This document shows positions 1-60,968 of a stretch of 60,968 bases of DNA, in pieces. A program made the translations under genes and the position numbers. The stretch comes from a virus (Duplodnaviria; Caudoviricetes), in IMG/VR virus record IMGVR_UViG_3300025886_000021, positions 1 to 60,968 of that record; one strand, 5' to 3'. Every line of letters begins with the position of its first letter. Position 1 is the stretch's first letter. The notes under the pieces were generated by a model. The model was given only the letters and a program-made list of their open reading frames with translations. It was not told the DNA's origin and searched no databases.

Positions 1-2541
1 TGCTGCTGAGGCTGATGTCGATCCAGATGCTATAAAGGTTGGGGTTGGTGTTCCTGCACCTTCCAATGTTGTTACTCTTGTACTAAACGAAGCGCTTGGT
101 GCCGTAAATGATCCAGATATTCCAGCTGCGGTAAATGGAGATGCTACATTAGTTAGTTGTGAACCATCACCTACAAAATATGCTGCCGAAGCTGTACTAG
201 CAAATATTATGTCTCCGGTTTCTAGTGAAGCGGATATTGTGGTTAAAGTATTACCATGACCAATTCTAAGTTGGTTTGATTCTCCTGCTATGCCTTGGCT
301 CCCCGATCCTATTGTTATGTTTCCAGTGCCAGTGGTTTGGAGATTTCCTGCACTTCTTCCTATACCAATATTGTTTTGACCTGTACTAGTGCTACTTAAT
401 GCAGCGTCGCCAAATGCTATATTATATGTACCTGATGATATGTTTCGCATTGTACGAAATCCAAAGCCTATGTTACTATCTCCACTTGTAAGATACAATA
501 GTGCTTCTTGGCCTATACCAATATTATAATTAGCATCACTCATTCTAGCTACAGGACTTGTTCCTCCTGCTCCTGCTAACCTACCTATAAAAACATTAAA
601 GTCTGATGCATTTGTGCTTAATGCATATCCTGCTGCATAGCCAATACAAACATTATCATCTCCAGTTGTATTTGTATACCCCGCATTTTGTCCCAAAAAT
701 ACATTTCTAGGCCCATTAATAGTATTATTAAACCCAGCCCCCGATCCTAATGATAAGTTAGTAGAATTTACTCTAAATGCGTTAAATTCCCCAAGTACAG
801 TTAAAGACCCAGTTATTATAGCCGAACCTGTAAATGGAAATGGGGTGGATGATATACCAGATAATTGAGAACCATCACCTAAATATGTTCCAAATGATGC
901 GGTTGAAGCTGCACTCGAAGATACATCAGCTATAAAGGTAGCTTTTGTTGAAGACATATCTAACCACGTATTACCTCCAGCTACAATTGTAAAGTCGACT
1001 GCTGCGGTTCTAGAAGATAACGCAACACCAGTTCCTGCTACTCCAGTAGTTGTTCCTAGCTCTAGTGTCGATCGTGTAGCTCCTCCATTAGTAATAAATA
1101 TTAAGTCTGTTCCAGAGTTGGAGGAATTAAGGTTCCAACCCCAAGCTGTACCTCTGATTTTTATATTCTGGCCAGTTGATGCGGCAGCGGCAGTAATGTT
1201 TAAGGTTTCACTTGATCTGATAAACGTCTGTTCATTATTACTACCACCATTAGCAGATCCAACTGCTGACATTTCTAATATTGATTGAGCAGCGCCTTCA
1301 CCACCAGTTAACACAATACCAGCTCCTTCTGTATAAACTGGACTTAAATTATCTTCAGTATCATATATGCGTAATCTCGTTCCATCATTACTGCCTGATA
1401 TTACTATGGCAGCTTTTGGAGCATCTGGCAGTGACAGTAAAGGCAAAGATCCAGATAAGATTAATGATCCAGTTATAACTGCATCGCCGGTAAATGGAAA
1501 TGGGGTGGATGATATACCAGATAATTGTGAACCATCGCCTAAATATGTTCCAAATGATGCGGTTGACGCGGCACTTGAACTAATGTTACCTGATGATGTT
1601 ATGCTTCCGAGTACAGTTATAGGATGATTGGTGAATTGGAATCCAACATCACCATATCCAGCATCTGCGTTTATCAACAGTTTAGTATCATTTCCAGAAG
1701 ACCCCTCCATATCACCAATCTCAACTGTCGATGCTCCTAAAGCCAATTCAGCTGTTGTCGATGTATTTGAAGAATACGCTATTTGAAACAAATCCGGATC
1801 CGTGAATGGCCTTGCATATATATTCATGAAGGTTGAATCATCAGCATTTTTACCAAAAATAAAATGCTCGTATCCATTCTTTCCAATTTGAAGCGTATTT
1901 GAGGTAGTGCCGGATGAAGCAGATAATATCAATGATCCGGTTATAGATGCATTTCCAAGATGACTACCATCCCATTCTGCAGTGATACCGGTTAATCCAG
2001 ATCCATCTCCTTCAAAGCTTCCGCTAAACGATCCACTAACACCTAATGCGTTTCGAAGATCAACTCGTCCACCACTAACAATTAACTGTCTATTTGTAGC
2101 TAAATCAATATTAACTGAATCTTTAAACTGCGCTTCAGATTCTACCACAAATGCAGATGTACCTGTAGATATAACAACATCATCACCGTTACCAGCAATA
2201 TTAAAGTTGCCACCACCAGTATTCAATATTCCAGATGCAGATACTGTCGTAAATGGTTGATCGATATTAGCTGCTAATATATAGCTAGCTGATTGGGCTG
2301 ATGTAACATAACTTGCTGTTGCAACACTCATCGATGCGGTTTGTGAATTAGTTACAAATGATGACGTTGCGCTACTTGTAACAAATCCTAATTCTGTGAT
2401 TTGTGCTGATCCTGAAACTGTGCCGGATGGAACCCCGCCACCACCTCCATTCATTGCATATGATGCTGTAACAGCATAACTTGCTGATATATTATATAAT
2501 ACATTTTCCTGGAGCTGGCCTGGTCTAATTTGTCTAGCCAT
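1..2541 (-). CDS. Tail fibre/adhesin-like protein, partial (runs off the left edge; absent from the ORF track)
   Basis: ATG at 2541 overlaps the upstream stop (TAATG). Reads MARQIRPGQLQENVLYNISASYAVTASYA..., with TAS/SGS motifs, repeated GDGSQLSGISSTPFPFTG modules and NxxIG beta-roll repeats (about 300-760). In frame at both ends; not every codon was checked. Confidence 0.8.
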   Translation of the reverse strand, partial: MARQIRPGQLQENVLYNISASYAVTASYAMNGGGGGVPSGTVSGSAQITELGFVTSSATSSFVTNSQTASMSVATASYVTSAQSASYILAANIDQPFTTVSASGILNTGGGNFNIAGNGDDVVISTGTSAFVVESEAQFKDSVNIDLATNRQLIVSGGRVDLRNALGVSGSFSGSFEGDGSGLTGITAEWDGSHLGNASITGSLILSASSGTTSNTLQIGKNGYEHFIFGKNADDSTFMNIYARPFTDPDLFQIAYSSNTSTTAELALGASTVEIGDMEGSSGNDTKLLINADAGYGDVGFQFTNHPITVLGSITSSGNISSSAASTASFGTYLGDGSQLSGISSTPFPFTGDAVITGSLILSGSLPLLSLPDAPKAAIVISGSNDGTRLRIYDTEDNLSPVYTEGAGIVLTGGEGAAQSILEMSAVGSANGGSNNEQTFIRSSETLNITAAAASTGQNIKIRGTAWGWNLNSSNSGTDLIFITNGGATRSTLELGTTTGVAGTGVALSSRTAAVDFTIVAGGNTWLDMSSTKATFIADVSSSAASTASFGTYLGDGSQLSGISSTPFPFTGSAIITGSLTVLGEFNAFRVNSTNLSLGSGAGFNNTINGPRNVFLGQNAGYTNTTGDDNVCIGYAAGYALSTNASDFNVFIGRLAGAGGTSPVARMSDANYNIGIGQEALLYLTSGDSNIGFGFRTMRNISSGTYNIAFGDAALSSTSTGQNNIGIGRSAGNLQTTGTGNITIGSGSQGIAGESNQLRIGHGNTLTTISASLETGDIIFASTASAAYFVGDGSQLTNVASPFTAAGISGSFTAPSASFSTRVTTLEGAGTPTPTFIASGSTSASAA
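830..1566. repeat. Near-identical 77-bp direct repeat (830-906 and 1490-1566) inside the tail fibre gene
   Basis: gtaaatggaaatggggtggatgatataccagataattgWgaaccatcRcctaaatatgttccaaatgatgcggttga occurs twice, 660 bp apart, with 2 synonymous mismatches. Confidence 0.9.
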
Positions 2542-3764
2542 TATGCCCATCTCCCATTAACAATAACAGTGTCTGTATTCAAAATATCATATCCCAATGT
2601 TCCTGTATTAAATACAATTGTTTGTGTTGTGTTTTCATCTGGTGTCCACGTATACGCTGCTTTGTCTATGTATTGACCATTTACATACACATCAAATTCA
2701 TTTTTAACGGCAAATTGCAAAGTGGTTGGATTTTGTGCTGGCGTAGCTGTAATGCTGACTTCCGTTGCAGAAACATATGTAGCAGTTTGATCTGTTAAAT
2801 TTGTTAGGTATAACATTGTAGTGCTATCAACAGATGTTTTACTTCCTCCGCCATTAACAATAACACTACCTCCGCCGGCAATCGTTTGTGATGCATTTAA
2901 TAATTGTTGCGGTACAATTGTAGTATTAAATATATTAGTATTTACATCTACTACCATATCGAATACTAATTTTTTAACTGAGTACATTTTTTTTAAAGTT
3001 GCAATTTTAGTTTCATGTTCTGATAAAAGAGTTCCTAATACTGTTAACGGTATAGTTGCTCTAACTAAACGATCTTCGCCTGTTGTATTAACAGTTTCAA
3101 AACTAACATTGCCTATAGAAGTTTCATATCGATTTTGTTCATTACCCCAAGCAAATCTACCATATGGTAATATTTGATCTATTACATCATTCATTTGAGT
3201 TGTAAAATCACACCAAATCATCATTTCATATTCAACTGTAACATATTTTGGTATATCAATTACATATACTTTATCCGAATTAGTTGGTATATTTGTTGGA
3301 ATTGGAAACAATTCATCTTCATACCTATTTCGTTTATTATATTTTGTTTTGTATATTATACGATTATCTGAAAGTGTACGATTAACATCTAATCCTTTTT
3401 TATTGTCTCGCTCTTGCATTGAACTACGTTTTATCATAATAAGCGGAGATTGAAGCATTCCTTTTTCATCTCTAATATATCCTAAACGACGAACATTATC
3501 CCATTTTTCTCCATTTGAAAATATAACAGGAATATTTATCAGGTTTTTATTAGCAGTAATTTGTGGTTCTATTTCATTTTCAATATACCATTTAATGGCA
3601 TAATCAATATCATATACTGTTCGCTGCGCACTTCGTATTACATCATCGTCGCGTCTTGTTTGCTCGGCCCGATTTAATATTGGATCATCAAATATACCTT
3701 CTGTGCGTTTAGGACTAGGTTTATTTGTTTTGCGATCTATATTTTTTCTGTTATATCTAGGCAC
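2541..3764 (-). CDS. Tail terminator/sheath-completion protein (T4 gp15-like) with C-terminal beta-rich extension
   Basis: Lies downstream of the neck genes; IPVIFSNGEKW, PLIMIKR and PKYVTVEYE motifs; GTG start with AAGGA upstream. Confidence 0.65.
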   Translation of the reverse strand: MPRYNRKNIDRKTNKPSPKRTEGIFDDPILNRAEQTRRDDDVIRSAQRTVYDIDYAIKWYIENEIEPQITANKNLINIPVIFSNGEKWDNVRRLGYIRDEKGMLQSPLIMIKRSSMQERDNKKGLDVNRTLSDNRIIYKTKYNKRNRYEDELFPIPTNIPTNSDKVYVIDIPKYVTVEYEMMIWCDFTTQMNDVIDQILPYGRFAWGNEQNRYETSIGNVSFETVNTTGEDRLVRATIPLTVLGTLLSEHETKIATLKKMYSVKKLVFDMVVDVNTNIFNTTIVPQQLLNASQTIAGGGSVIVNGGGSKTSVDSTTMLYLTNLTDQTATYVSATEVSITATPAQNPTTLQFAVKNEFDVYVNGQYIDKAAYTWTPDENTTQTIVFNTGTLGYDILNTDTVIVNGRWA

Positions 3765-3766
3765 GG

Positions 3767-4285
3767 CTATCCTTTAAATGCTGGAGAAGCATTGTTGCCT
3801 CCAGTTCTTATATCTTTAATGCCTTGTGGTGTTTGACGAGTAACATGAGCGTCTACCATTACTGACACACTATATCCATGATCGTCGCCATTGGGCCATG
3901 TTTCTGGGTTTTTACCTACAAAATATTGATTTGCATCAACATTGTCTACTTCAAAATATTCATTGTCCCAAAGCAATATATCTCCAACTTCTGGATAAAA
4001 GTCTGCTCTAACTAATATATCTCTAGATATAGCAAATTTACCCGTTCTAGTATATGTGTGTCCATAATCGTCCATATTTGAATTTTTTTCGTCTTTGGTA
4101 ATCACACATGGTATTAATATAGAGTCATAATACGATTTATTTTCTGATTCTCCGTATATATTTGAGTTTGATGGTCCAACTATTAATTTGTAAAATTCTA
4201 TCTCAGTATCAATTATTGCGTTGATTAATTCTGAGTTAATTGCTGCTACAAATTTAGCATCTCGTTGTCCACCAAATAATGCCAT
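3767..4285 (-). CDS. Neck/head-closure protein (gp14-like)
   Basis: NIYGE, PEVGD and YFEVDNV motifs; synteny between the gp13-like and gp15-like genes. Confidence 0.65.
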   Translation of the reverse strand: MALFGGQRDAKFVAAINSELINAIIDTEIEFYKLIVGPSNSNIYGESENKSYYDSILIPCVITKDEKNSNMDDYGHTYTRTGKFAISRDILVRADFYPEVGDILLWDNEYFEVDNVDANQYFVGKNPETWPNGDDHGYSVSVMVDAHVTRQTPQGIKDIRTGGNNASPAFKG

Positions 4286-4288
4286 GTT

Positions 4289-5512
4289 TTATCCTATATA
4301 TATTTTTAATGGAACTTTGCTTAATATTTCCATTTGTTGAGTAGCTTCCGCCCCTTGCCTTGTGAGCATTTGTTCTTTTGTCAATTTTTCTAAAAATTCT
4401 CGAAGCTGAGTAATTAATGCTTCTTTTTCAGACTGACCTTGACTAACCAAATCTCCTCCGTTTAGTGTTACTTCTCCTCCCGGGATTGGTACATTTGAAT
4501 ATTTGCTACGAATATATCCCAATGTTTCTTTGACTTGAGCCGCTCCATATCTATATATCCAACTACGCCCCATATCATTAATATTGGTGTACTTTTGATA
4601 TGAGTATGGTATATTAGATGCGTCTGTGACTACACCGTTTAAAAGTGCGCTATTCCCAAATAATACCCCATCATTCGTTTTGTCTTTTTCATACATAAAT
4701 TCAAACCAAACTTTGTCATAAAATGGTGTAGATATAGTACCTTGTGTTCCTGGTACTGGATATAATTTGATATCATCTCCATGAATTTCAAATGAAAATG
4801 CGGATTTTCTAATTCGATCGTTCATTTCAATAGTTTGAATTCGGAATAAATCCATATGCAATGGCATCATCATGAAATTGACACTAGGAGAAAATCCTCC
4901 AAAATCAAATGCATCTAAAAGTTGTTGTGAACCTAATCCAGTTCCTACGAATGGATCAAAATATCTTACTATTGCTGGAGGCGTATTATGAAGAACTTTT
5001 CTAATTTCGATACCATTATTATTGGTAATGTCTACACCTAATGATGCAGATACAGCTTTTCTAATACTATATGTTTGTTGTCCGTCTTGTACGTCAATTG
5101 ATGCAGTATGCCATTTTACATTACCTCCGGAGTCTGCTTCTGTTCCATATGTTTTTGATAGCTTAGTAATATAACCTAAATTACCTCCTACTAATGCTCC
5201 AGTAAATCCATCGCCAGTTAAAAAACTCGATCCAGTGTCTACGCCTAATGTGTTTATTAAATTGTTAACAATGTTATTTTGATTAACTTGATTGGAATAT
5301 TCTATAACTGCAGTTTCAAATGCCGTATAAAAATTTATGTCTAATAGTTCAACATCCATGATTGGATATCCAACATGATTGGCAGCAAAGACAGCAAAAC
5401 TATCTGCTTCACTTTGAAATGCATTATCATTATCAAAAAATCCAAATGGTGTTTTTCCAGGCGCAAATGACGAACTACCGGGCCAAATTGGTTTATTTTC
5501 TGAATAGTCCAT
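4289..5512 (-). CDS. Neck protein (gp13-like head-tail adaptor)
   Basis: GYPIMDVEL near the N-terminus; C-terminal WIYRY...KETLGYIRSKY...IPGGEVTLNG typical of gp13. Confidence 0.8.
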   Translation of the reverse strand: MDYSENKPIWPGSSSFAPGKTPFGFFDNDNAFQSEADSFAVFAANHVGYPIMDVELLDINFYTAFETAVIEYSNQVNQNNIVNNLINTLGVDTGSSFLTGDGFTGALVGGNLGYITKLSKTYGTEADSGGNVKWHTASIDVQDGQQTYSIRKAVSASLGVDITNNNGIEIRKVLHNTPPAIVRYFDPFVGTGLGSQQLLDAFDFGGFSPSVNFMMMPLHMDLFRIQTIEMNDRIRKSAFSFEIHGDDIKLYPVPGTQGTISTPFYDKVWFEFMYEKDKTNDGVLFGNSALLNGVVTDASNIPYSYQKYTNINDMGRSWIYRYGAAQVKETLGYIRSKYSNVPIPGGEVTLNGGDLVSQGQSEKEALITQLREFLEKLTKEQMLTRQGAEATQQMEILSKVPLKIYIG

Positions 5513-5525
5513 ATTTTCCTTTTAT

Positions 5526-5533
5526 TATAAATA
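5526..5533 (-). promoter_or_regulatory. Representative of the recurrent (A)TATTTATA putative late promoter
   Basis: Also at 6503, 9572, 10410, 13142, 15005, 19012, 21487, 24240, 30839, 33011, 41051, 43864, 49364, 54607, 57201 and 60161 (minus), and at 50470 and 51985 (plus). Each lies upstream of a co-oriented start codon. Confidence 0.75.
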
Positions 5534-6199
5534 TCAATACTTTTCATTTAGAAGGTTCAAAATCTCTTCTAAAGATTCATGTCGGTGGTTATCTGTTAAA
5601 ATAATTTCATTAACATATTTCGATTCTTTAATTTTTGGTACCTCATGTATAGCAGAATCGTTGGTATATTTTAAATCAATTTGATACCGGTCTCCACATA
5701 ATATCATAGTGCTATGTTTGCCTAACCGACTCACAACCATTTGTAGTTGTTGTTTAGTTAGGTTTTGAAATTCATCTACAATACATATTGAATGATCAAA
5801 AGTACGTCCTCTAAAATGGGCTAATGAAACTAATTCAATATTTTCTTCTTTTTCCATTTTTTCTAATAATTCTGGTTTATTGTAAACTTTTCTCATGTTA
5901 CTTCGTATAGGAACAAGCCATTCGCTCATTTTTTCTTCCAAAGACCCAGGTAGGAATCCATTATCTTCAGTAGATACAGTAGGACGAGTAATAATAATTT
6001 TGTCAACTTCTCGTTTAAAATATTTGTCTAATGCTACTTGTACTGCTAACAATGTTTTACCTGAACCAGCTTTACCTAATATAAAGTTAAATGGTGTTTT
6101 TAATATTTTAGCTTTTGCTTGTTTTTGTTCTTCTGATAATGTTATAGAAAATTTAATACTGTTTTTTGGAGGGGTCTTGACCCGGTTTGGTGTCGACAT
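5534..6199 (-). CDS. phoH: PhoH-family ATPase
   Basis: GKAGSGKT Walker A, ITRP, GFLPG, RGRTF, DEFQN and GDxxQxD motifs. Confidence 0.95.
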   Translation of the reverse strand: MSTPNRVKTPPKNSIKFSITLSEEQKQAKAKILKTPFNFILGKAGSGKTLLAVQVALDKYFKREVDKIIITRPTVSTEDNGFLPGSLEEKMSEWLVPIRSNMRKVYNKPELLEKMEKEENIELVSLAHFRGRTFDHSICIVDEFQNLTKQQLQMVVSRLGKHSTMILCGDRYQIDLKYTNDSAIHEVPKIKESKYVNEIILTDNHRHESLEEILNLLNEKY

Positions 6200-6211
6200 A
6201 TTATAACCTTT

Positions 6212-6487
6212 TTAGCTTAATTTAGTAAGTGTTGTTTGACGATATGACATATCTTTAAGTGTTTCAATTTTACCTAAACATAGTTGTCGAATTGCTTGAA
6301 ATGTTTTATTTGCTGGGTACGGTGTTAAGATTTTAATTTTAACCAACTCTTTATTAGGTCCCAAGTCTTGTTCTATATGAACCATTAAAACTAAACGTAT
6401 TGCTCTGATTCGATCTAACACGTCTACAAGTCGGCCGTCATACCGTATATCTGCAAACATTTCGTATTTGATTCTTGGAACTGCCAT
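6212..6487 (-). CDS. Small hypothetical protein, possible ferredoxin-like fold
   Basis: 91-aa ORF with its own ATATTTATA motif upstream; alternating beta/alpha pattern. Confidence 0.6.
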   Translation of the reverse strand: MAVPRIKYEMFADIRYDGRLVDVLDRIRAIRLVLMVHIEQDLGPNKELVKIKILTPYPANKTFQAIRQLCLGKIETLKDMSYRQTTLTKLS

Positions 6488-6520
6488 ATTATTTCTTTTT
6501 TATATAAATATCAAAACAGT

Positions 6521-6548
6521 AAAAAAGGGGAGCCGAAGCCCCCCTTTT
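6521..6548 (-). terminator. Intrinsic terminator after the major capsid gene (cUUCGg tetraloop)
   Basis: Minus strand GGGGGGC-TTCG-GCTCCCC-TTTTTT. Confidence 0.9.
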
Positions 6549-6599
6549 CCCATTCAATTGTTAATTCTTTAAATTAAAAAGTGTTTAACTGTTTAACTA

Positions 6600-8285
6600 T
6601 TAAAGAGTCTCCAATCCTTTCACATATACTTTTCCGTAGAATTCTGGACGAACTACTTTCTTCGCGTAACGTGTCATGACACCTTTACGTGGAGTGAAGT
6701 TTACCGGATCATATACTAATGGAGTCATGATAAGAGGTACATATGGAGAGAAAACTGCTCCTGTTTCTAGGAATTGTGCTCCTCTGAAGCCCATAAGAAT
6801 TACATTTTCTTTCATGTATGGATTTTTATAAACAGTGTATCTGTTATTGATTGCACCAATCTTTTGTACACCTGCGGCAAATTCCATTTTGTCACCATTT
6901 GTGTCTGCAGCAAATCCAGGAATAGATTCAAGGATAGTTGCAACTGCTGGAGATGTAACTAAGAAGTTAGCACCACCACGCAATGTCTTTTGGTGAATTT
7001 TATTTGAAACTTTCTGCAATTTCGTACCAAGAGTTTGGAACCATCCACCTTGCGTGTTATAGAACCCACCAGTAACAGCAGACGTTTGATCGAATGCCGA
7101 TCCATTCCAGATCTCATTGTTAACAGCTGACCAATACTCAGTAGTTGGAGCAGATGAAATCAACATATCAAGAATCTCTAAATCGATCTCCATTGATACA
7201 TACTCAGATAACATTGAAGTTAATTCTGCTTCTGCATCGATAGAGTGATAAGCGTTAAGGTCTTGAGCGAACTCAGGAGTCCATACAGCCTTTAACTTAC
7301 GAGTCTTAGCAACGATTGGCTCACTTTGAAGTTCCAAGTTAACTTCTGGAATATCAATATCTGTACCTTCGTTAATACCACTTGTTCCACCAGCGTTACC
7401 TTTGAATGGATTTTTGTCTTCAAAATCACCTCTAGTTGTATCCGTTGGAGCCAAGCTATAGTTGATGTTAAATGTATTATTCGTGATCGCATCTTGAATT
7501 CCAGCTGCCAATGACATTGTTACTACCATTGATGCAGTAAAGTTAGCATCAATTGTTGAGAATGCTTGTACTGGAACAACTTCTGTAGATCCGGAAATCA
7601 CTGTAAATGATCTAACAGCCAATGGATCAGCGTTAACTGGTACTGGTACTGTTAAATTAAAATACTGACCAGAATTGGCAGTGTAAAGTGAATCAAAGTT
7701 TAATGATGCACTAGTTGCAGATGCAGCTGCTGCTAAAGAACCTGTAGAGGCTCCTGCAGATACAGTTGCGGCAGTACCAGTTTGAGTTGGAATTGAATAT
7801 CCAAATCTACCAGCACCATAAAGACCACCGGTTGGATCACCTGATGTATTAGTTACACCAAACATTGAATCGTCAGCTTCTGGAGTTCCAAATGGATGTC
7901 CATTGTCTCCAGGAACATCAGCATTGTCATCATCAAATCCAGGTACAGCTGTACCATATTTAAAGTCTAAGTAAAATACTAGACCTGATGGCAAGTTCAT
8001 TGGTTGAACTGATACGAATTCTTTAGCTGCAAATTCAGCAAAGATTCTTCTTACTAATGGAAGAGCAACTCCTGCCCATTCCTCAGAACCTGCTGCGGTA
8101 CCCGTAGCATTTGATTCTTTTACTAGTTGTCTTGCTTGATTTTCAAGCAGAGTAGCCATTCCGGCTTTTTCAGTCTCACTAGTAAGACCTTCTAATAGAC
8201 CTGTTCTTTCCCATTTTGAAACGTGTGCTTTAACAGCATTTCTTTGAGAAGCGTCAGGACTTTGTAATAATGAATTTAAACTCAT
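6600..8285 (-). CDS. Major capsid protein (T4 gp23-like)
   Basis: LLENQ, LPLVRR, VSVQPMNLPSG, AKTRKLKAVWTPEFAQDLNAYHSIDAEAEL, PYVPL and GVMTRYA motifs. Confidence 0.97.
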   Translation of the reverse strand: MSLNSLLQSPDASQRNAVKAHVSKWERTGLLEGLTSETEKAGMATLLENQARQLVKESNATGTAAGSEEWAGVALPLVRRIFAEFAAKEFVSVQPMNLPSGLVFYLDFKYGTAVPGFDDDNADVPGDNGHPFGTPEADDSMFGVTNTSGDPTGGLYGAGRFGYSIPTQTGTAATVSAGASTGSLAAAASATSASLNFDSLYTANSGQYFNLTVPVPVNADPLAVRSFTVISGSTEVVPVQAFSTIDANFTASMVVTMSLAAGIQDAITNNTFNINYSLAPTDTTRGDFEDKNPFKGNAGGTSGINEGTDIDIPEVNLELQSEPIVAKTRKLKAVWTPEFAQDLNAYHSIDAEAELTSMLSEYVSMEIDLEILDMLISSAPTTEYWSAVNNEIWNGSAFDQTSAVTGGFYNTQGGWFQTLGTKLQKVSNKIHQKTLRGGANFLVTSPAVATILESIPGFAADTNGDKMEFAAGVQKIGAINNRYTVYKNPYMKENVILMGFRGAQFLETGAVFSPYVPLIMTPLVYDPVNFTPRKGVMTRYAKKVVRPEFYGKVYVKGLETL

Positions 8286-8309
8286 TTTTTGTTTTCCTTT
8301 TTTTAAAGT

Positions 8310-9470
8310 TTATTTAATTAAACCCGCTAGTTTCTTCCAACGGTTGGCTTGTTCAAAGCCTTCAGTTAATACTTGAGTTGTTGCTTTGCTTGGAGCAGTT
8401 GTTGCAACAGGTTTAGATGCTAATGATCTTGATTCTTTAACTACCTTTCTTTTACCTCTACTAGGCTTTTTGAAAGATTCTGCCAAAGTACTAAATACTA
8501 GTTTAGCTTCTCTTGTGTTTGCTGCTCTATCAAAGTTTTCAATAACTTTCATTTTTTGACCTTCGTTAAGATCAAAGTTTCTGAACAATTTGTTCGTGTA
8601 AAGAAGTTTTGCGTTTAGAAGATTAACTTCGTTGATTACCGATTTAAGATGACCAACCGTACGATATGCTTCGTCAAGTTCTTCTTTAACAACTTTAGAT
8701 TCACTTTCGTTACATCCACATCCGCTTGTTTTGCCTTCTGCCATTGGTTTACCGCAATCTGGGCATTCTTTTTCTTTGTCTTCTTCGTCTTCTTCTTCTG
8801 CTAGAATTGCTTCAATAAGTTCGTCGATCGATTGATTGGTAGATTCTACAACTTGTCCTGGGTCAAGTCCATTGTCTTTTTCGGAATAATTTTCTGGTAT
8901 CATATTATCATCATACTCTGCATAATCGCCTTCGCCATATATACCCTCTTCTTGGGAGTCAGCTTCTAGATCTTCTTCAAGCTCTCGAATAATTTCTTCA
9001 AGACCCAAATCTTCTTCCGCACCCATGGGTCCAACTTCTTCATCTTCGATGCCCATTTGCATTTCCGCGTCATCTTCCATATCAACATCCATTTCTGGTT
9101 CTACATCCATGTCATCCATTCCTGGTTTTGACATAATATCACCAGTAAAGTCAATTTCGCCGTCCATGTCAGTGTCAATTTCGATATCACCAACATCCAT
9201 TGGTTCGCCGTCCATTTCTGGTTCCATTTCCATGCCGTCCATTTCTGGTTCCATTTCCATGTCACCTTCCATGTCATCCATTCCTGGTTCCAAAGCCATA
9301 CCGCCTTCCAACTCTTCGTCTTCTAACTCACTCATCAATTCATTTTCTAGCATACTCTTCATTCTAGGGGCAAATGCCTCTTGAAGAGCAACTTTTGCAT
9401 TCGCTAACGCAGTTTCTTTAACGGCTTTAGCATCCGCAATTGCTTCTTTTAGCAAATCTGATTTTGCCAT
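8310..9470 (-). CDS. Prohead core scaffold protein (gp22-like), highly acidic
   Basis: Directly upstream of the capsid gene; D/E/M-rich with many xxE sites; C-terminal LLNAKLLYTNKLF...RWKKLAGL. Confidence 0.8.
   Translation of the reverse strand: MAKSDLLKEAIADAKAVKETALANAKVALQEAFAPRMKSMLENELMSELEDEELEGGMALEPGMDDMEGDMEMEPEMDGMEMEPEMDGEPMDVGDIEIDTDMDGEIDFTGDIMSKPGMDDMDVEPEMDVDMEDDAEMQMGIEDEEVGPMGAEEDLGLEEIIRELEEDLEADSQEEGIYGEGDYAEYDDNMIPENYSEKDNGLDPGQVVESTNQSIDELIEAILAEEEDEEDKEKECPDCGKPMAEGKTSGCGCNESESKVVKEELDEAYRTVGHLKSVINEVNLLNAKLLYTNKLFRNFDLNEGQKMKVIENFDRAANTREAKLVFSTLAESFKKPSRGKRKVVKESRSLASKPVATTAPSKATTQVLTEGFEQANRWKKLAGLIK
9207..9260. repeat. Perfect 27-bp tandem repeat x2 (encodes MEMEPEMDG)
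   Basis: gccgtccatttctggttccatttccat occurs twice in tandem. Confidence 0.9.
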
Positions 9471-9494
9471 TTGTTTTCTCCTTAAATTTGTTTT

Positions 9495-9579
9495 TTGGAA
9501 ATAAGATTATTTTAAATCTTAATAGAATTATTTTATTTAATAGACACTATATAGGGATAGCGTATTTCCAATATAAATA
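9495..9579 (-). promoter_or_regulatory. Late-type promoter motif followed by a structured 5' leader of the scaffold-capsid operon
   Basis: TATTTATA at 9572-9579, then a 9-bp outer stem TTGGAAATA/TATTTCCAA enclosing two hairpins. Confidence 0.55.
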
Positions 9580-9600
9580 TACCGCTACTTAGAAAACAGT

Positions 9601-9630
9601 AAAAAAGTCCTAACATTTCTGCTAGGACTT
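9601..9630 (-). terminator. Intrinsic terminator downstream of bS21
   Basis: Minus strand AAGTCCTAGCA-GAAA-TGTTAGGACTT-TTTT (GNRA loop). Confidence 0.85.
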
Positions 9631-9649
9631 GTAAAAAAACTTTAAATAT

Positions 9650-9889
9650 TTAATCGTATTGATGTATATCTCGGATTTTCTGCATATATTTTGCATTAAT
9701 TAATTGAGCTCTACGCTTTACACTAGGTTTTGAAAATGTTCTATTTTCTTTAACTGCGTCTAATACGCCTAGTTGTTTCATTTTTCGTTTAAATGATCTC
9801 AATGCAAATGATATGTCTCGATCTACAACTGCTATTGCCGTAGGTGCACCTGGTACGATGCTTTTGTGATGTTTTTGTTTTTTACTCAT
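9650..9889 (-). CDS. rpsU: Phage-encoded 30S ribosomal protein bS21 (79 aa; probable start at 9889)
   Basis: V..DISFALRSFKRKMKQLGVL..VKENRTFSKPSVKRR matches the bS21 signature; location in the head module is typical of described bS21 phages. Confidence 0.9.
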   Translation of the reverse strand: MSKKQKHHKSIVPGAPTAIAVVDRDISFALRSFKRKMKQLGVLDAVKENRTFSKPSVKRRAQLINAKYMQKIRDIHQYD

Positions 9890-9899
9890 ATAACTTGTT

Positions 9900-10397
9900 T
9901 TAAATTTTTCTTTTAGGTGGCATTCTTCTTGCAGGTGGTTTCTTTTTGCTTCTTGGTGCTTGAAATGCAAATTTAACTAGTTCTGGCATTTGTGAAAAAT
10001 ATCCTTGAATCTTTTGTGATTCGCTGCCTGGATCTTCTCCTAAACGAAAATAAAAGTATCCTGTTAATCCAGATCGAGAACGTTCGTGTTTGATAATAGT
10101 AAAGCCTTTTTTAGTAGTCCAACGTTGCAAATCTTTAGCAACTGCGGCAGCTTCTTGTGGATCTCGCAATCGATACATAACATGACCATTATAGTCTGTA
10201 ATGTTGTTAGTTAATTGAGCTTCGTCTAATGATGGGTTATAACTGCCGTTCACTTCTAATTTTGCTGCGTCTTTGAAATCTTTCATATTTTGCGTTAAAT
10301 CTGGAAGTATTGTATTTAATTCTTTTGCTTCTGCAGAAGAAATTTCATTCAACCCAAAAAAGTCTCGATACAATTTTTTAAACTTACTCATTATCAT
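9900..10397 (-). CDS. Hypothetical protein: N-terminal leader plus ferredoxin-like (bS6/ACT-like) domain and basic tail
   Basis: Clear ORF with a promoter motif at 10410-10417; fold call made by eye only. Confidence 0.55.
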   Translation of the reverse strand: MIMSKFKKLYRDFFGLNEISSAEAKELNTILPDLTQNMKDFKDAAKLEVNGSYNPSLDEAQLTNNITDYNGHVMYRLRDPQEAAAVAKDLQRWTTKKGFTIIKHERSRSGLTGYFYFRLGEDPGSESQKIQGYFSQMPELVKFAFQAPRSKKKPPARRMPPKRKI

Positions 10398-10435
10398 TCT
10401 TTTATATTATATAAATATATATTCAATTATCCAAA

Positions 10436-10843
10436 TTAAAAGTATTTATTTAATCCTTCGCCAATATCATTTAGTGCAGCTTCCATTTTACGTTCATTAA
10501 TAACAACTTCTGTTGCAGCTTTTTTTAGCTCATTAACTGCGGCTGTTACATAATTCAGTCTGCGCTTTTCCGCTACTTTCTCTAACATTTCATTTTGCGA
10601 TTCACCAATCATACGTTCCGCAGTCTCAACCATTTTGCTAACACCGTTAACCATTTTTTCTAGATTTCTTTTAGTTACCATCGCATCAACTGTTTCTTCA
10701 TATCTAGATATAGCTTCTGAAAATTCTTGTTTTTCTTCTTCTGTTAATGCAGCCGGTTGCTCACCGAATACCGTTTCTTTTTTCAAATGTTGCTCATACA
10801 ATATATCTCGTATAGCGTTTAAATTTTTAGATTCAAATTTCAT
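10436..10843 (-). CDS. Helical hypothetical protein, probable prohead core component (start probably MKFESK at 10843)
   Basis: AGGA upstream of the ATG at 10843; coiled-coil character; downstream of the protease. Confidence 0.55.
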   Translation of the reverse strand: MKFESKNLNAIRDILYEQHLKKETVFGEQPAALTEEEKQEFSEAISRYEETVDAMVTKRNLEKMVNGVSKMVETAERMIGESQNEMLEKVAEKRRLNYVTAAVNELKKAATEVVINERKMEAALNDIGEGLNKYF

Positions 10844-10844
10844 G

Positions 10845-11465
10845 TTATATCCTACATTTACCATCTTCACATAGTATTGATGTGATTATGTCGTTTACTT
10901 TTTTATATTTATTTGTTTTATTTTTTTCGACTGACTCTTTCATCATTCCCATGAATGCACCTTGCGTCGACGGGTTACTAACAAAATCCCAACAAATCAA
11001 TTCAAAATCGTCTTGTACTTCTACAATGCCTTCATTTCTAAGTTCTTTTACGCTACCGAGGCCTCTACTAGAAATACCCAACGTAATACCTTCTTTAAAC
11101 AATGACTTTAATATTTTTCCAGATGGTGTATCTAATACTTGAACTACGCCTTTTAAATCGTCGCCTTCCCACCATATTTTTAAAACATTGTGAGACACGT
11201 TGTTTAAATTGACAACACTTGACTCTGGATGATCTAATTCACCTAGAGCTCTGTTTTGATCTATATATTCTTTCTGATATCTCTGACATTCTCGCATTAA
11301 TATATTTTTAGGATAGACTCTACCATTTTGGTTTTTTGCACCTGAACGTTGCAATATACCTTGAACTACAAATCCTCCTGGGATTCCATATTTAGCACCA
11401 TTTGACTCATTGAGTGACCCAATTGGATTAAATTGCATGTATTCTACTAATAATGGTTTTGACAT
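10845..11465 (-). CDS. Prohead protease (T4 gp21-like)
   Basis: NGRVYP, ALGELDHP, GISSRGLGS and DFVSNPST motifs. Confidence 0.95.
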   Translation of the reverse strand: MSKPLLVEYMQFNPIGSLNESNGAKYGIPGGFVVQGILQRSGAKNQNGRVYPKNILMRECQRYQKEYIDQNRALGELDHPESSVVNLNNVSHNVLKIWWEGDDLKGVVQVLDTPSGKILKSLFKEGITLGISSRGLGSVKELRNEGIVEVQDDFELICWDFVSNPSTQGAFMGMMKESVEKNKTNKYKKVNDIITSILCEDGKCRI

Positions 11466-11466
11466 C

Positions 11467-12267
11467 TTACTCTCCTAATGATCTAACTCGCTCTGATATT
11501 TTAATTAATCGCTCTGATATTTTTCTTAAAGCATTATGTGTTCCGCTACTAAAGCCAGAATGTGATATTCCAGACTCAGTTTTTAATCTGCCAGTATATT
11601 TAACAGTCTCTTCAATTTCTTTTAGTTTTTTAGCTACTTCTCTAATAGACGCATTAACAGTTTTAGAAGGACTAGAATTTTTTTTGCCTAAAGCAAAATC
11701 TCGATATCCTTCTATAAGTTGTTCATATTTAGTATCCATGGCTTCCTGTACATAATCATATTCCGTATGAAGTTTTGTTTTAGGAGCATCAGTATATCCT
11801 GTGCTTTGGTTAAGGTTAGGATTTGTTTGTTTTCGTTTAGCAACAAAATTCTTCGTCATATATGCACCAGCTCCAGCTGATGTGGAAGCTTCGTCTACTT
11901 CTTTATCCATTGCTGCGTCTATTGCTTCTCCGCGTGCTTGTTCCCAACTAGACAATTCTCCATCATCATTTAAATCGGATTTTGCATCTACTGCTTCGTT
12001 TTTAGCACATCGTTGACATTCGTCTTTTATATGTGACGTTAATTTTCCAGAACATTTTTCACAAGTTTTATATTCCCAATCATCTCGATTTTTACCAGCG
12101 GCACTTTGCATAGCAGCTTTTGAAGTTTTACTCATGGCTTTTTTAATAGCATTATCTTTTACACCTCTATACTCGTCTGAATCAGATTCTTGGTTGCCAT
12201 CACCGTCCCAATCTTTTTCAGTAAGAGCTTTAAAGCTTTCGTCTATTTGTTTCAAAAATGATTTCAT
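11467..12267 (-). CDS. Probable prohead core/internal protein
   Basis: Two Dx[DN]xDG motifs (DWDGDG, DLNDDG), CEKC/CQRC, and multiple LTE/VDE/VQE/LIE sites; lies in the head module. Confidence 0.55.
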   Translation of the reverse strand: MKSFLKQIDESFKALTEKDWDGDGNQESDSDEYRGVKDNAIKKAMSKTSKAAMQSAAGKNRDDWEYKTCEKCSGKLTSHIKDECQRCAKNEAVDAKSDLNDDGELSSWEQARGEAIDAAMDKEVDEASTSAGAGAYMTKNFVAKRKQTNPNLNQSTGYTDAPKTKLHTEYDYVQEAMDTKYEQLIEGYRDFALGKKNSSPSKTVNASIREVAKKLKEIEETVKYTGRLKTESGISHSGFSSGTHNALRKISERLIKISERVRSLGE

Positions 12268-13115
12268 TTGTGCACTCCATTTAATTCATCTATCAAGTCC
12301 ATGTAACGCATTAAAGAAACTATATTAGATTCATTTAAATGTTTCATTGTTTCTACATTGCATAGCATTTCAGAAAGCCGTTGTACTTTAATTTTAGTTA
12401 CCTTTTCGTTGATGCGATTTGCATGTTCCGATAATCTCTTTTTCAATGTTGGTATAACTTTGCTAACATATTGTTTTAGTGATTCTGAATCATTGACATT
12501 GGTAATATATTGATTCAACAATTGTTTTTGTGATTCAGATAATACCGAATACTTGTCATTGAATTTGTCTATCATTATTTTATATGTTAATAAACGATCG
12601 GTTTTTTCTTGTTTCGAAAATGTTTCTAACAATGTGTCTTGTTTAGGTTTCGAATTTGCTTTTGGCAATGTGTTTTCAACAATAACATTTTTACATTGCA
12701 TCAAGCGTTTTGGGTTGTCTGTTTCTTTGTATTCAAACAACAAGTATATGGATGCCAATTCTTTGTAATTATTGATATGCATCTTAGCCAAGTCTTCAAA
12801 AACAAATTGTTCTGATATTTCTTTGACTAAATTATATTTCTGTCTTTTTAATACACTCTGATTTATTTTTGAATGTGTATGTTTGATAGTATTAATATAA
12901 TCTAAAGCACGTGCTTCTGTTTTATGTTGTTCTTTCAATAATCCATTATACAATTGGAGCTCTTTGGCTAACTCAGTGTTTTTGCCAAAATACTTTTTAA
13001 TAATGTCTATAGTTACTGATTTGTCTGACGTCATTGTTTCAGACGTTAACTTGCGAACTAGCATTTCAAATAAAATGCCGGTGTTCTTGTATTTTGAATG
13101 TTTTAGTTTTTTCAT
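12264..13115 (-). CDS. Head-module hypothetical protein
   Basis: 283-aa helical ORF (KHSKYKNTGILFE) between portal and protease, with a promoter motif at 13142-13149. Confidence 0.6.
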   Translation of the reverse strand: MKKLKHSKYKNTGILFEMLVRKLTSETMTSDKSVTIDIIKKYFGKNTELAKELQLYNGLLKEQHKTEARALDYINTIKHTHSKINQSVLKRQKYNLVKEISEQFVFEDLAKMHINNYKELASIYLLFEYKETDNPKRLMQCKNVIVENTLPKANSKPKQDTLLETFSKQEKTDRLLTYKIMIDKFNDKYSVLSESQKQLLNQYITNVNDSESLKQYVSKVIPTLKKRLSEHANRINEKVTKIKVQRLSEMLCNVETMKHLNESNIVSLMRYMDLIDELNGVHK

Positions 13116-13158
13116 ACTGAAGCCAGTAGTTTTCTTTTATTTATAAATATGTACGAAT

Positions 13159-14988
13159 CTATAAAATATTGTTCTCATCTAACATTGTTCCTGAATCTTC
13201 GTCATTACTAGATGATTTAAGTGTCTCTGTTATGATTTTTGATCCTTTTTTCTTCTTAAAATAATTGATAACGCTTTTACTTTCAGACGTCATTGACATT
13301 TTTCTTTGTCGAACATCTGGTTGAAATGCAGTTTTTTGATTTTCTGGGTCAAATGCCTGTTTAATTGTTTTGTTACCAAGCGGATCCCATCCCATTTCAT
13401 TTTGATGTTGTCCCGACTTGATTCCTTCATATGGTCGACCTCCTACGTCTTTATCTTCAACTTCATCAGAGCTCATATGCATTGATGCTAAGTCGTGTGG
13501 AGTGCCATAAGATGCTCCAGTTATTGTAGGATCATTTCCTTCTTGTTCAATTTGATTTTGTCGGAAACGAAGTTTCAAGTCTTCTATAACATTGGTTCTT
13601 TCTTGCAGCCATTGTTCTTCGGACATGTTGAATATGAATTCATATATGTATTTATCTGATACCAACTTGCTGTCTTTCATTGTGTTAGCAAGATTTATTT
13701 TTTCGTTCATCAATGCAACTTTTTGTTGATCATATATGATGGATGGTGATGTTAGTGACAAGTCAAAATTAACCAGATCTTCGCCTTCATATCCTTGCGA
13801 TGCAAGATGCACTATACCAATTTTATATAGTTCAGAAACAATAATTTTTTGTATGCGTTCTATTGTTCGGGCGAATCGCATATCCATTGATGCTAATGTA
13901 GTTTTACCTTCAACACCTTCATCAAAACCTAGGAAAGGCTTTGGTATCTTGAGAGCAGCCATCATCTTGTTTTTCACATACTCAATATCTTCAGTACCAG
14001 TCCATGTCATTCCTGGTAGTGTGTCTATTTGCGTTTGTGAATTGCCTCCCCTAACCGGTAAAAAGAAGTCTTCAATCATGTTATTGAGATTGAATTTCAA
14101 ATTGTAATTACCTGTTTTTTGATCGACGTGTGGAATTTTTTTCATCTTGTTGATAATTTGTTCCATGAATGTGTCTACTTCATTAGGTGGTATGTTACCT
14201 ATGTCTATCTTGAATATACGCTTCTCTGGTGCTCTCATTATTCTGTGTATGAGCATTGCATCTTCAAGCATGGTTAGTTTTTGAAACTCTTGTCTTGCTC
14301 CTTCTAACATGGAACGGCCATATGGTAAAAAGTTAGAATCTGATAGCAGTCGGAAATGGGCAATTTCGAAAGTATCATACCATTCTTCTGCGGTTGATAT
14401 ATGTTTAAACTTTATATCATATTCGCCAGTTTCACTATCATATTCTTCATAACGTTCAATTTCATAAGTAGAAAGTGGATGTGCATTTATTATTCCAATC
14501 TCGTCTGCAATATCTAGTTTTAAGAAGAAATCTCCATACTTTGTTACGTTTCTAATCCATGACCACATATTAAAGTCAATGTTTAATATGTCGTAAAACA
14601 AGTTGTAAAGTACTTTTTGCAGCTTACTATCATTGGTCTTGATAGTCAATATATCTCCGAATTGGTCTTCCAATGTAGATTCATCAGAATATATATCTAA
14701 TGCAGAATGAATAATTGGATCGCGGTCCATCATTTCATAATCAGTATACAATTGTATACGATTTTGGTGCATATAGTAATTAGAGTCATACCCACCATGT
14801 AGCCCTCCAACTTTGTGTTTAGTTGAACCATGAAGCCTGGTATATCTGTCGGCTAATTTAGTATGAGCTAAGTTTCCGCCGTTCTGTAATCGATTAGTAT
14901 CAACTACTCGGAGCTTATCTTTTCCAACTGCTCGTACTATAACATTGGTACGAAACAAATTTCTTAAACGTTTTCTTAACGACGCCAT
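13159..14988 (-). CDS. Portal protein (T4 gp20-like)
   Basis: YGRSMLE, EDAMLIHRIMRAPEKRIFKIDIGN, EDFFLP, IDTLPG and ALKIPK motifs. Confidence 0.95.
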   Translation of the reverse strand: MASLRKRLRNLFRTNVIVRAVGKDKLRVVDTNRLQNGGNLAHTKLADRYTRLHGSTKHKVGGLHGGYDSNYYMHQNRIQLYTDYEMMDRDPIIHSALDIYSDESTLEDQFGDILTIKTNDSKLQKVLYNLFYDILNIDFNMWSWIRNVTKYGDFFLKLDIADEIGIINAHPLSTYEIERYEEYDSETGEYDIKFKHISTAEEWYDTFEIAHFRLLSDSNFLPYGRSMLEGARQEFQKLTMLEDAMLIHRIMRAPEKRIFKIDIGNIPPNEVDTFMEQIINKMKKIPHVDQKTGNYNLKFNLNNMIEDFFLPVRGGNSQTQIDTLPGMTWTGTEDIEYVKNKMMAALKIPKPFLGFDEGVEGKTTLASMDMRFARTIERIQKIIVSELYKIGIVHLASQGYEGEDLVNFDLSLTSPSIIYDQQKVALMNEKINLANTMKDSKLVSDKYIYEFIFNMSEEQWLQERTNVIEDLKLRFRQNQIEQEGNDPTITGASYGTPHDLASMHMSSDEVEDKDVGGRPYEGIKSGQHQNEMGWDPLGNKTIKQAFDPENQKTAFQPDVRQRKMSMTSESKSVINYFKKKKGSKIITETLKSSSNDEDSGTMLDENNIL

Positions 14989-15038
14989 AATGTATTTCTT
15001 TTATTATAAATATAACTAATTAAAGATCCAAGCAATTT

Positions 15039-16619
15039 TTATATTAACCAGGTTAAATCTTCGCCATCTTTGCCATTGTGCCAATCCCACCCTGAATCTT
15101 TGGGTCTGTTATTTGCAGTGTATATAACATTGTCGGATTTCTGAAATTGCGATAATGCTCGCTTGTTTAAATCAATTCCATGTTGTCTTAATTTTAAAGA
15201 AGTATCTCTGAGCCATAATCCTATACAAAAAGCCATTACTAAATCATCATTGTAACCTACTTGACTTTGTGCTTTGCCATTTAACCATATAAATACAAAT
15301 AGCTCTTGTATGAGTCGTTTACTGCGTATAACCGGTGTGTTTTCTCGCATATACATTTCTAATGCAGATATCATTAATGGACGAGTTCTGCTTGTTGTCG
15401 ACACTCCGGGAACCATTTTTGACTTGTCTTTCATGTCATATCCCTTTTGAAGTTGAACGTCTACATCTACATATCCATCGTCTTTATATGTATAAAATAA
15501 ATTTTCATAGTTTCTGTCTAATGCTGGTTGAATTGCTGCCCACCCTATATTTGCATTTTCAATTGCAAGTAAAGCATTGTTCCATTCTGTTGCAACTGTT
15601 ACTAACATGTTACCAAAATCTTTAGGTGGTATCTTGCCTTTATATTCAGCAACTTGTGTTACTGTTTCGACATCTAGAACGTGAAATGTAGACCAGTCTG
15701 CCGCATCGCCCCGAGCAACGTCAGCTACTACCACATAGTCTTTTGAATAGTCAGGATATTCCCATACCCAATATCCATTGTCAAATCCACGCTTTTCAAT
15801 TGGCTCACAGCATTTTTCTTCATATGATAAAAGTATTTTACCATCAACTACAGTGTGACCTGAACTAACAAAATCACAATCACATTCTTGAGCAGCACCA
15901 CGTTCACCTAATAATTGTGTTTGTTCATTACGCCATATTTGATCTCGATCTGGATGAACTGTCCAATGCAATTTAATGTTGTGCCATTGGGTTTGAGCAT
16001 TAGTCTCTCCATCTACCCAAGTTTTATGAAACCAATTACCGACACCATTTGGAGTAGATAAAACTACAGCGCCACCACCAGTTGATAGTGTTGCTTGTGA
16101 TGCTATCCATATCTCTTCAATGTTTCTGATAAAAGCGGCTTCATCTATTATTAATAAGGATAATGCTTCCGAACGTGCTCCTGTACCTGCACTTGATACT
16201 GCTTTAATTTGAGAACCATTTTTAAATTTTAAAGATAATTTGTTGTCTGCTTCTATAGTACCTTTCAACCAACTTGGTAAATTGTCATGCATTACTCGAA
16301 CTTTAGTTACCAGGTTCTTTGCTACTTCTTGTGTAGTTGCAATAACTAACACGTTAAAGTCTTCGTTAAACAACATGCTCCATAAAGCAAATCCTGCTGC
16401 TAATGTTGATATACCTAACTGTCTAGACTTCAATATAACACTGTATCTGTTGTCTCTGAGTTGTGATAATGAATCCTCTTGAAAGTCATATAAATTAAAT
16501 TTTATTTTGCCTCGCTTAGGATGTTGTATATAACAATATTGTCGCATAAAGAAAATTGGATCGGCAGCACACATTTGATATTGCTGTTGAATGATTTCTT
16601 TTATACTTGGATTTGCCAT
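15039..16619 (-). CDS. terL: Terminase large subunit (gp17-like)
   Basis: KSRQLGIST Walker A, LIIDEAAF Walker B, STPNG, and nuclease ADVARGD...DDLVMA motifs. Confidence 0.96.
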   Translation of the reverse strand: MANPSIKEIIQQQYQMCAADPIFFMRQYCYIQHPKRGKIKFNLYDFQEDSLSQLRDNRYSVILKSRQLGISTLAAGFALWSMLFNEDFNVLVIATTQEVAKNLVTKVRVMHDNLPSWLKGTIEADNKLSLKFKNGSQIKAVSSAGTGARSEALSLLIIDEAAFIRNIEEIWIASQATLSTGGGAVVLSTPNGVGNWFHKTWVDGETNAQTQWHNIKLHWTVHPDRDQIWRNEQTQLLGERGAAQECDCDFVSSGHTVVDGKILLSYEEKCCEPIEKRGFDNGYWVWEYPDYSKDYVVVADVARGDAADWSTFHVLDVETVTQVAEYKGKIPPKDFGNMLVTVATEWNNALLAIENANIGWAAIQPALDRNYENLFYTYKDDGYVDVDVQLQKGYDMKDKSKMVPGVSTTSRTRPLMISALEMYMRENTPVIRSKRLIQELFVFIWLNGKAQSQVGYNDDLVMAFCIGLWLRDTSLKLRQHGIDLNKRALSQFQKSDNVIYTANNRPKDSGWDWHNGKDGEDLTWLI

Positions 16620-16999
16620 TATTGTATTACCTCTACTATAAATTTACCTGTTAATACTGTAGTTAATATTCCGGCACTAAACCATATAAATTTATGATTA
16701 TACCATTTAGGTTGTAAATGTTTTTGTTGTTTAACATATAGATTTATGTTTTCTTCAAGCAGATCAACTTGTTGTTGTTTGAATTGTAAATGTAATGAAT
16801 CCAATTGCAATAACTCATCTTGTTTTTGTATAACTGCATCTTGTTGATATATTAATGCATTGTTAACTGAGTCTTGATAATACAGTTCATTTAATGTTTC
16901 TGATATGTTTATTAATTGTTGTTCTGTGAAACAAGTATCAGATACAGTTTGTCCGAATACAGTTATTGGAAATAATATTGCAAAAATTAATTGTTTCAT
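16619..16999 (-). CDS. Secreted coiled-coil protein with C-terminal hydrophobic anchor (possible spanin component)
   Basis: Signal peptide MKQLIFAILFPITVFG|Q, Q/L-rich coiled coil and a C-terminal hydrophobic segment. Confidence 0.5.
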   Translation of the reverse strand: MKQLIFAILFPITVFGQTVSDTCFTEQQLINISETLNELYYQDSVNNALIYQQDAVIQKQDELLQLDSLHLQFKQQQVDLLEENINLYVKQQKHLQPKWYNHKFIWFSAGILTTVLTGKFIVEVIQ

Positions 17000-17331
17000 T
17001 TTTTTCTTTTAGTTTTTGAAACAATATTCTTTTTTGCGTCTGTTACAGATTTTTTTGGACGGCCGGGTTTACGTTTTACCGTTTTAGTTTTTTTGACTGT
17101 TTCTTTAAGATCAGTCAAATCTTGTTTAACTTTATGTTTTTGAGTTTTTAATTGATCTTCTTTACCTTTGACTCGTTCAATCTTTTTTTCGTTATCATCA
17201 ATTTTTTCTTGAATTTTTTCAGATTTTTTTCGTTTGAATAATCCTCCAAATGCTGATATAATTGCTATAGCTGAAATTATACCTCCAACAATCCAAAACC
17301 AATACATTTTAATCTTGTTCCAAATTTTCAT
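16996..17331 (-). CDS. Membrane-anchored basic coiled-coil protein (possible i-spanin-like)
   Basis: N-terminal TM segment (WFWIVGGIISAIAIISAFGG) followed by a K/E coiled coil; GGAG upstream of the ATG at 17331. Confidence 0.5.
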   Translation of the reverse strand: MKIWNKIKMYWFWIVGGIISAIAIISAFGGLFKRKKSEKIQEKIDDNEKKIERVKGKEDQLKTQKHKVKQDLTDLKETVKKTKTVKRKPGRPKKSVTDAKKNIVSKTKRKK

Positions 17332-17977
17332 TTTTTTCTCCATTTGTGTGTGTATCTAATTTATTTAAAAAGTTTTGTTTATACTCTTCAAATCCGTTTA
17401 TAACTTTTTCTTCAAACTCTTCGGGAGTCATTTGTGCTGCCCAAGACTCAGTATCTCCTTTGCCATTAATTACTAGTTTAGACGCTTCTGTATATACTTC
17501 CCGCAACATATTAACATCCTGTTCGGCTTTTTGCAACCATGCTAATGCATTAGCTCGAGTTTTTTCTTGAGCATATTCTTCAAATTTACCTTGTTTTTTT
17601 AATTCATGTTCCATGTCAATAACACAGTCAAAACACATTCCGTGTATTGCTCGCATTTTTTTGTTGAGATGATATGTTGGATCACACGTGCATGTTTCGT
17701 TTGGACAATTGGCAAATGTTTTTAATTCTTCTCGTACTTCACTTAATACTTCTGAATTTTTTGGCTTACGTGTTCGGAATCCATCGTGTTGCTCTACAAT
17801 GGTTATATTTCCATTTGCGTCGACAGTTTCCCACGTATCACCAATTTCATGATGTTCGTTTCGTTTTTGTGTTGCATCAGTATCACTGAATCCTACTGTT
17901 TTTTTGGTTTGAAATTTGTGTGTGCCATCGAGCATTTTTTCGATAGCTTTGATGTTTTGTAACTTGTTTTTTCCCAT
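17309..17977 (-). CDS. Hypothetical protein with Cys cluster
   Basis: 222 aa; IGDTWE, CPNETCTC and CFDC motifs. Confidence 0.6.
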   Translation of the reverse strand: MGKNKLQNIKAIEKMLDGTHKFQTKKTVGFSDTDATQKRNEHHEIGDTWETVDANGNITIVEQHDGFRTRKPKNSEVLSEVREELKTFANCPNETCTCDPTYHLNKKMRAIHGMCFDCVIDMEHELKKQGKFEEYAQEKTRANALAWLQKAEQDVNMLREVYTEASKLVINGKGDTESWAAQMTPEEFEEKVINGFEEYKQNFLNKLDTHTNGEKNENLEQD

Positions 17978-17983
17978 ATTTTT

Positions 17984-18991
17984 CTATTTATTATCTGTAT
18001 AATCGTCTGATGGAGTTGGTGTTATTGATTTTAAATTTGTTCCATTATTTCTTGCAGCTGCAAGGAATGCAGATAAAAATTGTTTATTTTTTGAAGTTGA
18101 TTTTCCTTTTAATAATTTTAATAGTGTCGCAGCATATTTTGCGCCAGCTTCTTCAGGTGTAGAATTTTTAAAATATTTATTAAAATCAGTTTCATATTTT
18201 TTGGCAGTATTCTCTAAATTTGTTTCAGTTGCATCAATTGGTACTGGTTCTGAATCTGTTTCTGCAGCGTCATCGGTTGTTGCTGGTGCAACTGGACTTG
18301 GCGATGGACTAGATGATGACAAACCTCCGCCACCGCCTAGTGTAGCACCTCCACCCATATCTGCTGCTGGGTCTGCTCCGGCATCTGCACCTGGGTCTGC
18401 TGCTGGGTCTTCACCTGGATCTGTTGTTGGGTCTGCTGCTGGGTCTGCTGCTGGGTCTGCTGCTGGGTCTGCTGCTGGATCGGCGCCTGGATCGGCACCT
18501 AAGTCTGCTGCTGGCTCGGCACCTGGATCTGTTGTTGGGGGTGGATCTATTGTTCCTTGTTCCATTACATAATTTTCACGAATAACTTTGGCAATTTTAT
18601 TACGTACATATTGTCGAATAATTTGTTCTTTTTGTGATTCATTCATTTCATAAACGCCATTTTCCATTGCATCTAAATATCCTTCACTATCTTCAATTTG
18701 TAATTTTTTAAATACCTCTCGAGCTTGTTTTGGAGAATATTCACCGTCTTGTACTTTTTTATATAAACGATTTTTAATCTCCGGTACCATATTTTCTATG
18801 TCATTAATTACTTCGCCGTTAATATTTCTAGGTACTAATGGTTGTACACCATCTACTAAATTAGGCACCATACCATGAGCGTCAGGTGCAGTATAATCTT
18901 TAAGATCTTTTCTTGCTGCAATCTTTTGTGATGCTTCAAAGTTTTTTGGTTTTGTGTATTTGCTGTTATGCTTTGTTTCGTTTTTTGCCAT
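17984..18991 (-). CDS. Hypothetical low-complexity protein with DPAA repeats, probable internal head protein
   Basis: Promoter motif at 19012-19019; internal MNE, IRE and VME sites; Pro/Ala/Asp linker. Confidence 0.6.
   Translation of the reverse strand: MAKNETKHNSKYTKPKNFEASQKIAARKDLKDYTAPDAHGMVPNLVDGVQPLVPRNINGEVINDIENMVPEIKNRLYKKVQDGEYSPKQAREVFKKLQIEDSEGYLDAMENGVYEMNESQKEQIIRQYVRNKIAKVIRENYVMEQGTIDPPPTTDPGAEPAADLGADPGADPAADPAADPAADPAADPTTDPGEDPAADPGADAGADPAADMGGGATLGGGGGLSSSSPSPSPVAPATTDDAAETDSEPVPIDATETNLENTAKKYETDFNKYFKNSTPEEAGAKYAATLLKLLKGKSTSKNKQFLSAFLAAARNNGTNLKSITPTPSDDYTDNK
18360..18540. repeat. 12-bp coding minisatellite (gggtctgctgct x4 perfect at 18429-18476, with degenerate flanks)
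   Basis: Directly visible; encodes (DPAA)n. Confidence 0.9.
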
Positions 18992-19019
18992 TGTTTTATC
19001 CGTTTATTTAATATAAATA

Positions 19020-21482
19020 TTACCTTGCGTATTTTAACACTCCTAGTATCTGATTTACTGGAGCAAATGAACCAGTTAGCTTGTATGTGTTACCACCATA
19101 TGTAAATACTATGCCTTCAATTGGCACTATAGTATCAAAGCCACCCATTCGTTCAATTTTCTTTAATTGTGTTTCTAATTTTTTAAGTGTGTCAGGATTA
19201 TCTGATGTTTGCAAATCTTTAACCAATGACATTAAATCTGATTTAATTTGTTTAACTGCTTTTTTGGGACTTGCTGCTAAATAGTTTGTTATGTTTTTTA
19301 ACACTACCGCGCCAAGTTTTAAAAATATGGATTCAAATGGTTCTATATTTTGTTTTTGGTATGACTTGAAATCTTTTTTATCAAATGCAGATACCCATTC
19401 AGAAAATGATTCATTGTCTATCATTTTAACAACATTGTTTATTCTGGTAGACTTATCATTGAATGCCCAACGGTTAGTTAGTATTTCTAAAACCTCTTGC
19501 GGTATAGCATAATCCAATTGATATGCCTTTTCACGTACTACGTCTTTCCACCATGCTCTATGATATTCAGATACTTGATCCGTTTCTTTTAATCCGAATT
19601 GATTTTGTAATCCGTCTATTTCAGCAAAGAATGCCGATTGTTGATCTTCAAAATCTTCTATTCGTCCCATTTTTAATTTGTTAGGAGGAATAAATGAAAA
19701 TGTATTTTGCATATGAGCATTTGCATCTTGTATTACTTGTTGAAGCATAGTGCCTCCGGTAACATCAGTTTCAACTACTCTTCCATTTTCATCGTATTCT
19801 ACTAAATTGTGAAATTGAAGAACTGCTTGTTCATATGCAATAACATTGGTTGTAGCAGGATATATAATTTCCATGTTTGCAAATACACGACCGTTTTTAA
19901 ATATGCGTTGCAATGTTTCGGGAGATAATTTGCTTAAAGCGGCCGTTAAATCTTCTGTAGTAGCTTGAAATGCGTCAACTACTAATTTATAACCAGCTGC
20001 ACCTTCTTTACCATTTGCATCAATTGATTTCTGATATTTTACTTGAAATTCTGCATTTAATTCGTCGGGAGTTAATGGTTGTTTTCTAGTTTTTATTCCT
20101 CGTGCAAAGCCTGGCCGGCCGTTCTTCCAAGTTACTTGAATGTTTTGTCCGTCTGTCTTTTCAGTAACAGCTTCTTCAATATCGAGTCGACCTTCCAATG
20201 CTCTAGATACTATTTCTTTCATGTCATTGAAAGTTAAGCCGTGAGAGTCATAAGGATGATTCATGTGGCCTGCTGCACCGCCCTCTGTTATCAAAGATTC
20301 TATTGTGTATATTTTATCTTGCGGATTATTTGATCTCCATGGTCGTCGTTGCGACTTAACTGTTCTAGGAATCAATTTAATTTGTCCTAAACTTTGATCG
20401 AAGTGTAATTGAAATGGCATATGAATAGGAACGTCAAATTGATAATCTGATGTTACTGCTGATGGATTACCTTTCATTACTTGTTGAACTATTTCTTCTC
20501 CGTATTCTGATGATAAATCTAAAAATAAATTTTCTAAATCGTCTAATGTAATTGTTCCTTCATTTCTAGGATCATTTAATCTATCCATAAAATGTGTTGC
20601 ATAGCCTTGAAAATCTACATCTATACCATAACGTTTAAAAAATCTGTCTACGGTTGGTTCTATAGATTTTAATTCATCGCGCGTAATATAATTTTCATAT
20701 AATGGTGCACCAAATACAGTTTTACCAAATTTATTAAAATTATATGTAAATTCTTCGCCTCGACTACGATCTAAATATTTTCTTAGTTTTTTTATTTTCT
20801 TGTCGTGAGCTTTAGCCATTTTTGGAGTTTGGTATCCTTCTACAACTTCATCGACATCTTCTGCCAATTGTTTACCCCACCAATCTTTGCTAAATAAAGA
20901 CTCTTGCATTCCTTTGAGCATTTGCCATATGTTTTTTATTATGGCTTCTCTAGCTCCAGGATATGATGATGCAAATGTTTCATAGTCATCATTAGCTATT
21001 GCTTGACGAACTGTGCTGGCTGATATTGGCTCGCCTCCTCCATATGCTAATGGATCTACATTTATTTCTAATGGATTGACTTCAACACCATTGGCAATTG
21101 TTCTGCCTTTTTTATCACCAACCGTTTTATACTTTTCCACGTTGCTACCAAAACTTAAAGTTCGGGCATAATCATCTCCTTTTTGAGAAGCTGCCATGGC
21201 ATATGTTCCTTGGTGATCTGGTGGTAATGCAAAAAGATATTCATATGCGGCCATTATTGGACTATTAAAATCTGTGGACTGTATGTATATATTTGAATTG
21301 TTGTTGAGTAGTTTGAATATTTCAATGCTATCTTCACGACTTACACCGTCTCGTTCTTTTGGACCGATAAGCATGATTACACGTTCTACATTAGAAGAAT
21401 TTGCATAGCGTTGTGCTAATGCTAAATGGGCACCTGTTAATGGTTTAAACCCGCCTGGAAAAAGTACTGTAGTTTCGTTCAT
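19020..21482 (-). CDS. Multidomain protein: HIGH-type nucleotidyltransferase (cytidylyltransferase-like) plus two further domains
   Basis: PGGFKPLTGAH and ISASTVR motifs; middle HFMDRLNDPRN domain; C-terminal GGAAGHMNHP...TEKTDG...EGIVF...YKLTG. Confidence 0.7.
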   Translation of the reverse strand: MNETTVLFPGGFKPLTGAHLALAQRYANSSNVERVIMLIGPKERDGVSREDSIEIFKLLNNNSNIYIQSTDFNSPIMAAYEYLFALPPDHQGTYAMAASQKGDDYARTLSFGSNVEKYKTVGDKKGRTIANGVEVNPLEINVDPLAYGGGEPISASTVRQAIANDDYETFASSYPGAREAIIKNIWQMLKGMQESLFSKDWWGKQLAEDVDEVVEGYQTPKMAKAHDKKIKKLRKYLDRSRGEEFTYNFNKFGKTVFGAPLYENYITRDELKSIEPTVDRFFKRYGIDVDFQGYATHFMDRLNDPRNEGTITLDDLENLFLDLSSEYGEEIVQQVMKGNPSAVTSDYQFDVPIHMPFQLHFDQSLGQIKLIPRTVKSQRRPWRSNNPQDKIYTIESLITEGGAAGHMNHPYDSHGLTFNDMKEIVSRALEGRLDIEEAVTEKTDGQNIQVTWKNGRPGFARGIKTRKQPLTPDELNAEFQVKYQKSIDANGKEGAAGYKLVVDAFQATTEDLTAALSKLSPETLQRIFKNGRVFANMEIIYPATTNVIAYEQAVLQFHNLVEYDENGRVVETDVTGGTMLQQVIQDANAHMQNTFSFIPPNKLKMGRIEDFEDQQSAFFAEIDGLQNQFGLKETDQVSEYHRAWWKDVVREKAYQLDYAIPQEVLEILTNRWAFNDKSTRINNVVKMIDNESFSEWVSAFDKKDFKSYQKQNIEPFESIFLKLGAVVLKNITNYLAASPKKAVKQIKSDLMSLVKDLQTSDNPDTLKKLETQLKKIERMGGFDTIVPIEGIVFTYGGNTYKLTGSFAPVNQILGVLKYAR

Positions 21483-21506
21483 TTTATATAAATATGTTTA
21501 ATTAAA

Positions 21507-24221
21507 TTATCCTGGTGGTAGTGGTGCTAAAGGTGGCGTTGTTGCTCCACCAACTGTTCTACTTGTTCTAAATACAAAATTTTTCATTTTTAATAATGAA
21601 TCTAGGTGTCCTGCGCCTGGATGTTGTGCTATTAAAAAAACTTTAACAAATGTACCTTGAAAATTATCTAAATTATTTCCTGAAACGAGTTCAGTAGTAC
21701 GACCAGTCGATCCTGTATCTCCAGCACCAATTACTGATAATAATGTTGTAGTACTTAATAAAGTAGAATTACTCCAAGAATCGTAATGATCTGCAGTATC
21801 ATCTGATATTGATGATGTATAGCTAGCAGATTGTATATATACAGCTGTTTGTAAACTTTTATTTGACCCAGCTGAGTTCCTAAATTCAAGCATACATGAT
21901 AATTGCATTCTTGTTTCTCCAGGTAGTATAAACGTTTCAAATACCGATGCCGTTACTGGAGTTCCTCCACTTGTTCCAATATTTCCGGTATGTGTAAATT
22001 CATCTCTATCAAAATAAACTACTCGGCCTATATTTTTTCCATCTACAAATTCATTGTTACTATCAAATAATGTGTTTCCTCCTTGCTGAGCGATAAAACT
22101 AGATGCAGTAACATCTCCTTCTGGTGTTAAATGAAATCCACTTGCAGATATTTCTATGTTGCTATCACTACCACTTATAAACGCAGTATTTGGATCACCT
22201 AGAAAGAAATTTTGTGTTGCTATATATATTTCATCGTCGGCAGTAGAATATCTAAAATAACTACTGTTGTCTAAATATAATTCTAAACCAACGCCACTAT
22301 ATGCAACTCCGCCTTTTGTTCCTGCACTTCCTTGTAACGCACTACCACTCCAAAGAAGAAATCCAGGGTATCCTGCAGCAAATCCGTCATACCCTAACGA
22401 TCTAACAAACCCTGTTCCTGCATTACCTGTTATAGCTACTCCACTATTCAATGAATCTGCTACATATAAAGATCCAGTAAGCATTGAAAAATCACCGTCA
22501 ACATAACGATTACCACCTTCCCAATCTTTGTCATATACATATGTTATTTGTTTACTAGCAACTCCGTCTACATTATAATATTCTACTTTAAAAGATATTT
22601 GATTGTCTATTTTATGTGTAGTTTCTACAAATGTTTTTATTCTAGTATAATTAGGAGTATAGCCAACATCATTATCTGTTGTTACGTGCGCATCTGCTAA
22701 TTGCCATTGTCCAGATTCTATTACAAATATTATGCTACCATGACCAGTTCCATCAGCATTAAAACTAAATGTTTTATTGTCAAATACTTGGGACTCCCCA
22801 TTCATTCGTATTTCACCAACACGTTTTCCTAACTGTTTTGGTAAATCTTGATTGAATAAATCAGTAGTGTCACCGTCAAAAGCACTTCCGGACATATATA
22901 CCGCTATAACTGGGTCTGCAAAATTGTCTGCAGATTGTTTTATTCCATATGCATCAAATGTAACTTTATATGCCGAGTCTTTAATAAATACTCCTTTATA
23001 TGCATCTTTATTTTGAAATGTTACAACATAATTATTTGGAGTAATATCTACACCACTAACAATTTTTACAGCGGCATCTAATTCTGTTACTTGTGAACTA
23101 GTTGTAGGAGTTGTTGTTTCCGTTGCCCCAGTATACACATGACCTTCCCAATATGTGTCGATTGTAGTTTGAGATTTTAATTCTCCTATACTAATGTCTG
23201 GTAACAAAGAAGATGTGCTAGGAACAAGTATTTCTGTTTCTTCTAATTCTACATCATTAACTAATTCCCAAGTACCAACTGTGCCTTTATTATTTGTATA
23301 AACTTTTGTTCGACTAACATCACCTGTTGCTGGTTCTAATCCTTCAAGTTGAATATATGCAAATGATTGTGAGTTTTCTGTTTCAACATATGTTGGAGTA
23401 GCTTCATATGTTAATGAAAATGAACTATTTTTGAATTCTGAGTATATATGTGGAAATATACTTTCGCTACTATACACCGTATACTCTTTGTCTAATAAAG
23501 CTGTAGTTGGAGTTAATATCTTTTTAATCGTCGACACGTAAGGTGTGGTAACAACCGGATACGCAGGTGTAGGCGTAGGATTTACTGGAGATGAAACAGT
23601 AATGGTTCCTGTATTCATGTCGGTAATAAATGTACCGCCGGTTAATTCCGCAACTGGTTGTCCGTTTAAGGATGTAAAATTAACTGTACCGGTACTATAT
23701 ACAGGAAACTGAGTAGTAGCATATTGTCTATCTAATTGAACTCCTATCTGTTCAGATATAGTAACTGTTGGTAATGTTTCAAATATTATTTCCGAATTAT
23801 TAGAAACCATTGGATTAATTGGAACTGTTCTTGTCCATTTAACATTTGCTTTACCTTGCCATTCAATTGGCGCAGGTACATCTTGTATTACAGATGCTTC
23901 GGCAATCAATGTAATAGTACAATCTCCTGGAGATGTATCTTCGTATATATAAATTGCAATTACTCGACTTTCATCTTCGTCTATATAATCTACAACTTCA
24001 GTATATATAGTATCTCCATTATAATCTAAAACCTCAATATTTAATATACCGCCGGTAGTTAAATTTGTAGGATGACCTCGTAGTTTAAAAAGATTTTTTC
24101 CAGCTGTAAGTCGTAATGGAAATTCTGATATCTGAAAATAGTCTGGAGATGTTAATGTTTTATCTATATAAAAAACTGGAATAAATTCTAAACCTTTATA
24201 GACTGCTTCTTTTCGTTCCAT
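21507..24221 (-). CDS. Large virion structural protein (tail/baseplate-associated)
   Basis: 904 aa, beta-rich T/S/G composition, LTAGKNLFKLRG N-terminus, SGS/TAS motifs, promoter motif at 24240-24247. Confidence 0.6.
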   Translation of the reverse strand: MERKEAVYKGLEFIPVFYIDKTLTSPDYFQISEFPLRLTAGKNLFKLRGHPTNLTTGGILNIEVLDYNGDTIYTEVVDYIDEDESRVIAIYIYEDTSPGDCTITLIAEASVIQDVPAPIEWQGKANVKWTRTVPINPMVSNNSEIIFETLPTVTISEQIGVQLDRQYATTQFPVYSTGTVNFTSLNGQPVAELTGGTFITDMNTGTITVSSPVNPTPTPAYPVVTTPYVSTIKKILTPTTALLDKEYTVYSSESIFPHIYSEFKNSSFSLTYEATPTYVETENSQSFAYIQLEGLEPATGDVSRTKVYTNNKGTVGTWELVNDVELEETEILVPSTSSLLPDISIGELKSQTTIDTYWEGHVYTGATETTTPTTSSQVTELDAAVKIVSGVDITPNNYVVTFQNKDAYKGVFIKDSAYKVTFDAYGIKQSADNFADPVIAVYMSGSAFDGDTTDLFNQDLPKQLGKRVGEIRMNGESQVFDNKTFSFNADGTGHGSIIFVIESGQWQLADAHVTTDNDVGYTPNYTRIKTFVETTHKIDNQISFKVEYYNVDGVASKQITYVYDKDWEGGNRYVDGDFSMLTGSLYVADSLNSGVAITGNAGTGFVRSLGYDGFAAGYPGFLLWSGSALQGSAGTKGGVAYSGVGLELYLDNSSYFRYSTADDEIYIATQNFFLGDPNTAFISGSDSNIEISASGFHLTPEGDVTASSFIAQQGGNTLFDSNNEFVDGKNIGRVVYFDRDEFTHTGNIGTSGGTPVTASVFETFILPGETRMQLSCMLEFRNSAGSNKSLQTAVYIQSASYTSSISDDTADHYDSWSNSTLLSTTTLLSVIGAGDTGSTGRTTELVSGNNLDNFQGTFVKVFLIAQHPGAGHLDSLLKMKNFVFRTSRTVGGATTPPLAPLPPG

Positions 24222-24247
24222 GGATATATATACTTTTTATATAAATA

Positions 24248-27200
24248 TCAAACATGAAGAATCTGGCTGTATCCGTCAGTTTTATTTACTTCTATTAAAT
24301 TGTCTACCATATCTCGCATAGTATCTACGTGTGATATAATAATTGAAAAATCAAATTTAGTTCGAAAATAATCAAATAGATTTGCAACGGCAGAAATATG
24401 TTCAGCATCTAAACTACCCCAGCCTTCATCTATTGCAATAAAATTAGGGCGAGGCAAAGCAGAAACATTGATAAGTGCTATTCGTATTGCTAAACTAGAT
24501 ATAAATCTTTCCATACCACTCGTTAATTCTAACGGCCAATAATTGTCTTGATCATATATAATATATCCGTTAATATTTTTACCATCAGTATTCATAACCA
24601 TGTTAAAATCTACTACTTGATTTAAAACATTGTTTATTTCTGATTCTATTTTAGGAATTGCCTTTGATATTAATTCATATGGGATACCATCTCGCTTAAC
24701 TGATTTTAAATAATATTCATATGCTTTATATTCTGTTTCTAATTGCTGATATGTTTCCAATTGCTCAAGTGCTGTTTTCTTTTTTGTTTTAGCAACTTGT
24801 ATTTCACCATGATTAGTTTTAATTTGATCTTGAAGTGTTTTTATCTGGCCGGTAATTGTATCAATTTTACCTTTACATTCACTAATAGTTGTATCTACAC
24901 TTTTATTCCAAACTATCGCAGATTCATTTCTTTTAAATGAGTCTTGCCGTTCTATGTTATTTTCTAATTCTGTTTCTTTAGTTTGAAGATCATTTTCATG
25001 GATTTGAAGTTGTAGTTCATATATTTCAATTTTATTTTTATATGTGTCAATATTACTATTTGATTGATTATATTCATCAAGGCGCGTTCGATATACAGTT
25101 AAACTATTATATATAATATTATTTAATTCAATATTATCTTGAATATCTGTTAATACTTTTCTATCTTGGTCAATATCGTTCTTGGCTTGAATTGCATCTT
25201 GCACGAAAACGTTAGACACACAGTATTCACAATTTGGGTCATATTTGTGCGTTTCAAGATGTTCAATTTTTGTTTGCTTATCATTTACTATTCTTTGTTG
25301 TTTTTTTAGTTCTTCTCGTAAACCGTCAATTTTAAATTCAGTATCTGTTAATTGTTTGTCTTTGTCTTTTAAGTCGTCGACATTGTAATTTTGTACATTT
25401 AACGCATTTTCAATGATATCAATTTTACGTTGATTATTTGAAATTGTTTGTTCTGTTTCTTCAATTGTTTGCTGAAGTTCTTCTATTTTTTCAGTTAAAT
25501 CAGTTTCAGCTTTCTGTAATGTTTTAATGTCATCACCGTCGTAACTCGTAGGCTTTTTTGTTTCAATTAATTGTACTATAGAATCTTGCAATTTGTTTCT
25601 TTTATCTTGTTTATCCGATTCTTTTTTATTAGTATCAGTAATTAATTTTTCATTATTTTTTATAATAGCATCTGTAGATGTTATTGTTTCTGCAAAATCA
25701 GTTTTCTTAAATGCTTTAAGGCGTCCTGATGTCTCTTTTATTTCATCTGTTGCTAAATGATAAAGTTGTTCAAATACAGTAATATCTAAAAATTGAGATA
25801 ACAAGTCTTTTCGTTCTCGTTGTGATTTTTCTATAAAATTATTATTATCTGCTTGTAAAGAAAATGCAGTTAAAATAAAATCATTATATGTTCCTAAATA
25901 ACGACGTATACTTTTATTTGTATCACTTCGTTCATCGCCATTTAAATTTTCTGTTTCAGTATAAAAGTTAACATCGACCTTTACATGTTTATCTTTCTTT
26001 TTTGTTCCAACACGTTCAATTGTATAAAGAACATCATTCATTTTAAATTTAAACACTCCGCGGAATCCAGATTTTTTATTGTTTAACACTTCATGAGCTT
26101 TGCTTGTTTTACTGCATTTGTCAAATATAGTATATGTTATAGCATCCAATAAACTTGACTTACCGCTTGTATTCGCAGCAAATAAACCACAGACATCACT
26201 CATTTTATTGAAGTCTACATTGTTACCAGAGCCATATGAAAACATGTTGTCAAATTCAAATGATACCGGATGCCATGTTATATGACGAACTGATTCAACT
26301 GCAGGTAGTTTAGAATTGATAGATCGATTAATATGTCTTATTGCATCTAACTCATCTGTAGTTGCTTGTGGAAATTTAGTGTTAATAAAGTCAGTTAACA
26401 GAGTATTTTGATATTCAACGTCTCGAACATTGCCAATCGTAATAGTTCCAGATTCAGTATTGTTTTGTGCGGATATGGTTCGTTGTATGGTAATGTCTTG
26501 AACATTGTATTTTTTACGAATCATGGTAACCAATCGTTTCATGTCTGATGCACTGGTTTCATTGAACTTGATTCTTATTCTAGGCTTGTTAGGCATCCGA
26601 TGTGGTGACTTGACAATTTGAGAGCCTTCTGTTTCTATAGTTACATATCCATAATCATTGTGTATTTCTACAAATTCAGCTTTGCGTGTTTCTACGTCCC
26701 AAACAAGTATTCCATGGTCTAATGCTTCACCGTGATTTTGTTGTATTAAAGATCCAGGGTATGCAATAGTTTCTGTTAAGAATTGAGCTGGTTTATGAAT
26801 GTCACCTAGTAGTGTCATGTCGTGTCCAGAAAACAAGTCAGTAGTAACATGCTCATTGGATATTTCATATCCTATATCTGTTTTAGCAGAATGCACGGCA
26901 CCATGGTGTAATGCAATCTTCAAGTTGTCTGTTACAATGTCTTCGCCTTTTATGTATTGAGCAGGCTCAATATCAACAGCCATATGATTCCAAGTTATTC
27001 CAGCAAAATCAAATATTCCATTATCTTTTATAAAAACAATATTGTCATTAGCAATCATGTCCAATACCGGAGACAATGCATCTTCACGATATAAATTGTT
27101 TAGATTCATGTCATGATTACCAAGAATAACAATTGTAGGAATATTGAATCCTCGAAAGAAATCAGTAAGCATTCTAATTAATTCGGGGGACATGTCCAAT

Positions 27201-27370
27201 TTACTATGAACAATATCTCCAGTAACTACTGCTATACTATTTTCAGTTTTAGTCTTATTAATATATTCAAACATGTTTTCAAATACATGTCGATATTCTT
27301 TGTGTCGTTTCAACGTACGAATATGCACGTCGGATATATGATAAATTTTATCTGCTTTTGTTATTTCCAT
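24248..27370 (-). CDS. Fused recombination nuclease-ATPase (gp47-gp46 / SbcD-SbcC / Mre11-Rad50-like)
   Basis: Phosphoesterase DVH, GD, GNHD and GDIH motifs; Walker A NTSGKSS; coiled coil with CEYC zinc hook; SGMERF signature; IAIDE Walker B; ISH. Confidence 0.92.
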   Translation of the reverse strand: MEITKADKIYHISDVHIRTLKRHKEYRHVFENMFEYINKTKTENSIAVVTGDIVHSKLDMSPELIRMLTDFFRGFNIPTIVILGNHDMNLNNLYREDALSPVLDMIANDNIVFIKDNGIFDFAGITWNHMAVDIEPAQYIKGEDIVTDNLKIALHHGAVHSAKTDIGYEISNEHVTTDLFSGHDMTLLGDIHKPAQFLTETIAYPGSLIQQNHGEALDHGILVWDVETRKAEFVEIHNDYGYVTIETEGSQIVKSPHRMPNKPRIRIKFNETSASDMKRLVTMIRKKYNVQDITIQRTISAQNNTESGTITIGNVRDVEYQNTLLTDFINTKFPQATTDELDAIRHINRSINSKLPAVESVRHITWHPVSFEFDNMFSYGSGNNVDFNKMSDVCGLFAANTSGKSSLLDAITYTIFDKCSKTSKAHEVLNNKKSGFRGVFKFKMNDVLYTIERVGTKKKDKHVKVDVNFYTETENLNGDERSDTNKSIRRYLGTYNDFILTAFSLQADNNNFIEKSQRERKDLLSQFLDITVFEQLYHLATDEIKETSGRLKAFKKTDFAETITSTDAIIKNNEKLITDTNKKESDKQDKRNKLQDSIVQLIETKKPTSYDGDDIKTLQKAETDLTEKIEELQQTIEETEQTISNNQRKIDIIENALNVQNYNVDDLKDKDKQLTDTEFKIDGLREELKKQQRIVNDKQTKIEHLETHKYDPNCEYCVSNVFVQDAIQAKNDIDQDRKVLTDIQDNIELNNIIYNSLTVYRTRLDEYNQSNSNIDTYKNKIEIYELQLQIHENDLQTKETELENNIERQDSFKRNESAIVWNKSVDTTISECKGKIDTITGQIKTLQDQIKTNHGEIQVAKTKKKTALEQLETYQQLETEYKAYEYYLKSVKRDGIPYELISKAIPKIESEINNVLNQVVDFNMVMNTDGKNINGYIIYDQDNYWPLELTSGMERFISSLAIRIALINVSALPRPNFIAIDEGWGSLDAEHISAVANLFDYFRTKFDFSIIISHVDTMRDMVDNLIEVNKTDGYSQILHV

Positions 27371-28305
27371 AAAATACCCATTCGGAGTTGCATTAGTTGT
27401 TCAAATGTCATTACTCTGGTTTGCTCTATAATTTCCGTTATACGATGAAATCCTAAATCGGATGCATCTTTATCTTTTAATTCTATAAAATATACATTTA
27501 ATCCTTCACCCATAAATCGTTCCGCAATACTCAATGCATTGCGAATGGCGTCAGAATCTAAACATATGTAAATGTCTTTGACTCGTTTTTCAATAATCTT
27601 TTTCTGTAATTGAGGTTGTATAATTTTACCAAATAATGGTATTGCATTTCTTTTAATTGCAATTGCATCAAATGCTCCTTCACAAAGTATAATTGGCTCA
27701 GACCAATTAATTGTTAAATCAAATCCTATAATATCTTTGCTTACCTTTGGATTCTTGTGTTTGTATTTATCTGCATTATAAAATGCTCTACTAACAAAAT
27801 AATTCAATTGTCCGTTACAATCATAACTAGGAATAACTATTTTACCATTATATACTCCACGTTCACAATACCCAATTCTATATTTTAAAATATCAAACAT
27901 TGTTACTCCTCGTCGTTTTAAATATGACATAGCATTACGAAAGTCAGGAGTCTTTTTATGTTTCCATAAAGGAACATATTCTTCGGGCAATGATATTGTT
28001 TCTACATGTTTAACTTCACTGTCAAAGTTTTTATATTTTGCTGATTTAATTATGCGAGATAATTGTTCAAAGTATTGTTTACCCAAGTTCATTTGTTTGA
28101 ATAAACTGTTTATACTTCTGCCTTTTTTGTCTGATATCCAACAGTGCCAAGCATTTTGACCTTCACTTGTTGTGTTAATATCTATTTCTAATTTAGGCTT
28201 GTAATGTGAAGTAAATGGGGAGAAAAATGCAACGTTATTACCTGATGTAGATTTACCTTTACCTAGGACAGATTCCAGTAACTGTAGTAATTTAAGATTT
28301 TGCAT
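27361..28305 (-). CDS. DNA primase (DnaG/gp61-like, TOPRIM)
   Basis: YLKRRG, IVIPSY, KHKNP, CEGAFD and CLDSD motifs. Confidence 0.85.
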   Translation of the reverse strand: MQNLKLLQLLESVLGKGKSTSGNNVAFFSPFTSHYKPKLEIDINTTSEGQNAWHCWISDKKGRSINSLFKQMNLGKQYFEQLSRIIKSAKYKNFDSEVKHVETISLPEEYVPLWKHKKTPDFRNAMSYLKRRGVTMFDILKYRIGYCERGVYNGKIVIPSYDCNGQLNYFVSRAFYNADKYKHKNPKVSKDIIGFDLTINWSEPIILCEGAFDAIAIKRNAIPLFGKIIQPQLQKKIIEKRVKDIYICLDSDAIRNALSIAERFMGEGLNVYFIELKDKDASDLGFHRITEIIEQTRVMTFEQLMQLRMGILWK

Positions 28306-28492
28306 ATATTATATAATAAGAAATAACTGTAATTAATCCAATTAATCCAATTAATAATATTATTATAATTAATTATAGTCAGACACATATATTACATATA
28401 TGGTCTAACGATCAATTCAAGTCTGAATCAATCATTTTAAATAATTAACATCATTTTAATGAATATATTATTTTTTTTTCACAAATCAAACC

Positions 28493-28975
28493 TTATACGA
28501 AAAAACGTTTTGGATCTTGTGGTTTTTCGCCTGGTTTCAAACATTCCGCCATCCATTCAACTGGTATTTCTTTTTTTGCTACATTAGAAATACCCATCTT
28601 ATTTGCATATACTTCATATGTAGTTTTACTGGCTTTTGATATTTTTTGATTTGGATTTTGAAACACCATTCTTATATCCATACCAGGATTACATTGCAAT
28701 ACATGTTTCATTTTTTTACGATCCGTAGCTGTCCAACGACCTTTTGTTTCAATATACATCAATTCGCCGTTCTTTTTAGTGAACACAAAATCTGGTGTAT
28801 ATTTATGTTTTGATTCTGGAACGGTATAATGAATAGTTTCAGTTTCATAATTTACATCATAATCGTTTGATTTAATCTGTTCTGCTACAGTTAATTCTAA
28901 TCCTGATTTATAACCGTATTTATAAGCTGCTTGTCTTTTTTTACTACCAGCAGTATGCCAATGATTTTTTTTCAT
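28493..28975 (-). CDS. T7 endonuclease I-like Holliday junction resolvase
   Basis: YKSGLE, YTPDF, IETKGRW, DRKKM and DIRMVFQ motifs. Confidence 0.9.
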   Translation of the reverse strand: MKKNHWHTAGSKKRQAAYKYGYKSGLELTVAEQIKSNDYDVNYETETIHYTVPESKHKYTPDFVFTKKNGELMYIETKGRWTATDRKKMKHVLQCNPGMDIRMVFQNPNQKISKASKTTYEVYANKMGISNVAKKEIPVEWMAECLKPGEKPQDPKRFFV

Positions 28976-28989
28976 ATAACTTTTTTTTA

Positions 28990-30834
28990 TTAAATATCAG
29001 TACTAACGGTATAATAATTTGTTCCAGAAGGATATTCTAATTTAAATGTTACATTATCATTAGCATCAAAACTGGACATCATCTTTCCTCGCATACTTAG
29101 CCAAGCATCTCTTATATTATTATAATTAATACTATCATATCTACATTGATTATATAGAGTTACATGATTAGTAGCTCCACATGATTTAATAACTGTGCCG
29201 TATTTTTTTCCTAACTCACTAGCTTTTTTTATATATTTACCAGATCGTCTCCAAAATTCAGATTTGGTATCAGTATGATAATTGTTACCAAAATACCATT
29301 TACCAGCTTCTGCATCATCATCTAAAATACCTACAAAACCTTGTACTTTCGCCCAATTAGGTTTACAATCATCATCACCTTCTGCCTTGCAAAAATCAGC
29401 TACTAAATGATTTACAGCTAACACATACAATCCCCACATATCATGAACTATTGCGGAAATTCCGCTTTTTAAATCATTTTGATTTTTATTTATAGGCGTC
29501 GTTCCATGGTACCACCAATTTTCATTTCCATTACCACGAAATCCACCACCTCGACCGGATGAATATTGAATTACTTGTTTGACTAAATCCATATCTAATT
29601 TGTCTACACATGGATTTGTCATTTTCGCAGCTTCTACAGCTTTCCGTTGCTGTTCGGCTTTCTGTGCGGCTTCAGCAGCTTTTCTTTGCTGTTCAGCTCC
29701 TTGAGCGGCTTCTGCATCCTTTTTTTGTTTAGCTTTGCGTTGTGCTGCATATGGATCTACTTCATCATGATCAGTCTCATTAATTAAATTTTTGCTTTGT
29801 TCTTGCAATAAATCTTTTAACTTTATATTCATATTAATTCCTTGAAAATAATTTGTTGACGTAATACCACTACTAATAGATTCATTAGCAATCGATGGCA
29901 TTAACGCCGTTAACCCTTGTATTACCTTCTGTTTCTCATCGTTATTCCAATCTTCAATCATAACATTGCTGTCGTATTCTTGTGTACTAATTTGACCTAA
30001 AACTTTCAAAGTCTCACTTTTAGTAGGATCTATATCTCCGTTCCAATTGGCAATTGCCTTCCATCCTGTACTCCGCTCCTGTCGCATTTGTTTTACAAAT
30101 TCGCCACCGATGCCAAGTTTATAAGCCACTAAATATACTAATTCTTGAAAAGCTTTTGTATCAATTGTTCCGCGCGTTAAATTGTTAACATCGATTGAAT
30201 TAGACAATTTCCCCAAGGCTTTATTTTTTATTTGTACATACTCTGCTTTAGCAGCATTGTACTTCTGCTTATTTAGCTCCGCATCTGCTTTTACTTTTTC
30301 ATCAGCTGCAGCTTTATCAGCTTTTTGCTTTGTTATATCTTGCAATAATTTATTATACTTAACAACACTCATTGTATAATTATTATCAATTTTTTTTAAA
30401 TCGATACTTACTTTTGAATCTAAATCAAAATTTTTAAAATCTGAATTTTTTAATGGAAATCTAACTACTGGATAAGATACATATGATTTTTTATATTTTT
30501 TATATTCAGCTTGCTTAATCTGTTGATTATTTTTGCCATTCCGATACATAGGTTGCATAACTACGTATACATATCCTCCCTCAGATTTCCAATACGGTGC
30601 ATGATTTAAATTTTTTAAAACAAATGGCATTCCAATTGGCGGGGTGTTTTTTCCCATTATCATGACAAATTGATAATTTTCGTCAATAATTTTAGAGTTT
30701 GCTAAAGATTGAACTTGTGATAATCCAGTGAAACTCGCATTTTGCTCTAATCTAATACTGCCATAATCACCCGCTTTCCACGTTGATGCTTGTGACTTAT
30801 ATTGTTCTAATATTATTTTTGTAAATCTATCCAT
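28990..30834 (-). CDS. Large hypothetical protein, probable processed internal head protein
   Basis: Promoter motif at 30839-30846; N-terminal IILEQ; internal MNIKLKDLLQEQ...LINE; AEQQRKA repeats. Confidence 0.6.
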   Translation of the reverse strand: MDRFTKIILEQYKSQASTWKAGDYGSIRLEQNASFTGLSQVQSLANSKIIDENYQFVMIMGKNTPPIGMPFVLKNLNHAPYWKSEGGYVYVVMQPMYRNGKNNQQIKQAEYKKYKKSYVSYPVVRFPLKNSDFKNFDLDSKVSIDLKKIDNNYTMSVVKYNKLLQDITKQKADKAAADEKVKADAELNKQKYNAAKAEYVQIKNKALGKLSNSIDVNNLTRGTIDTKAFQELVYLVAYKLGIGGEFVKQMRQERSTGWKAIANWNGDIDPTKSETLKVLGQISTQEYDSNVMIEDWNNDEKQKVIQGLTALMPSIANESISSGITSTNYFQGINMNIKLKDLLQEQSKNLINETDHDEVDPYAAQRKAKQKKDAEAAQGAEQQRKAAEAAQKAEQQRKAVEAAKMTNPCVDKLDMDLVKQVIQYSSGRGGGFRGNGNENWWYHGTTPINKNQNDLKSGISAIVHDMWGLYVLAVNHLVADFCKAEGDDDCKPNWAKVQGFVGILDDDAEAGKWYFGNNYHTDTKSEFWRRSGKYIKKASELGKKYGTVIKSCGATNHVTLYNQCRYDSINYNNIRDAWLSMRGKMMSSFDANDNVTFKLEYPSGTNYYTVSTDI

Positions 30835-30861
30835 TTTATATAAATATCCTATTTTTAAATT

Positions 30862-31413
30862 TTACCAATCAATTAATACCAACCGTCCTTGCCAACGCAT
30901 AACATTATCCGTTTTAAAATCTAAATCCAATGCTAAATCACCAGACAAGTTATCCATTTTACCAATATCTGTTTGTAATGCTCTAATAAACGATATCACC
31001 TCTTGATTGTTTTCACGTCCGCCTTCTGCATCCAAATAATCAAATATAGAAACTTCTCCTCCCATGTCTCGTGCATATTGTTTATATAATTTCATAAACT
31101 GTTCTATATTAATAGTGTCATTAACATTTAGCCGGTCTGCCTTAGACATAATATACAACATTTTTTTTTCATTTACATAATATACTGGAATAAAAGTACT
31201 AAACTCAGAATAACGTCCAACTATAGTACTTGCTATATCAAATTCATCTGATTCGGTAGTTATTTTAAAAAGTTTATCTTCTCCATCAATTTCATATACT
31301 CGACCATTATCTCCCTGATCAAAAAAACGAAATTCATTATTTTGTATCTTGTCAAGAAGCTGTTGAATATCCTGCTCTTTTAATTCTGTTAATAATTTCT
31401 TTAATCGTATCAT
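30862..31413 (-). CDS. Minimal Ser/Thr protein kinase-like protein with N-terminal leader
   Basis: DQGDNGRVY (Gly loop), LFKIT (Lys), helix-C Glu, DFKTDN (DxKxxN) and LIDW (DFG equivalent). Confidence 0.8.
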   Translation of the reverse strand: MIRLKKLLTELKEQDIQQLLDKIQNNEFRFFDQGDNGRVYEIDGEDKLFKITTESDEFDIASTIVGRYSEFSTFIPVYYVNEKKMLYIMSKADRLNVNDTINIEQFMKLYKQYARDMGGEVSIFDYLDAEGGRENNQEVISFIRALQTDIGKMDNLSGDLALDLDFKTDNVMRWQGRLVLIDW

Positions 31414-32984
31414 TTAACTAACTTTTTATCTAAATCTATCCTAACTAAAAAATTAACATCTACATCATTACGTTTTCGAATTGGCTGTGCTAATTTTCCT
31501 ATAGCCAATAATTGACCAATATCATTATATAATCCAATTGTAGTAACATATGGTGCAAAACTACTAGACGCTACAAAACAACGATATGATTCATTATCGT
31601 CTTTTGTAAGACTTGTATTAGTAGACATATTAAATTCTCCTTGATCTAATCTCGCAGTTACGCCTAATTCATGTATTGTAACTGTACTTTGATATGATGC
31701 AGTAAATGGAAAATTCATCATATTATGATAACGATAATCCGTAGTAGAAATAACTCCTATCCCTTGTTTTTCAAAAATATTACCAACTACACCAGTTTGA
31801 ATAAACGCCCCGCCTTCGGTATGATCTGCTAAATATCCAACTTCTACATTTGTTAATGATTTATTATATATTCGTATTTCATCTAATTTACCAGATAAAT
31901 TAAATGACCCAGTTCCAAAACCACCAATATATAAATTATCTGTATTATCAATTCTTGCATCTGATGCAGTTACTGGAGAACATTGGGCTATTAATAATTC
32001 TGGATCAGATCCTGAAGAGTGTATAGTTCCGTCTATATACATGTTCAAAGAACTTCCTGATTTTTCACAAACAACATGACGCCACTGATCTGCTACAATT
32101 GATGATGTTATCTGCATTGAATATTCATTAGTACCAGCAACTGAAAATATAATTTGATTGCTACCACTTAATTCTAATTTAAATGGATATTGTGGTGAAT
32201 TTGAACTAGACGCTTTAGTCATAATCAATTGCGTATCATTTGAACTATTTGCACCAGATATATAAAACGATATAGAATAATTATTATCACGATTATACAT
32301 TCCTGGTATATATTTTTTTATATACGAACTACCAGTAAAATAAGCAGATAATCCAATTGGTAATTGATCTCCATTTGACGCATTTATTCCGTCGACATAT
32401 GTTATATTATTTGATTCATATAAAATTCTAGTAGTATCAAAATATTCATTAAATCCTTCATAAAATTTTACATCAGAAATAATAGAACTCGTATCAAATA
32501 TAGTATCATTAATATTACCATATTCGTCAGATGTAAAAGAAGCAGTATCAGGAACTGACAATGTAAATGAACCTAACTTAATTCCTTCTCCTACTTTATT
32601 TTGTGGAAATGAAAATATACTAGCAGTTTCATATAAATGTTTTTTAATTAAATTTAAATTAGTTTGACCAAAATTATTATAAGGTTGATTTTTATTTTTA
32701 TAATACAAATGATTAACTGAAAAATATATAACACTTTGTAAGCTACCATCAATATTAGCCGCATCATTATATGTTAATTCAGATCCAATCATTGGTAATA
32801 TATTTGTGTCTATATAAACACCTTGTAAAGGTAACATACTACTTGTTAGGCTACCACTAACAACTGTAAAAGTTTTATTAGCTTGAAATGGAGTGATTTG
32901 AATATCCGTAGTATCTATCTTTTTAAATACCGTTGGATATAATCCTTCATATATAGTAGTGTCATTTATTCTAGACTCGGACAT
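31410..32984 (-). CDS. Baseplate/tail protein with LamG (concanavalin A-like) domain
   Basis: WRHVV, MYIDG, LYIGG and GKLDEIRIYNKSL motifs; C-terminal TTIGLYND...LLAIGKLAQP. Confidence 0.75.
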   Translation of the reverse strand: MSESRINDTTIYEGLYPTVFKKIDTTDIQITPFQANKTFTVVSGSLTSSMLPLQGVYIDTNILPMIGSELTYNDAANIDGSLQSVIYFSVNHLYYKNKNQPYNNFGQTNLNLIKKHLYETASIFSFPQNKVGEGIKLGSFTLSVPDTASFTSDEYGNINDTIFDTSSIISDVKFYEGFNEYFDTTRILYESNNITYVDGINASNGDQLPIGLSAYFTGSSYIKKYIPGMYNRDNNYSISFYISGANSSNDTQLIMTKASSSNSPQYPFKLELSGSNQIIFSVAGTNEYSMQITSSIVADQWRHVVCEKSGSSLNMYIDGTIHSSGSDPELLIAQCSPVTASDARIDNTDNLYIGGFGTGSFNLSGKLDEIRIYNKSLTNVEVGYLADHTEGGAFIQTGVVGNIFEKQGIGVISTTDYRYHNMMNFPFTASYQSTVTIHELGVTARLDQGEFNMSTNTSLTKDDNESYRCFVASSSFAPYVTTIGLYNDIGQLLAIGKLAQPIRKRNDVDVNFLVRIDLDKKLVK

Positions 32985-32990
32985 AATAGT

Positions 32991-33026
32991 AAAAACCTCG
33001 CTATATTTAATATAAATATAACGAGG
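32991..33026 (-). terminator. Terminator-like hairpin with the late promoter motif embedded in its stem
   Basis: Minus strand CCTCGTTATATTTA-TAT-TAAATATAGCGAGG-TTTTT. Confidence 0.7.
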
Positions 33027-33046
33027 CTCAAATACCTAATAAAATA

Positions 33047-34318
33047 TTAATAATCTAATTTAACTCGAATCAATGCTTCTCGCTGGAATGATTTCAATAA
33101 TGGTTTCGAAAGTTTAGCTACTGCTAATAATTCTTGTGAATCATTTAATAGTCCAACTGTTGTAATATAAGTTTTAGGATCATTAATAAAAGTAGACTCT
33201 CGTAACAATCCATCGCTTCCTGTAACATATGATGGATTATTAGAAAAATTATATTCTGCATTTTTAATTCTAACAAAATAATGTGTACTAGTAATTTTTT
33301 CTGAATTCCTTGCAAGGAATCCGAATGGGTCACTTGTTACTGGATTTGTTATTTCAGATGACCCAGACACAGAATGAAATAATCGGAAATGATTATTACC
33401 TTCTGAATCAGAACCAGTATTAGTTTGAAAATTCAATTGTTGATCTAACATTTTGCCGTCTAATACTAATGTACCATAATCAGGGTATGCTAATCCATAA
33501 TAAACAGGCGCAGACGAATTATAAATTCCTCCCGCAATAGATCCAGAAACAATATTGTATACATTACCAGCTGGCGTAGCATTTGCATTTGCTAATCCCG
33601 AATCATCAATTAATGAAACAATTACACTACTACTAACTGCTACATTACTACCAGTTGCATTAGCATCTAATGATGCCGACATATATCTTAAAGGCAATTC
33701 AAAATTACCAGCATCTAATCGTTCTTTTAATCGGTTACGTTTAAAATTAACAACATATATAGAATCAGTACTACCACTTCCAGCTGTAGTAAATCTACTA
33801 TCATTTGGTTTTAATAAAAGTTGTCGATATTGTGAATATACTGCTTTTGATGCAATATTTGCTCCAACTCCAGCTGAATCTGAACCACTACCTAAAGCAT
33901 TGCCATATGCAACAGAAAACTGTACAGCACTCCCGGTAGCTGCAGGATCTTTTTGATAGGTATCAACATAATATTGACGTTGTGAATTTGTTTGATCTGA
34001 AGCAGTGAAATACGTAGTTAAACTAGCTAGATTATCACTCCATACACCTGCAGTAACAGTTTCATTTTGATTATCAATTATATCATTTATAGGATCGAAT
34101 TTTGTAAATACACGTCCATTTCTAGATAATAATTGGGATTGATCTCGTTCAGCAATAATTTGATCTGCTAAAGCCCGGGCTAACTTTTGTACTTCTACTA
34201 ATGGTACCGTTGCCGTATTAGTCGCCGCATCTGTTACAGGCGACACAATAGGTTGTACAGGACGATTTGGAGTACCTCCAATTTTTTGTTGTTTTTTAAG
34301 TTGTTTAATATTTTTCAT
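33047..34318 (-). CDS. Baseplate/tail structural protein (start probably MKNIKQ at 34318)
   Basis: C-terminal YITTVGLLNDSQELLAVAKLSKP is paralogous to the C-terminus of 31410-32984. Confidence 0.7.
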   Translation of the reverse strand: MKNIKQLKKQQKIGGTPNRPVQPIVSPVTDAATNTATVPLVEVQKLARALADQIIAERDQSQLLSRNGRVFTKFDPINDIIDNQNETVTAGVWSDNLASLTTYFTASDQTNSQRQYYVDTYQKDPAATGSAVQFSVAYGNALGSGSDSAGVGANIASKAVYSQYRQLLLKPNDSRFTTAGSGSTDSIYVVNFKRNRLKERLDAGNFELPLRYMSASLDANATGSNVAVSSSVIVSLIDDSGLANANATPAGNVYNIVSGSIAGGIYNSSAPVYYGLAYPDYGTLVLDGKMLDQQLNFQTNTGSDSEGNNHFRLFHSVSGSSEITNPVTSDPFGFLARNSEKITSTHYFVRIKNAEYNFSNNPSYVTGSDGLLRESTFINDPKTYITTVGLLNDSQELLAVAKLSKPLLKSFQREALIRVKLDY

Positions 34319-34328
34319 ATTTACTTTT

Positions 34329-35012
34329 TTATGATGCCGCATTTGGTATTGTTGCAGTCGACGCTTTATTTACTGTTAAATTAATTGTTGCAGACCCACC
34401 TGTCTCGTTTCCTACAATTGTAATTGTTGCAGTTTTAGATTCTACTATTAATGTCTTAGCAATAATTCTAAATTCTAATCCAACTAATGCAACACTTTGT
34501 GCGTCTTCGCTATCACCAATAAAACTCGGAGTGGTAGGAAGTACTCCAGTAGCAAATTGAGGATTATTTGTTAATATTTTTGAGACTTGAATATCTGCGA
34601 CAGACGAATCAGATAATATAGCAGTATATCCTAGATTTGCATTACCTCCTTGCAAATTAGCAGTATTAGGTGCTATAACTGCACTAGTGCCAGGCCCTGG
34701 TAATATTATTGAACTATTACCAACTGTTACAACAGGAATATTAGTTGTGTCTTTTGGTAATGAAACTAATTTATATTTTAAAGCTTGTGTTTCATCTGGA
34801 ATTGCTTCTGTAATCGGCATATTTTCAATAATACTTCCATAATAACTAGATCCGCGACCATCTAATGGATTCCATAACGTATAGTCAATTTCATCATCTG
34901 CTAATGCAAATTGTGTAATATTAAATGCGTCGCCTCCCTTTGCTAATAGTTCACGTCCTTTCAATGTAAGTATTGCATCTACCGTTACACTTGAATTGTT
35001 TAAATATCCCAT
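34329..35012 (-). CDS. Baseplate/tail structural protein
   Basis: MGYLNN...DAILTLKGRELLA...FALADDEIDY motif; lies in the baseplate block. Confidence 0.65.
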   Translation of the reverse strand: MGYLNNSSVTVDAILTLKGRELLAKGGDAFNITQFALADDEIDYTLWNPLDGRGSSYYGSIIENMPITEAIPDETQALKYKLVSLPKDTTNIPVVTVGNSSIILPGPGTSAVIAPNTANLQGGNANLGYTAILSDSSVADIQVSKILTNNPQFATGVLPTTPSFIGDSEDAQSVALVGLEFRIIAKTLIVESKTATITIVGNETGGSATINLTVNKASTATIPNAAS

Positions 35013-35055
35013 ATTGTTTTTCCTTTATTTTAAATAAATATATTTCAATTAGATT

Positions 35056-38000
35056 TTATGTTAAAATAAAACTTCCTTGACTACCCGGATTATTAGTATA
35101 TCTTAATTGATTTGGATTTGTTTGTGTAGTTTCTACAACAGGCCCGCCATCAACTGTATCTAAAGATGCTATATTAAAATTTCTACTAGTCATTTTAGCT
35201 CCACTATATCTTTGATTATCAATACCACGTGGTAAATAATCTTGAACTTCTGCAAATTTTAATATACTGCCAGATCCATATGTTGCTGAGCCATATGCAT
35301 AACTTCCATATGCCGTACCAACAGTATCAAGTATTTGTTTTATTTCTGATAAGCTAGAAGATAATATAACAGGTTGTAATGCATCAGATCTCCAATATGG
35401 AGACGATGCTGTAACATATGTACTTCCAGATCGTATTAAATAATTATATGAATATGTTGTTCCATCATATTTTTCAGCATTAGATGCAGTTAAATAGCCT
35501 TGCATTTGATCGTCATCTTCTGCTTGTAATTCAACAATTGACTCAATAGATCCTTGGTAATATATATATTCTGCGGAACTAGTAGGATGCACTTCTGTTA
35601 TAACGGTTTCATAAGTATTATTAAATCTTTCAACTGTTGGTAAAATTGTGTCTTTACTACGTTCTAATATATTAGGTTGTATTAGTAATCCAGTTAATGT
35701 GTTAGCACGAGCCGGCAATAATTGATCTAACTGATTAAAAAATGATAAATCGAATAATGTAAAAATTCTAATATAAGCATTTATATCATTTGACTCAGAA
35801 TATTTTTTCCAATATTTTTGAGCTCGTTGAATTAAATCAGGATATGATTTTGCATTAATATCACCCGGATCTCCAATATAATCATCTAATGATTGAAATC
35901 CTAGTTGTGCAATAATATCCTCATCTACCATTGTTTGTGGAGAAAAATAAACTCCTAATTTTGCACTATCTAATGGTGCTTTGTCAAATTGACTTCGTTC
36001 GGCTCTTGTTTTAATATCTAATGTGCCAATTAAATCATTATTTTCAAGTCGTACTTTATTATCGTCATATGTCCCAGCACCTAACGAAATTCCATCGTAA
36101 TAATATGTTTCTTCAATTGAATCATATGGTGTGTCATTTGTCCAACTAGCAAACGAAGCAGATATTCCGGAATTATTAGGTTCAACTCCTATTAAACTAG
36201 ACGTTACAGCATGATCTATTTTTTGTGTTAACGGCAATCTAAATACTAGTTCATCATATGCAGATATATTACCATCATATGCTCCTGGAGCTTTTACATG
36301 ATTATCAAAAGCAGAATCTTGTAAACTACTAGTCCATAATCGCAATTCCTGCAGTTGCCCTTGTAATCGACTACCACCCGTAGTGCCACCTAATGTTACT
36401 GTACCAGAAGTAGCAAATGTTGTAGTATCAGATGCAGAAACCGCTGCTACAATTTTTCCATATTTAGATTTTTTAGCAATTACTTCTAAATTTGATCCGT
36501 CTTTTCTTAATAATGCAGTTAACCAATCACCATCAAATAATTCAATTGGACTACTATCAACACCATTAATTTGTATTGTACCAACATTTCCAGATGTATA
36601 ATCTAACGTTACCGTATTACTTCCTATTGTAAACAAATTCATTGTACTAGGAAGTAGTGGATTCGTTATAACATTATCCGTACGGAAACGTAGTTCTACA
36701 GATTCAATTGTCTGATTATAATCGATTGTAACTGTTCCTGCAGAATTATTTATTAAATCTAAAGAATAATCGAAATTAAGTTTTTCATATACAGGCGCAC
36801 GTTCAAGCCTAGGTCCTCCATATTCATTAATACTAATCATAGATTGTGGAATTCCATAACAAGAAAGCAATGCTTGAACACTCCTTTTTGTTCCTTTAGA
36901 TTTCAGTAATAAAGGTAAATTATTTACTATACGTCTCCATATAGTATACATAGATTTTTCTCCAGATACAGATGGATCTCCTATACTATTTGATCCGGTA
37001 ATTGGAATACCTTGCTCATTAATACCTAAAGCATATTGCCATAAATCTTGACCTTGCGCGCCATTTGTTAATGTCCACCCGAATTGTTTTGCAACAGAAT
37101 ATAATAATTCATTTGGCATACCTAGTTTAGGATTTTCTTCACGCTTATTAATTGAAGACATATGATTAATATACGTGTAAAGTATATCATAGTGGTGTCC
37201 TAACATATTAACAAATGTAGTTAATTCAACACTATCATTTTGTAATTGTATATGTTCTGGTACTGTTCGTATTAATGAATTATTGTTCGATATATCATAT
37301 ATTGATGCCGATTCATATACTCCATTAAACCATGTTTCAAATTGACTTGACGATATTGAATATATCGCATATGGTACTGTAGAATTAGATTTAGGAATTG
37401 GTTGTATATAACTACCAGTAACAGTTGCTACATTAGCATCAATAACAGGAATATCATATGTTGTTAATTTTGATGACGATTCATAATAAAGATATTGTTC
37501 AAAATTATCAAATCCTCCAATTAATGAAGTTTTTAAATTAGTATAATCTTGTGAATTAGTCGTAGCATTACTTCCTGATATATCATTTAATGCTATACTT
37601 TGTGAATTATAATATTCAATTAATTGTAATTTATATTTAAAATTAACTAAACGTTCTGTTGCTGAACTATAAAATATAAAATTATTAAAATCAGAATAAT
37701 TTATATTTAATTGCATTCCAGATAAACTACCAGAAAAAAATCTGTCGACTAATTGTTGTGAAGTCGACGTAGATGAGCCTAGTAAATCTGACCAATTTTT
37801 TAATCCAGTTTCTGTAGATGTATTATATGAATAATTTGCTTGCCAATTGGGACCACTTAAAACATTAACAGGTTGCTCTTGTATAATTGGTTCAATATTA
37901 ATATTATCGATATAAGTAGGTTTTAGTTGTTTAACAACCCAACATTTAAAATCTTCTTGTATAGAATCTGGTAATGGTTCGTATAATTTAACATATAAAA

Positions 38001-38595
38001 AGTCATCGACTACAACACTATTGACAAACAATACACATTGATTTCTACTAAAATTCAATAAATAATCATGATATCTAACTGTATTACTTGTTTGTCGTAC
38101 GTTTTGTATGTAATTGTTTACTTGTAATAATTGTGGAGCTTTACGGTTAATTAATTTTAAACGTAATTCCGTACGGTCTGGTGATATTTCATCAATTCGT
38201 AAATATTGCTCATTATAATCTCCAATTAAATTTTCAAAAAAGTTAACTGCAATTTTATATGTACCGCCATTTAATTTTAAATCATCAATTTGTTTATGTA
38301 AATCTAATACATATGGAGTATATGGAAATCGAATTTCTTTATTCGTTACCGATTCTCGAAATCTAGGAGTTTGTAATAACGAAATTGTATTATGATTTCC
38401 AGTAATCCATGTTTCTCCAGAATAAACATGAAATTCGACTGAATTATTTTTAGTATTAATAATGTCATTATTAAACGTTACAGTATTTTGCCCAACAAGA
38501 TTAATATTATTTGTTTTAATCTGTGGTAAACGCTGAGCCGATAATGACTTTTTTGCGTTTAATATTTGATCTATATTTTTATATTGACTTAACAT
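35056..38595 (-). CDS. Large baseplate wedge protein (gp7-like) with LamG-like domain
   Basis: LLKSKGTKRSVQALLSCYG wedge motif, GQLQELRLW, LDQLLPARA; 1179 aa. Confidence 0.7.
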   Translation of the reverse strand: MLSQYKNIDQILNAKKSLSAQRLPQIKTNNINLVGQNTVTFNNDIINTKNNSVEFHVYSGETWITGNHNTISLLQTPRFRESVTNKEIRFPYTPYVLDLHKQIDDLKLNGGTYKIAVNFFENLIGDYNEQYLRIDEISPDRTELRLKLINRKAPQLLQVNNYIQNVRQTSNTVRYHDYLLNFSRNQCVLFVNSVVVDDFLYVKLYEPLPDSIQEDFKCWVVKQLKPTYIDNINIEPIIQEQPVNVLSGPNWQANYSYNTSTETGLKNWSDLLGSSTSTSQQLVDRFFSGSLSGMQLNINYSDFNNFIFYSSATERLVNFKYKLQLIEYYNSQSIALNDISGSNATTNSQDYTNLKTSLIGGFDNFEQYLYYESSSKLTTYDIPVIDANVATVTGSYIQPIPKSNSTVPYAIYSISSSQFETWFNGVYESASIYDISNNNSLIRTVPEHIQLQNDSVELTTFVNMLGHHYDILYTYINHMSSINKREENPKLGMPNELLYSVAKQFGWTLTNGAQGQDLWQYALGINEQGIPITGSNSIGDPSVSGEKSMYTIWRRIVNNLPLLLKSKGTKRSVQALLSCYGIPQSMISINEYGGPRLERAPVYEKLNFDYSLDLINNSAGTVTIDYNQTIESVELRFRTDNVITNPLLPSTMNLFTIGSNTVTLDYTSGNVGTIQINGVDSSPIELFDGDWLTALLRKDGSNLEVIAKKSKYGKIVAAVSASDTTTFATSGTVTLGGTTGGSRLQGQLQELRLWTSSLQDSAFDNHVKAPGAYDGNISAYDELVFRLPLTQKIDHAVTSSLIGVEPNNSGISASFASWTNDTPYDSIEETYYYDGISLGAGTYDDNKVRLENNDLIGTLDIKTRAERSQFDKAPLDSAKLGVYFSPQTMVDEDIIAQLGFQSLDDYIGDPGDINAKSYPDLIQRAQKYWKKYSESNDINAYIRIFTLFDLSFFNQLDQLLPARANTLTGLLIQPNILERSKDTILPTVERFNNTYETVITEVHPTSSAEYIYYQGSIESIVELQAEDDDQMQGYLTASNAEKYDGTTYSYNYLIRSGSTYVTASSPYWRSDALQPVILSSSLSEIKQILDTVGTAYGSYAYGSATYGSGSILKFAEVQDYLPRGIDNQRYSGAKMTSRNFNIASLDTVDGGPVVETTQTNPNQLRYTNNPGSQGSFILT

Positions 38596-39377
38596 TATTC
38601 AATCTCGCGATTCCATTCATCTACATTTTTTGCTGCATCTGATATTACCCAATAACTTTGTCCTCCATTAATACTATGATTAGCATCAATTGGTTTTGAT
38701 TGGGCTCCAATCTGAAATTCATCTCCAATTTCAAATTGAGAATTTAAAATAATAATATCTAACTCCGCATTTCTAACTGCATATTGACTTAAATTTTCTT
38801 GATCTGGAAATTTTCTAAATTCAGGATTAGGAGCATAATCCGGCCCGGACTTTATAATAGAAAATCCTGCAAATTGCTCTGGTAAATCTGAATCAACTCT
38901 ATAATTAATTTTCGATCGAAATCTTAAATCAATTCCAGATTCTTTAATTTCTTTAGTTATAGTATAACTGCTAGGCGAAACTTGAGGTAATCCTTCTACA
39001 ACTTCACTAAAATCAACTGGATCATATGAAGTAGCATTAAATAGAATTTCGCCTTCCCCATATCCATATGGTGGTTTATATCTAGCAAATACCGGGTCTA
39101 TGTCTATATTAATATCAATATCCGGTAAATCTTGTATAATCGTACGGGCCGGAAATTTAAAATAATTAAATCTTGTGTTTAATAAATCTAATACAGCAGA
39201 ATTATTAATATTAAATGAATTTGTTTCTATAACCAAATATGAATTTTCTTGTACAATAATATTTCCAGCTATATCGCGAGGCATAATATCTGTATTATTT
39301 GACGTAACAGTTAATCCGTCATTAATATATTTTGATATTTGCGATACGTATATTGGATCTTTTATATTGTTTGCCAT
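38595..39377 (-). CDS. Structural hypothetical protein
   Basis: Coupled (TAATG) at both ends within the baseplate operon. Confidence 0.6.
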   Translation of the reverse strand: MANNIKDPIYVSQISKYINDGLTVTSNNTDIMPRDIAGNIIVQENSYLVIETNSFNINNSAVLDLLNTRFNYFKFPARTIIQDLPDIDINIDIDPVFARYKPPYGYGEGEILFNATSYDPVDFSEVVEGLPQVSPSSYTITKEIKESGIDLRFRSKINYRVDSDLPEQFAGFSIIKSGPDYAPNPEFRKFPDQENLSQYAVRNAELDIIILNSQFEIGDEFQIGAQSKPIDANHSINGGQSYWVISDAAKNVDEWNREIE

Positions 39378-40579
39378 TATCTAACTACTTTAAAATAAAT
39401 TTGGTCGTCGATATATTCTTCTGTAAATCCATCTACCACTTTTAATTCTATGCGATAATATCTTTCTGGCATAAAACTATTCATGTCTACGTAAATGAAA
39501 TTACTTGTGTTATCACAACTTACTTTATTATAAATATTATCAAACGGAATTATGTACTCATCTGTAGCAGCATCGCGTATTGCATAATATGTAGTAGCAG
39601 GTAAATGTTTAACTGTTTGTGTAGGAAATAAATTAGTAGGAGATTTTTGAGGAAATTTATCTCGGGCATATATTCTAATTTTGGTTATTTCGGTATCCTT
39701 ATAAGTTGGCTTAGTTTTGCTATATGTTAAATATGACTCTAGCTCTACCGGTGACATCGATCCTGTTGTAAAAGTGCTGTTATCCCAATACATAGTTAAT
39801 CTAGGCACATATATAGTATGTGTTTCACGACTAAAAAATCTAATGATTCCTGTCTTAGTTCCATCAGCTTCATCCGCTTCTGAAAATTTAAGCAAGAACC
39901 CATTATTTTCAACAATTTCTCCTCCACTACCTGATATCCAAGTTCTTATTGCACCAGTAACATCCATGTTAATATCGGTCGGCCGGTAACTAAATGATTC
40001 ATCTTCATTTAAGCCAAGTTGATAAAAATACACTGAATCAAAAGAAGATGTATTAAAATATCCGCTACCCGATTGCCACAACCAACTACCGCCAGCTCCA
40101 CTTCCTGATATATATAAACTAGGAGCTCCGGTATTAATTGTTTGACTACTCGATATCCAAGCAGAACCAGACAACGTATCAGATCCATTTGGAGTGTAAG
40201 ACCAAGAATCAAATGGCGTAGCCCACGATATTCCATTAGTAGTAGCAACTCCTGCTGCTTCATATCCGGTTCCATTAGTCCACGGTTGTCCCATTAATTT
40301 AGCATCTAATGTATAATCAGCTGGTAAATTTTTTGCATGAGTCGTAAACAATTGTAATACGAATTTACAAGAATTAAGATCCGTAGAATATTTCGCAAGT
40401 GTCTTTGTAATTTCCGACATATCAAATTTTACAACAAATCTAGATTTAACCAACGTTTCTCCATCAGTATCAAGTTGTTTACTAACTTCTAGTATTTCAT
40501 CTAAACCAGTATTATACAATCGTAGGCGGTTTGCCTCATACATCGTCGCATCACTGTCTGCATAAAATATTCTAAACAT
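39377..40579 (-). CDS. Baseplate-associated structural protein
   Basis: NTGLDEILE, SRFVVKFD, FFSRETHTIYVPRL and FMPERYY motifs; follows the gp6-like gene. Confidence 0.6.
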   Translation of the reverse strand: MFRIFYADSDATMYEANRLRLYNTGLDEILEVSKQLDTDGETLVKSRFVVKFDMSEITKTLAKYSTDLNSCKFVLQLFTTHAKNLPADYTLDAKLMGQPWTNGTGYEAAGVATTNGISWATPFDSWSYTPNGSDTLSGSAWISSSQTINTGAPSLYISGSGAGGSWLWQSGSGYFNTSSFDSVYFYQLGLNEDESFSYRPTDINMDVTGAIRTWISGSGGEIVENNGFLLKFSEADEADGTKTGIIRFFSRETHTIYVPRLTMYWDNSTFTTGSMSPVELESYLTYSKTKPTYKDTEITKIRIYARDKFPQKSPTNLFPTQTVKHLPATTYYAIRDAATDEYIIPFDNIYNKVSCDNTSNFIYVDMNSFMPERYYRIELKVVDGFTEEYIDDQIYFKVVR

Positions 40580-40581
40580 AA

Positions 40582-41034
40582 TTAACTTCCCGATCCGGTA
40601 CTAATCATTAAATAACTACCACTTCTCCATAATTGTCCTTGTGTAGCAGGATCTGCAACTGGCAAAGAAGCTGTATATATAAATGCTGTTCCTTGTGAAA
40701 TAAATTTATCGTTTACTGACATATAATTAATAGATGCAGATACAGATGTTATAGTTGATCCACTCATATATGAAGATGAAATAGCATTGACTACATATGA
40801 CGCAGTTTGTGCAGTATTTACATAAGATGCCGTTTGAGCTAGAGTTACATATGAAGCAGTATCAGCTGTTCCCGTTAAATTTGCAGTTAAACTTCCACTA
40901 ACGCCTAATGATCCAGATAATACTACATCTTCGACAGCATTAGCAGTTAACACATCATATACATCAGATACATAACTTGCCGATATTAATCCGCCGGCTA
41001 CAATATTTGTGCGATTATTTCGTATTACGCCCAT
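40582..41034 (-). CDS. Short fibre-like structural protein with TASYV repeats
   Basis: TASYV x3; C-terminal LPVADP..GQLW; promoter motif at 41051-41058. Confidence 0.6.
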   Translation of the reverse strand: MGVIRNNRTNIVAGGLISASYVSDVYDVLTANAVEDVVLSGSLGVSGSLTANLTGTADTASYVTLAQTASYVNTAQTASYVVNAISSSYMSGSTITSVSASINYMSVNDKFISQGTAFIYTASLPVADPATQGQLWRSGSYLMISTGSGS

Positions 41035-41066
41035 TATATATTCCTTTTAGTATAAATATAATGTTC

Positions 41067-42947
41067 TTAAGAACTTACAACTCTACCTCGGATATCTTGT
41101 TCTGGAAATTTTACTTCAAATATACTAGGATCTAAAGAAGGGTAAATTACGCCATTTCTGGTAGATGCTTCTAAATCATATAAATTTCCTGAATATCCAT
41201 TTTCTAATTTATATAAATTATTAATTCTAGTAGAAACAATTGTTTGAACCCCTTGTACATTACCTAATGTATTAACAATATCAGATTTTATAATTGGTTG
41301 ATTAACTTGCCAACGATCAATATCAAAATACTCCTTTAAAGAATTAATGCATTTTAATAAAACTTCATTACTATTATAGTTAGGTATAACTGAAATTTCA
41401 AATTGTACTCCCAAGTTAATAATAAATGCGTCTTTTATATTAACCGCATCCGTTAATATTCGATAATGATTTAAATAATTTTTTAAATTTTCTTTAACTG
41501 CTTGATTTAATTCAACTAATTGTTTACTAGCATTAAATCCTAATACATATAAATTCATTGCCAATGGGTTAGGAATACGTTTTTCGACTTGATCTTGTTG
41601 AAGTATCTGATCGTCTGGAACAATATATGCTTTTGATACACTTCCAAATTTACCCGGCATAGAATATGCTCTAACAATATAATCTTCTCTTGTAACTAAT
41701 CGATTTTGAGTGGCAAAATTTGCAAGAGCATTGTTCTTTATATCTTGTAATGAATCTTGATTTTTAGCTCCAGATGCCGGCTCAGGATTATTTGCCGATA
41801 CAGATGATTTAACAAAGTTAACAACATTAACATTATTCGTACTATTAACATCGTCTTCAAATTGAATAAAATCTACTTGTGTTAATACATTTGCTGGAAC
41901 ATTATCGGTAATACCATTTCCTATAGTATATTTAACAGTTAATGTAGTATTGGCAGGTACTTGTCCATATGTTCGAGTATATAAAAAATTAGATGGATCA
42001 ATATCAACATCAATTGATTTACGAAATCCAGACAACCCATTTCCAACATTGTCTGGATTTGGTATTATTTCTTCATCATTATTATCCGAAATACCACTTC
42101 CAAATTGTAATTCTAATAAATTATCACTACGTAATCTTGTTATAAATCTTTTAGCTGATTTACGAAGTTTTAATAAACTAGGAGCAGAGCTTCGAAATGG
42201 AGATAACTCTGGATCATTTTCTGCTAAATTAGGAACGGATTCAAATACTGTGTCTTGTGCTAAATATGGAACCATATACCAATTATCTCCGTCTGACTCT
42301 TCAACAGAAATAATATCAATAATATTTCTATCTGGTAATACAACTTTATCATAAGCAATTGGTGTACCAAATGTAAATGTAGTAGTTTTTACCGCACCCG
42401 ACACCGATCTTACTTTTTTCTTTAATAAATAATATATTGGTTGTTTAGTGGCATCATCCGTTTCATATATAGTTACATCGGTTGGACTACTACTTGATGA
42501 ATACGCAAAATCTATAGAATCTAATGTTCTAAAAACAGCCGGTCCATTTTCTTGTTTTATTTGAAATCCAGGTTTTATTGTTAATGCATAATTAAAATCA
42601 GGAGATACAGTATCACCACTTCCAATCGATGGTACCAATTGATATACATCCATATTAACATATGCTGGAATAGAATTTTTAGGAGTATATCCTAACTCGG
42701 TAGCAATATCAAATATATTATTTCGTTCAGATGCTTGTTCTAATAATGATTCTTTAAGATTATTATCAGCATAATAAGATAAAACGTCTCCCACATAAGA
42801 AGCCATTTCCATAAATAGCATACCCGGCGATGATTCATTAAAGTCAGAATATGAATTTGGAAAATATTGTTTCGTAAAGTCTATAAGATTTTTTCTAAAT
42901 TGTCCAAAATCTTTATTAATATATGTTATTTCTTTTTTTACTTCCAT
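41067..42947 (-). CDS. Baseplate wedge subunit (T4 gp6 / baseplate J-like)
   Basis: YINKDF, SYVGDVLSYY, LGYTP, LQFGSG and QNRLVTREDY motifs. Confidence 0.9.
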   Translation of the reverse strand: MEVKKEITYINKDFGQFRKNLIDFTKQYFPNSYSDFNESSPGMLFMEMASYVGDVLSYYADNNLKESLLEQASERNNIFDIATELGYTPKNSIPAYVNMDVYQLVPSIGSGDTVSPDFNYALTIKPGFQIKQENGPAVFRTLDSIDFAYSSSSSPTDVTIYETDDATKQPIYYLLKKKVRSVSGAVKTTTFTFGTPIAYDKVVLPDRNIIDIISVEESDGDNWYMVPYLAQDTVFESVPNLAENDPELSPFRSSAPSLLKLRKSAKRFITRLRSDNLLELQFGSGISDNNDEEIIPNPDNVGNGLSGFRKSIDVDIDPSNFLYTRTYGQVPANTTLTVKYTIGNGITDNVPANVLTQVDFIQFEDDVNSTNNVNVVNFVKSSVSANNPEPASGAKNQDSLQDIKNNALANFATQNRLVTREDYIVRAYSMPGKFGSVSKAYIVPDDQILQQDQVEKRIPNPLAMNLYVLGFNASKQLVELNQAVKENLKNYLNHYRILTDAVNIKDAFIINLGVQFEISVIPNYNSNEVLLKCINSLKEYFDIDRWQVNQPIIKSDIVNTLGNVQGVQTIVSTRINNLYKLENGYSGNLYDLEASTRNGVIYPSLDPSIFEVKFPEQDIRGRVVSS

Positions 42948-42951
42948 GAGT

Positions 42952-43395
42952 TTATTCTATAGTTAATTGAGACGAATCTTCATTAGCAAAAATAACTATA
43001 CTGTCGGTATCAAATTCATTAACACTGTATTTTAAAGTTATTTTTATAATGTGTATTAAAGTAGGATCGTCTTGTACGTCTAATATTTCTAAATTTTCTA
43101 TACGTATATATGGCAACCAAAAAGAAATAGCAGAAGTAATTTCTGTATTAATTAATTCTTTAGTTTCTGGAGTACTCGGTTGAAATACAACTGATAATAA
43201 ATTTGTTCCAAAATTCGGATGATTGTAACGTTCTCCTAATCTTGTTAGTAACAAATTTCTAATATTTGCTTTAGCTTGATTATTTGAAGTATATAATGTT
43301 TTAAAAATTCCTGGATTACCAAAAGACATATCTATACCTAATCCAATATCTGAATTAGTAGTATTATCGTCAATGGTTTGAATCCGATATGCCAT
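42952..43395 (-). CDS. Baseplate wedge/sheath initiator (gp25-like)
   Basis: NIRNLLLTRLGER..PNFGT and WLPYI motifs. Confidence 0.9.
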   Translation of the reverse strand: MAYRIQTIDDNTTNSDIGLGIDMSFGNPGIFKTLYTSNNQAKANIRNLLLTRLGERYNHPNFGTNLLSVVFQPSTPETKELINTEITSAISFWLPYIRIENLEILDVQDDPTLIHIIKITLKYSVNEFDTDSIVIFANEDSSQLTIE

Positions 43396-43847
43396 TACTT
43401 ACCTTTCTTTTTGTCTATAGCTTTCATTAGCCCTCGATAATCACGATTCATAACATCTAAAATTAGCGGATCTACTTTCATGTTTTTACCAGTTTCAGGA
43501 TCTTCCATTATTTGTGGTGCTGCATTATTTCGCATCATTCCAAATCCTTGGGCATCATTCGCAGTAAATGACATATCTTCTTTCATTAAATCTGCGTATG
43601 CAGGAACGCCCATTTCCCGTAAACCATCTGTCTCATTTAATACGTCGGCAAATTTATTGCGTGTATACATGGTAGATTTACGTTTTTTTGGTTTAGACAC
43701 GCCCCCATTATTAACTGGTTGCGTTGTTTCTGTTTGTAATTCTGTAACTGTGGATTGTAATCCTTCGCGAAGAATATCTGCTAATTCTTCTTTAATAACT
43801 TCACGTACGGCTGTTTTAAGTGCTTGTACAAGTGCTTTAGATTCCAT
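43395..43847 (-). CDS. Hypothetical protein
   Basis: AVREVIKEEL N-terminus, VLNET, RDYRGLMKA; promoter motif at 43864-43871. Confidence 0.6.
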   Translation of the reverse strand: MESKALVQALKTAVREVIKEELADILREGLQSTVTELQTETTQPVNNGGVSKPKKRKSTMYTRNKFADVLNETDGLREMGVPAYADLMKEDMSFTANDAQGFGMMRNNAAPQIMEDPETGKNMKVDPLILDVMNRDYRGLMKAIDKKKGK

Positions 43848-43877
43848 ATGTATTCTTTTTTAATATAAATATAAGTA

Positions 43878-44789
43878 TTAATAATTTAGCCCGGTTCCCC
43901 AATCAGTATCTGTGAGTTTTGGTCCATATAATGTCTTTGTCGTCTGATCTATATAATAGTCGCCAACATTTCCTAGATCAATATTAGGAGTGCCACTATT
44001 ATTAATGTCTTTGTTAATTATAGATTTACTTGGAGCTTCAATTATATTTTCTAGTAAATTTTTTTGACGTTCTAATAAATCATTAACAATTTGTTCCCTA
44101 TTTTCTGAATCCAAGTCAGATACATTAATAGACCGATAAAATTCAGAATTTATACTGTCTTGATATTGTGACGTATTAATTTTTGATATATCTAAGTTTC
44201 TATCCAGTAAATCTTGAGTTGAATTATTTTCTAATTCTGTTTTCACGTCATTTATTATAGACTCTTGCGTTTTACTATTAACTTCAAAGAGCTCATTTTG
44301 GCAAACTGAACTTAATGAATTAATAGCTGGGCCTAACTTCGATGATACTAAATCCAATTGGCTTGTTATTTTATTTACAATAACTCCAACTAATATTAAT
44401 GCTCCACCAATCGAAGCAATAGTTTCATTTTGTATAGTAATCGTTTGTCCAACAGCTGGGGGAGCTGGTACGAATAATAACAATTGTATAGATAAAACAA
44501 TGCCGGCAATTGATACTACTACTTTTGCAATCGTAAGTATAGATGAAAATGTATTAATTACCGATAATATATTATCTATAGTTTCTTTAATTTTAGCTAA
44601 CAATGATTTTGCTTGTTTTACGCGAGGGTCATCACATTTAATATTTTTAGAAAATGATGTTATTGTTTGTAGTAATTCATTAACCTTTTGCATTAAAAAA
44701 TTAATTAACTTATCCAACGCTGCTTGAACAGCAACGATCGCTATCGGAACAAGTTTTGGTAACTGGTCGTATGGAGGAGCCAATGCCAT
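43878..44789 (-). CDS. Hypothetical protein with hydrophobic helical hairpin
   Basis: Two hydrophobic helices; C-terminal GNVGDYYID...LYGPK..W motif. Confidence 0.55.
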   Translation of the reverse strand: MALAPPYDQLPKLVPIAIVAVQAALDKLINFLMQKVNELLQTITSFSKNIKCDDPRVKQAKSLLAKIKETIDNILSVINTFSSILTIAKVVVSIAGIVLSIQLLLFVPAPPAVGQTITIQNETIASIGGALILVGVIVNKITSQLDLVSSKLGPAINSLSSVCQNELFEVNSKTQESIINDVKTELENNSTQDLLDRNLDISKINTSQYQDSINSEFYRSINVSDLDSENREQIVNDLLERQKNLLENIIEAPSKSIINKDINNSGTPNIDLGNVGDYYIDQTTKTLYGPKLTDTDWGTGLNY

Positions 44790-44790
44790 T

Positions 44791-45828
44791 TTATGTTTTC
44801 CTTATTTTGTATTTTGTACTATTTAATGATTGTATTTTTTGTATTGCCTGTATACCTTCTAACGTAGCATTAGGAATACCCATAACACCCGAAACAGTTG
44901 TGCCTGCTAAAACTGCATTTGCTAAATGCATTAAAATTTCTTCTAATACAGTACCATGTGGTATAGGCTGATCTGCATCGTCTCCACCGATTAATACATC
45001 GCCTGGAGTATTCAATATAACTGCCTCGTTGGCATCAATAACAGCGGCTTCTGTCTTTGCTCGTAATATTACTCGATCTGCTACTCCTACAAACTGTGAA
45101 CCTTGGGATATTCCATATGTAGTCAATGGCTGCGAAAGTTTTAAAGTATTTAATGTTTGTGTACTTGTCAAATATAATGAAGAATTATCCTTACTAACGT
45201 CTTCGGTAACAAATTGTTTATCTGTTTTATACGGTCTTCCATTCGAAATAATCAGTATAGGATCTCCATTTTTATTACCAGACCATGTTCCTGTTACTGA
45301 ATAATCATTTTGGTAATCTATTGTACTTCCGAATCGTATACTATTTCCATATCTACCTTCAATTGTTAAATCACCTCTATATGGTTGTAATGGCGATACA
45401 TCTCTTGGTGTATATTTACTATCTTGTATAATATCGTCGACGAGTGTGGGTAATATATTAGTATTAACGTTAGACGGTATAGCAATTGGATACATATAAT
45501 ACCATTGCGGATATGATTCTGTTGGAGTACTTTCGTGATTAATTGTTTGAAAAACTAAAACCGATTCTCCAGTAATTGGAATTTGTTTTATATTTGAATT
45601 AAATGGTTTTACATTTTGTATATATTGCGGCCTGCCGGCTACTGTATAAGCAACGTCTATCGCAAATAACATATCAGCTGATGATATTTCAGTTTCTTCT
45701 CCATTATTACGTTTACCAGGCGGATATATAACTCCAGTTTTATTTCGTTTATATGTGTCACCTGGACTACGTTTATCGGTAACTTCAGCTACATATGTAA
45801 CAATATCAAATAATCCATCATGATTCAT
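44791..45828 (-). CDS. Baseplate hub/central spike protein (gp5/gpV-like, no lysozyme domain evident)
   Basis: QIPITGESV (OB-fold-like), GDLTIEGRYGNSIRFGS, and short beta repeats; close to gp25. Confidence 0.65.
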   Translation of the reverse strand: MNHDGLFDIVTYVAEVTDKRSPGDTYKRNKTGVIYPPGKRNNGEETEISSADMLFAIDVAYTVAGRPQYIQNVKPFNSNIKQIPITGESVLVFQTINHESTPTESYPQWYYMYPIAIPSNVNTNILPTLVDDIIQDSKYTPRDVSPLQPYRGDLTIEGRYGNSIRFGSTIDYQNDYSVTGTWSGNKNGDPILIISNGRPYKTDKQFVTEDVSKDNSSLYLTSTQTLNTLKLSQPLTTYGISQGSQFVGVADRVILRAKTEAAVIDANEAVILNTPGDVLIGGDDADQPIPHGTVLEEILMHLANAVLAGTTVSGVMGIPNATLEGIQAIQKIQSLNSTKYKIRKT

Positions 45829-46252
45829 GATTATCCTTTAACTTTGTTTTAACGTGTTCGATTTTTTGTTTAATCTCTTGATCTTCCTGTTCAATTTTTT
45901 CTATCTCATCTTCGAGTTCATGAGTCAACGTTGTTTGTGCTATGTCAATCAATTGTTGTTTTTCAGCATCTGACAGCAATGAATCGGTGCCTGATATAGT
46001 CTGACTTGTTGATATATATCGTTGCACTATAGCAGTTAATTTTACCAAATGATCGTCATTTTTAACGGCTACGTCTAAGTATTCTTTTATAAGTGGTACT
46101 ATGATAGTAGCATCAGACGCATTACGTATAAGTGGTTGGAGTTGAGATATAAGTTGATTTATCTGTCTATCTTTCTTTTTTGAATTATGATAAACATCAT
46201 GCATTAAATCAGCAAAACTGGTTCCTTTGAATATTTCTTCATTCTTGTCCAT
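45818..46252 (-). CDS. Helical hypothetical protein (possible small terminase)
   Basis: All-helical 144 aa with strong AAGGAG and a promoter-motif variant; function not established. Confidence 0.45.
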   Translation of the reverse strand: MDKNEEIFKGTSFADLMHDVYHNSKKKDRQINQLISQLQPLIRNASDATIIVPLIKEYLDVAVKNDDHLVKLTAIVQRYISTSQTISGTDSLLSDAEKQQLIDIAQTTLTHELEDEIEKIEQEDQEIKQKIEHVKTKLKDNHES

Positions 46253-46276
46253 AACTTGCTCCTTTAATAATAAATA

Positions 46277-46981
46277 TCAAAAGGGCAATTTTATGAAATT
46301 TTTATTAGTATATTCTTGAAACTTTTCTTCATATAAATGTTTTAAAATTTTAACAACCCGTGTTATATTTGAAGTAGGAAGGCCTGTTCGTTCTCTTATA
46401 AAGATATATAACGCTTTTTTATTATAATCTTCAATATTAATACGTGTTTCGAAAAGATGCAATACTGAATCTGCAACGTGTATATCTGTCTGGCTTGTAA
46501 ATATTGTGTTTAAATTATCATAACAATAGTCTACAAATTCATCCATAAAATATTTCATAACTTCTCGCATATCATCATTATGCATTTCAGTAGTAATATT
46601 TCTTTGTTCATCTATATCAATTGGCTGTCTATTTTGTTTAACTTTAACATATGCTTTTTGATTTTCTGCAATCAAATAATTAAATGTAGTTCTAGTATAA
46701 TATGAATATGACTTACCGGCATTTGGTTTAAACTTTTCTAAACGAGCAGTTAAATATGTAACTATGTCTGTTTGTAAATCCTGAAATGAACATTTCTGTA
46801 ATACATATGTAGGTTTTACTTTGTTAATTAAATTTTCGGTAAGCTTCATGAATGGCGGATATATAAATCGCCTATATATACGTTCTCGTTGTACTGTACT
46901 TTCTGATTTATTATAAGCACAAATTGCTACATCTTGCAATCGTGTGTAATATGCATTACTCTTCTTCTTTTTCCTCGGCAT
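46277..46981 (-). CDS. Late-transcription sigma factor (gp55-like)
   Basis: KFKPNAGKSYSYYTRTTFNYLI resembles the gp55/sigma region 2 motif; ATG at 46981. Confidence 0.65.
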   Translation of the reverse strand: MPRKKKKSNAYYTRLQDVAICAYNKSESTVQRERIYRRFIYPPFMKLTENLINKVKPTYVLQKCSFQDLQTDIVTYLTARLEKFKPNAGKSYSYYTRTTFNYLIAENQKAYVKVKQNRQPIDIDEQRNITTEMHNDDMREVMKYFMDEFVDYCYDNLNTIFTSQTDIHVADSVLHLFETRINIEDYNKKALYIFIRERTGLPTSNITRVVKILKHLYEEKFQEYTNKNFIKLPF

Positions 46982-47252
46982 CAAATTCCTCTTTAAGTTG
47001 TTCTATTACTTGTTGTAACATGTTAAACGTTGTTCCTGCTTCATCATCTTTCTCAAATGCACCTAACCGATCAATATTTTGCATTGCTTCATAAGATTGT
47101 TTAATTTGCATGTACATGTATTCATTAGTTTGTGACACCGATTCATAATATTCTTCCTGGTCTGCTAAAACGCCTGCTAATACATATGCACGATAAGCAA
47201 AATATGCAGTAGTACCTAAAAACAATACGCTTAATATAATAAATGTTATCAT
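46956..47252 (-). CDS. Membrane-anchored hypothetical protein
   Basis: N-terminal TM helix; IDRLGAFEKDDEAG. Confidence 0.6.
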   Translation of the reverse strand: MITFIILSVLFLGTTAYFAYRAYVLAGVLADQEEYYESVSQTNEYMYMQIKQSYEAMQNIDRLGAFEKDDEAGTTFNMLQQVIEQLKEEFDAEEKEEE

Positions 47253-48019
47253 GATATATCCTTAAAAATGTCTGCAATCGAACTTCCTATATTTGGATTA
47301 TTCTCTGCTAAGTTTTTTATAGCTGTGCTTTTAGTTGCTTTACTTTTTTCGGATACTTTGGTAGGTGTTCCTGCTTTATGATTTTTCCATTGCTCATATT
47401 CTATCTGAGCAGCCATATGATCGCCATGATGCAAAACAACAGCCATATTGGTTTTCAATTTAGCTTGAGCACTTCTTGCAACGAAATATGGTTTATTAGC
47501 TTCATCATACATTCCATCATGAATCTTAATAGATTGATATTCATTCCAAGACATTGGGATATCATACTTTTGTAATAACCAAACAGATAAATCCGGCACC
47601 ATTGAAAAAGGAATATTTTCATTGTGCTTATACATTCGACCCATATTCTTTCTGTGCCAATCTGAAGTCTCTACTTGATAAACTTCATTACCATCTCCTG
47701 GAAATCCTACTTTGCCTAGGTCATGATGCATTGCTGCAAACATCAATTCTTCTAATGTATAACCTGACATATCAGCTCCTAACTTACTCCATAGATTATA
47801 TAATTCATGAGTGCAATTCATTACACGAAGTACATGGTCTATATAACCTCCTGCGAATGCGTTATGAAAGTGTGCTATAGAAGATGCTGGCATCATTGCA
47901 ATGCGATCTTCAAAGTCATCATACATTTTGTGAATTTGTTTGGCTCTTGTAGGAAACTGTAAATCGATTTCATCTCGAAAGTTTTCCCAATTTTCTTTTA
48001 TTTGATTTGCTTCTAACAT
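47249..48019 (-). CDS. HD-domain phosphohydrolase
   Basis: PAS...HNAFAGGYIDH, HHDLGK, IHDG and HHGD motifs. Confidence 0.85.
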   Translation of the reverse strand: MLEANQIKENWENFRDEIDLQFPTRAKQIHKMYDDFEDRIAMMPASSIAHFHNAFAGGYIDHVLRVMNCTHELYNLWSKLGADMSGYTLEELMFAAMHHDLGKVGFPGDGNEVYQVETSDWHRKNMGRMYKHNENIPFSMVPDLSVWLLQKYDIPMSWNEYQSIKIHDGMYDEANKPYFVARSAQAKLKTNMAVVLHHGDHMAAQIEYEQWKNHKAGTPTKVSEKSKATKSTAIKNLAENNPNIGSSIADIFKDIS

Positions 48020-48036
48020 ATTATTATAATATTAAA

Positions 48037-48201
48037 TTATTTTCGTAATTCCAATATCTTGCCGTTAACTAGGTCGTTAGTGCATTTCCAACATGTAACT
48101 GCGGTGGCATTAGCATCAACTCTTTCTGATATTCGATTGCAGTATTTGCACTGCATTTTTTGGTAACCTTGTTTGTTTTTTGTAACTTTGTTTTTCTTCA
48201 T
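48037..48201 (-). CDS. Small zinc-ribbon protein (54 aa; not in the ORF track)
   Basis: MKKNKVTKNKQGYQKMQCKYC...TCWKC...; ATGA overlap with the upstream stop. Confidence 0.7.
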   Translation of the reverse strand: MKKNKVTKNKQGYQKMQCKYCNRISERVDANATAVTCWKCTNDLVNGKILELRK

Positions 48202-49151
48202 TTTATTTCCGATCTTATTATAACTCGTTTTGGTTTTTGTTTTTCTTCTTGATATATGTCTTCCGTTGTATCTGGTATTTGCAAAGTCGGAGGAGTTGGG
48301 GCTTTAACCCGCTCGGCTTTACTCTCCTCCTCTGCGACTTCTGGTATCACCTCAGACAGGGGGTCTTTAGTTTCAAATAATCGATTTGAAGCAATTAATA
48401 ACATGACAGCTAATGGGTCAAATACAAATATAAAAAGCAGTATAAACCAATTCACAACACTATCAACTGGTTGGTTTACTTGTTGTGCTACATATTTAAT
48501 GGGGCCTACCTCGGCCGAAACTTTGCTCTGAGTTTGTATTTTGAGCATTCGTTGATCTAGGTTGCTAACTGAATCAGAATATGCAATTTCTCGGCTGTAT
48601 AATGTGTCTCTTCGCGATGTTGTTTGGTCTAACTGTTTTTCTAATACTCGTCTAGTTGCCGAACTGGTTGTTGTTATAACTTCGCCATCGGCATTAGTAT
48701 ATTGTATAACGTTATTAGATAATCCAGATGTCAATTCTGTAATATTTTTATTTAATGATTCCTTTTCAGTTCTAATATCATTGGCTGCGGTTTGGTATCT
48801 TTGTTTTTTTAATTCTAAAACAGAAATTTTTGATTCTTGGTTTGCAAGTTCATATGCCGTTTCTTGATATGCTGAAACTAAAAATCCATATATGCCTAAC
48901 GATGTAATACACATCAATATGAATACAGCTGTTACCAGATAGCTCTTAAGAAGCACGGATATGGCTTTCCATTGTTGATGTAGATAAGAAGCGGTTATTA
49001 GTTTGCTAACTTCTAATATTGAAGCCATAACAATAACCGCAGTTGCTTGAGCTGAAAATAATTTGCTAAGTCCAAATACACTGTAATAGGCAGCTGTCCC
49101 GGCTAATCCTAAGGATGCTGAAAATACAACATATGGAAAAAAGCGTTTCAT
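48198..49151 (-). CDS. Membrane protein with long coiled coil
   Basis: Three N-terminal TM helices, a coiled coil, and a C-terminal TM with FDPLAV. Confidence 0.7.
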   Translation of the reverse strand: MKRFFPYVVFSASLGLAGTAAYYSVFGLSKLFSAQATAVIVMASILEVSKLITASYLHQQWKAISVLLKSYLVTAVFILMCITSLGIYGFLVSAYQETAYELANQESKISVLELKKQRYQTAANDIRTEKESLNKNITELTSGLSNNVIQYTNADGEVITTTSSATRRVLEKQLDQTTSRRDTLYSREIAYSDSVSNLDQRMLKIQTQSKVSAEVGPIKYVAQQVNQPVDSVVNWFILLFIFVFDPLAVMLLIASNRLFETKDPLSEVIPEVAEEESKAERVKAPTPPTLQIPDTTEDIYQEEKQKPKRVIIRSEIK

Positions 49152-49330
49152 TATGTTCTATCGATATAATACTTTGCTGATTCTAATTTACGAAATGCTC
49201 TTGCTAAATTATCGATTGCCGACTTTTTATCAATCTTGCCTTCCATTAACATTTTACCGGTTGTTCTAACCATTTCTTTTGCATCTTCGATGTCATCAGT
49301 TAATTTATTTTTGTAACGAAATTCTGCCAT
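49151..49330 (-). CDS. Small helical protein (59 aa; not in the ORF track)
   Basis: MAEFRYKNKLTDDIEDAKEMV...YYIDRT; AAGG upstream, promoter motif at 49364-49371, TAATG coupling. Confidence 0.7.
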   Translation of the reverse strand: MAEFRYKNKLTDDIEDAKEMVRTTGKMLMEGKIDKKSAIDNLARAFRKLESAKYYIDRT

Positions 49331-49373
49331 TGTGACCTTTTTTATAAAATTAATACTATTTAATATAAATATG

Positions 49374-50396
49374 TTAGTCTAGGATTAATGGTGTTTGACA
49401 ACACTCTACATTGATATTAAGCAATGCCTGCTCTTTTGCCTTAGCTTCTACCACAACATCTAGACTGTCTACACCATATGTATTGGGAGTAGTCAATATA
49501 TAATCTGCATGAGCCTGCTCTCGAATCTTGCTAAACTCTTTGTATGCCTTAGCAAACGTTGGCCATTGTGGAAGATCTTCCCAAGCAATATTATGCTTTT
49601 CGCAAATACCTTCGATAAGCCGTTGCTGCTCGTGCCTGCGAGACTCGCTGTAATGAGTGCACTGAGTAACACCATGTTTCTGCCATGTCTCACGAGCCAT
49701 AAAGAATGCCTCCTCCTCGGATAAGTCACCGGTATTGAAAACGTGATGCCAATAGTCAAAAGTAATAGGAATATCAGTATGAACGTGAACCATTTCGTAT
49801 AAGTCACGAACGGAATACATAGACGCTTTGTCGTCATTCTCAATAACAAGACGAGCTTGAACTGAGTCTGATAGTCGATAATAATTACGAATCCACCGCT
49901 CAATAGTAGCCGGCTTATCATTATAAGTAGCACCTATATGAATATTGATCTTGTTGTCATAACTAGGAGCATAGCCAAGCATATCAAACATTTCGCTATG
50001 TCGTTCTAGACTAACAATACTATTTTCAACCACAACCGGATCGGGACTACCTAATATATGAAATGGGCCTGGATGTGTAGTGAGTCGAATACCATGCTCT
50101 CGAGCAAAGTCGCCAGCTTCTTGTAACACCTCACAGATACGATCATAGTCAGGCAAGTCCTTGATCTCGTAATGATTCCAACGAGGAAACATTTCACTGC
50201 CTATACGGAAGAGTCGAATGCCATGGGCTAAATTCCATTTGAGTATAGGGAGTAAATCTTCTGCGTTAAGCAGACTGCGCTCACTTGCCAAAGGCATACC
50301 ACCCTTTTCAAAGATGCGTTGAATCATTGTCCGGCCGGTGCGAATACCTGCCTTGCCTAATGTCATGTTGTTACAGGCATAACCAAATCTAATCAT
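49374..50396 (-). CDS. uvsE: UV damage endonuclease (UvsE/UvdE family)
   Basis: FGYAC, LFRIGS, THPG, NIHIG, ENDD, FDYWHH, HYSES, AHADY and EAKAKE motifs. Confidence 0.93.
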   Translation of the reverse strand: MIRFGYACNNMTLGKAGIRTGRTMIQRIFEKGGMPLASERSLLNAEDLLPILKWNLAHGIRLFRIGSEMFPRWNHYEIKDLPDYDRICEVLQEAGDFAREHGIRLTTHPGPFHILGSPDPVVVENSIVSLERHSEMFDMLGYAPSYDNKINIHIGATYNDKPATIERWIRNYYRLSDSVQARLVIENDDKASMYSVRDLYEMVHVHTDIPITFDYWHHVFNTGDLSEEEAFFMARETWQKHGVTQCTHYSESRRHEQQRLIEGICEKHNIAWEDLPQWPTFAKAYKEFSKIREQAHADYILTTPNTYGVDSLDVVVEAKAKEQALLNINVECCQTPLILD

Positions 50397-50411
50397 AACT
50401 TCTAATTTTAT

Positions 50412-50446
50412 TATTAATATAAGAAAAAAAATGCAGAAATCCTAAT
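50412..50446 (-). promoter_or_regulatory. Repeated host-sigma-type (early) promoter block, copy 1 (others at 51927-51961 and 53371-53405)
   Basis: Minus strand TTAGGATTTCTGCATTTTTTTTCTTATATTAATA; the 35 bp are identical in copy 2. Bipartite spacing recalls Bacteroidota -33/-7 promoters. Confidence 0.6.
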
Positions 50447-50467
50447 ACATAGTATTTTAATAATCGT

Positions 50468-50530
50468 TATATTTATATAAAAGAAACCTAATAGGATAAA
50501 CAATGAAAAATATTTTATCAGAAAATATGC
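50468..50530 (+). repeat. Repeated late promoter + RBS + leader-coding block (second copy 51983-52044)
   Basis: tatatttatataaaagaaacct(a)ataggataaacaatgaaaaatattttatcagaaaatatgc; the copies differ by one indel. Confidence 0.9.
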
Positions 50531-51483
50531 GCAGATTTGGTACTAAGAATTTAACTGAGTCCAACATAAAAAAATTACAAGAACAGGATCCTAAAATAGC
50601 GACAGATATCGCACAGCCAGGTGAAGAAGCCAATCCACTTCCAGATACTCCAAAGAGTCCAGAAAAATTAGTTACCATGTCTGGACCAGACCAAATTAAA
50701 CAACAGCTACAAGGAACGCATAAAGATGCAATTTTATCAATACCGGGATGGGATAAGTTTTTAAAATTAGTGCCTGTTAAAGAAACCACCGCTATGGTTA
50801 TAGATTATGCAGCATTTTCAAATGCATATGCAGCTTATTTGGGCGCTACCAATGGTAGGTTAACAACAATTGAGTCTATTATTGGTAAAAATATTTTCTT
50901 GTTCGTACCTGGTGTTTTTGATAATTATAGTCAAGGTGGGGCATTTAGTGATGCAAATAAAAATGCTAACTTAGTACAATACCTTAAAGGTAATAATATT
51001 GACACTATAATAAAACGAACATATGTTCCCGTTGCTGCTGTTAAATCATTCCATAATGGTGTACATGTATTCCTAAATACAAGAAAAGGTTTTAAAACAG
51101 ACTATTCAGGTAATCCGCAAAATCCGGTATCAACCGATACAGCTCCAGATGGAGATGGCAGTAAACCTGGTGGGACTTCTACATCGTATGGGTCATATTG
51201 GGGTCATAATGGCGAAAAAAGAAGAGGTGGTAATGGTCCAGGTTTGTTAGTACCAATGCAAAGCCCTAGAGCCAATACAAGTTCCGATCAGCAATTAACG
51301 ATCCCAAAAAATGCTGAATTTCGTCTGATGAACTATGGACGCGGAGTCCGAATGAAAATATGGCAAGCGTCAAAAGTTGGATGGGGAAGCAATTGGGAAA
51401 CGTTAATTAACGATTTAAATTCGTGGGATACGATTGCCGGCGGTAATATTACAAATATATACAACGGCAAACAATTAGGTTAA
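50503..51483 (+). CDS. MKNILSENM-leader protein 1 (putative virion cargo)
   Basis: One of only two credible plus-strand genes; has promoter motif, RBS and shared leader. Confidence 0.8.
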   Translation: MKNILSENMRRFGTKNLTESNIKKLQEQDPKIATDIAQPGEEANPLPDTPKSPEKLVTMSGPDQIKQQLQGTHKDAILSIPGWDKFLKLVPVKETTAMVIDYAAFSNAYAAYLGATNGRLTTIESIIGKNIFLFVPGVFDNYSQGGAFSDANKNANLVQYLKGNNIDTIIKRTYVPVAAVKSFHNGVHVFLNTRKGFKTDYSGNPQNPVSTDTAPDGDGSKPGGTSTSYGSYWGHNGEKRRGGNGPGLLVPMQSPRANTSSDQQLTIPKNAEFRLMNYGRGVRMKIWQASKVGWGSNWETLINDLNSWDTIAGGNITNIYNGKQLG

Positions 51484-51484
51484 A

Positions 51485-51904
51485 TTAATAATAAATTACC
51501 GCATCATTGAATAATATAATTGATGATTCATTTTTAATTAAATCATATGTTTTGTAATAAACACAATTATCAATAACTTCTATAGTAATATTATTATTAT
51601 CCGATTTCGAATTACAATATATATATTTTGAAACGTTGTCGACAATTAATGTATCATATGTAAAGTATCGTGTTTCATACCGATTATACATTACAATTTG
51701 TTGCCTTGATTGATCAAATCTAAAGTTATAGTAATAACTAGATTTAAAGTTTCGGTTTATATATTCTTTATTAAAAATAGATTCTTGTGATCCATCTCCT
51801 TCAATAATATATTCAATACCAGACGTAGTATGAATTTTACTTTGCCAATCTTGGCTAAATACAATTGAAGAATTAACTAATACTAATAATAATAACTTTT
51901 TCAT
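51485..51904 (-). CDS. Secreted beta-rich protein 1
   Basis: Signal peptide MKKLLLLVLVNSSIVFS|Q; convergent with 50503-51483. Confidence 0.75.
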   Translation of the reverse strand: MKKLLLLVLVNSSIVFSQDWQSKIHTTSGIEYIIEGDGSQESIFNKEYINRNFKSSYYYNFRFDQSRQQIVMYNRYETRYFTYDTLIVDNVSKYIYCNSKSDNNNITIEVIDNCVYYKTYDLIKNESSIILFNDAVIYY

Positions 51905-52016
51905 AATTTTATCTTTTAATTTATACTATTAATATAAGAAAAAAAATGCAGAAATCCTAATTAGCAGTTTTTTAGTTATACATATATTTATATAAAAGAA
52001 ACCTATAGGATAAACA

Positions 52017-52826
52017 ATGAAAAATATTTTATCAGAAAATATGCAGCGGTTCGGAACCAAAAATTTAAACGAATCCAATATTGAAAAATTAAATGAAAAT
52101 CAGGGTCAGATAAGAATGACCGTAAGCGGCCGAAGGAATAAACAACCAATTGGAGATTTGAATCTCCAAAATAAAGTACAGATACCATATGATACCCGTT
52201 TCGTTACAGATACGGATAGTAGATCGATATCAACATTGGATCCTAAAGTTAAATATGTTAACGCAAATTACACGTTACGAATATACAACAAAACTCTCTT
52301 AAATGAATTTCGACAGCTCACCGGTGGAACTATTATTCTTGATAAATTAGAATTTGTTCCAAATGGAAACATGTTTGGAACATCATTAAATTGGAAAGAT
52401 ACTATAGAATTAAATCAACAAATACCTTTAAGTAAAGGCTCTATGACAACTACTCAAATTCAAATACCAATTCCAGCGCCGAAAGCTGCTGCAAGTCTTG
52501 ATTCGAGTAAAAATAAAGTCAACATTAGTTTTAAAGAGTCAGATGGCGGCAAGAGTCTTGGGATCGATGGAGCTAGATATACCTTAAGAGGTCGTATACA
52601 GTCACGAACGCGAGACCGAGCTACCCTGGTAGCCAATATAGAAAAAGCCATTGCAAGTGGGAAATTAAAAGATACAGATGGCGGTAAAGCTAGAATGGCA
52701 CAATGGGATGCAGCTAATCCTAGTGGCACCAGTGCCGCAACTACTTCTGGAGCATTTTATGTACAAATTCCAGTTAGTCTTTCTAGTATTGCTATTCCAG
52801 TTAGCCCAAGTCAAGGACGTGGATAA
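52017..52826 (+). CDS. MKNILSENM-leader protein 2 (putative virion cargo)
   Basis: Same upstream block and leader as 50503-51483, but an unrelated body. Confidence 0.8.
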   Translation: MKNILSENMQRFGTKNLNESNIEKLNENQGQIRMTVSGRRNKQPIGDLNLQNKVQIPYDTRFVTDTDSRSISTLDPKVKYVNANYTLRIYNKTLLNEFRQLTGGTIILDKLEFVPNGNMFGTSLNWKDTIELNQQIPLSKGSMTTTQIQIPIPAPKAAASLDSSKNKVNISFKESDGGKSLGIDGARYTLRGRIQSRTRDRATLVANIEKAIASGKLKDTDGGKARMAQWDAANPSGTSAATTSGAFYVQIPVSLSSIAIPVSPSQGRG

Positions 52827-52846
52827 TAATATTATATAAACGTAGT

Positions 52847-52872
52847 AAAGCCCCTTAATTGGGGCTTTTTTT
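52847..52872 (+). terminator. Intrinsic terminator between convergent genes (possibly bidirectional)
   Basis: AAAGCCCC-TTAATT-GGGGCTTT-TTTT. Confidence 0.85.
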
Positions 52873-52886
52873 ATGACCGTAACGTC

Positions 52887-53348
52887 TTATTGCATATCAA
52901 CTACACTCATAGTAATAGTACCGGTTGGATTTACTATAGTTGCATCAATGCTAGAATCATACCATATATGAGTCATGGTCTTTTCAGATGTATCAATATA
53001 TACTTTAATAAAAAATGTACGATTAGGATCAGTTCTACCATAATCCGTCAATGTTAAAACATATTCACTTCCATTTCGTTCAACATTATTAATTGGAATA
53101 GTACTACCAATATTGCCCAATGATCTGCTAAAAAATGTGCTTGTCATTTCTTGAAGATCGAATGTATAATCGCAATCTGCAGGAGTTATACCCGAATCAT
53201 GATCTGGATTATTAATAATTGTTTCTGGATTTGTAATATATCCGGACTTATAATATGTCTGAACATCTTTACATGTAACTTTGATTTTTTGTGAAAAACT
53301 CACAGCGGCAATCAACAACGACACGGATAATAATAATAACTTTTTCAT
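52887..53348 (-). CDS. Secreted beta-rich protein 2
   Basis: Signal peptide MKKLLLLSVSLLIAAVSFS|Q; 25 bp around the start are identical to secreted protein 1. Confidence 0.75.
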   Translation of the reverse strand: MKKLLLLSVSLLIAAVSFSQKIKVTCKDVQTYYKSGYITNPETIINNPDHDSGITPADCDYTFDLQEMTSTFFSRSLGNIGSTIPINNVERNGSEYVLTLTDYGRTDPNRTFFIKVYIDTSEKTMTHIWYDSSIDATIVNPTGTITMSVVDMQ

Positions 53349-53404
53349 AATTCTTTCTTTTAATTTATAATATAAATATAAGAAAAAAAATGCGTATATC
53401 CTAA

Positions 53405-53953
53405 TTATTTCTTAACAAATCCTTTCAGAAAATCTTTTTGACGATCTATTGCATTGTCGAGATCTTTTTTTGATGCTTTTGCATTGCTTGTGCGCTTTCG
53501 TGTAGAGCTAGGCTTAGCAACATCTTTGTGTGTAGTGGATGATCTTCGCTTTGTATTTTTTCTACTATTGCTATCATCATTTCCTCCGCCGCTTGAATTG
53601 TCATTTCGCTGCGGATCCTTGTCGCTTCCGGAGTTTTCATAAATTGCGATACTCTGCGGCCAATCTCCGCTTTGTGTTCTGTCGTGGAGTATGAATCCGA
53701 CGTCATATTGAGTTCGATATCCTTTGATTTCGAACTCAATTGGGTATCTGGTGATATAGTCATTTGGGTTGAGTCCCTTTTCGTGGACTTCAACCATGTA
53801 ACTACGGCCCCAACCATTTTCTTTACTGCTTTTAACATAACCTGTCTTTATTTGTCCTAACCATTGAATGATTACCAATTCGCCGGACTTATACATAGCC
53901 TTTTCGAACTGTTTAAGCACATATGCTGGTATTTTATTCTTCTTCTTTGCCAT
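53405..53953 (-). CDS. Hypothetical protein, SH3-like N-terminus with basic disordered tail
   Basis: YKSGELVIIQW.G...GYV pattern; K/R/S/N-rich C-terminus. Confidence 0.55.
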   Translation of the reverse strand: MAKKKNKIPAYVLKQFEKAMYKSGELVIIQWLGQIKTGYVKSSKENGWGRSYMVEVHEKGLNPNDYITRYPIEFEIKGYRTQYDVGFILHDRTQSGDWPQSIAIYENSGSDKDPQRNDNSSGGGNDDSNSRKNTKRRSSTTHKDVAKPSSTRKRTSNAKASKKDLDNAIDRQKDFLKGFVKK

Positions 53954-54001
53954 TTTAATAAGATTTAATCGATATCGTTATACTGTGTTATTTGGGGCTT
54001 A

Positions 54002-54433
54002 TTAACTAAGACTTACACCTGGTATTTGACCTACTATGGTATATACTCGCAAATACCTGGTAGTTTTATCTGGTTTAAACATTGTTTCGGATTTTTTGTC
54101 CCGACTCATTACATATCCAGACTCCATAAACTTTGTCATCACAATACGAACAGCTTTTAAACTGTTAGACTCGATTAATAAATATTCATCATCAATCATT
54201 ATATCCACTCTATTGGAATGATCTGGAATATCATTTTTTAATTGAACTAATGGCTCATCATTTATATATTCTTCATTGATTTGTGTGAAAAACCCGCCTA
54301 AATCTAATTTAGACTTTGCTGACTGACCTTCGAATAATTGAAAAAAATAATCTACGGCTTCAGAGTCAGACAGATAATCAAAATAACAATATTCTGAATA
54401 ATTAACGTGAATGTTTTTTATTTTGTTGTTCAT
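54002..54433 (-). CDS. Hypothetical protein
   Basis: 143-aa ORF in the minus-strand operon. Confidence 0.6.
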   Translation of the reverse strand: MNNKIKNIHVNYSEYCYFDYLSDSEAVDYFFQLFEGQSAKSKLDLGGFFTQINEEYINDEPLVQLKNDIPDHSNRVDIMIDDEYLLIESNSLKAVRIVMTKFMESGYVMSRDKKSETMFKPDKTTRYLRVYTIVGQIPGVSLS

Positions 54434-54596
54434 GGTCGCTAAGTTTTTTTATAATATACAAATTATCAACTAAATCAATGTCTAATCGTTTAACTAGACT
54501 AACTTTTCTTCGTGCGTCTAACAATCCCGTTGCCTGTACACGACCAATTGGTTCATTGGATGAATCATTTCGAAAAAGGTATACATATGTATCCAT
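54402..54596 (-). CDS. Small hypothetical protein
   Basis: 64 aa; promoter motif at 54607-54614. Confidence 0.55.
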   Translation of the reverse strand: MDTYVYLFRNDSSNEPIGRVQATGLLDARRKVSLVKRLDIDLVDNLYIIKKLSDHEQQNKKHSR

Positions 54597-54605
54597 ATTT
54601 CTTTA

Positions 54606-54992
54606 TTATAAATATAAACCTAACTCATAAGAACGCTGTATTGTTACCAATGCATCGTCTAATGTTTCCCGTAATCTGTTTATTTCCTGTCTATTTAATA
54701 AAATAGTTTTAGATTTTACTTCAAATTCGAATTTTTCTTCTAAATCTGCCTTATGTGTAGCTCCTCCTAACTTGGTTGCTTTTTTAGCATAGTTAATCAA
54801 GTCTTTGTATCTAAAAGGAATCGAAGTTCCTGCCAATTGTAATGCACCTACATTAGTATTCATTGGATCTGTCTTAAAAGTACCAGCAGAAACTTTGTCT
54901 TTAAAGAAAAAGTCTAAATCTGCCCATGTTGAGCCATACCGGGTTCTAAATTTGCGGCTCACTGACCACGATTGGTTAACGCTTTTTGTCAT
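54606..54992 (-). CDS. Hypothetical protein
   Basis: 128-aa ORF with tight operon spacing. Confidence 0.6.
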   Translation of the reverse strand: MTKSVNQSWSVSRKFRTRYGSTWADLDFFFKDKVSAGTFKTDPMNTNVGALQLAGTSIPFRYKDLINYAKKATKLGGATHKADLEEKFEFEVKSKTILLNRQEINRLRETLDDALVTIQRSYELGLYL

Positions 54993-54999
54993 TCTTGTT

Positions 55000-55650
55000 T
55001 TATATTTTATAAATTGTTACTGTGTACACGTCTTTTGAGTAATTGTTGCGTAAAACAACGTTTTGATATTTTTCTATGAGCATATCTAACACTAATCCTG
55101 GGTGGACGTAAAAAAACCCGTCATGATGTGTAGTGTTTATTGGATTAAGCAGATTAAATGAAACAACACTTGTTGCATGATTATAAAGTAAATCAATATC
55201 TTCGAATAATTTCTGTAAATCAGCATCTTCTGTTTCACAACGGCGCTGAGTAAACAATCCATTTGCTATAACCCATGATGTTTCTGGTAATTTTGCAACT
55301 TCAAATGCATTTGTTAAGCAATCTATATCATATTTTTGCTTTGCAATATTAGTCATTACCGGATTATGATCAACTCCATGATATGAATATACAGAATCTG
55401 TATAAAATTCATTGATAAACCCATATAAATCTCCTCTACCACATCCTACATCTAATATAGAGTTATTATTCCACCCAATTAATAGATTTTGCATTAAATA
55501 ACGTTGTTCAGCCGTTGTGTTGTATCCAACTGGTATTGGACTATACATCATATAGTCTTCATCATGAACCGTTAATTTATCCCATATATTAAATCTGTCA
55601 GAACTTGACAAATTTTCAGATATCTTGTCTGCTAATTCTTTGTGATTCAT
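55000..55650 (-). CDS. Class I SAM-dependent methyltransferase
   Basis: SILDVGCGRGD motif I, YHGVD motif II, VIANGLF. Confidence 0.85.
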   Translation of the reverse strand: MNHKELADKISENLSSSDRFNIWDKLTVHDEDYMMYSPIPVGYNTTAEQRYLMQNLLIGWNNNSILDVGCGRGDLYGFINEFYTDSVYSYHGVDHNPVMTNIAKQKYDIDCLTNAFEVAKLPETSWVIANGLFTQRRCETEDADLQKLFEDIDLLYNHATSVVSFNLLNPINTTHHDGFFYVHPGLVLDMLIEKYQNVVLRNNYSKDVYTVTIYKI

Positions 55651-55925
55651 GATTTTGTAAACGGTAATGATTCAGTTTCTACTAATTCTCGATATGGAAC
55701 TTTAGCTTCAATCGGCCCTCCATTGTCAATTGACAAATTACTAGTAAGACTACGGTTAATTCTTGTCGTATGTTTAGGTGCAGTGGTAATCATACAAAGT
55801 GCACTACGATTTTCCAATAGAACATCATATACTGTTTGCTTGTTTACTTTGTATTGATCAATAACTACACCAACTTTGTTAACATCATCTTGTGTTACTA
55901 TAACTGTTTCTCCTGGATTATACAT
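55647..55925 (-). CDS. Small SH3/KOW-like hypothetical protein
   Basis: YNPGETVIV...VGVVID...YDVLLE; coupled at both ends. Confidence 0.55.
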   Translation of the reverse strand: MYNPGETVIVTQDDVNKVGVVIDQYKVNKQTVYDVLLENRSALCMITTAPKHTTRINRSLTSNLSIDNGGPIEAKVPYRELVETESLPFTKS

Positions 55926-56134
55926 TAGTCGATGATTTTAATGATTTTACTATTAGTTACTGCTTTAACTTCAAAGTCAAATGTAACCCCTTGGAAATCT
56001 TTAACGACTTTTGCTTCAGCTTCTGTCACAGACATTGCTTCAACTAAATACATTTCAGTTGCTTTCTTTTCTTTTGTACCGTTTGCGGTATCTGTCAACG
56101 TTGTTAGTTGAACTTTTGCGGTATAATACGCCAT
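55925..56134 (-). CDS. DUF4494-like small protein (Bacteroidota-associated)
   Basis: YTAKV...KKATEMYLVEAMSVTEAEAKV motif. Confidence 0.75.
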   Translation of the reverse strand: MAYYTAKVQLTTLTDTANGTKEKKATEMYLVEAMSVTEAEAKVVKDFQGVTFDFEVKAVTNSKIIKIID

Positions 56135-56199
56135 ATTAAATTGATTTTTAAGATTTATAACTTATATATAATATATGAAAAAATATTCAATAACCAAAA

Positions 56200-56463
56200 T
56201 TAATCTTTGTCTAAAAATTTCTGTAATCGTTTTTGATTTCGATGAAATTCAAAAGACTTTCTCATTTGTTTATCAGAAAGATTAAAATTTAATTGCATTG
56301 TATCTAGTATATCAGCAATTAATCGTTCTTGATCATACTTATTAAATGTTTTACCTCGAAGTTTTTTAATAACGCGTTTTAAATGATATATAAAATCTGT
56401 TGGAACTCTTGATAATATTCTAGATTTAGATAAATGAATTTTTATTTTTGAGTCTTTTGAACT
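56200..56463 (-). CDS. 87-codon open frame continuing 56442-57002 in the -1 frame (frameshift extension)
   Basis: Open from the A10 tract to TAA at 56200 (SSKDSKIKIHLSKSRILSRVP...FLDKD); no ATG near its 5' end; fills the intergenic gap. Confidence 0.6.
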   Translation of the reverse strand, partial: SSKDSKIKIHLSKSRILSRVPTDFIYHLKRVIKKLRGKTFNKYDQERLIADILDTMQLNFNLSDKQMRKSFEFHRNQKRLQKFLDKD

Positions 56464-57002
56464 TTTTTTTTTGACTTGGCTTTTTCAAATAGAATTTTTT
56501 TTGCAATTTTAGCAGATTCACTTAATAGATCTCCATATTTAACAACATGTGCTAATTCAGGTCCAGGCGGAAGTGGAGCTCCTCCTTCCATATCAGTACT
56601 AGCAGCATCAGCACCATCGGATTTGTCAGAAAATTTATCTTTATATTTTTCAACAGCATCAAGTGGTAATCGTAATTCTATAGTATAATCGGTATTTTGT
56701 CCATATCCGGTATATGGAACTATTTTAACATGTTTACCTCGTACTAAAGAAAGTAAAACTGCCGGAGTGCAACTGTATTGACTGCCAGATCTAGCAATAA
56801 ATTCTCTAATTCCTATATCCGATACAGAATATATTATTCCTACATGTTGCGATCCTGCTTTAGCAAATGAAGATAAGAATTTTTGTTGTGGTTCAGTAAA
56901 CACATCTACTTCATCAGTTTGTTCTGGAGCTGGCGCTTCAGTTTGTTCTGAAATCATTTCACTTAATACATTACGAATTATATTTGTTAATTGTATACTC
57001 AT
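56442..57002 (-). CDS. Hypothetical protein with leader (VLSEMISEQ)
   Basis: 186-aa ORF ending just after an A10 tract. Confidence 0.65.
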   Translation of the reverse strand: MSIQLTNIIRNVLSEMISEQTEAPAPEQTDEVDVFTEPQQKFLSSFAKAGSQHVGIIYSVSDIGIREFIARSGSQYSCTPAVLLSLVRGKHVKIVPYTGYGQNTDYTIELRLPLDAVEKYKDKFSDKSDGADAASTDMEGGAPLPPGPELAHVVKYGDLLSESAKIAKKILFEKAKSKKKVQKTQK

Positions 57003-57184
57003 ATCTTTTTTGATTCTGCTAATTGTGTGCTTCGGTATTTACTTGCTAATTTTCTAATTTCATTAATAGATTTACGAGCTCTGACACCTGCAGCTTTTAC
57101 TTGTTTTTCTGAAAATCTATTATGGTTATCTTTAAATGTATCCCATAATGACTCAATATCTTCAAATATTTCTTTAGATGTCAT
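56999..57184 (-). CDS. Histone H1-like (Hc1 family) small DNA-binding protein
   Basis: KQVKAAGVRARKS..EIRKLA..YR motif; promoter motif at 57201-57208. Confidence 0.8.
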   Translation of the reverse strand: MTSKEIFEDIESLWDTFKDNHNRFSEKQVKAAGVRARKSINEIRKLASKYRSTQLAESKKI

Positions 57185-57213
57185 ATTAACCTTTATTTTA
57201 TATAAATATGTTG

Positions 57214-57384
57214 CTATACAAAACGATCCATAAATACTAGTATATTTGTATCTGATACTATATATTCTGTTCCGTTATTCATTTCTACGACAACATCTGC
57301 ATCTAATTGATATATCCGTTGTATCAATTGTGTATTAATAAAAACTGTGGTATCTTGAATTGTTATATGAATAAATTTTTGCAT
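57214..57384 (-). CDS. Small beta-rich protein (56 aa; not in the ORF track)
   Basis: MQKFIHITIQDTTVFINTQLIQRIYQ...MNNGTEYIV...; TAATG coupling. Confidence 0.6.
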   Translation of the reverse strand: MQKFIHITIQDTTVFINTQLIQRIYQLDADVVVEMNNGTEYIVSDTNILVFMDRFV

Positions 57385-59387
57385 TAATCTCTGCTAAATC
57401 TTGGATTATCAATGCGATCCTGATCTATCCATGTTTTCATCGAGTTACGAGACTGTTCCTGCTCTTCTGGTGTAGGAGGTACAAATTTACTCATTGACGC
57501 TCGGAAGTCATGTGCTTTAAAAAATAAATCTCTAACTTGATCTTTGCTTAATTGATTGAGAGCTTTATATAGAGGACGATTTTGACTATAATCTATTTGT
57601 ATGTTTTGTTTTTTAAGATATGCTTCAATAAAACGTTTATAAGCATCATCTTCTTTTGATTGATATGACATACCTCTCATATCTCTGTCTTTTGACATAA
57701 AGTCTTGACGACTCAATTTTTCTTTTTCTGGTTTAGAATATGATCGTAAATCTATGCGATTGGTAATAACATCTGGAATCTTTAACCATGGTGTATCTGT
57801 AAATTCATCAGCAAAGTCAGGACCCATATCATCGTCTGCAGACATAAGTGCTTGAGATTTTTCTGGATCACTCATTGTGTTCCATATTTCTTCTTCATTG
57901 TATTCAAACATTAAAATTCTTGCTCGTTGTGTTTCTTCTTTAAGAATTTTTCTATACAAAGGCCATTGTTCAATCATTTCTTTTAATTCATCAACCGCTA
58001 AATCATTGTTAGTATCAGATTCCATATCTTGCCTTGGGTTTACAGTTACTGTTGGGAAATATTTATACAATGTCTTGTATGTATTTTGTCCTACAATACC
58101 ATCAACAGTTAATTTATTATCTCGTTGAAATTTCTTAACAGCTGTTTGAGTTTCTGATTTAAATTTACCATCCGCTCCATGTTTAGGTAAAATTTTATCT
58201 CCATATAAATTTATTAGTTTCAATTGTATATTTTTTACGTCAGGTCCAGTCGATCCATAACGCAATAATGGTAATTGAGATATTGTTTGCGGACGTTGTG
58301 TGTCAATTTCAGTTTCTTTGTCTGTATTTGGAGTAGTTGTAACATTTACAAACTTTTTCAGCTTCATTATAGGAACTAAGACCGGTCCAGGTTTTAAACC
58401 TGCTACGGCATCTTCTGCAGACATATCTATTTTTTCTAACTCAGCTTTTGTAACTGATGTTAACTTACCACTTACCGGTAAACCATGTTCACGTTGATAT
58501 TTTTTAAGCAAATCTCTTGTTTTTGGACCAAACTTTCCGTCAATACCCGAAGTACCTAATGGTGCGGTAGTGTATAATACTGCTAACTGATTTTGTAATT
58601 TTCTTACAGCTTTTCCACTATCCCCATATTGTAATACATTGGATTTCGTAGAAACTGCATCACTAGCCCCAGGAGTAAGTCTTAAATTTATATGTATATG
58701 ATTACCTTCATCTAATGCCTTATAAGCGTATTTTGATTTTCCGCTATTAACCCACGTTTTAATTGGTTCAAAATATTTGTTTCCTTTTACGATGTTAAGA
58801 TCAACCGCGGTATTCTTAAGGTGCCGAGATATGGTCATTGCAGACTGAGTAATAAATTTTTCTACTTCATCTAATGCCGTAGTCAGATTAGACGGCGAGA
58901 TCGTAGTTGTACCTGGAGTATAATAACTTGAAAATATTTTACTTATTTTGCCACCATTTCGACCGTATAAACCATTAAGATATCCAAATCGATACTGAGG
59001 CTTGCGCCTAAGCCAATTGACATACATTACTCGACCTTGATTATATGGATCTCGATATGCAGAAGTAATATCTACGTCAATACCGAATTTGGTCTTTAGT
59101 TCTGCTTTAAACTTCAACCAAAGTTCCCGGAATTTTAGTTGAACAAATTTAACACCGGTGTAAGTCTTGTTTTTATCTACACCGGCCGGCTCCCATTTTG
59201 ATTCATTTATAATTGGGTTCAAATCATCTTCTATTAATTGTTGTTTTGATTCTGTTAAATAGCTAGAAACCATACTTTTTATTACACCTGCTACTTCTTT
59301 GTCACTCTTACCATATAATGGATGAGCTGGCTGTTTATACCCACTTATAAGTGCTTTAATTTTATCTAGCAATGCTTCTGTAATCAT
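57384..59387 (-). CDS. Peptidoglycan hydrolase: M15-like Zn peptidase, two PG-binding domains and an extra C-terminal module
   Basis: ITSAYR, SRH-x6-D and HIH motifs; LQYGDSGKAVRKLQ...DGKFGPKT and LRYGSTGPDVKNIQ...DGIVGQNT. Confidence 0.85.
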   Translation of the reverse strand: MITEALLDKIKALISGYKQPAHPLYGKSDKEVAGVIKSMVSSYLTESKQQLIEDDLNPIINESKWEPAGVDKNKTYTGVKFVQLKFRELWLKFKAELKTKFGIDVDITSAYRDPYNQGRVMYVNWLRRKPQYRFGYLNGLYGRNGGKISKIFSSYYTPGTTTISPSNLTTALDEVEKFITQSAMTISRHLKNTAVDLNIVKGNKYFEPIKTWVNSGKSKYAYKALDEGNHIHINLRLTPGASDAVSTKSNVLQYGDSGKAVRKLQNQLAVLYTTAPLGTSGIDGKFGPKTRDLLKKYQREHGLPVSGKLTSVTKAELEKIDMSAEDAVAGLKPGPVLVPIMKLKKFVNVTTTPNTDKETEIDTQRPQTISQLPLLRYGSTGPDVKNIQLKLINLYGDKILPKHGADGKFKSETQTAVKKFQRDNKLTVDGIVGQNTYKTLYKYFPTVTVNPRQDMESDTNNDLAVDELKEMIEQWPLYRKILKEETQRARILMFEYNEEEIWNTMSDPEKSQALMSADDDMGPDFADEFTDTPWLKIPDVITNRIDLRSYSKPEKEKLSRQDFMSKDRDMRGMSYQSKEDDAYKRFIEAYLKKQNIQIDYSQNRPLYKALNQLSKDQVRDLFFKAHDFRASMSKFVPPTPEEQEQSRNSMKTWIDQDRIDNPRFSRD

Positions 59388-59626
59388 GTAAAAAACTCTG
59401 CTAATTGTTGTGATACTTTATATGCCTGGTCATCATCCATGCCTTTTGTGGCACTACGATACGCTTTAACTACTTCATTGAAAGCAGATACTACTGCAGA
59501 GTCTGGTTCAAACTCAACTTCATTTAAATTGGCTCGATGTTTTGCTGTTGAGTCAGCAAGTGTCGGTAAGCTCCCATCGGAGTTACGCTCCCAAGCATAT
59601 CCTTCTAGTAGTTGTTTTAGTTTCAT
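59384..59626 (-). CDS. Small leader-bearing hypothetical protein
   Basis: MKLKQLLEG...LPTLAD...NLNE. Confidence 0.6.
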   Translation of the reverse strand: MKLKQLLEGYAWERNSDGSLPTLADSTAKHRANLNEVEFEPDSAVVSAFNEVVKAYRSATKGMDDDQAYKVSQQLAEFFT

Positions 59627-60135
59627 TTACTCTGTCCGTAATTGCTATCATACCCCGCTGTATCAGGTGGGGTTGTATTAGGTTCCGTCGCGTACTTCCT
59701 CTTATACTCTGTTTCTGCAAACTTATATGCTTTGGAATTGACTATGCGGTTCCACTGTGATTGGGATAATGTGTTTTCAACCGCTTTTCTAATATCCATA
59801 ATAATGCTTTCTGAAAACCTTGTCGTATTTAAAACCGAAGTTGCATACATCCCTGCATCTGCAGTTTGTGTAGTATCATCTCCTTTCGATAATGCGTCAT
59901 AGTCGACTTGCGTCAAGTTTTCCGCTGCTTTTCTAACCCTAGGGTCACTTTCCTCAGCTGATTTAGTTTTAATATTCTGCAGAGAAGCAGGAGCTTGGTT
60001 CCCATCTCCACCATATTGTTGTAAAGCCATGCGTATAAAATCTAAATTTATATCTCGGTTGTAAGTGCTTTCAATACTTTCTTTAAGATTCTTGGTACCA
60101 AATCTTCTCATGTTTTCTCGTAATATGTTTTTCAT
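59623..60135 (-). CDS. MKNIL-leader protein 3 (putative virion cargo)
   Basis: MKNILRENMRRFGTKNLKES; promoter motif at 60161-60168 and AAGGA RBS. Confidence 0.8.
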   Translation of the reverse strand: MKNILRENMRRFGTKNLKESIESTYNRDINLDFIRMALQQYGGDGNQAPASLQNIKTKSAEESDPRVRKAAENLTQVDYDALSKGDDTTQTADAGMYATSVLNTTRFSESIIMDIRKAVENTLSQSQWNRIVNSKAYKFAETEYKRKYATEPNTTPPDTAGYDSNYGQSK

Positions 60136-60207
60136 TGTTTCCTTTAAGGGTTTTATTTATTATAAATATAGTACGTTGTAAAAAGAACGCTAGTACGCCC
60201 TTTCAGG

Positions 60208-60678
60208 TCATACTTGAATACGTGCGGCAATTAATGGGGCAACATAATCTAATACAGTAACTTTAGAGCCGTTACTCGAAGCATGGGGGTATTTGTTAGG
60301 AACATCATTTCCTTCAATACCAGCTCCACGATAATCATGTACCGGATGCCTCCACATATTTGCAGCCGGTATTCCTCGAAGTGAAGGCGGCTTATAAGGT
60401 TCAATTGCATATATTTTTTCAGGTTGTATATACGCACTATATGTTTTGGTGTCACTAACCGATCGGCTATACAATATGAGAGCAGCAGGTTTATTTTCTT
60501 CAAGATACTTGATTATGGCTTGCATTTGCGTGTATTTAAATGCTACAACGGTGAATTGAGTCATACCACGTTGTATTCTAGCAGCTTGTTGTGCAACCGA
60601 TTCATATTTTGTTAAACCACTAACAAATACTACTACGGGTTGATTTTGTTCCGTTAATATGTCGGCTAATTTAATCAT
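60208..60678 (-). CDS. Leader-bearing protein, alpha/beta-hydrolase-like pattern
   Basis: MIKLADILTEQ; VVFVSGL, ILYSRS and YAIEP motifs. Confidence 0.55.
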   Translation of the reverse strand: MIKLADILTEQNQPVVVFVSGLTKYESVAQQAARIQRGMTQFTVVAFKYTQMQAIIKYLEENKPAALILYSRSVSDTKTYSAYIQPEKIYAIEPYKPPSLRGIPAANMWRHPVHDYRGAGIEGNDVPNKYPHASSNGSKVTVLDYVAPLIAARIQV

Positions 60679-60947
60679 ACAGGTTCATATCCAGTTTCTT
60701 CTTCATCCGGGTCATCATATTGTAATCCCGGATCACTTTCAGTGTCGTCATCAGTATCATATGTATCGGGTTCAGCCATGCCATCGGCAGTCCCCGGATG
60801 CAGATGATGATGTTGCCACATATCTTTTACGTCTTCCGGTTCGTCGTCACTAATAGTTATATTTTTTACACGTCGCATTGCGTCGACGGTGATTGGTAAG
60901 CTACCTTCGGCTTTTAATTGGTTCAATATGTCGGCTAATCTAATCAT
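60675..60947 (-). CDS. Small acidic leader-bearing protein
   Basis: MIRLADILNQ; about 25 bp at the start are nearly identical to the start of 60208-60678. Confidence 0.6.
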   Translation of the reverse strand: MIRLADILNQLKAEGSLPITVDAMRRVKNITISDDEPEDVKDMWQHHHLHPGTADGMAEPDTYDTDDDTESDPGLQYDDPDEEETGYEPV

Positions 60948-60968
60948 ACAACATCCGCGATACCCGTC

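What the first reader, a model, noticed from the sequence alone, without database searches (positions are those of the whole stretch)
50401..53405. Tandem convergent cassettes: late leader-bearing cargo gene facing an early secreted-protein gene
Seen: two ~1.5-kb units share one layout, [late motif + RBS + MKNILSENMxRFGTKNLxES leader + variable body] -><- [variable body + MKKLLLL signal peptide + host-type promoter]. The units are bounded by three copies of a 35-bp block (50412, 51927, 53371). Regulatory and leader DNA is nearly identical while the bodies show no visible similarity, and these are the only credible plus-strand genes in 61 kb. Known: constant-targeting/variable-body genes with adjacent partners typify polymorphic toxin-immunity loci, and promoter repeats mediate module shuffling in T4-type phages. 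Inference: a shufflable system in which each virion-delivered effector has a cognate exported partner made early, acting as immunity or as allele-specific superinfection exclusion (kin recognition).
Basis: partly seen in the sequence, partly recalled or inferred. Interest (0 to 1): 0.85.

Follow-up and report, generated by a model that had tools for sequence, protein, structure and literature searches.

The report
Phage head-cargo genes beside exported-protein genes
An uncultured T4-like phage of marine flavobacteria has a swap-prone locus where late genes that share a 20-residue "load into the head, then cut off" type leader alternate with early genes for exported proteins, but the two gene kinds do not behave as fixed toxin-immunity pairs.

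Summary
Two about 1.5-kb units carry three copies of a 33-35-bp block, two plus-strand genes with one shared leader, and two convergent signal-peptide genes. It also generalises. The leader starts 1,259 protein clusters in public data, with bodies almost wholly without known domains. In related phage contigs, 59 of 65 convergent neighbours of a leader gene encode an exported or membrane protein.

The phage has a T4-type head, including the Peptidase_S77 prohead protease. The leader ends in a T4-type (L/I)xE cut site and sits behind the promoter-like motif found before portal and tail genes. Its best reading is therefore a functional analogue, not a homologue, of the T4 capsid-targeting sequence of internal proteins.

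The repeated block is the -35/-10-like promoter of the minus-strand genes. The same pattern precedes non-structural genes in relatives.

The locus lies between UvdE and a conserved gene and holds different cassettes in each relative. Breakpoints fall at the conserved modules, as in PeSL-type shuffling.

The cognate immunity or kin-recognition idea is not supported. Nearly identical partner alleles sit beside unrelated cargo genes. Partners include CAP, rhomboid and DUF2927 proteins. Many leader genes, one of them in this window, have no such partner.

The parts
49374..50396 (-). UvdE UV-damage endonuclease gene. Conserved left flank of the variable locus.
   Evidence: Pfam PF03851, E 5.9e-58. 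The same gene flanks the locus in G001, L053, L137, L138 and L139.
50412..50446 (-). Repeat block copy 1. Read on the minus strand it gives TTAGGA-N18-TATATT, a -35/-10-like promoter pattern upstream of UvdE.
   Evidence: for the repeat. for the pattern and its enrichment upstream of genes.
50469..50476 (+). Late-type promoter-like core ATATTTAT (extended form ATATTTATATAAAAG), 34 nt before leader gene 1.
   Evidence: 21 of 30 exact cores in the window lie at most 60 nt upstream of a same-strand gene start. These include the portal gene and tail or baseplate genes.
50503..51483 (+). Leader gene 1 (326 aa): leader MKNILSENMRRFGTKNLTE|S, then LQE|Q, then a body of unknown fold.
   Evidence: No Pfam or PHROG hit. 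AF2 mean pLDDT 47.
51485..51904 (-). Exported gene 1 (139 aa, signal peptide MKKLLLLVLVNSSIVFSQ). Convergent with leader gene 1, 1 nt from it.
   Evidence: It has only 3 homologue clusters in 5.8 billion proteins, and they occur with orthologues of leader gene 1.
51927..51961 (-). Repeat block copy 2, the promoter-like region of exported gene 1.
51984..51991 (+). Late-type core ATATTTAT, 33 nt before leader gene 2.
52017..52826 (+). Leader gene 2 (269 aa): leader MKNILSENMQRFGTKNLNE|S, then LNE|N, then an unrelated body.
52847..52868 (+). G+C-rich stem-loop AAAGCCCC-TTAATT-GGGGCTTT followed by a T run, between the 3' ends of leader gene 2 and exported gene 2. Likely a terminator and a recombination boundary.
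   Evidence: Homology to L142 begins at 52824.
52887..53348 (-). Exported gene 2 (153 aa, signal peptide MKKLLLLSVSLLIAAVSFSQ). The mature part is predicted to be all-beta.
   Evidence: AF2 mean pLDDT 85, 10 strands. Only weak LolA-like fold matches, E 2e-3, TM 0.39.
53371..53405 (-). Repeat block copy 3, the promoter-like region of exported gene 2. It also contains the exact late core on the minus strand.
53405..53953 (-). Conserved 182-aa gene of unknown function. Right flank of the variable locus.
   Evidence: Homologues flank the locus in G001, G002, L137 and L142.
59623..60135 (-). Third leader gene (170 aa, MKNILRENMRRFGTKNLKE|S) with the late core at 60162-60169. It has no exported neighbour.
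10845..11465 (-). T4 gp21-type prohead core protease, the presumed enzyme that removes the leader.
   Evidence: Pfam PF03420 Peptidase_S77, E 2.3e-30. phrog_207.

Best explanation
The locus is a recombination-prone accessory region of an uncultured T4-like phage of Flavobacteriia. It interleaves two independently shuffled kinds of gene cassette.

Kind 1: late promoter, a 20-residue leader, then a variable body. The leader works like the T4 capsid-targeting sequence. It takes the protein into the prohead core and is cut off by the gp21-type protease after NL-x-E, and often again after a second (L/I)xE 10-35 residues later. The body stays in the head and is ejected into the next host with the DNA, probably as a fast-evolving host-takeover or anti-defence protein.

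Kind 2: a -35/-10-type early promoter (the repeated block), a conserved signal peptide or membrane anchor, then a variable body. These are early exported or membrane accessory proteins that act on the cell envelope.

The conserved promoter-plus-leader and promoter-plus-signal-peptide modules, and sometimes a 3' stem-loop, provide the homology for exchange, insertion and deletion of single genes or gene pairs. This makes them functional analogues of the PeSL cassettes of T4-type phages.

The opposite orientation keeps early transcription from expressing cargo. In unit 1 no terminator-like stem-loop was found between the genes, which lie 1 nt apart. Late transcription there would run antisense through the exported gene.

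Shown: the anatomy, the distribution, the synteny, the mosaic breakpoints and the motif associations. Inferred: packaging, cleavage, timing and ejection.
For: T4-type head and leader:
- The head module comprises Gp23, Portal_T4 and Peptidase_S77.
- S77 is present in 6 of 10 long records that carry the leader, and in 2 of 2 complete genomes.
- A leader profile finds 1,259 representatives at E<=1e-3 among 1.84 billion, nearly always at residues 1-30.
- Pfam hits to leader proteins: 0 of 55 and 5 of 148.
- 126 of 152 unique leaders have [LIVM]xE directly at KNLxE. The density of [LI]xE is 0.047 in the first 60 residues against 0.005 in the rest.
- T4 Alt is cut at ITE-6 and LTE-619, and T4 CTS peptides are 10-20 residues long (PMC5694885, passages read).
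- T4 Ip1-3 share only the packaging leader and lie in a hotspot (PMC12373910 and PMC3012670, passages read).

Promoter motifs:
- The late core ATATTTAT lies before the portal gene, tail genes and all 3 leader genes of the window. It is exact in 54 of 65 cassette leader genes.
- The block pattern T[TA]GGA[TA]-N15-19-TATWWT precedes all 5 exported genes of the locus in G001 and G002. It also precedes genes for chaperonin, an AAA ATPase, glycosyltransferases, a PD-(D/E)XK nuclease, GTP cyclohydrolase I, a PolA-like protein and an HD protein. Of 10 such genes tested, 8 had Pfam hits and none was structural.
- In G001 the pattern has 36 hits, 21 of them upstream of genes. The same pattern read backwards has 8 hits, 2 of them upstream of genes.

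Locus structure:
- The same flanks hold 2 cassettes here, 3 in G001 and other sets in G002, L137-L140, L142 and L053.
- 59 of 65 convergent neighbours have a signal peptide or an N-terminal membrane segment, against 126 of 1,897 for all genes.
Against: - No virion proteomics, cleavage data or time course exists for this clade.
- The leader has no sequence similarity to the T4 CTS beyond M1, K2 and one F.
- The nearest cultured phage, Flavobacterium phage immuto (MCP 56% identical), has no match to the leader profile, so no laboratory system is at hand.
- The generic sigma-70 scan does not flag the blocks (28 sites found against 19.2 +/- 4.5 expected). The early pattern is my own regular expression.
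- 16 of 59 partner upstream regions, including that of exported gene 2, also contain the exact late core, so timing is ambiguous for those.
- The strong enrichment of exported proteins beside leader genes, and the tight 1-nt unit 1 that stays together in 4 of 4 relatives, are not explained by independence alone. In 2 of those 4 the link rests only on direct context, and in 1 only on equal contig lengths.
Confidence: 0.55

Rival explanations
1. Each leader protein is a virion-delivered effector, and the convergent exported protein is its cognate neutraliser. The neutraliser is made early and acts in the envelope as immunity or as allele-specific superinfection exclusion.
For: - 59 of 65 convergent neighbours are exported or membrane proteins, against 126 of 1,897 genes overall.
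- Concordant homology occurs in 22 cassette pairs, against a permutation mean of 1.2 and a maximum of 7 (0 of 2,000 permutations reach 22).
- The 500-700-aa body family always sits beside a CAP-domain partner (7 of 7).
- The family of exported gene 1 is found only with orthologues of leader gene 1. Body identities are 82, 66 and 52-54%, with partner identities of 96, 86 and 66-72%.
- 2 of 148 leader proteins carry LysM, which hints at action on the cell wall.
- A precedent recalled from memory and not read here: T4 Spackle inhibits the virion lysozyme gp5.
Against: - Of 14 pairs with partners at least 70% identical, 6 have unrelated bodies. Of 32 pairs with homologous bodies, 10 have unrelated partners.
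- One partner allele sits beside 4 unrelated leader genes.
- A breakpoint lies exactly at the stop codon of leader gene 2.
- Distant homologues of body 1 (33-44% identical) sit beside other partner families, among them DUF2927.
- Partners include enzymes: CAP 8, rhomboid 3 and DUF2927 1, of 55.
- 82 of 147 leader genes with a downstream neighbour have no convergent neighbour, and this includes the window's third leader gene.
- Linkage is expected anyway, because the conserved modules flank the two bodies.
- Cargo made in the cytoplasm and a partner in the periplasm could meet only on ejection.
Confidence: 0.15
2. The leader is a targeting or docking peptide of another kind. For example, it could attach variable proteins to the outside of the virion as decoration or fibre-like adaptors, or direct them to a host structure. 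It would not be a cleaved head-core propeptide.
For: - A conserved N-terminus with a variable C-terminus is also the pattern of receptor-binding and decoration proteins (general knowledge).
- The genes carry the late-type promoter.
- A few bodies carry surface-type domains: LysM 2, Lcl_C 1 and Fib_succ_major 1, of 148.
Against: - The peptide is only about 20 residues long and ends in a protease-type (L/I)xE in 126 of 152 cases, with a 9-fold local excess of such sites.
- Bodies range from 55 to 707 aa, with a median of 183.
- There are several leader genes per genome: 4 in G001, 2-3 in G002 and 3 in this partial window.
Confidence: 0.15
3. The shared 5' sequence is only a DNA or RNA-level element, such as a recombination site or translation-initiation region, and the peptide itself has no function.
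For: - The first 27 nt of the two plus-strand genes and about 40 nt upstream are nearly identical.
- Breakpoints fall in these modules.
Against: - In the second half of the leader, the two window copies differ at 8 synonymous codons and 2 non-synonymous codons.
- E, N, R, F, K, N and L are invariant in 139-148 diverse proteins.
- The profile recovers 1,259 clusters at the protein level.
Confidence: 0.03

Closest known systems
Phage T4 internal proteins (Ip1, Ip2, Ip3; also Alt) and their capsid-targeting sequence
   Same: - A short conserved N-terminal peptide on otherwise unrelated, fast-evolving, non-essential proteins.
- A T4-type head with a gp21/S77 protease.
- An (L/I)xE cut site at the end of the leader.
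- Several such genes per genome, in a hotspot (PMC3012670, PMC5694885 and PMC12373910, passages read).
- T4 ipII and ipIII lie directly beside the UV-repair gene denV. Here the locus lies beside the analogous but unrelated UvdE.
   Different: - No sequence similarity to the T4 CTS.
- The leader is 20 residues, often extended to about 55, against 10 in T4 IpII and IpIII.
- A far larger cargo repertoire, with 1,259 clusters.
- The genes lie on the strand opposite to nearly all others.
- They are interleaved with early exported-protein genes, which none of the T4 passages I read mentions.
PeSL (promoter-early stem-loop) cassettes of T4-type phages (Arbiol et al. 2010, PMC2839356, passages read)
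   Same: - Repeated promoter modules flank orphan genes in a hyperplastic region.
- Relatives differ by insertion, deletion and replacement, with breakpoints in the repeats.
- A GGGG...CCCC-type stem-loop is present at one junction (52847-52868).
   Different: - The repeated block itself holds no stem-loop (one search lists no inverted repeat within it).
- The conserved module extends into the coding sequence, covering the signal peptide on one side and the leader on the other.
- It is bidirectional, pairing an early-type and a late-type promoter back to back.
Polymorphic toxin-immunity loci (CDI, Rhs, T6SS/T7SS effectors)
   Same: A constant N-terminal targeting part, a variable C-terminal part, and an adjacent small gene of matching variability.
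   Different: - The leader is not a secretion signal.
- No toxin domain was found (0 of 55 and 0 of 148 Pfam toxin hits).
- The neighbour is convergent, exported and often an enzyme.
- Pairing is loose.
Early exported superinfection-exclusion proteins that act on incoming virion proteins (T4 Sp against gp5 lysozyme; HK97 gp15 and TP-J34 Ltp against tape-measure proteins). Recalled from memory, not read here.
   Same: An early, exported phage protein. A possible target is a protein delivered by an infecting virion.
   Different: No homology to any of these was found. Function is untested. The partners here are of many unrelated folds.

Membership tests
T4-type capsid-targeting sequence (CTS) cargo / internal proteins | The phage has a T4-type prohead with a gp21 (Peptidase_S77) protease. 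| tested here: met
   PF03420, E 2.3e-30, at 10845-11465. Gp23 and Portal_T4 are also present. S77 is present in 6 of 10 long leader-bearing records and in 2 of 2 complete genomes.
T4-type capsid-targeting sequence (CTS) cargo / internal proteins | The same short N-terminal peptide on otherwise unrelated proteins. | tested here: met
   1,259 representative clusters. There are 27-40 body families among 55-62 cassettes. Alignments A3, A7 and A8 have invariant E, N, R, F, K, N and L.
T4-type capsid-targeting sequence (CTS) cargo / internal proteins | The leader ends at a prohead-protease site, (L/I)-x-E. | tested here: met
   126 of 152 unique leaders have [LIVM]xE at KNLxE. 100 of 152 have a further site within 45 residues. 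The motif definition comes from PMC5694885 (ITE-6 and LTE-619 in Alt).
T4-type capsid-targeting sequence (CTS) cargo / internal proteins | Sequence homology to the T4 CTS. | tested here: not met
   An alignment with the N-termini of T4 ipI, ipII and ipIII shares only M1, K2 and one F. The leader is therefore an analogue, not a member by descent.
T4-type capsid-targeting sequence (CTS) cargo / internal proteins | The protein is present in virions with the leader removed, and is ejected with the DNA. | not testable with these tools
   No cultured member exists. The leader is absent from 50,697 phage records by tblastn and from phage immuto.
PeSL-type mobile regulatory cassettes | A repeated early sigma-70-like promoter flanking variable orphan genes, with indel breakpoints in the repeats. 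| tested here: met
   Three block copies. The -35/-10-like pattern is enriched upstream of non-structural genes. Mosaic breakpoints fall at the modules. Promoter activity itself was not tested.
PeSL-type mobile regulatory cassettes | A stem-loop terminator within the repeated element. | tested here: not met
   No inverted repeat lies inside the block. The only strong stem-loop is at 52847-52868, at a 3' junction.
Polymorphic toxin-immunity systems | A recognisable toxin domain and secretion-system targeting domain. | tested here: not met
   Pfam gives 0 of 55 and 5 of 148 hits, none of them a toxin. The leader has no hydrophobic or known secretion motif (read from the sequence).
Polymorphic toxin-immunity systems | Strict co-variation of the effector with the adjacent immunity gene. 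| tested here: not met
   6 of 14 pairs with partners at least 70% identical have unrelated bodies. 10 of 32 pairs with homologous bodies have unrelated partners.
Polymorphic toxin-immunity systems | Physical binding of the cognate pair. | tested here: inconclusive
   One co-fold was run and returned no verdict. See Tried and rejected.

The most novel reading that the evidence does not exclude
The cassettes are matched pairs. A head-packaged protein is ejected into the envelope of the next host. An early exported protein of the resident phage binds, cleaves or blocks that same allele when a second virion attacks. This would give allele-specific superinfection exclusion (kin discrimination) in a large clade of marine flavobacterial phages. 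The observed mismatched pairs would then be recent recombinants, or partners with broader specificity.
Probability: 0.15. Interest if true: 0.85.

Novelty: new variant of a known kind. Interest (0 to 1): 0.55.

Why it matters
If the leader is a capsid address tag, the likely injected protein set of a widespread group of uncultured marine phages can be read from sequence alone. It comprises at least 1,259 protein clusters, almost all without known domains. That is a large pool of candidate anti-defence or host-takeover proteins, and possibly a portable packaging tag for flavobacterial phages.

The regular alternation with early exported proteins at one syntenic hotspot is not mentioned in the T4 passages I read. 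It poses a testable question: is the alternation only a by-product of promoter-mediated shuffling, or do ejected and exported proteins meet in the envelope?

Tried and rejected
Co-fold of the cognate pair. I submitted body 1 (residues 60-326, 11-row alignment) with mature exported protein 1 (residues 19-139, 4 rows). The result was no verdict (ipSAE 0.00 and 0.00) and the controls were not run. This is evidence neither for nor against binding.

Structure and feature searches:
- AF2 of leader protein 1 gave mean pLDDT 47. Only residues of about 60-175 are confident, so I ran no fold search.
- The ESM Atlas gave no usable hit for body 1.
- Foldseek of the exported protein 2 model against the PDB gave only weak LolA, TbpB and lipocalin-like matches (best E 2.2e-3, TM at most 0.44), so I assign no fold family.

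Sequence searches that found nothing:
- blastn of the locus against cultured phages.
- tblastn of the leader against cultured phages gave one chance-level hit.
- Searches for body 1 in viral contigs, with the single sequence and with the alignment.
- Pfam at E<=1 on ten large bodies gave only noise. My impressions by eye of annexin-like and OmpA-like motifs in some bodies are therefore dropped.
- The leader profile did not significantly match head-core ORFs of the window. The look-alike N-terminus of ORF 10436-10870 that I saw by eye is not supported.
- The generic sigma-70 scan was not enriched.
- The full text of the paper library holds no occurrence of 'RFGTKNL'.

Public sequencing runs. 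All four laid runs are contigs.
- Short pieces in two RNA libraries lie on UvdE, the start of leader gene 1, body 1, both exported genes and the right flank. DNA carry-over cannot be excluded, and neither strand nor timing can be read.
- Joints at 50411->51927, 53326->51886 and 50428->53396 may be assembly joins across the repeat.
- Parts without cover mean nothing.

Earlier findings of this scan. There was nothing for this genome or this sequence. A word search returned similar CTS-type leads in other genomes, which I did not use as evidence.

Supplementary files of the papers were not seen. The list of T-even Ip genes cited in PMC12373910 as its reference 27 was not read.

Full report
WHAT IS THERE. 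The window is a 60,968-bp IMG/VR virus record that CheckV rates as 36% complete. By my gene call, 64 of its 66 genes lie on the minus strand. The two exceptions are 50503-51483 (326 aa) and 52017-52826 (269 aa). Both begin MKNILSENM(R/Q)RFGTKNL(T/N)ES and then share no detectable similarity. Each is met tail-to-tail by a minus-strand gene, 51485-51904 (139 aa) and 52887-53348 (153 aa). These begin MKKLLLL followed by a hydrophobic stretch ending in FSQ, and are also unrelated in their bodies.

A 33-35-nt block recurs at 50412, 51927 and 53371. Its 18-nt core is exact three times. With up to 3 mismatches the window has 6 matches, and 0 of 100 shuffles reach 6. Over the leader, the two copies differ at 8 synonymous codons and only 2 non-synonymous codons. 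The peptide is therefore conserved by selection.

Three details need correcting. Each block copy sits just upstream of a minus-strand gene (UvdE, exported gene 1, exported gene 2). The window holds a third leader gene on the minus strand, 59623-60135, with no exported neighbour. The promoter region of exported gene 2 also contains the exact late-type core.

THE PHAGE. The window encodes a T4-type head module: Gp23 major capsid protein, T4-type portal, large terminase and a Peptidase_S77 prohead core protease. The nearest cultured phage by capsid protein is Flavobacterium phage vB_FspM_immuto (56% identity).

THE LEADER IS WIDESPREAD AND ITS CARGO IS UNKNOWN. After adding relatives, I count 167 leader ORFs, of which 152 are unique. 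They are 55-707 aa long, with a median of 183.

A profile of 139 leader peptides finds 1,259 representatives (50% identity clusters) at E<=1e-3 among 1.84 billion proteins. The match is almost always at residues 1-30.

Known domains are nearly absent. 0 of 55 cassette leader proteins have a Pfam hit. 5 of the 148 best representatives do: LysM 2, Lcl_C 1, Fib_succ_major 1 and DUF6680 1.

No cultured phage record carries the leader, and phage immuto does not. The string RFGTKNL occurs in no paper of the library.

WHY A CAPSID-TARGETING PROPEPTIDE IS THE BEST READING. In T4, internal proteins and Alt enter the prohead core through a 10-20-residue N-terminal capsid-targeting sequence. gp21 removes it at sites such as ITE-6 and LTE-619 (PMC5694885, passages). 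Ip1-3 share nothing except that leader and lie in a genomic hotspot (PMC12373910 and PMC3012670, passages).

Here, 126 of 152 unique leaders have [LIVM]xE exactly at KNL-x-E. 100 of 152 have a further (L/I)xE within 45 residues. The density of such sites is 0.047 in the first 60 residues against 0.005 in the rest.

The S77 protease is present in 6 of 10 long records that carry the leader, and in both complete genomes (G001 of 159.6 kb and G002 of 158.3 kb). The four records without it are fragments.

The motif ATATTTAT(AWWAAA) lies at most 60 nt upstream of 21 gene starts in the window. These include the portal gene, several tail or baseplate genes and all three leader genes. It is exact in 54 of 65 cassette leader genes.

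The leader is not homologous to the T4 CTS. An alignment with T4 ipI, ipII and ipIII shares only M1, K2 and one F. It works like a CTS, by inference, but is not a member by descent. Packaging, cleavage and ejection are not shown.

THE BLOCK AND THE EXPORTED GENES. Read on the minus strand, the block gives TTAGGA or TTGGAT, then 17-18 nt, then TATATT or TATTAT. This architecture recurs upstream of the partner genes in relatives.

A regular expression for it marks all 5 exported genes of the locus in G001 and G002 and about 15-20 other genes per genome. Of 10 such genes in G001 that I tested, 8 have Pfam hits and none is structural: Cpn60, an AAA ATPase, two glycosyltransferases, a PD-(D/E)XK nuclease, GTP cyclohydrolase I, a PolA-like protein and an HD protein.

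In G001 the pattern has 36 hits, 21 of them upstream of genes. The same pattern read backwards has 8 hits, 2 of them upstream of genes.

This supports an early or middle promoter class for the exported genes. Three caveats apply. The generic sigma-70 scan does not flag the blocks. The pattern is my own. And 16 of 59 partner upstream regions, including that of exported gene 2, also contain the exact late core.

The exported proteins are heterogeneous. Of 55, 8 are CAP, 3 rhomboid and 1 DUF2927, and the rest have no family. Some are small proteins with two membrane segments. Exported protein 2 models confidently (pLDDT 85) as an all-beta protein with only weak LolA-like matches.

A SYNTENIC, MOSAIC LOCUS. 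The same flanks (UvdE on one side, a conserved gene of about 182 aa on the other) enclose different contents in different records:
- 2 cassettes in this window.
- 3 cassettes in G001.
- Other arrangements in G002, L053, L137, L138, L139, L140 and L142. These include tandem leader genes and further large genes on the leader strand with other conserved N-termini.

The flanks are 82-90% identical in DNA, while the interior is replaced module by module. Homology between the window and L142 begins at 52824, the stop codon of leader gene 2. It then runs through the stem-loop at 52847-52868, exported gene 2 and the flank. The cargo body was therefore exchanged without its neighbour.

This is the behaviour described for PeSL cassettes in T4-type phages (PMC2839356, passages). 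It differs in that the conserved module here has no internal stem-loop and extends into the signal-peptide and leader codons.

In T4 itself, ipII and ipIII lie directly beside the UV-repair gene denV. This is a positional parallel to UvdE here.

ARE THE PAIRS COGNATE? Evidence for:
- 59 of 65 convergent neighbours of leader genes have a signal peptide or N-terminal membrane segment by my heuristic, against 126 of 1,897 genes overall.
- Among 62 dereplicated cassettes, 22 cassette pairs are homologous in both body and partner. The permutation mean is 1.2 and the maximum 7, with 0 of 2,000 permutations reaching 22.
- The 500-700-aa body family is always beside a CAP protein (7 of 7).
- Exported gene 1 has only three homologue clusters in 5.8 billion proteins, and they travel with orthologues of leader gene 1. 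This is direct context in L138 and L139, and only equal contig length for the third.

Evidence against:
- 50 cassette pairs share the partner only, and 10 share the body only.
- Of 14 pairs with partners at least 70% identical, bodies are at least 70% identical in 1, 40-70% in 5, below 40% in 2 and unrelated in 6.
- One 152-aa partner allele (75-86% identical) lies beside leader genes of 205, 157, 223 and 322-336 aa that are mutually unrelated.
- Distant homologues of body 1 sit beside other partner families.
- 82 of 147 leader genes with a downstream neighbour have a same-strand neighbour instead.

The conserved modules flank the two bodies, and many loci are related by descent. Some co-occurrence is therefore expected without any interaction. 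The permutation test does not correct for this.

One co-fold gave no verdict (listed only under Tried and rejected).

I conclude that fixed cognate pairing is not supported. A looser functional link cannot be excluded.

MECHANISM PROPOSED. Late in infection, the leader proteins are made and docked into the prohead core by the leader. They are trimmed by the S77 protease, kept in the head and delivered to the next cell.

Early in infection, the block promoters drive exported or membrane proteins that act on the envelope.

The back-to-back conserved modules are the substrates for homologous exchange. This keeps both repertoires diverse.

The antisense orientation insulates cargo genes from early read-through. 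In unit 1, where the two genes lie 1 nt apart and no terminator-like stem-loop was found between them, late transcription would run antisense through the exported gene.

Everything beyond anatomy, distribution and motif association is inference.

OTHER EVIDENCE. Public runs hold the locus in marine and estuary metagenomes from several studies. The laid contigs show many different sequences attached to the conserved module at 51874-51918, and short pieces of both gene kinds in two RNA libraries. They cannot show strand, timing or true deletions.

Earlier notes of this scan list similar CTS-type leaders in other T4-like phages. They are leads only and were not tested here.

VERDICT. The cognate-immunity part is not. 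The thing is a new variant of a known kind: a T4-type head cargo tag combined with promoter-mediated cassette shuffling. Its unusual and unexplained feature is the regular pairing with exported-protein genes.

Noticed in passing
window 59623-60135 (-): A third leader-bearing gene (170 aa, MKNILRENMRRFGTKNLKES) lies on the main strand behind a late-type core at 60162-60169. It has no exported neighbour.
   Followed up: partly
L137 2474-3898, L139 5498-7447, L140 2372-3727 (also L137 1257-2450, L139 7470-8708, L140 3724-4572): In relatives, the same locus holds large genes on the leader strand with two other conserved N-termini (MQ.PAI..IIREEL.L.EQ and MI.LK.LL.E), again with (L/I)xE motifs. These may be further propeptide classes.
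   Followed up: no
many loci, e.g. G001 126312-126923, L105 5172-5786, L139 3018-3557: A 'long leader' variant exists. The 20-residue leader is followed by ..AAQRELVLKSIMETINEHGLH....L.EQ, about 55 residues in all, and this longer form is shared by many unrelated C-terminal bodies.
   Followed up: partly
L144 (phage T4 record 64939-66415): In T4, the internal protein genes ipII and ipIII lie directly beside denV, the UV-repair endonuclease V gene. The locus studied here lies directly beside the unrelated UV endonuclease UvdE.
   Followed up: no
G001 4723-6333 (L129) and G002 96507-98123: The complete relatives encode a Cpn60/GroEL-type chaperonin behind the early-type promoter pattern.
   Followed up: no
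window 8310-9470 (-): A 386-aa, extremely acidic, repeat-rich protein (runs of MDGE/PEMD) lies between the protease and the capsid gene, where T4 has scaffold gp22. It has no family hit.
   Followed up: no
window 50411/51927, 53326/51886, 50428/53396: Contigs of public runs join the block copies to one another, skipping unit 1, going back by one unit, or skipping both units. These could be natural deletion or duplication variants, or assembly joins across the 35-nt repeat.
   Followed up: partly
P0016, P0017, P0019, P0020: Some leader proteins from metagenomes have a coiled-coil-like middle, a glycine-rich stretch and a C-terminal hydrophobic segment. This suggests membrane insertion after delivery.
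   Followed up: no
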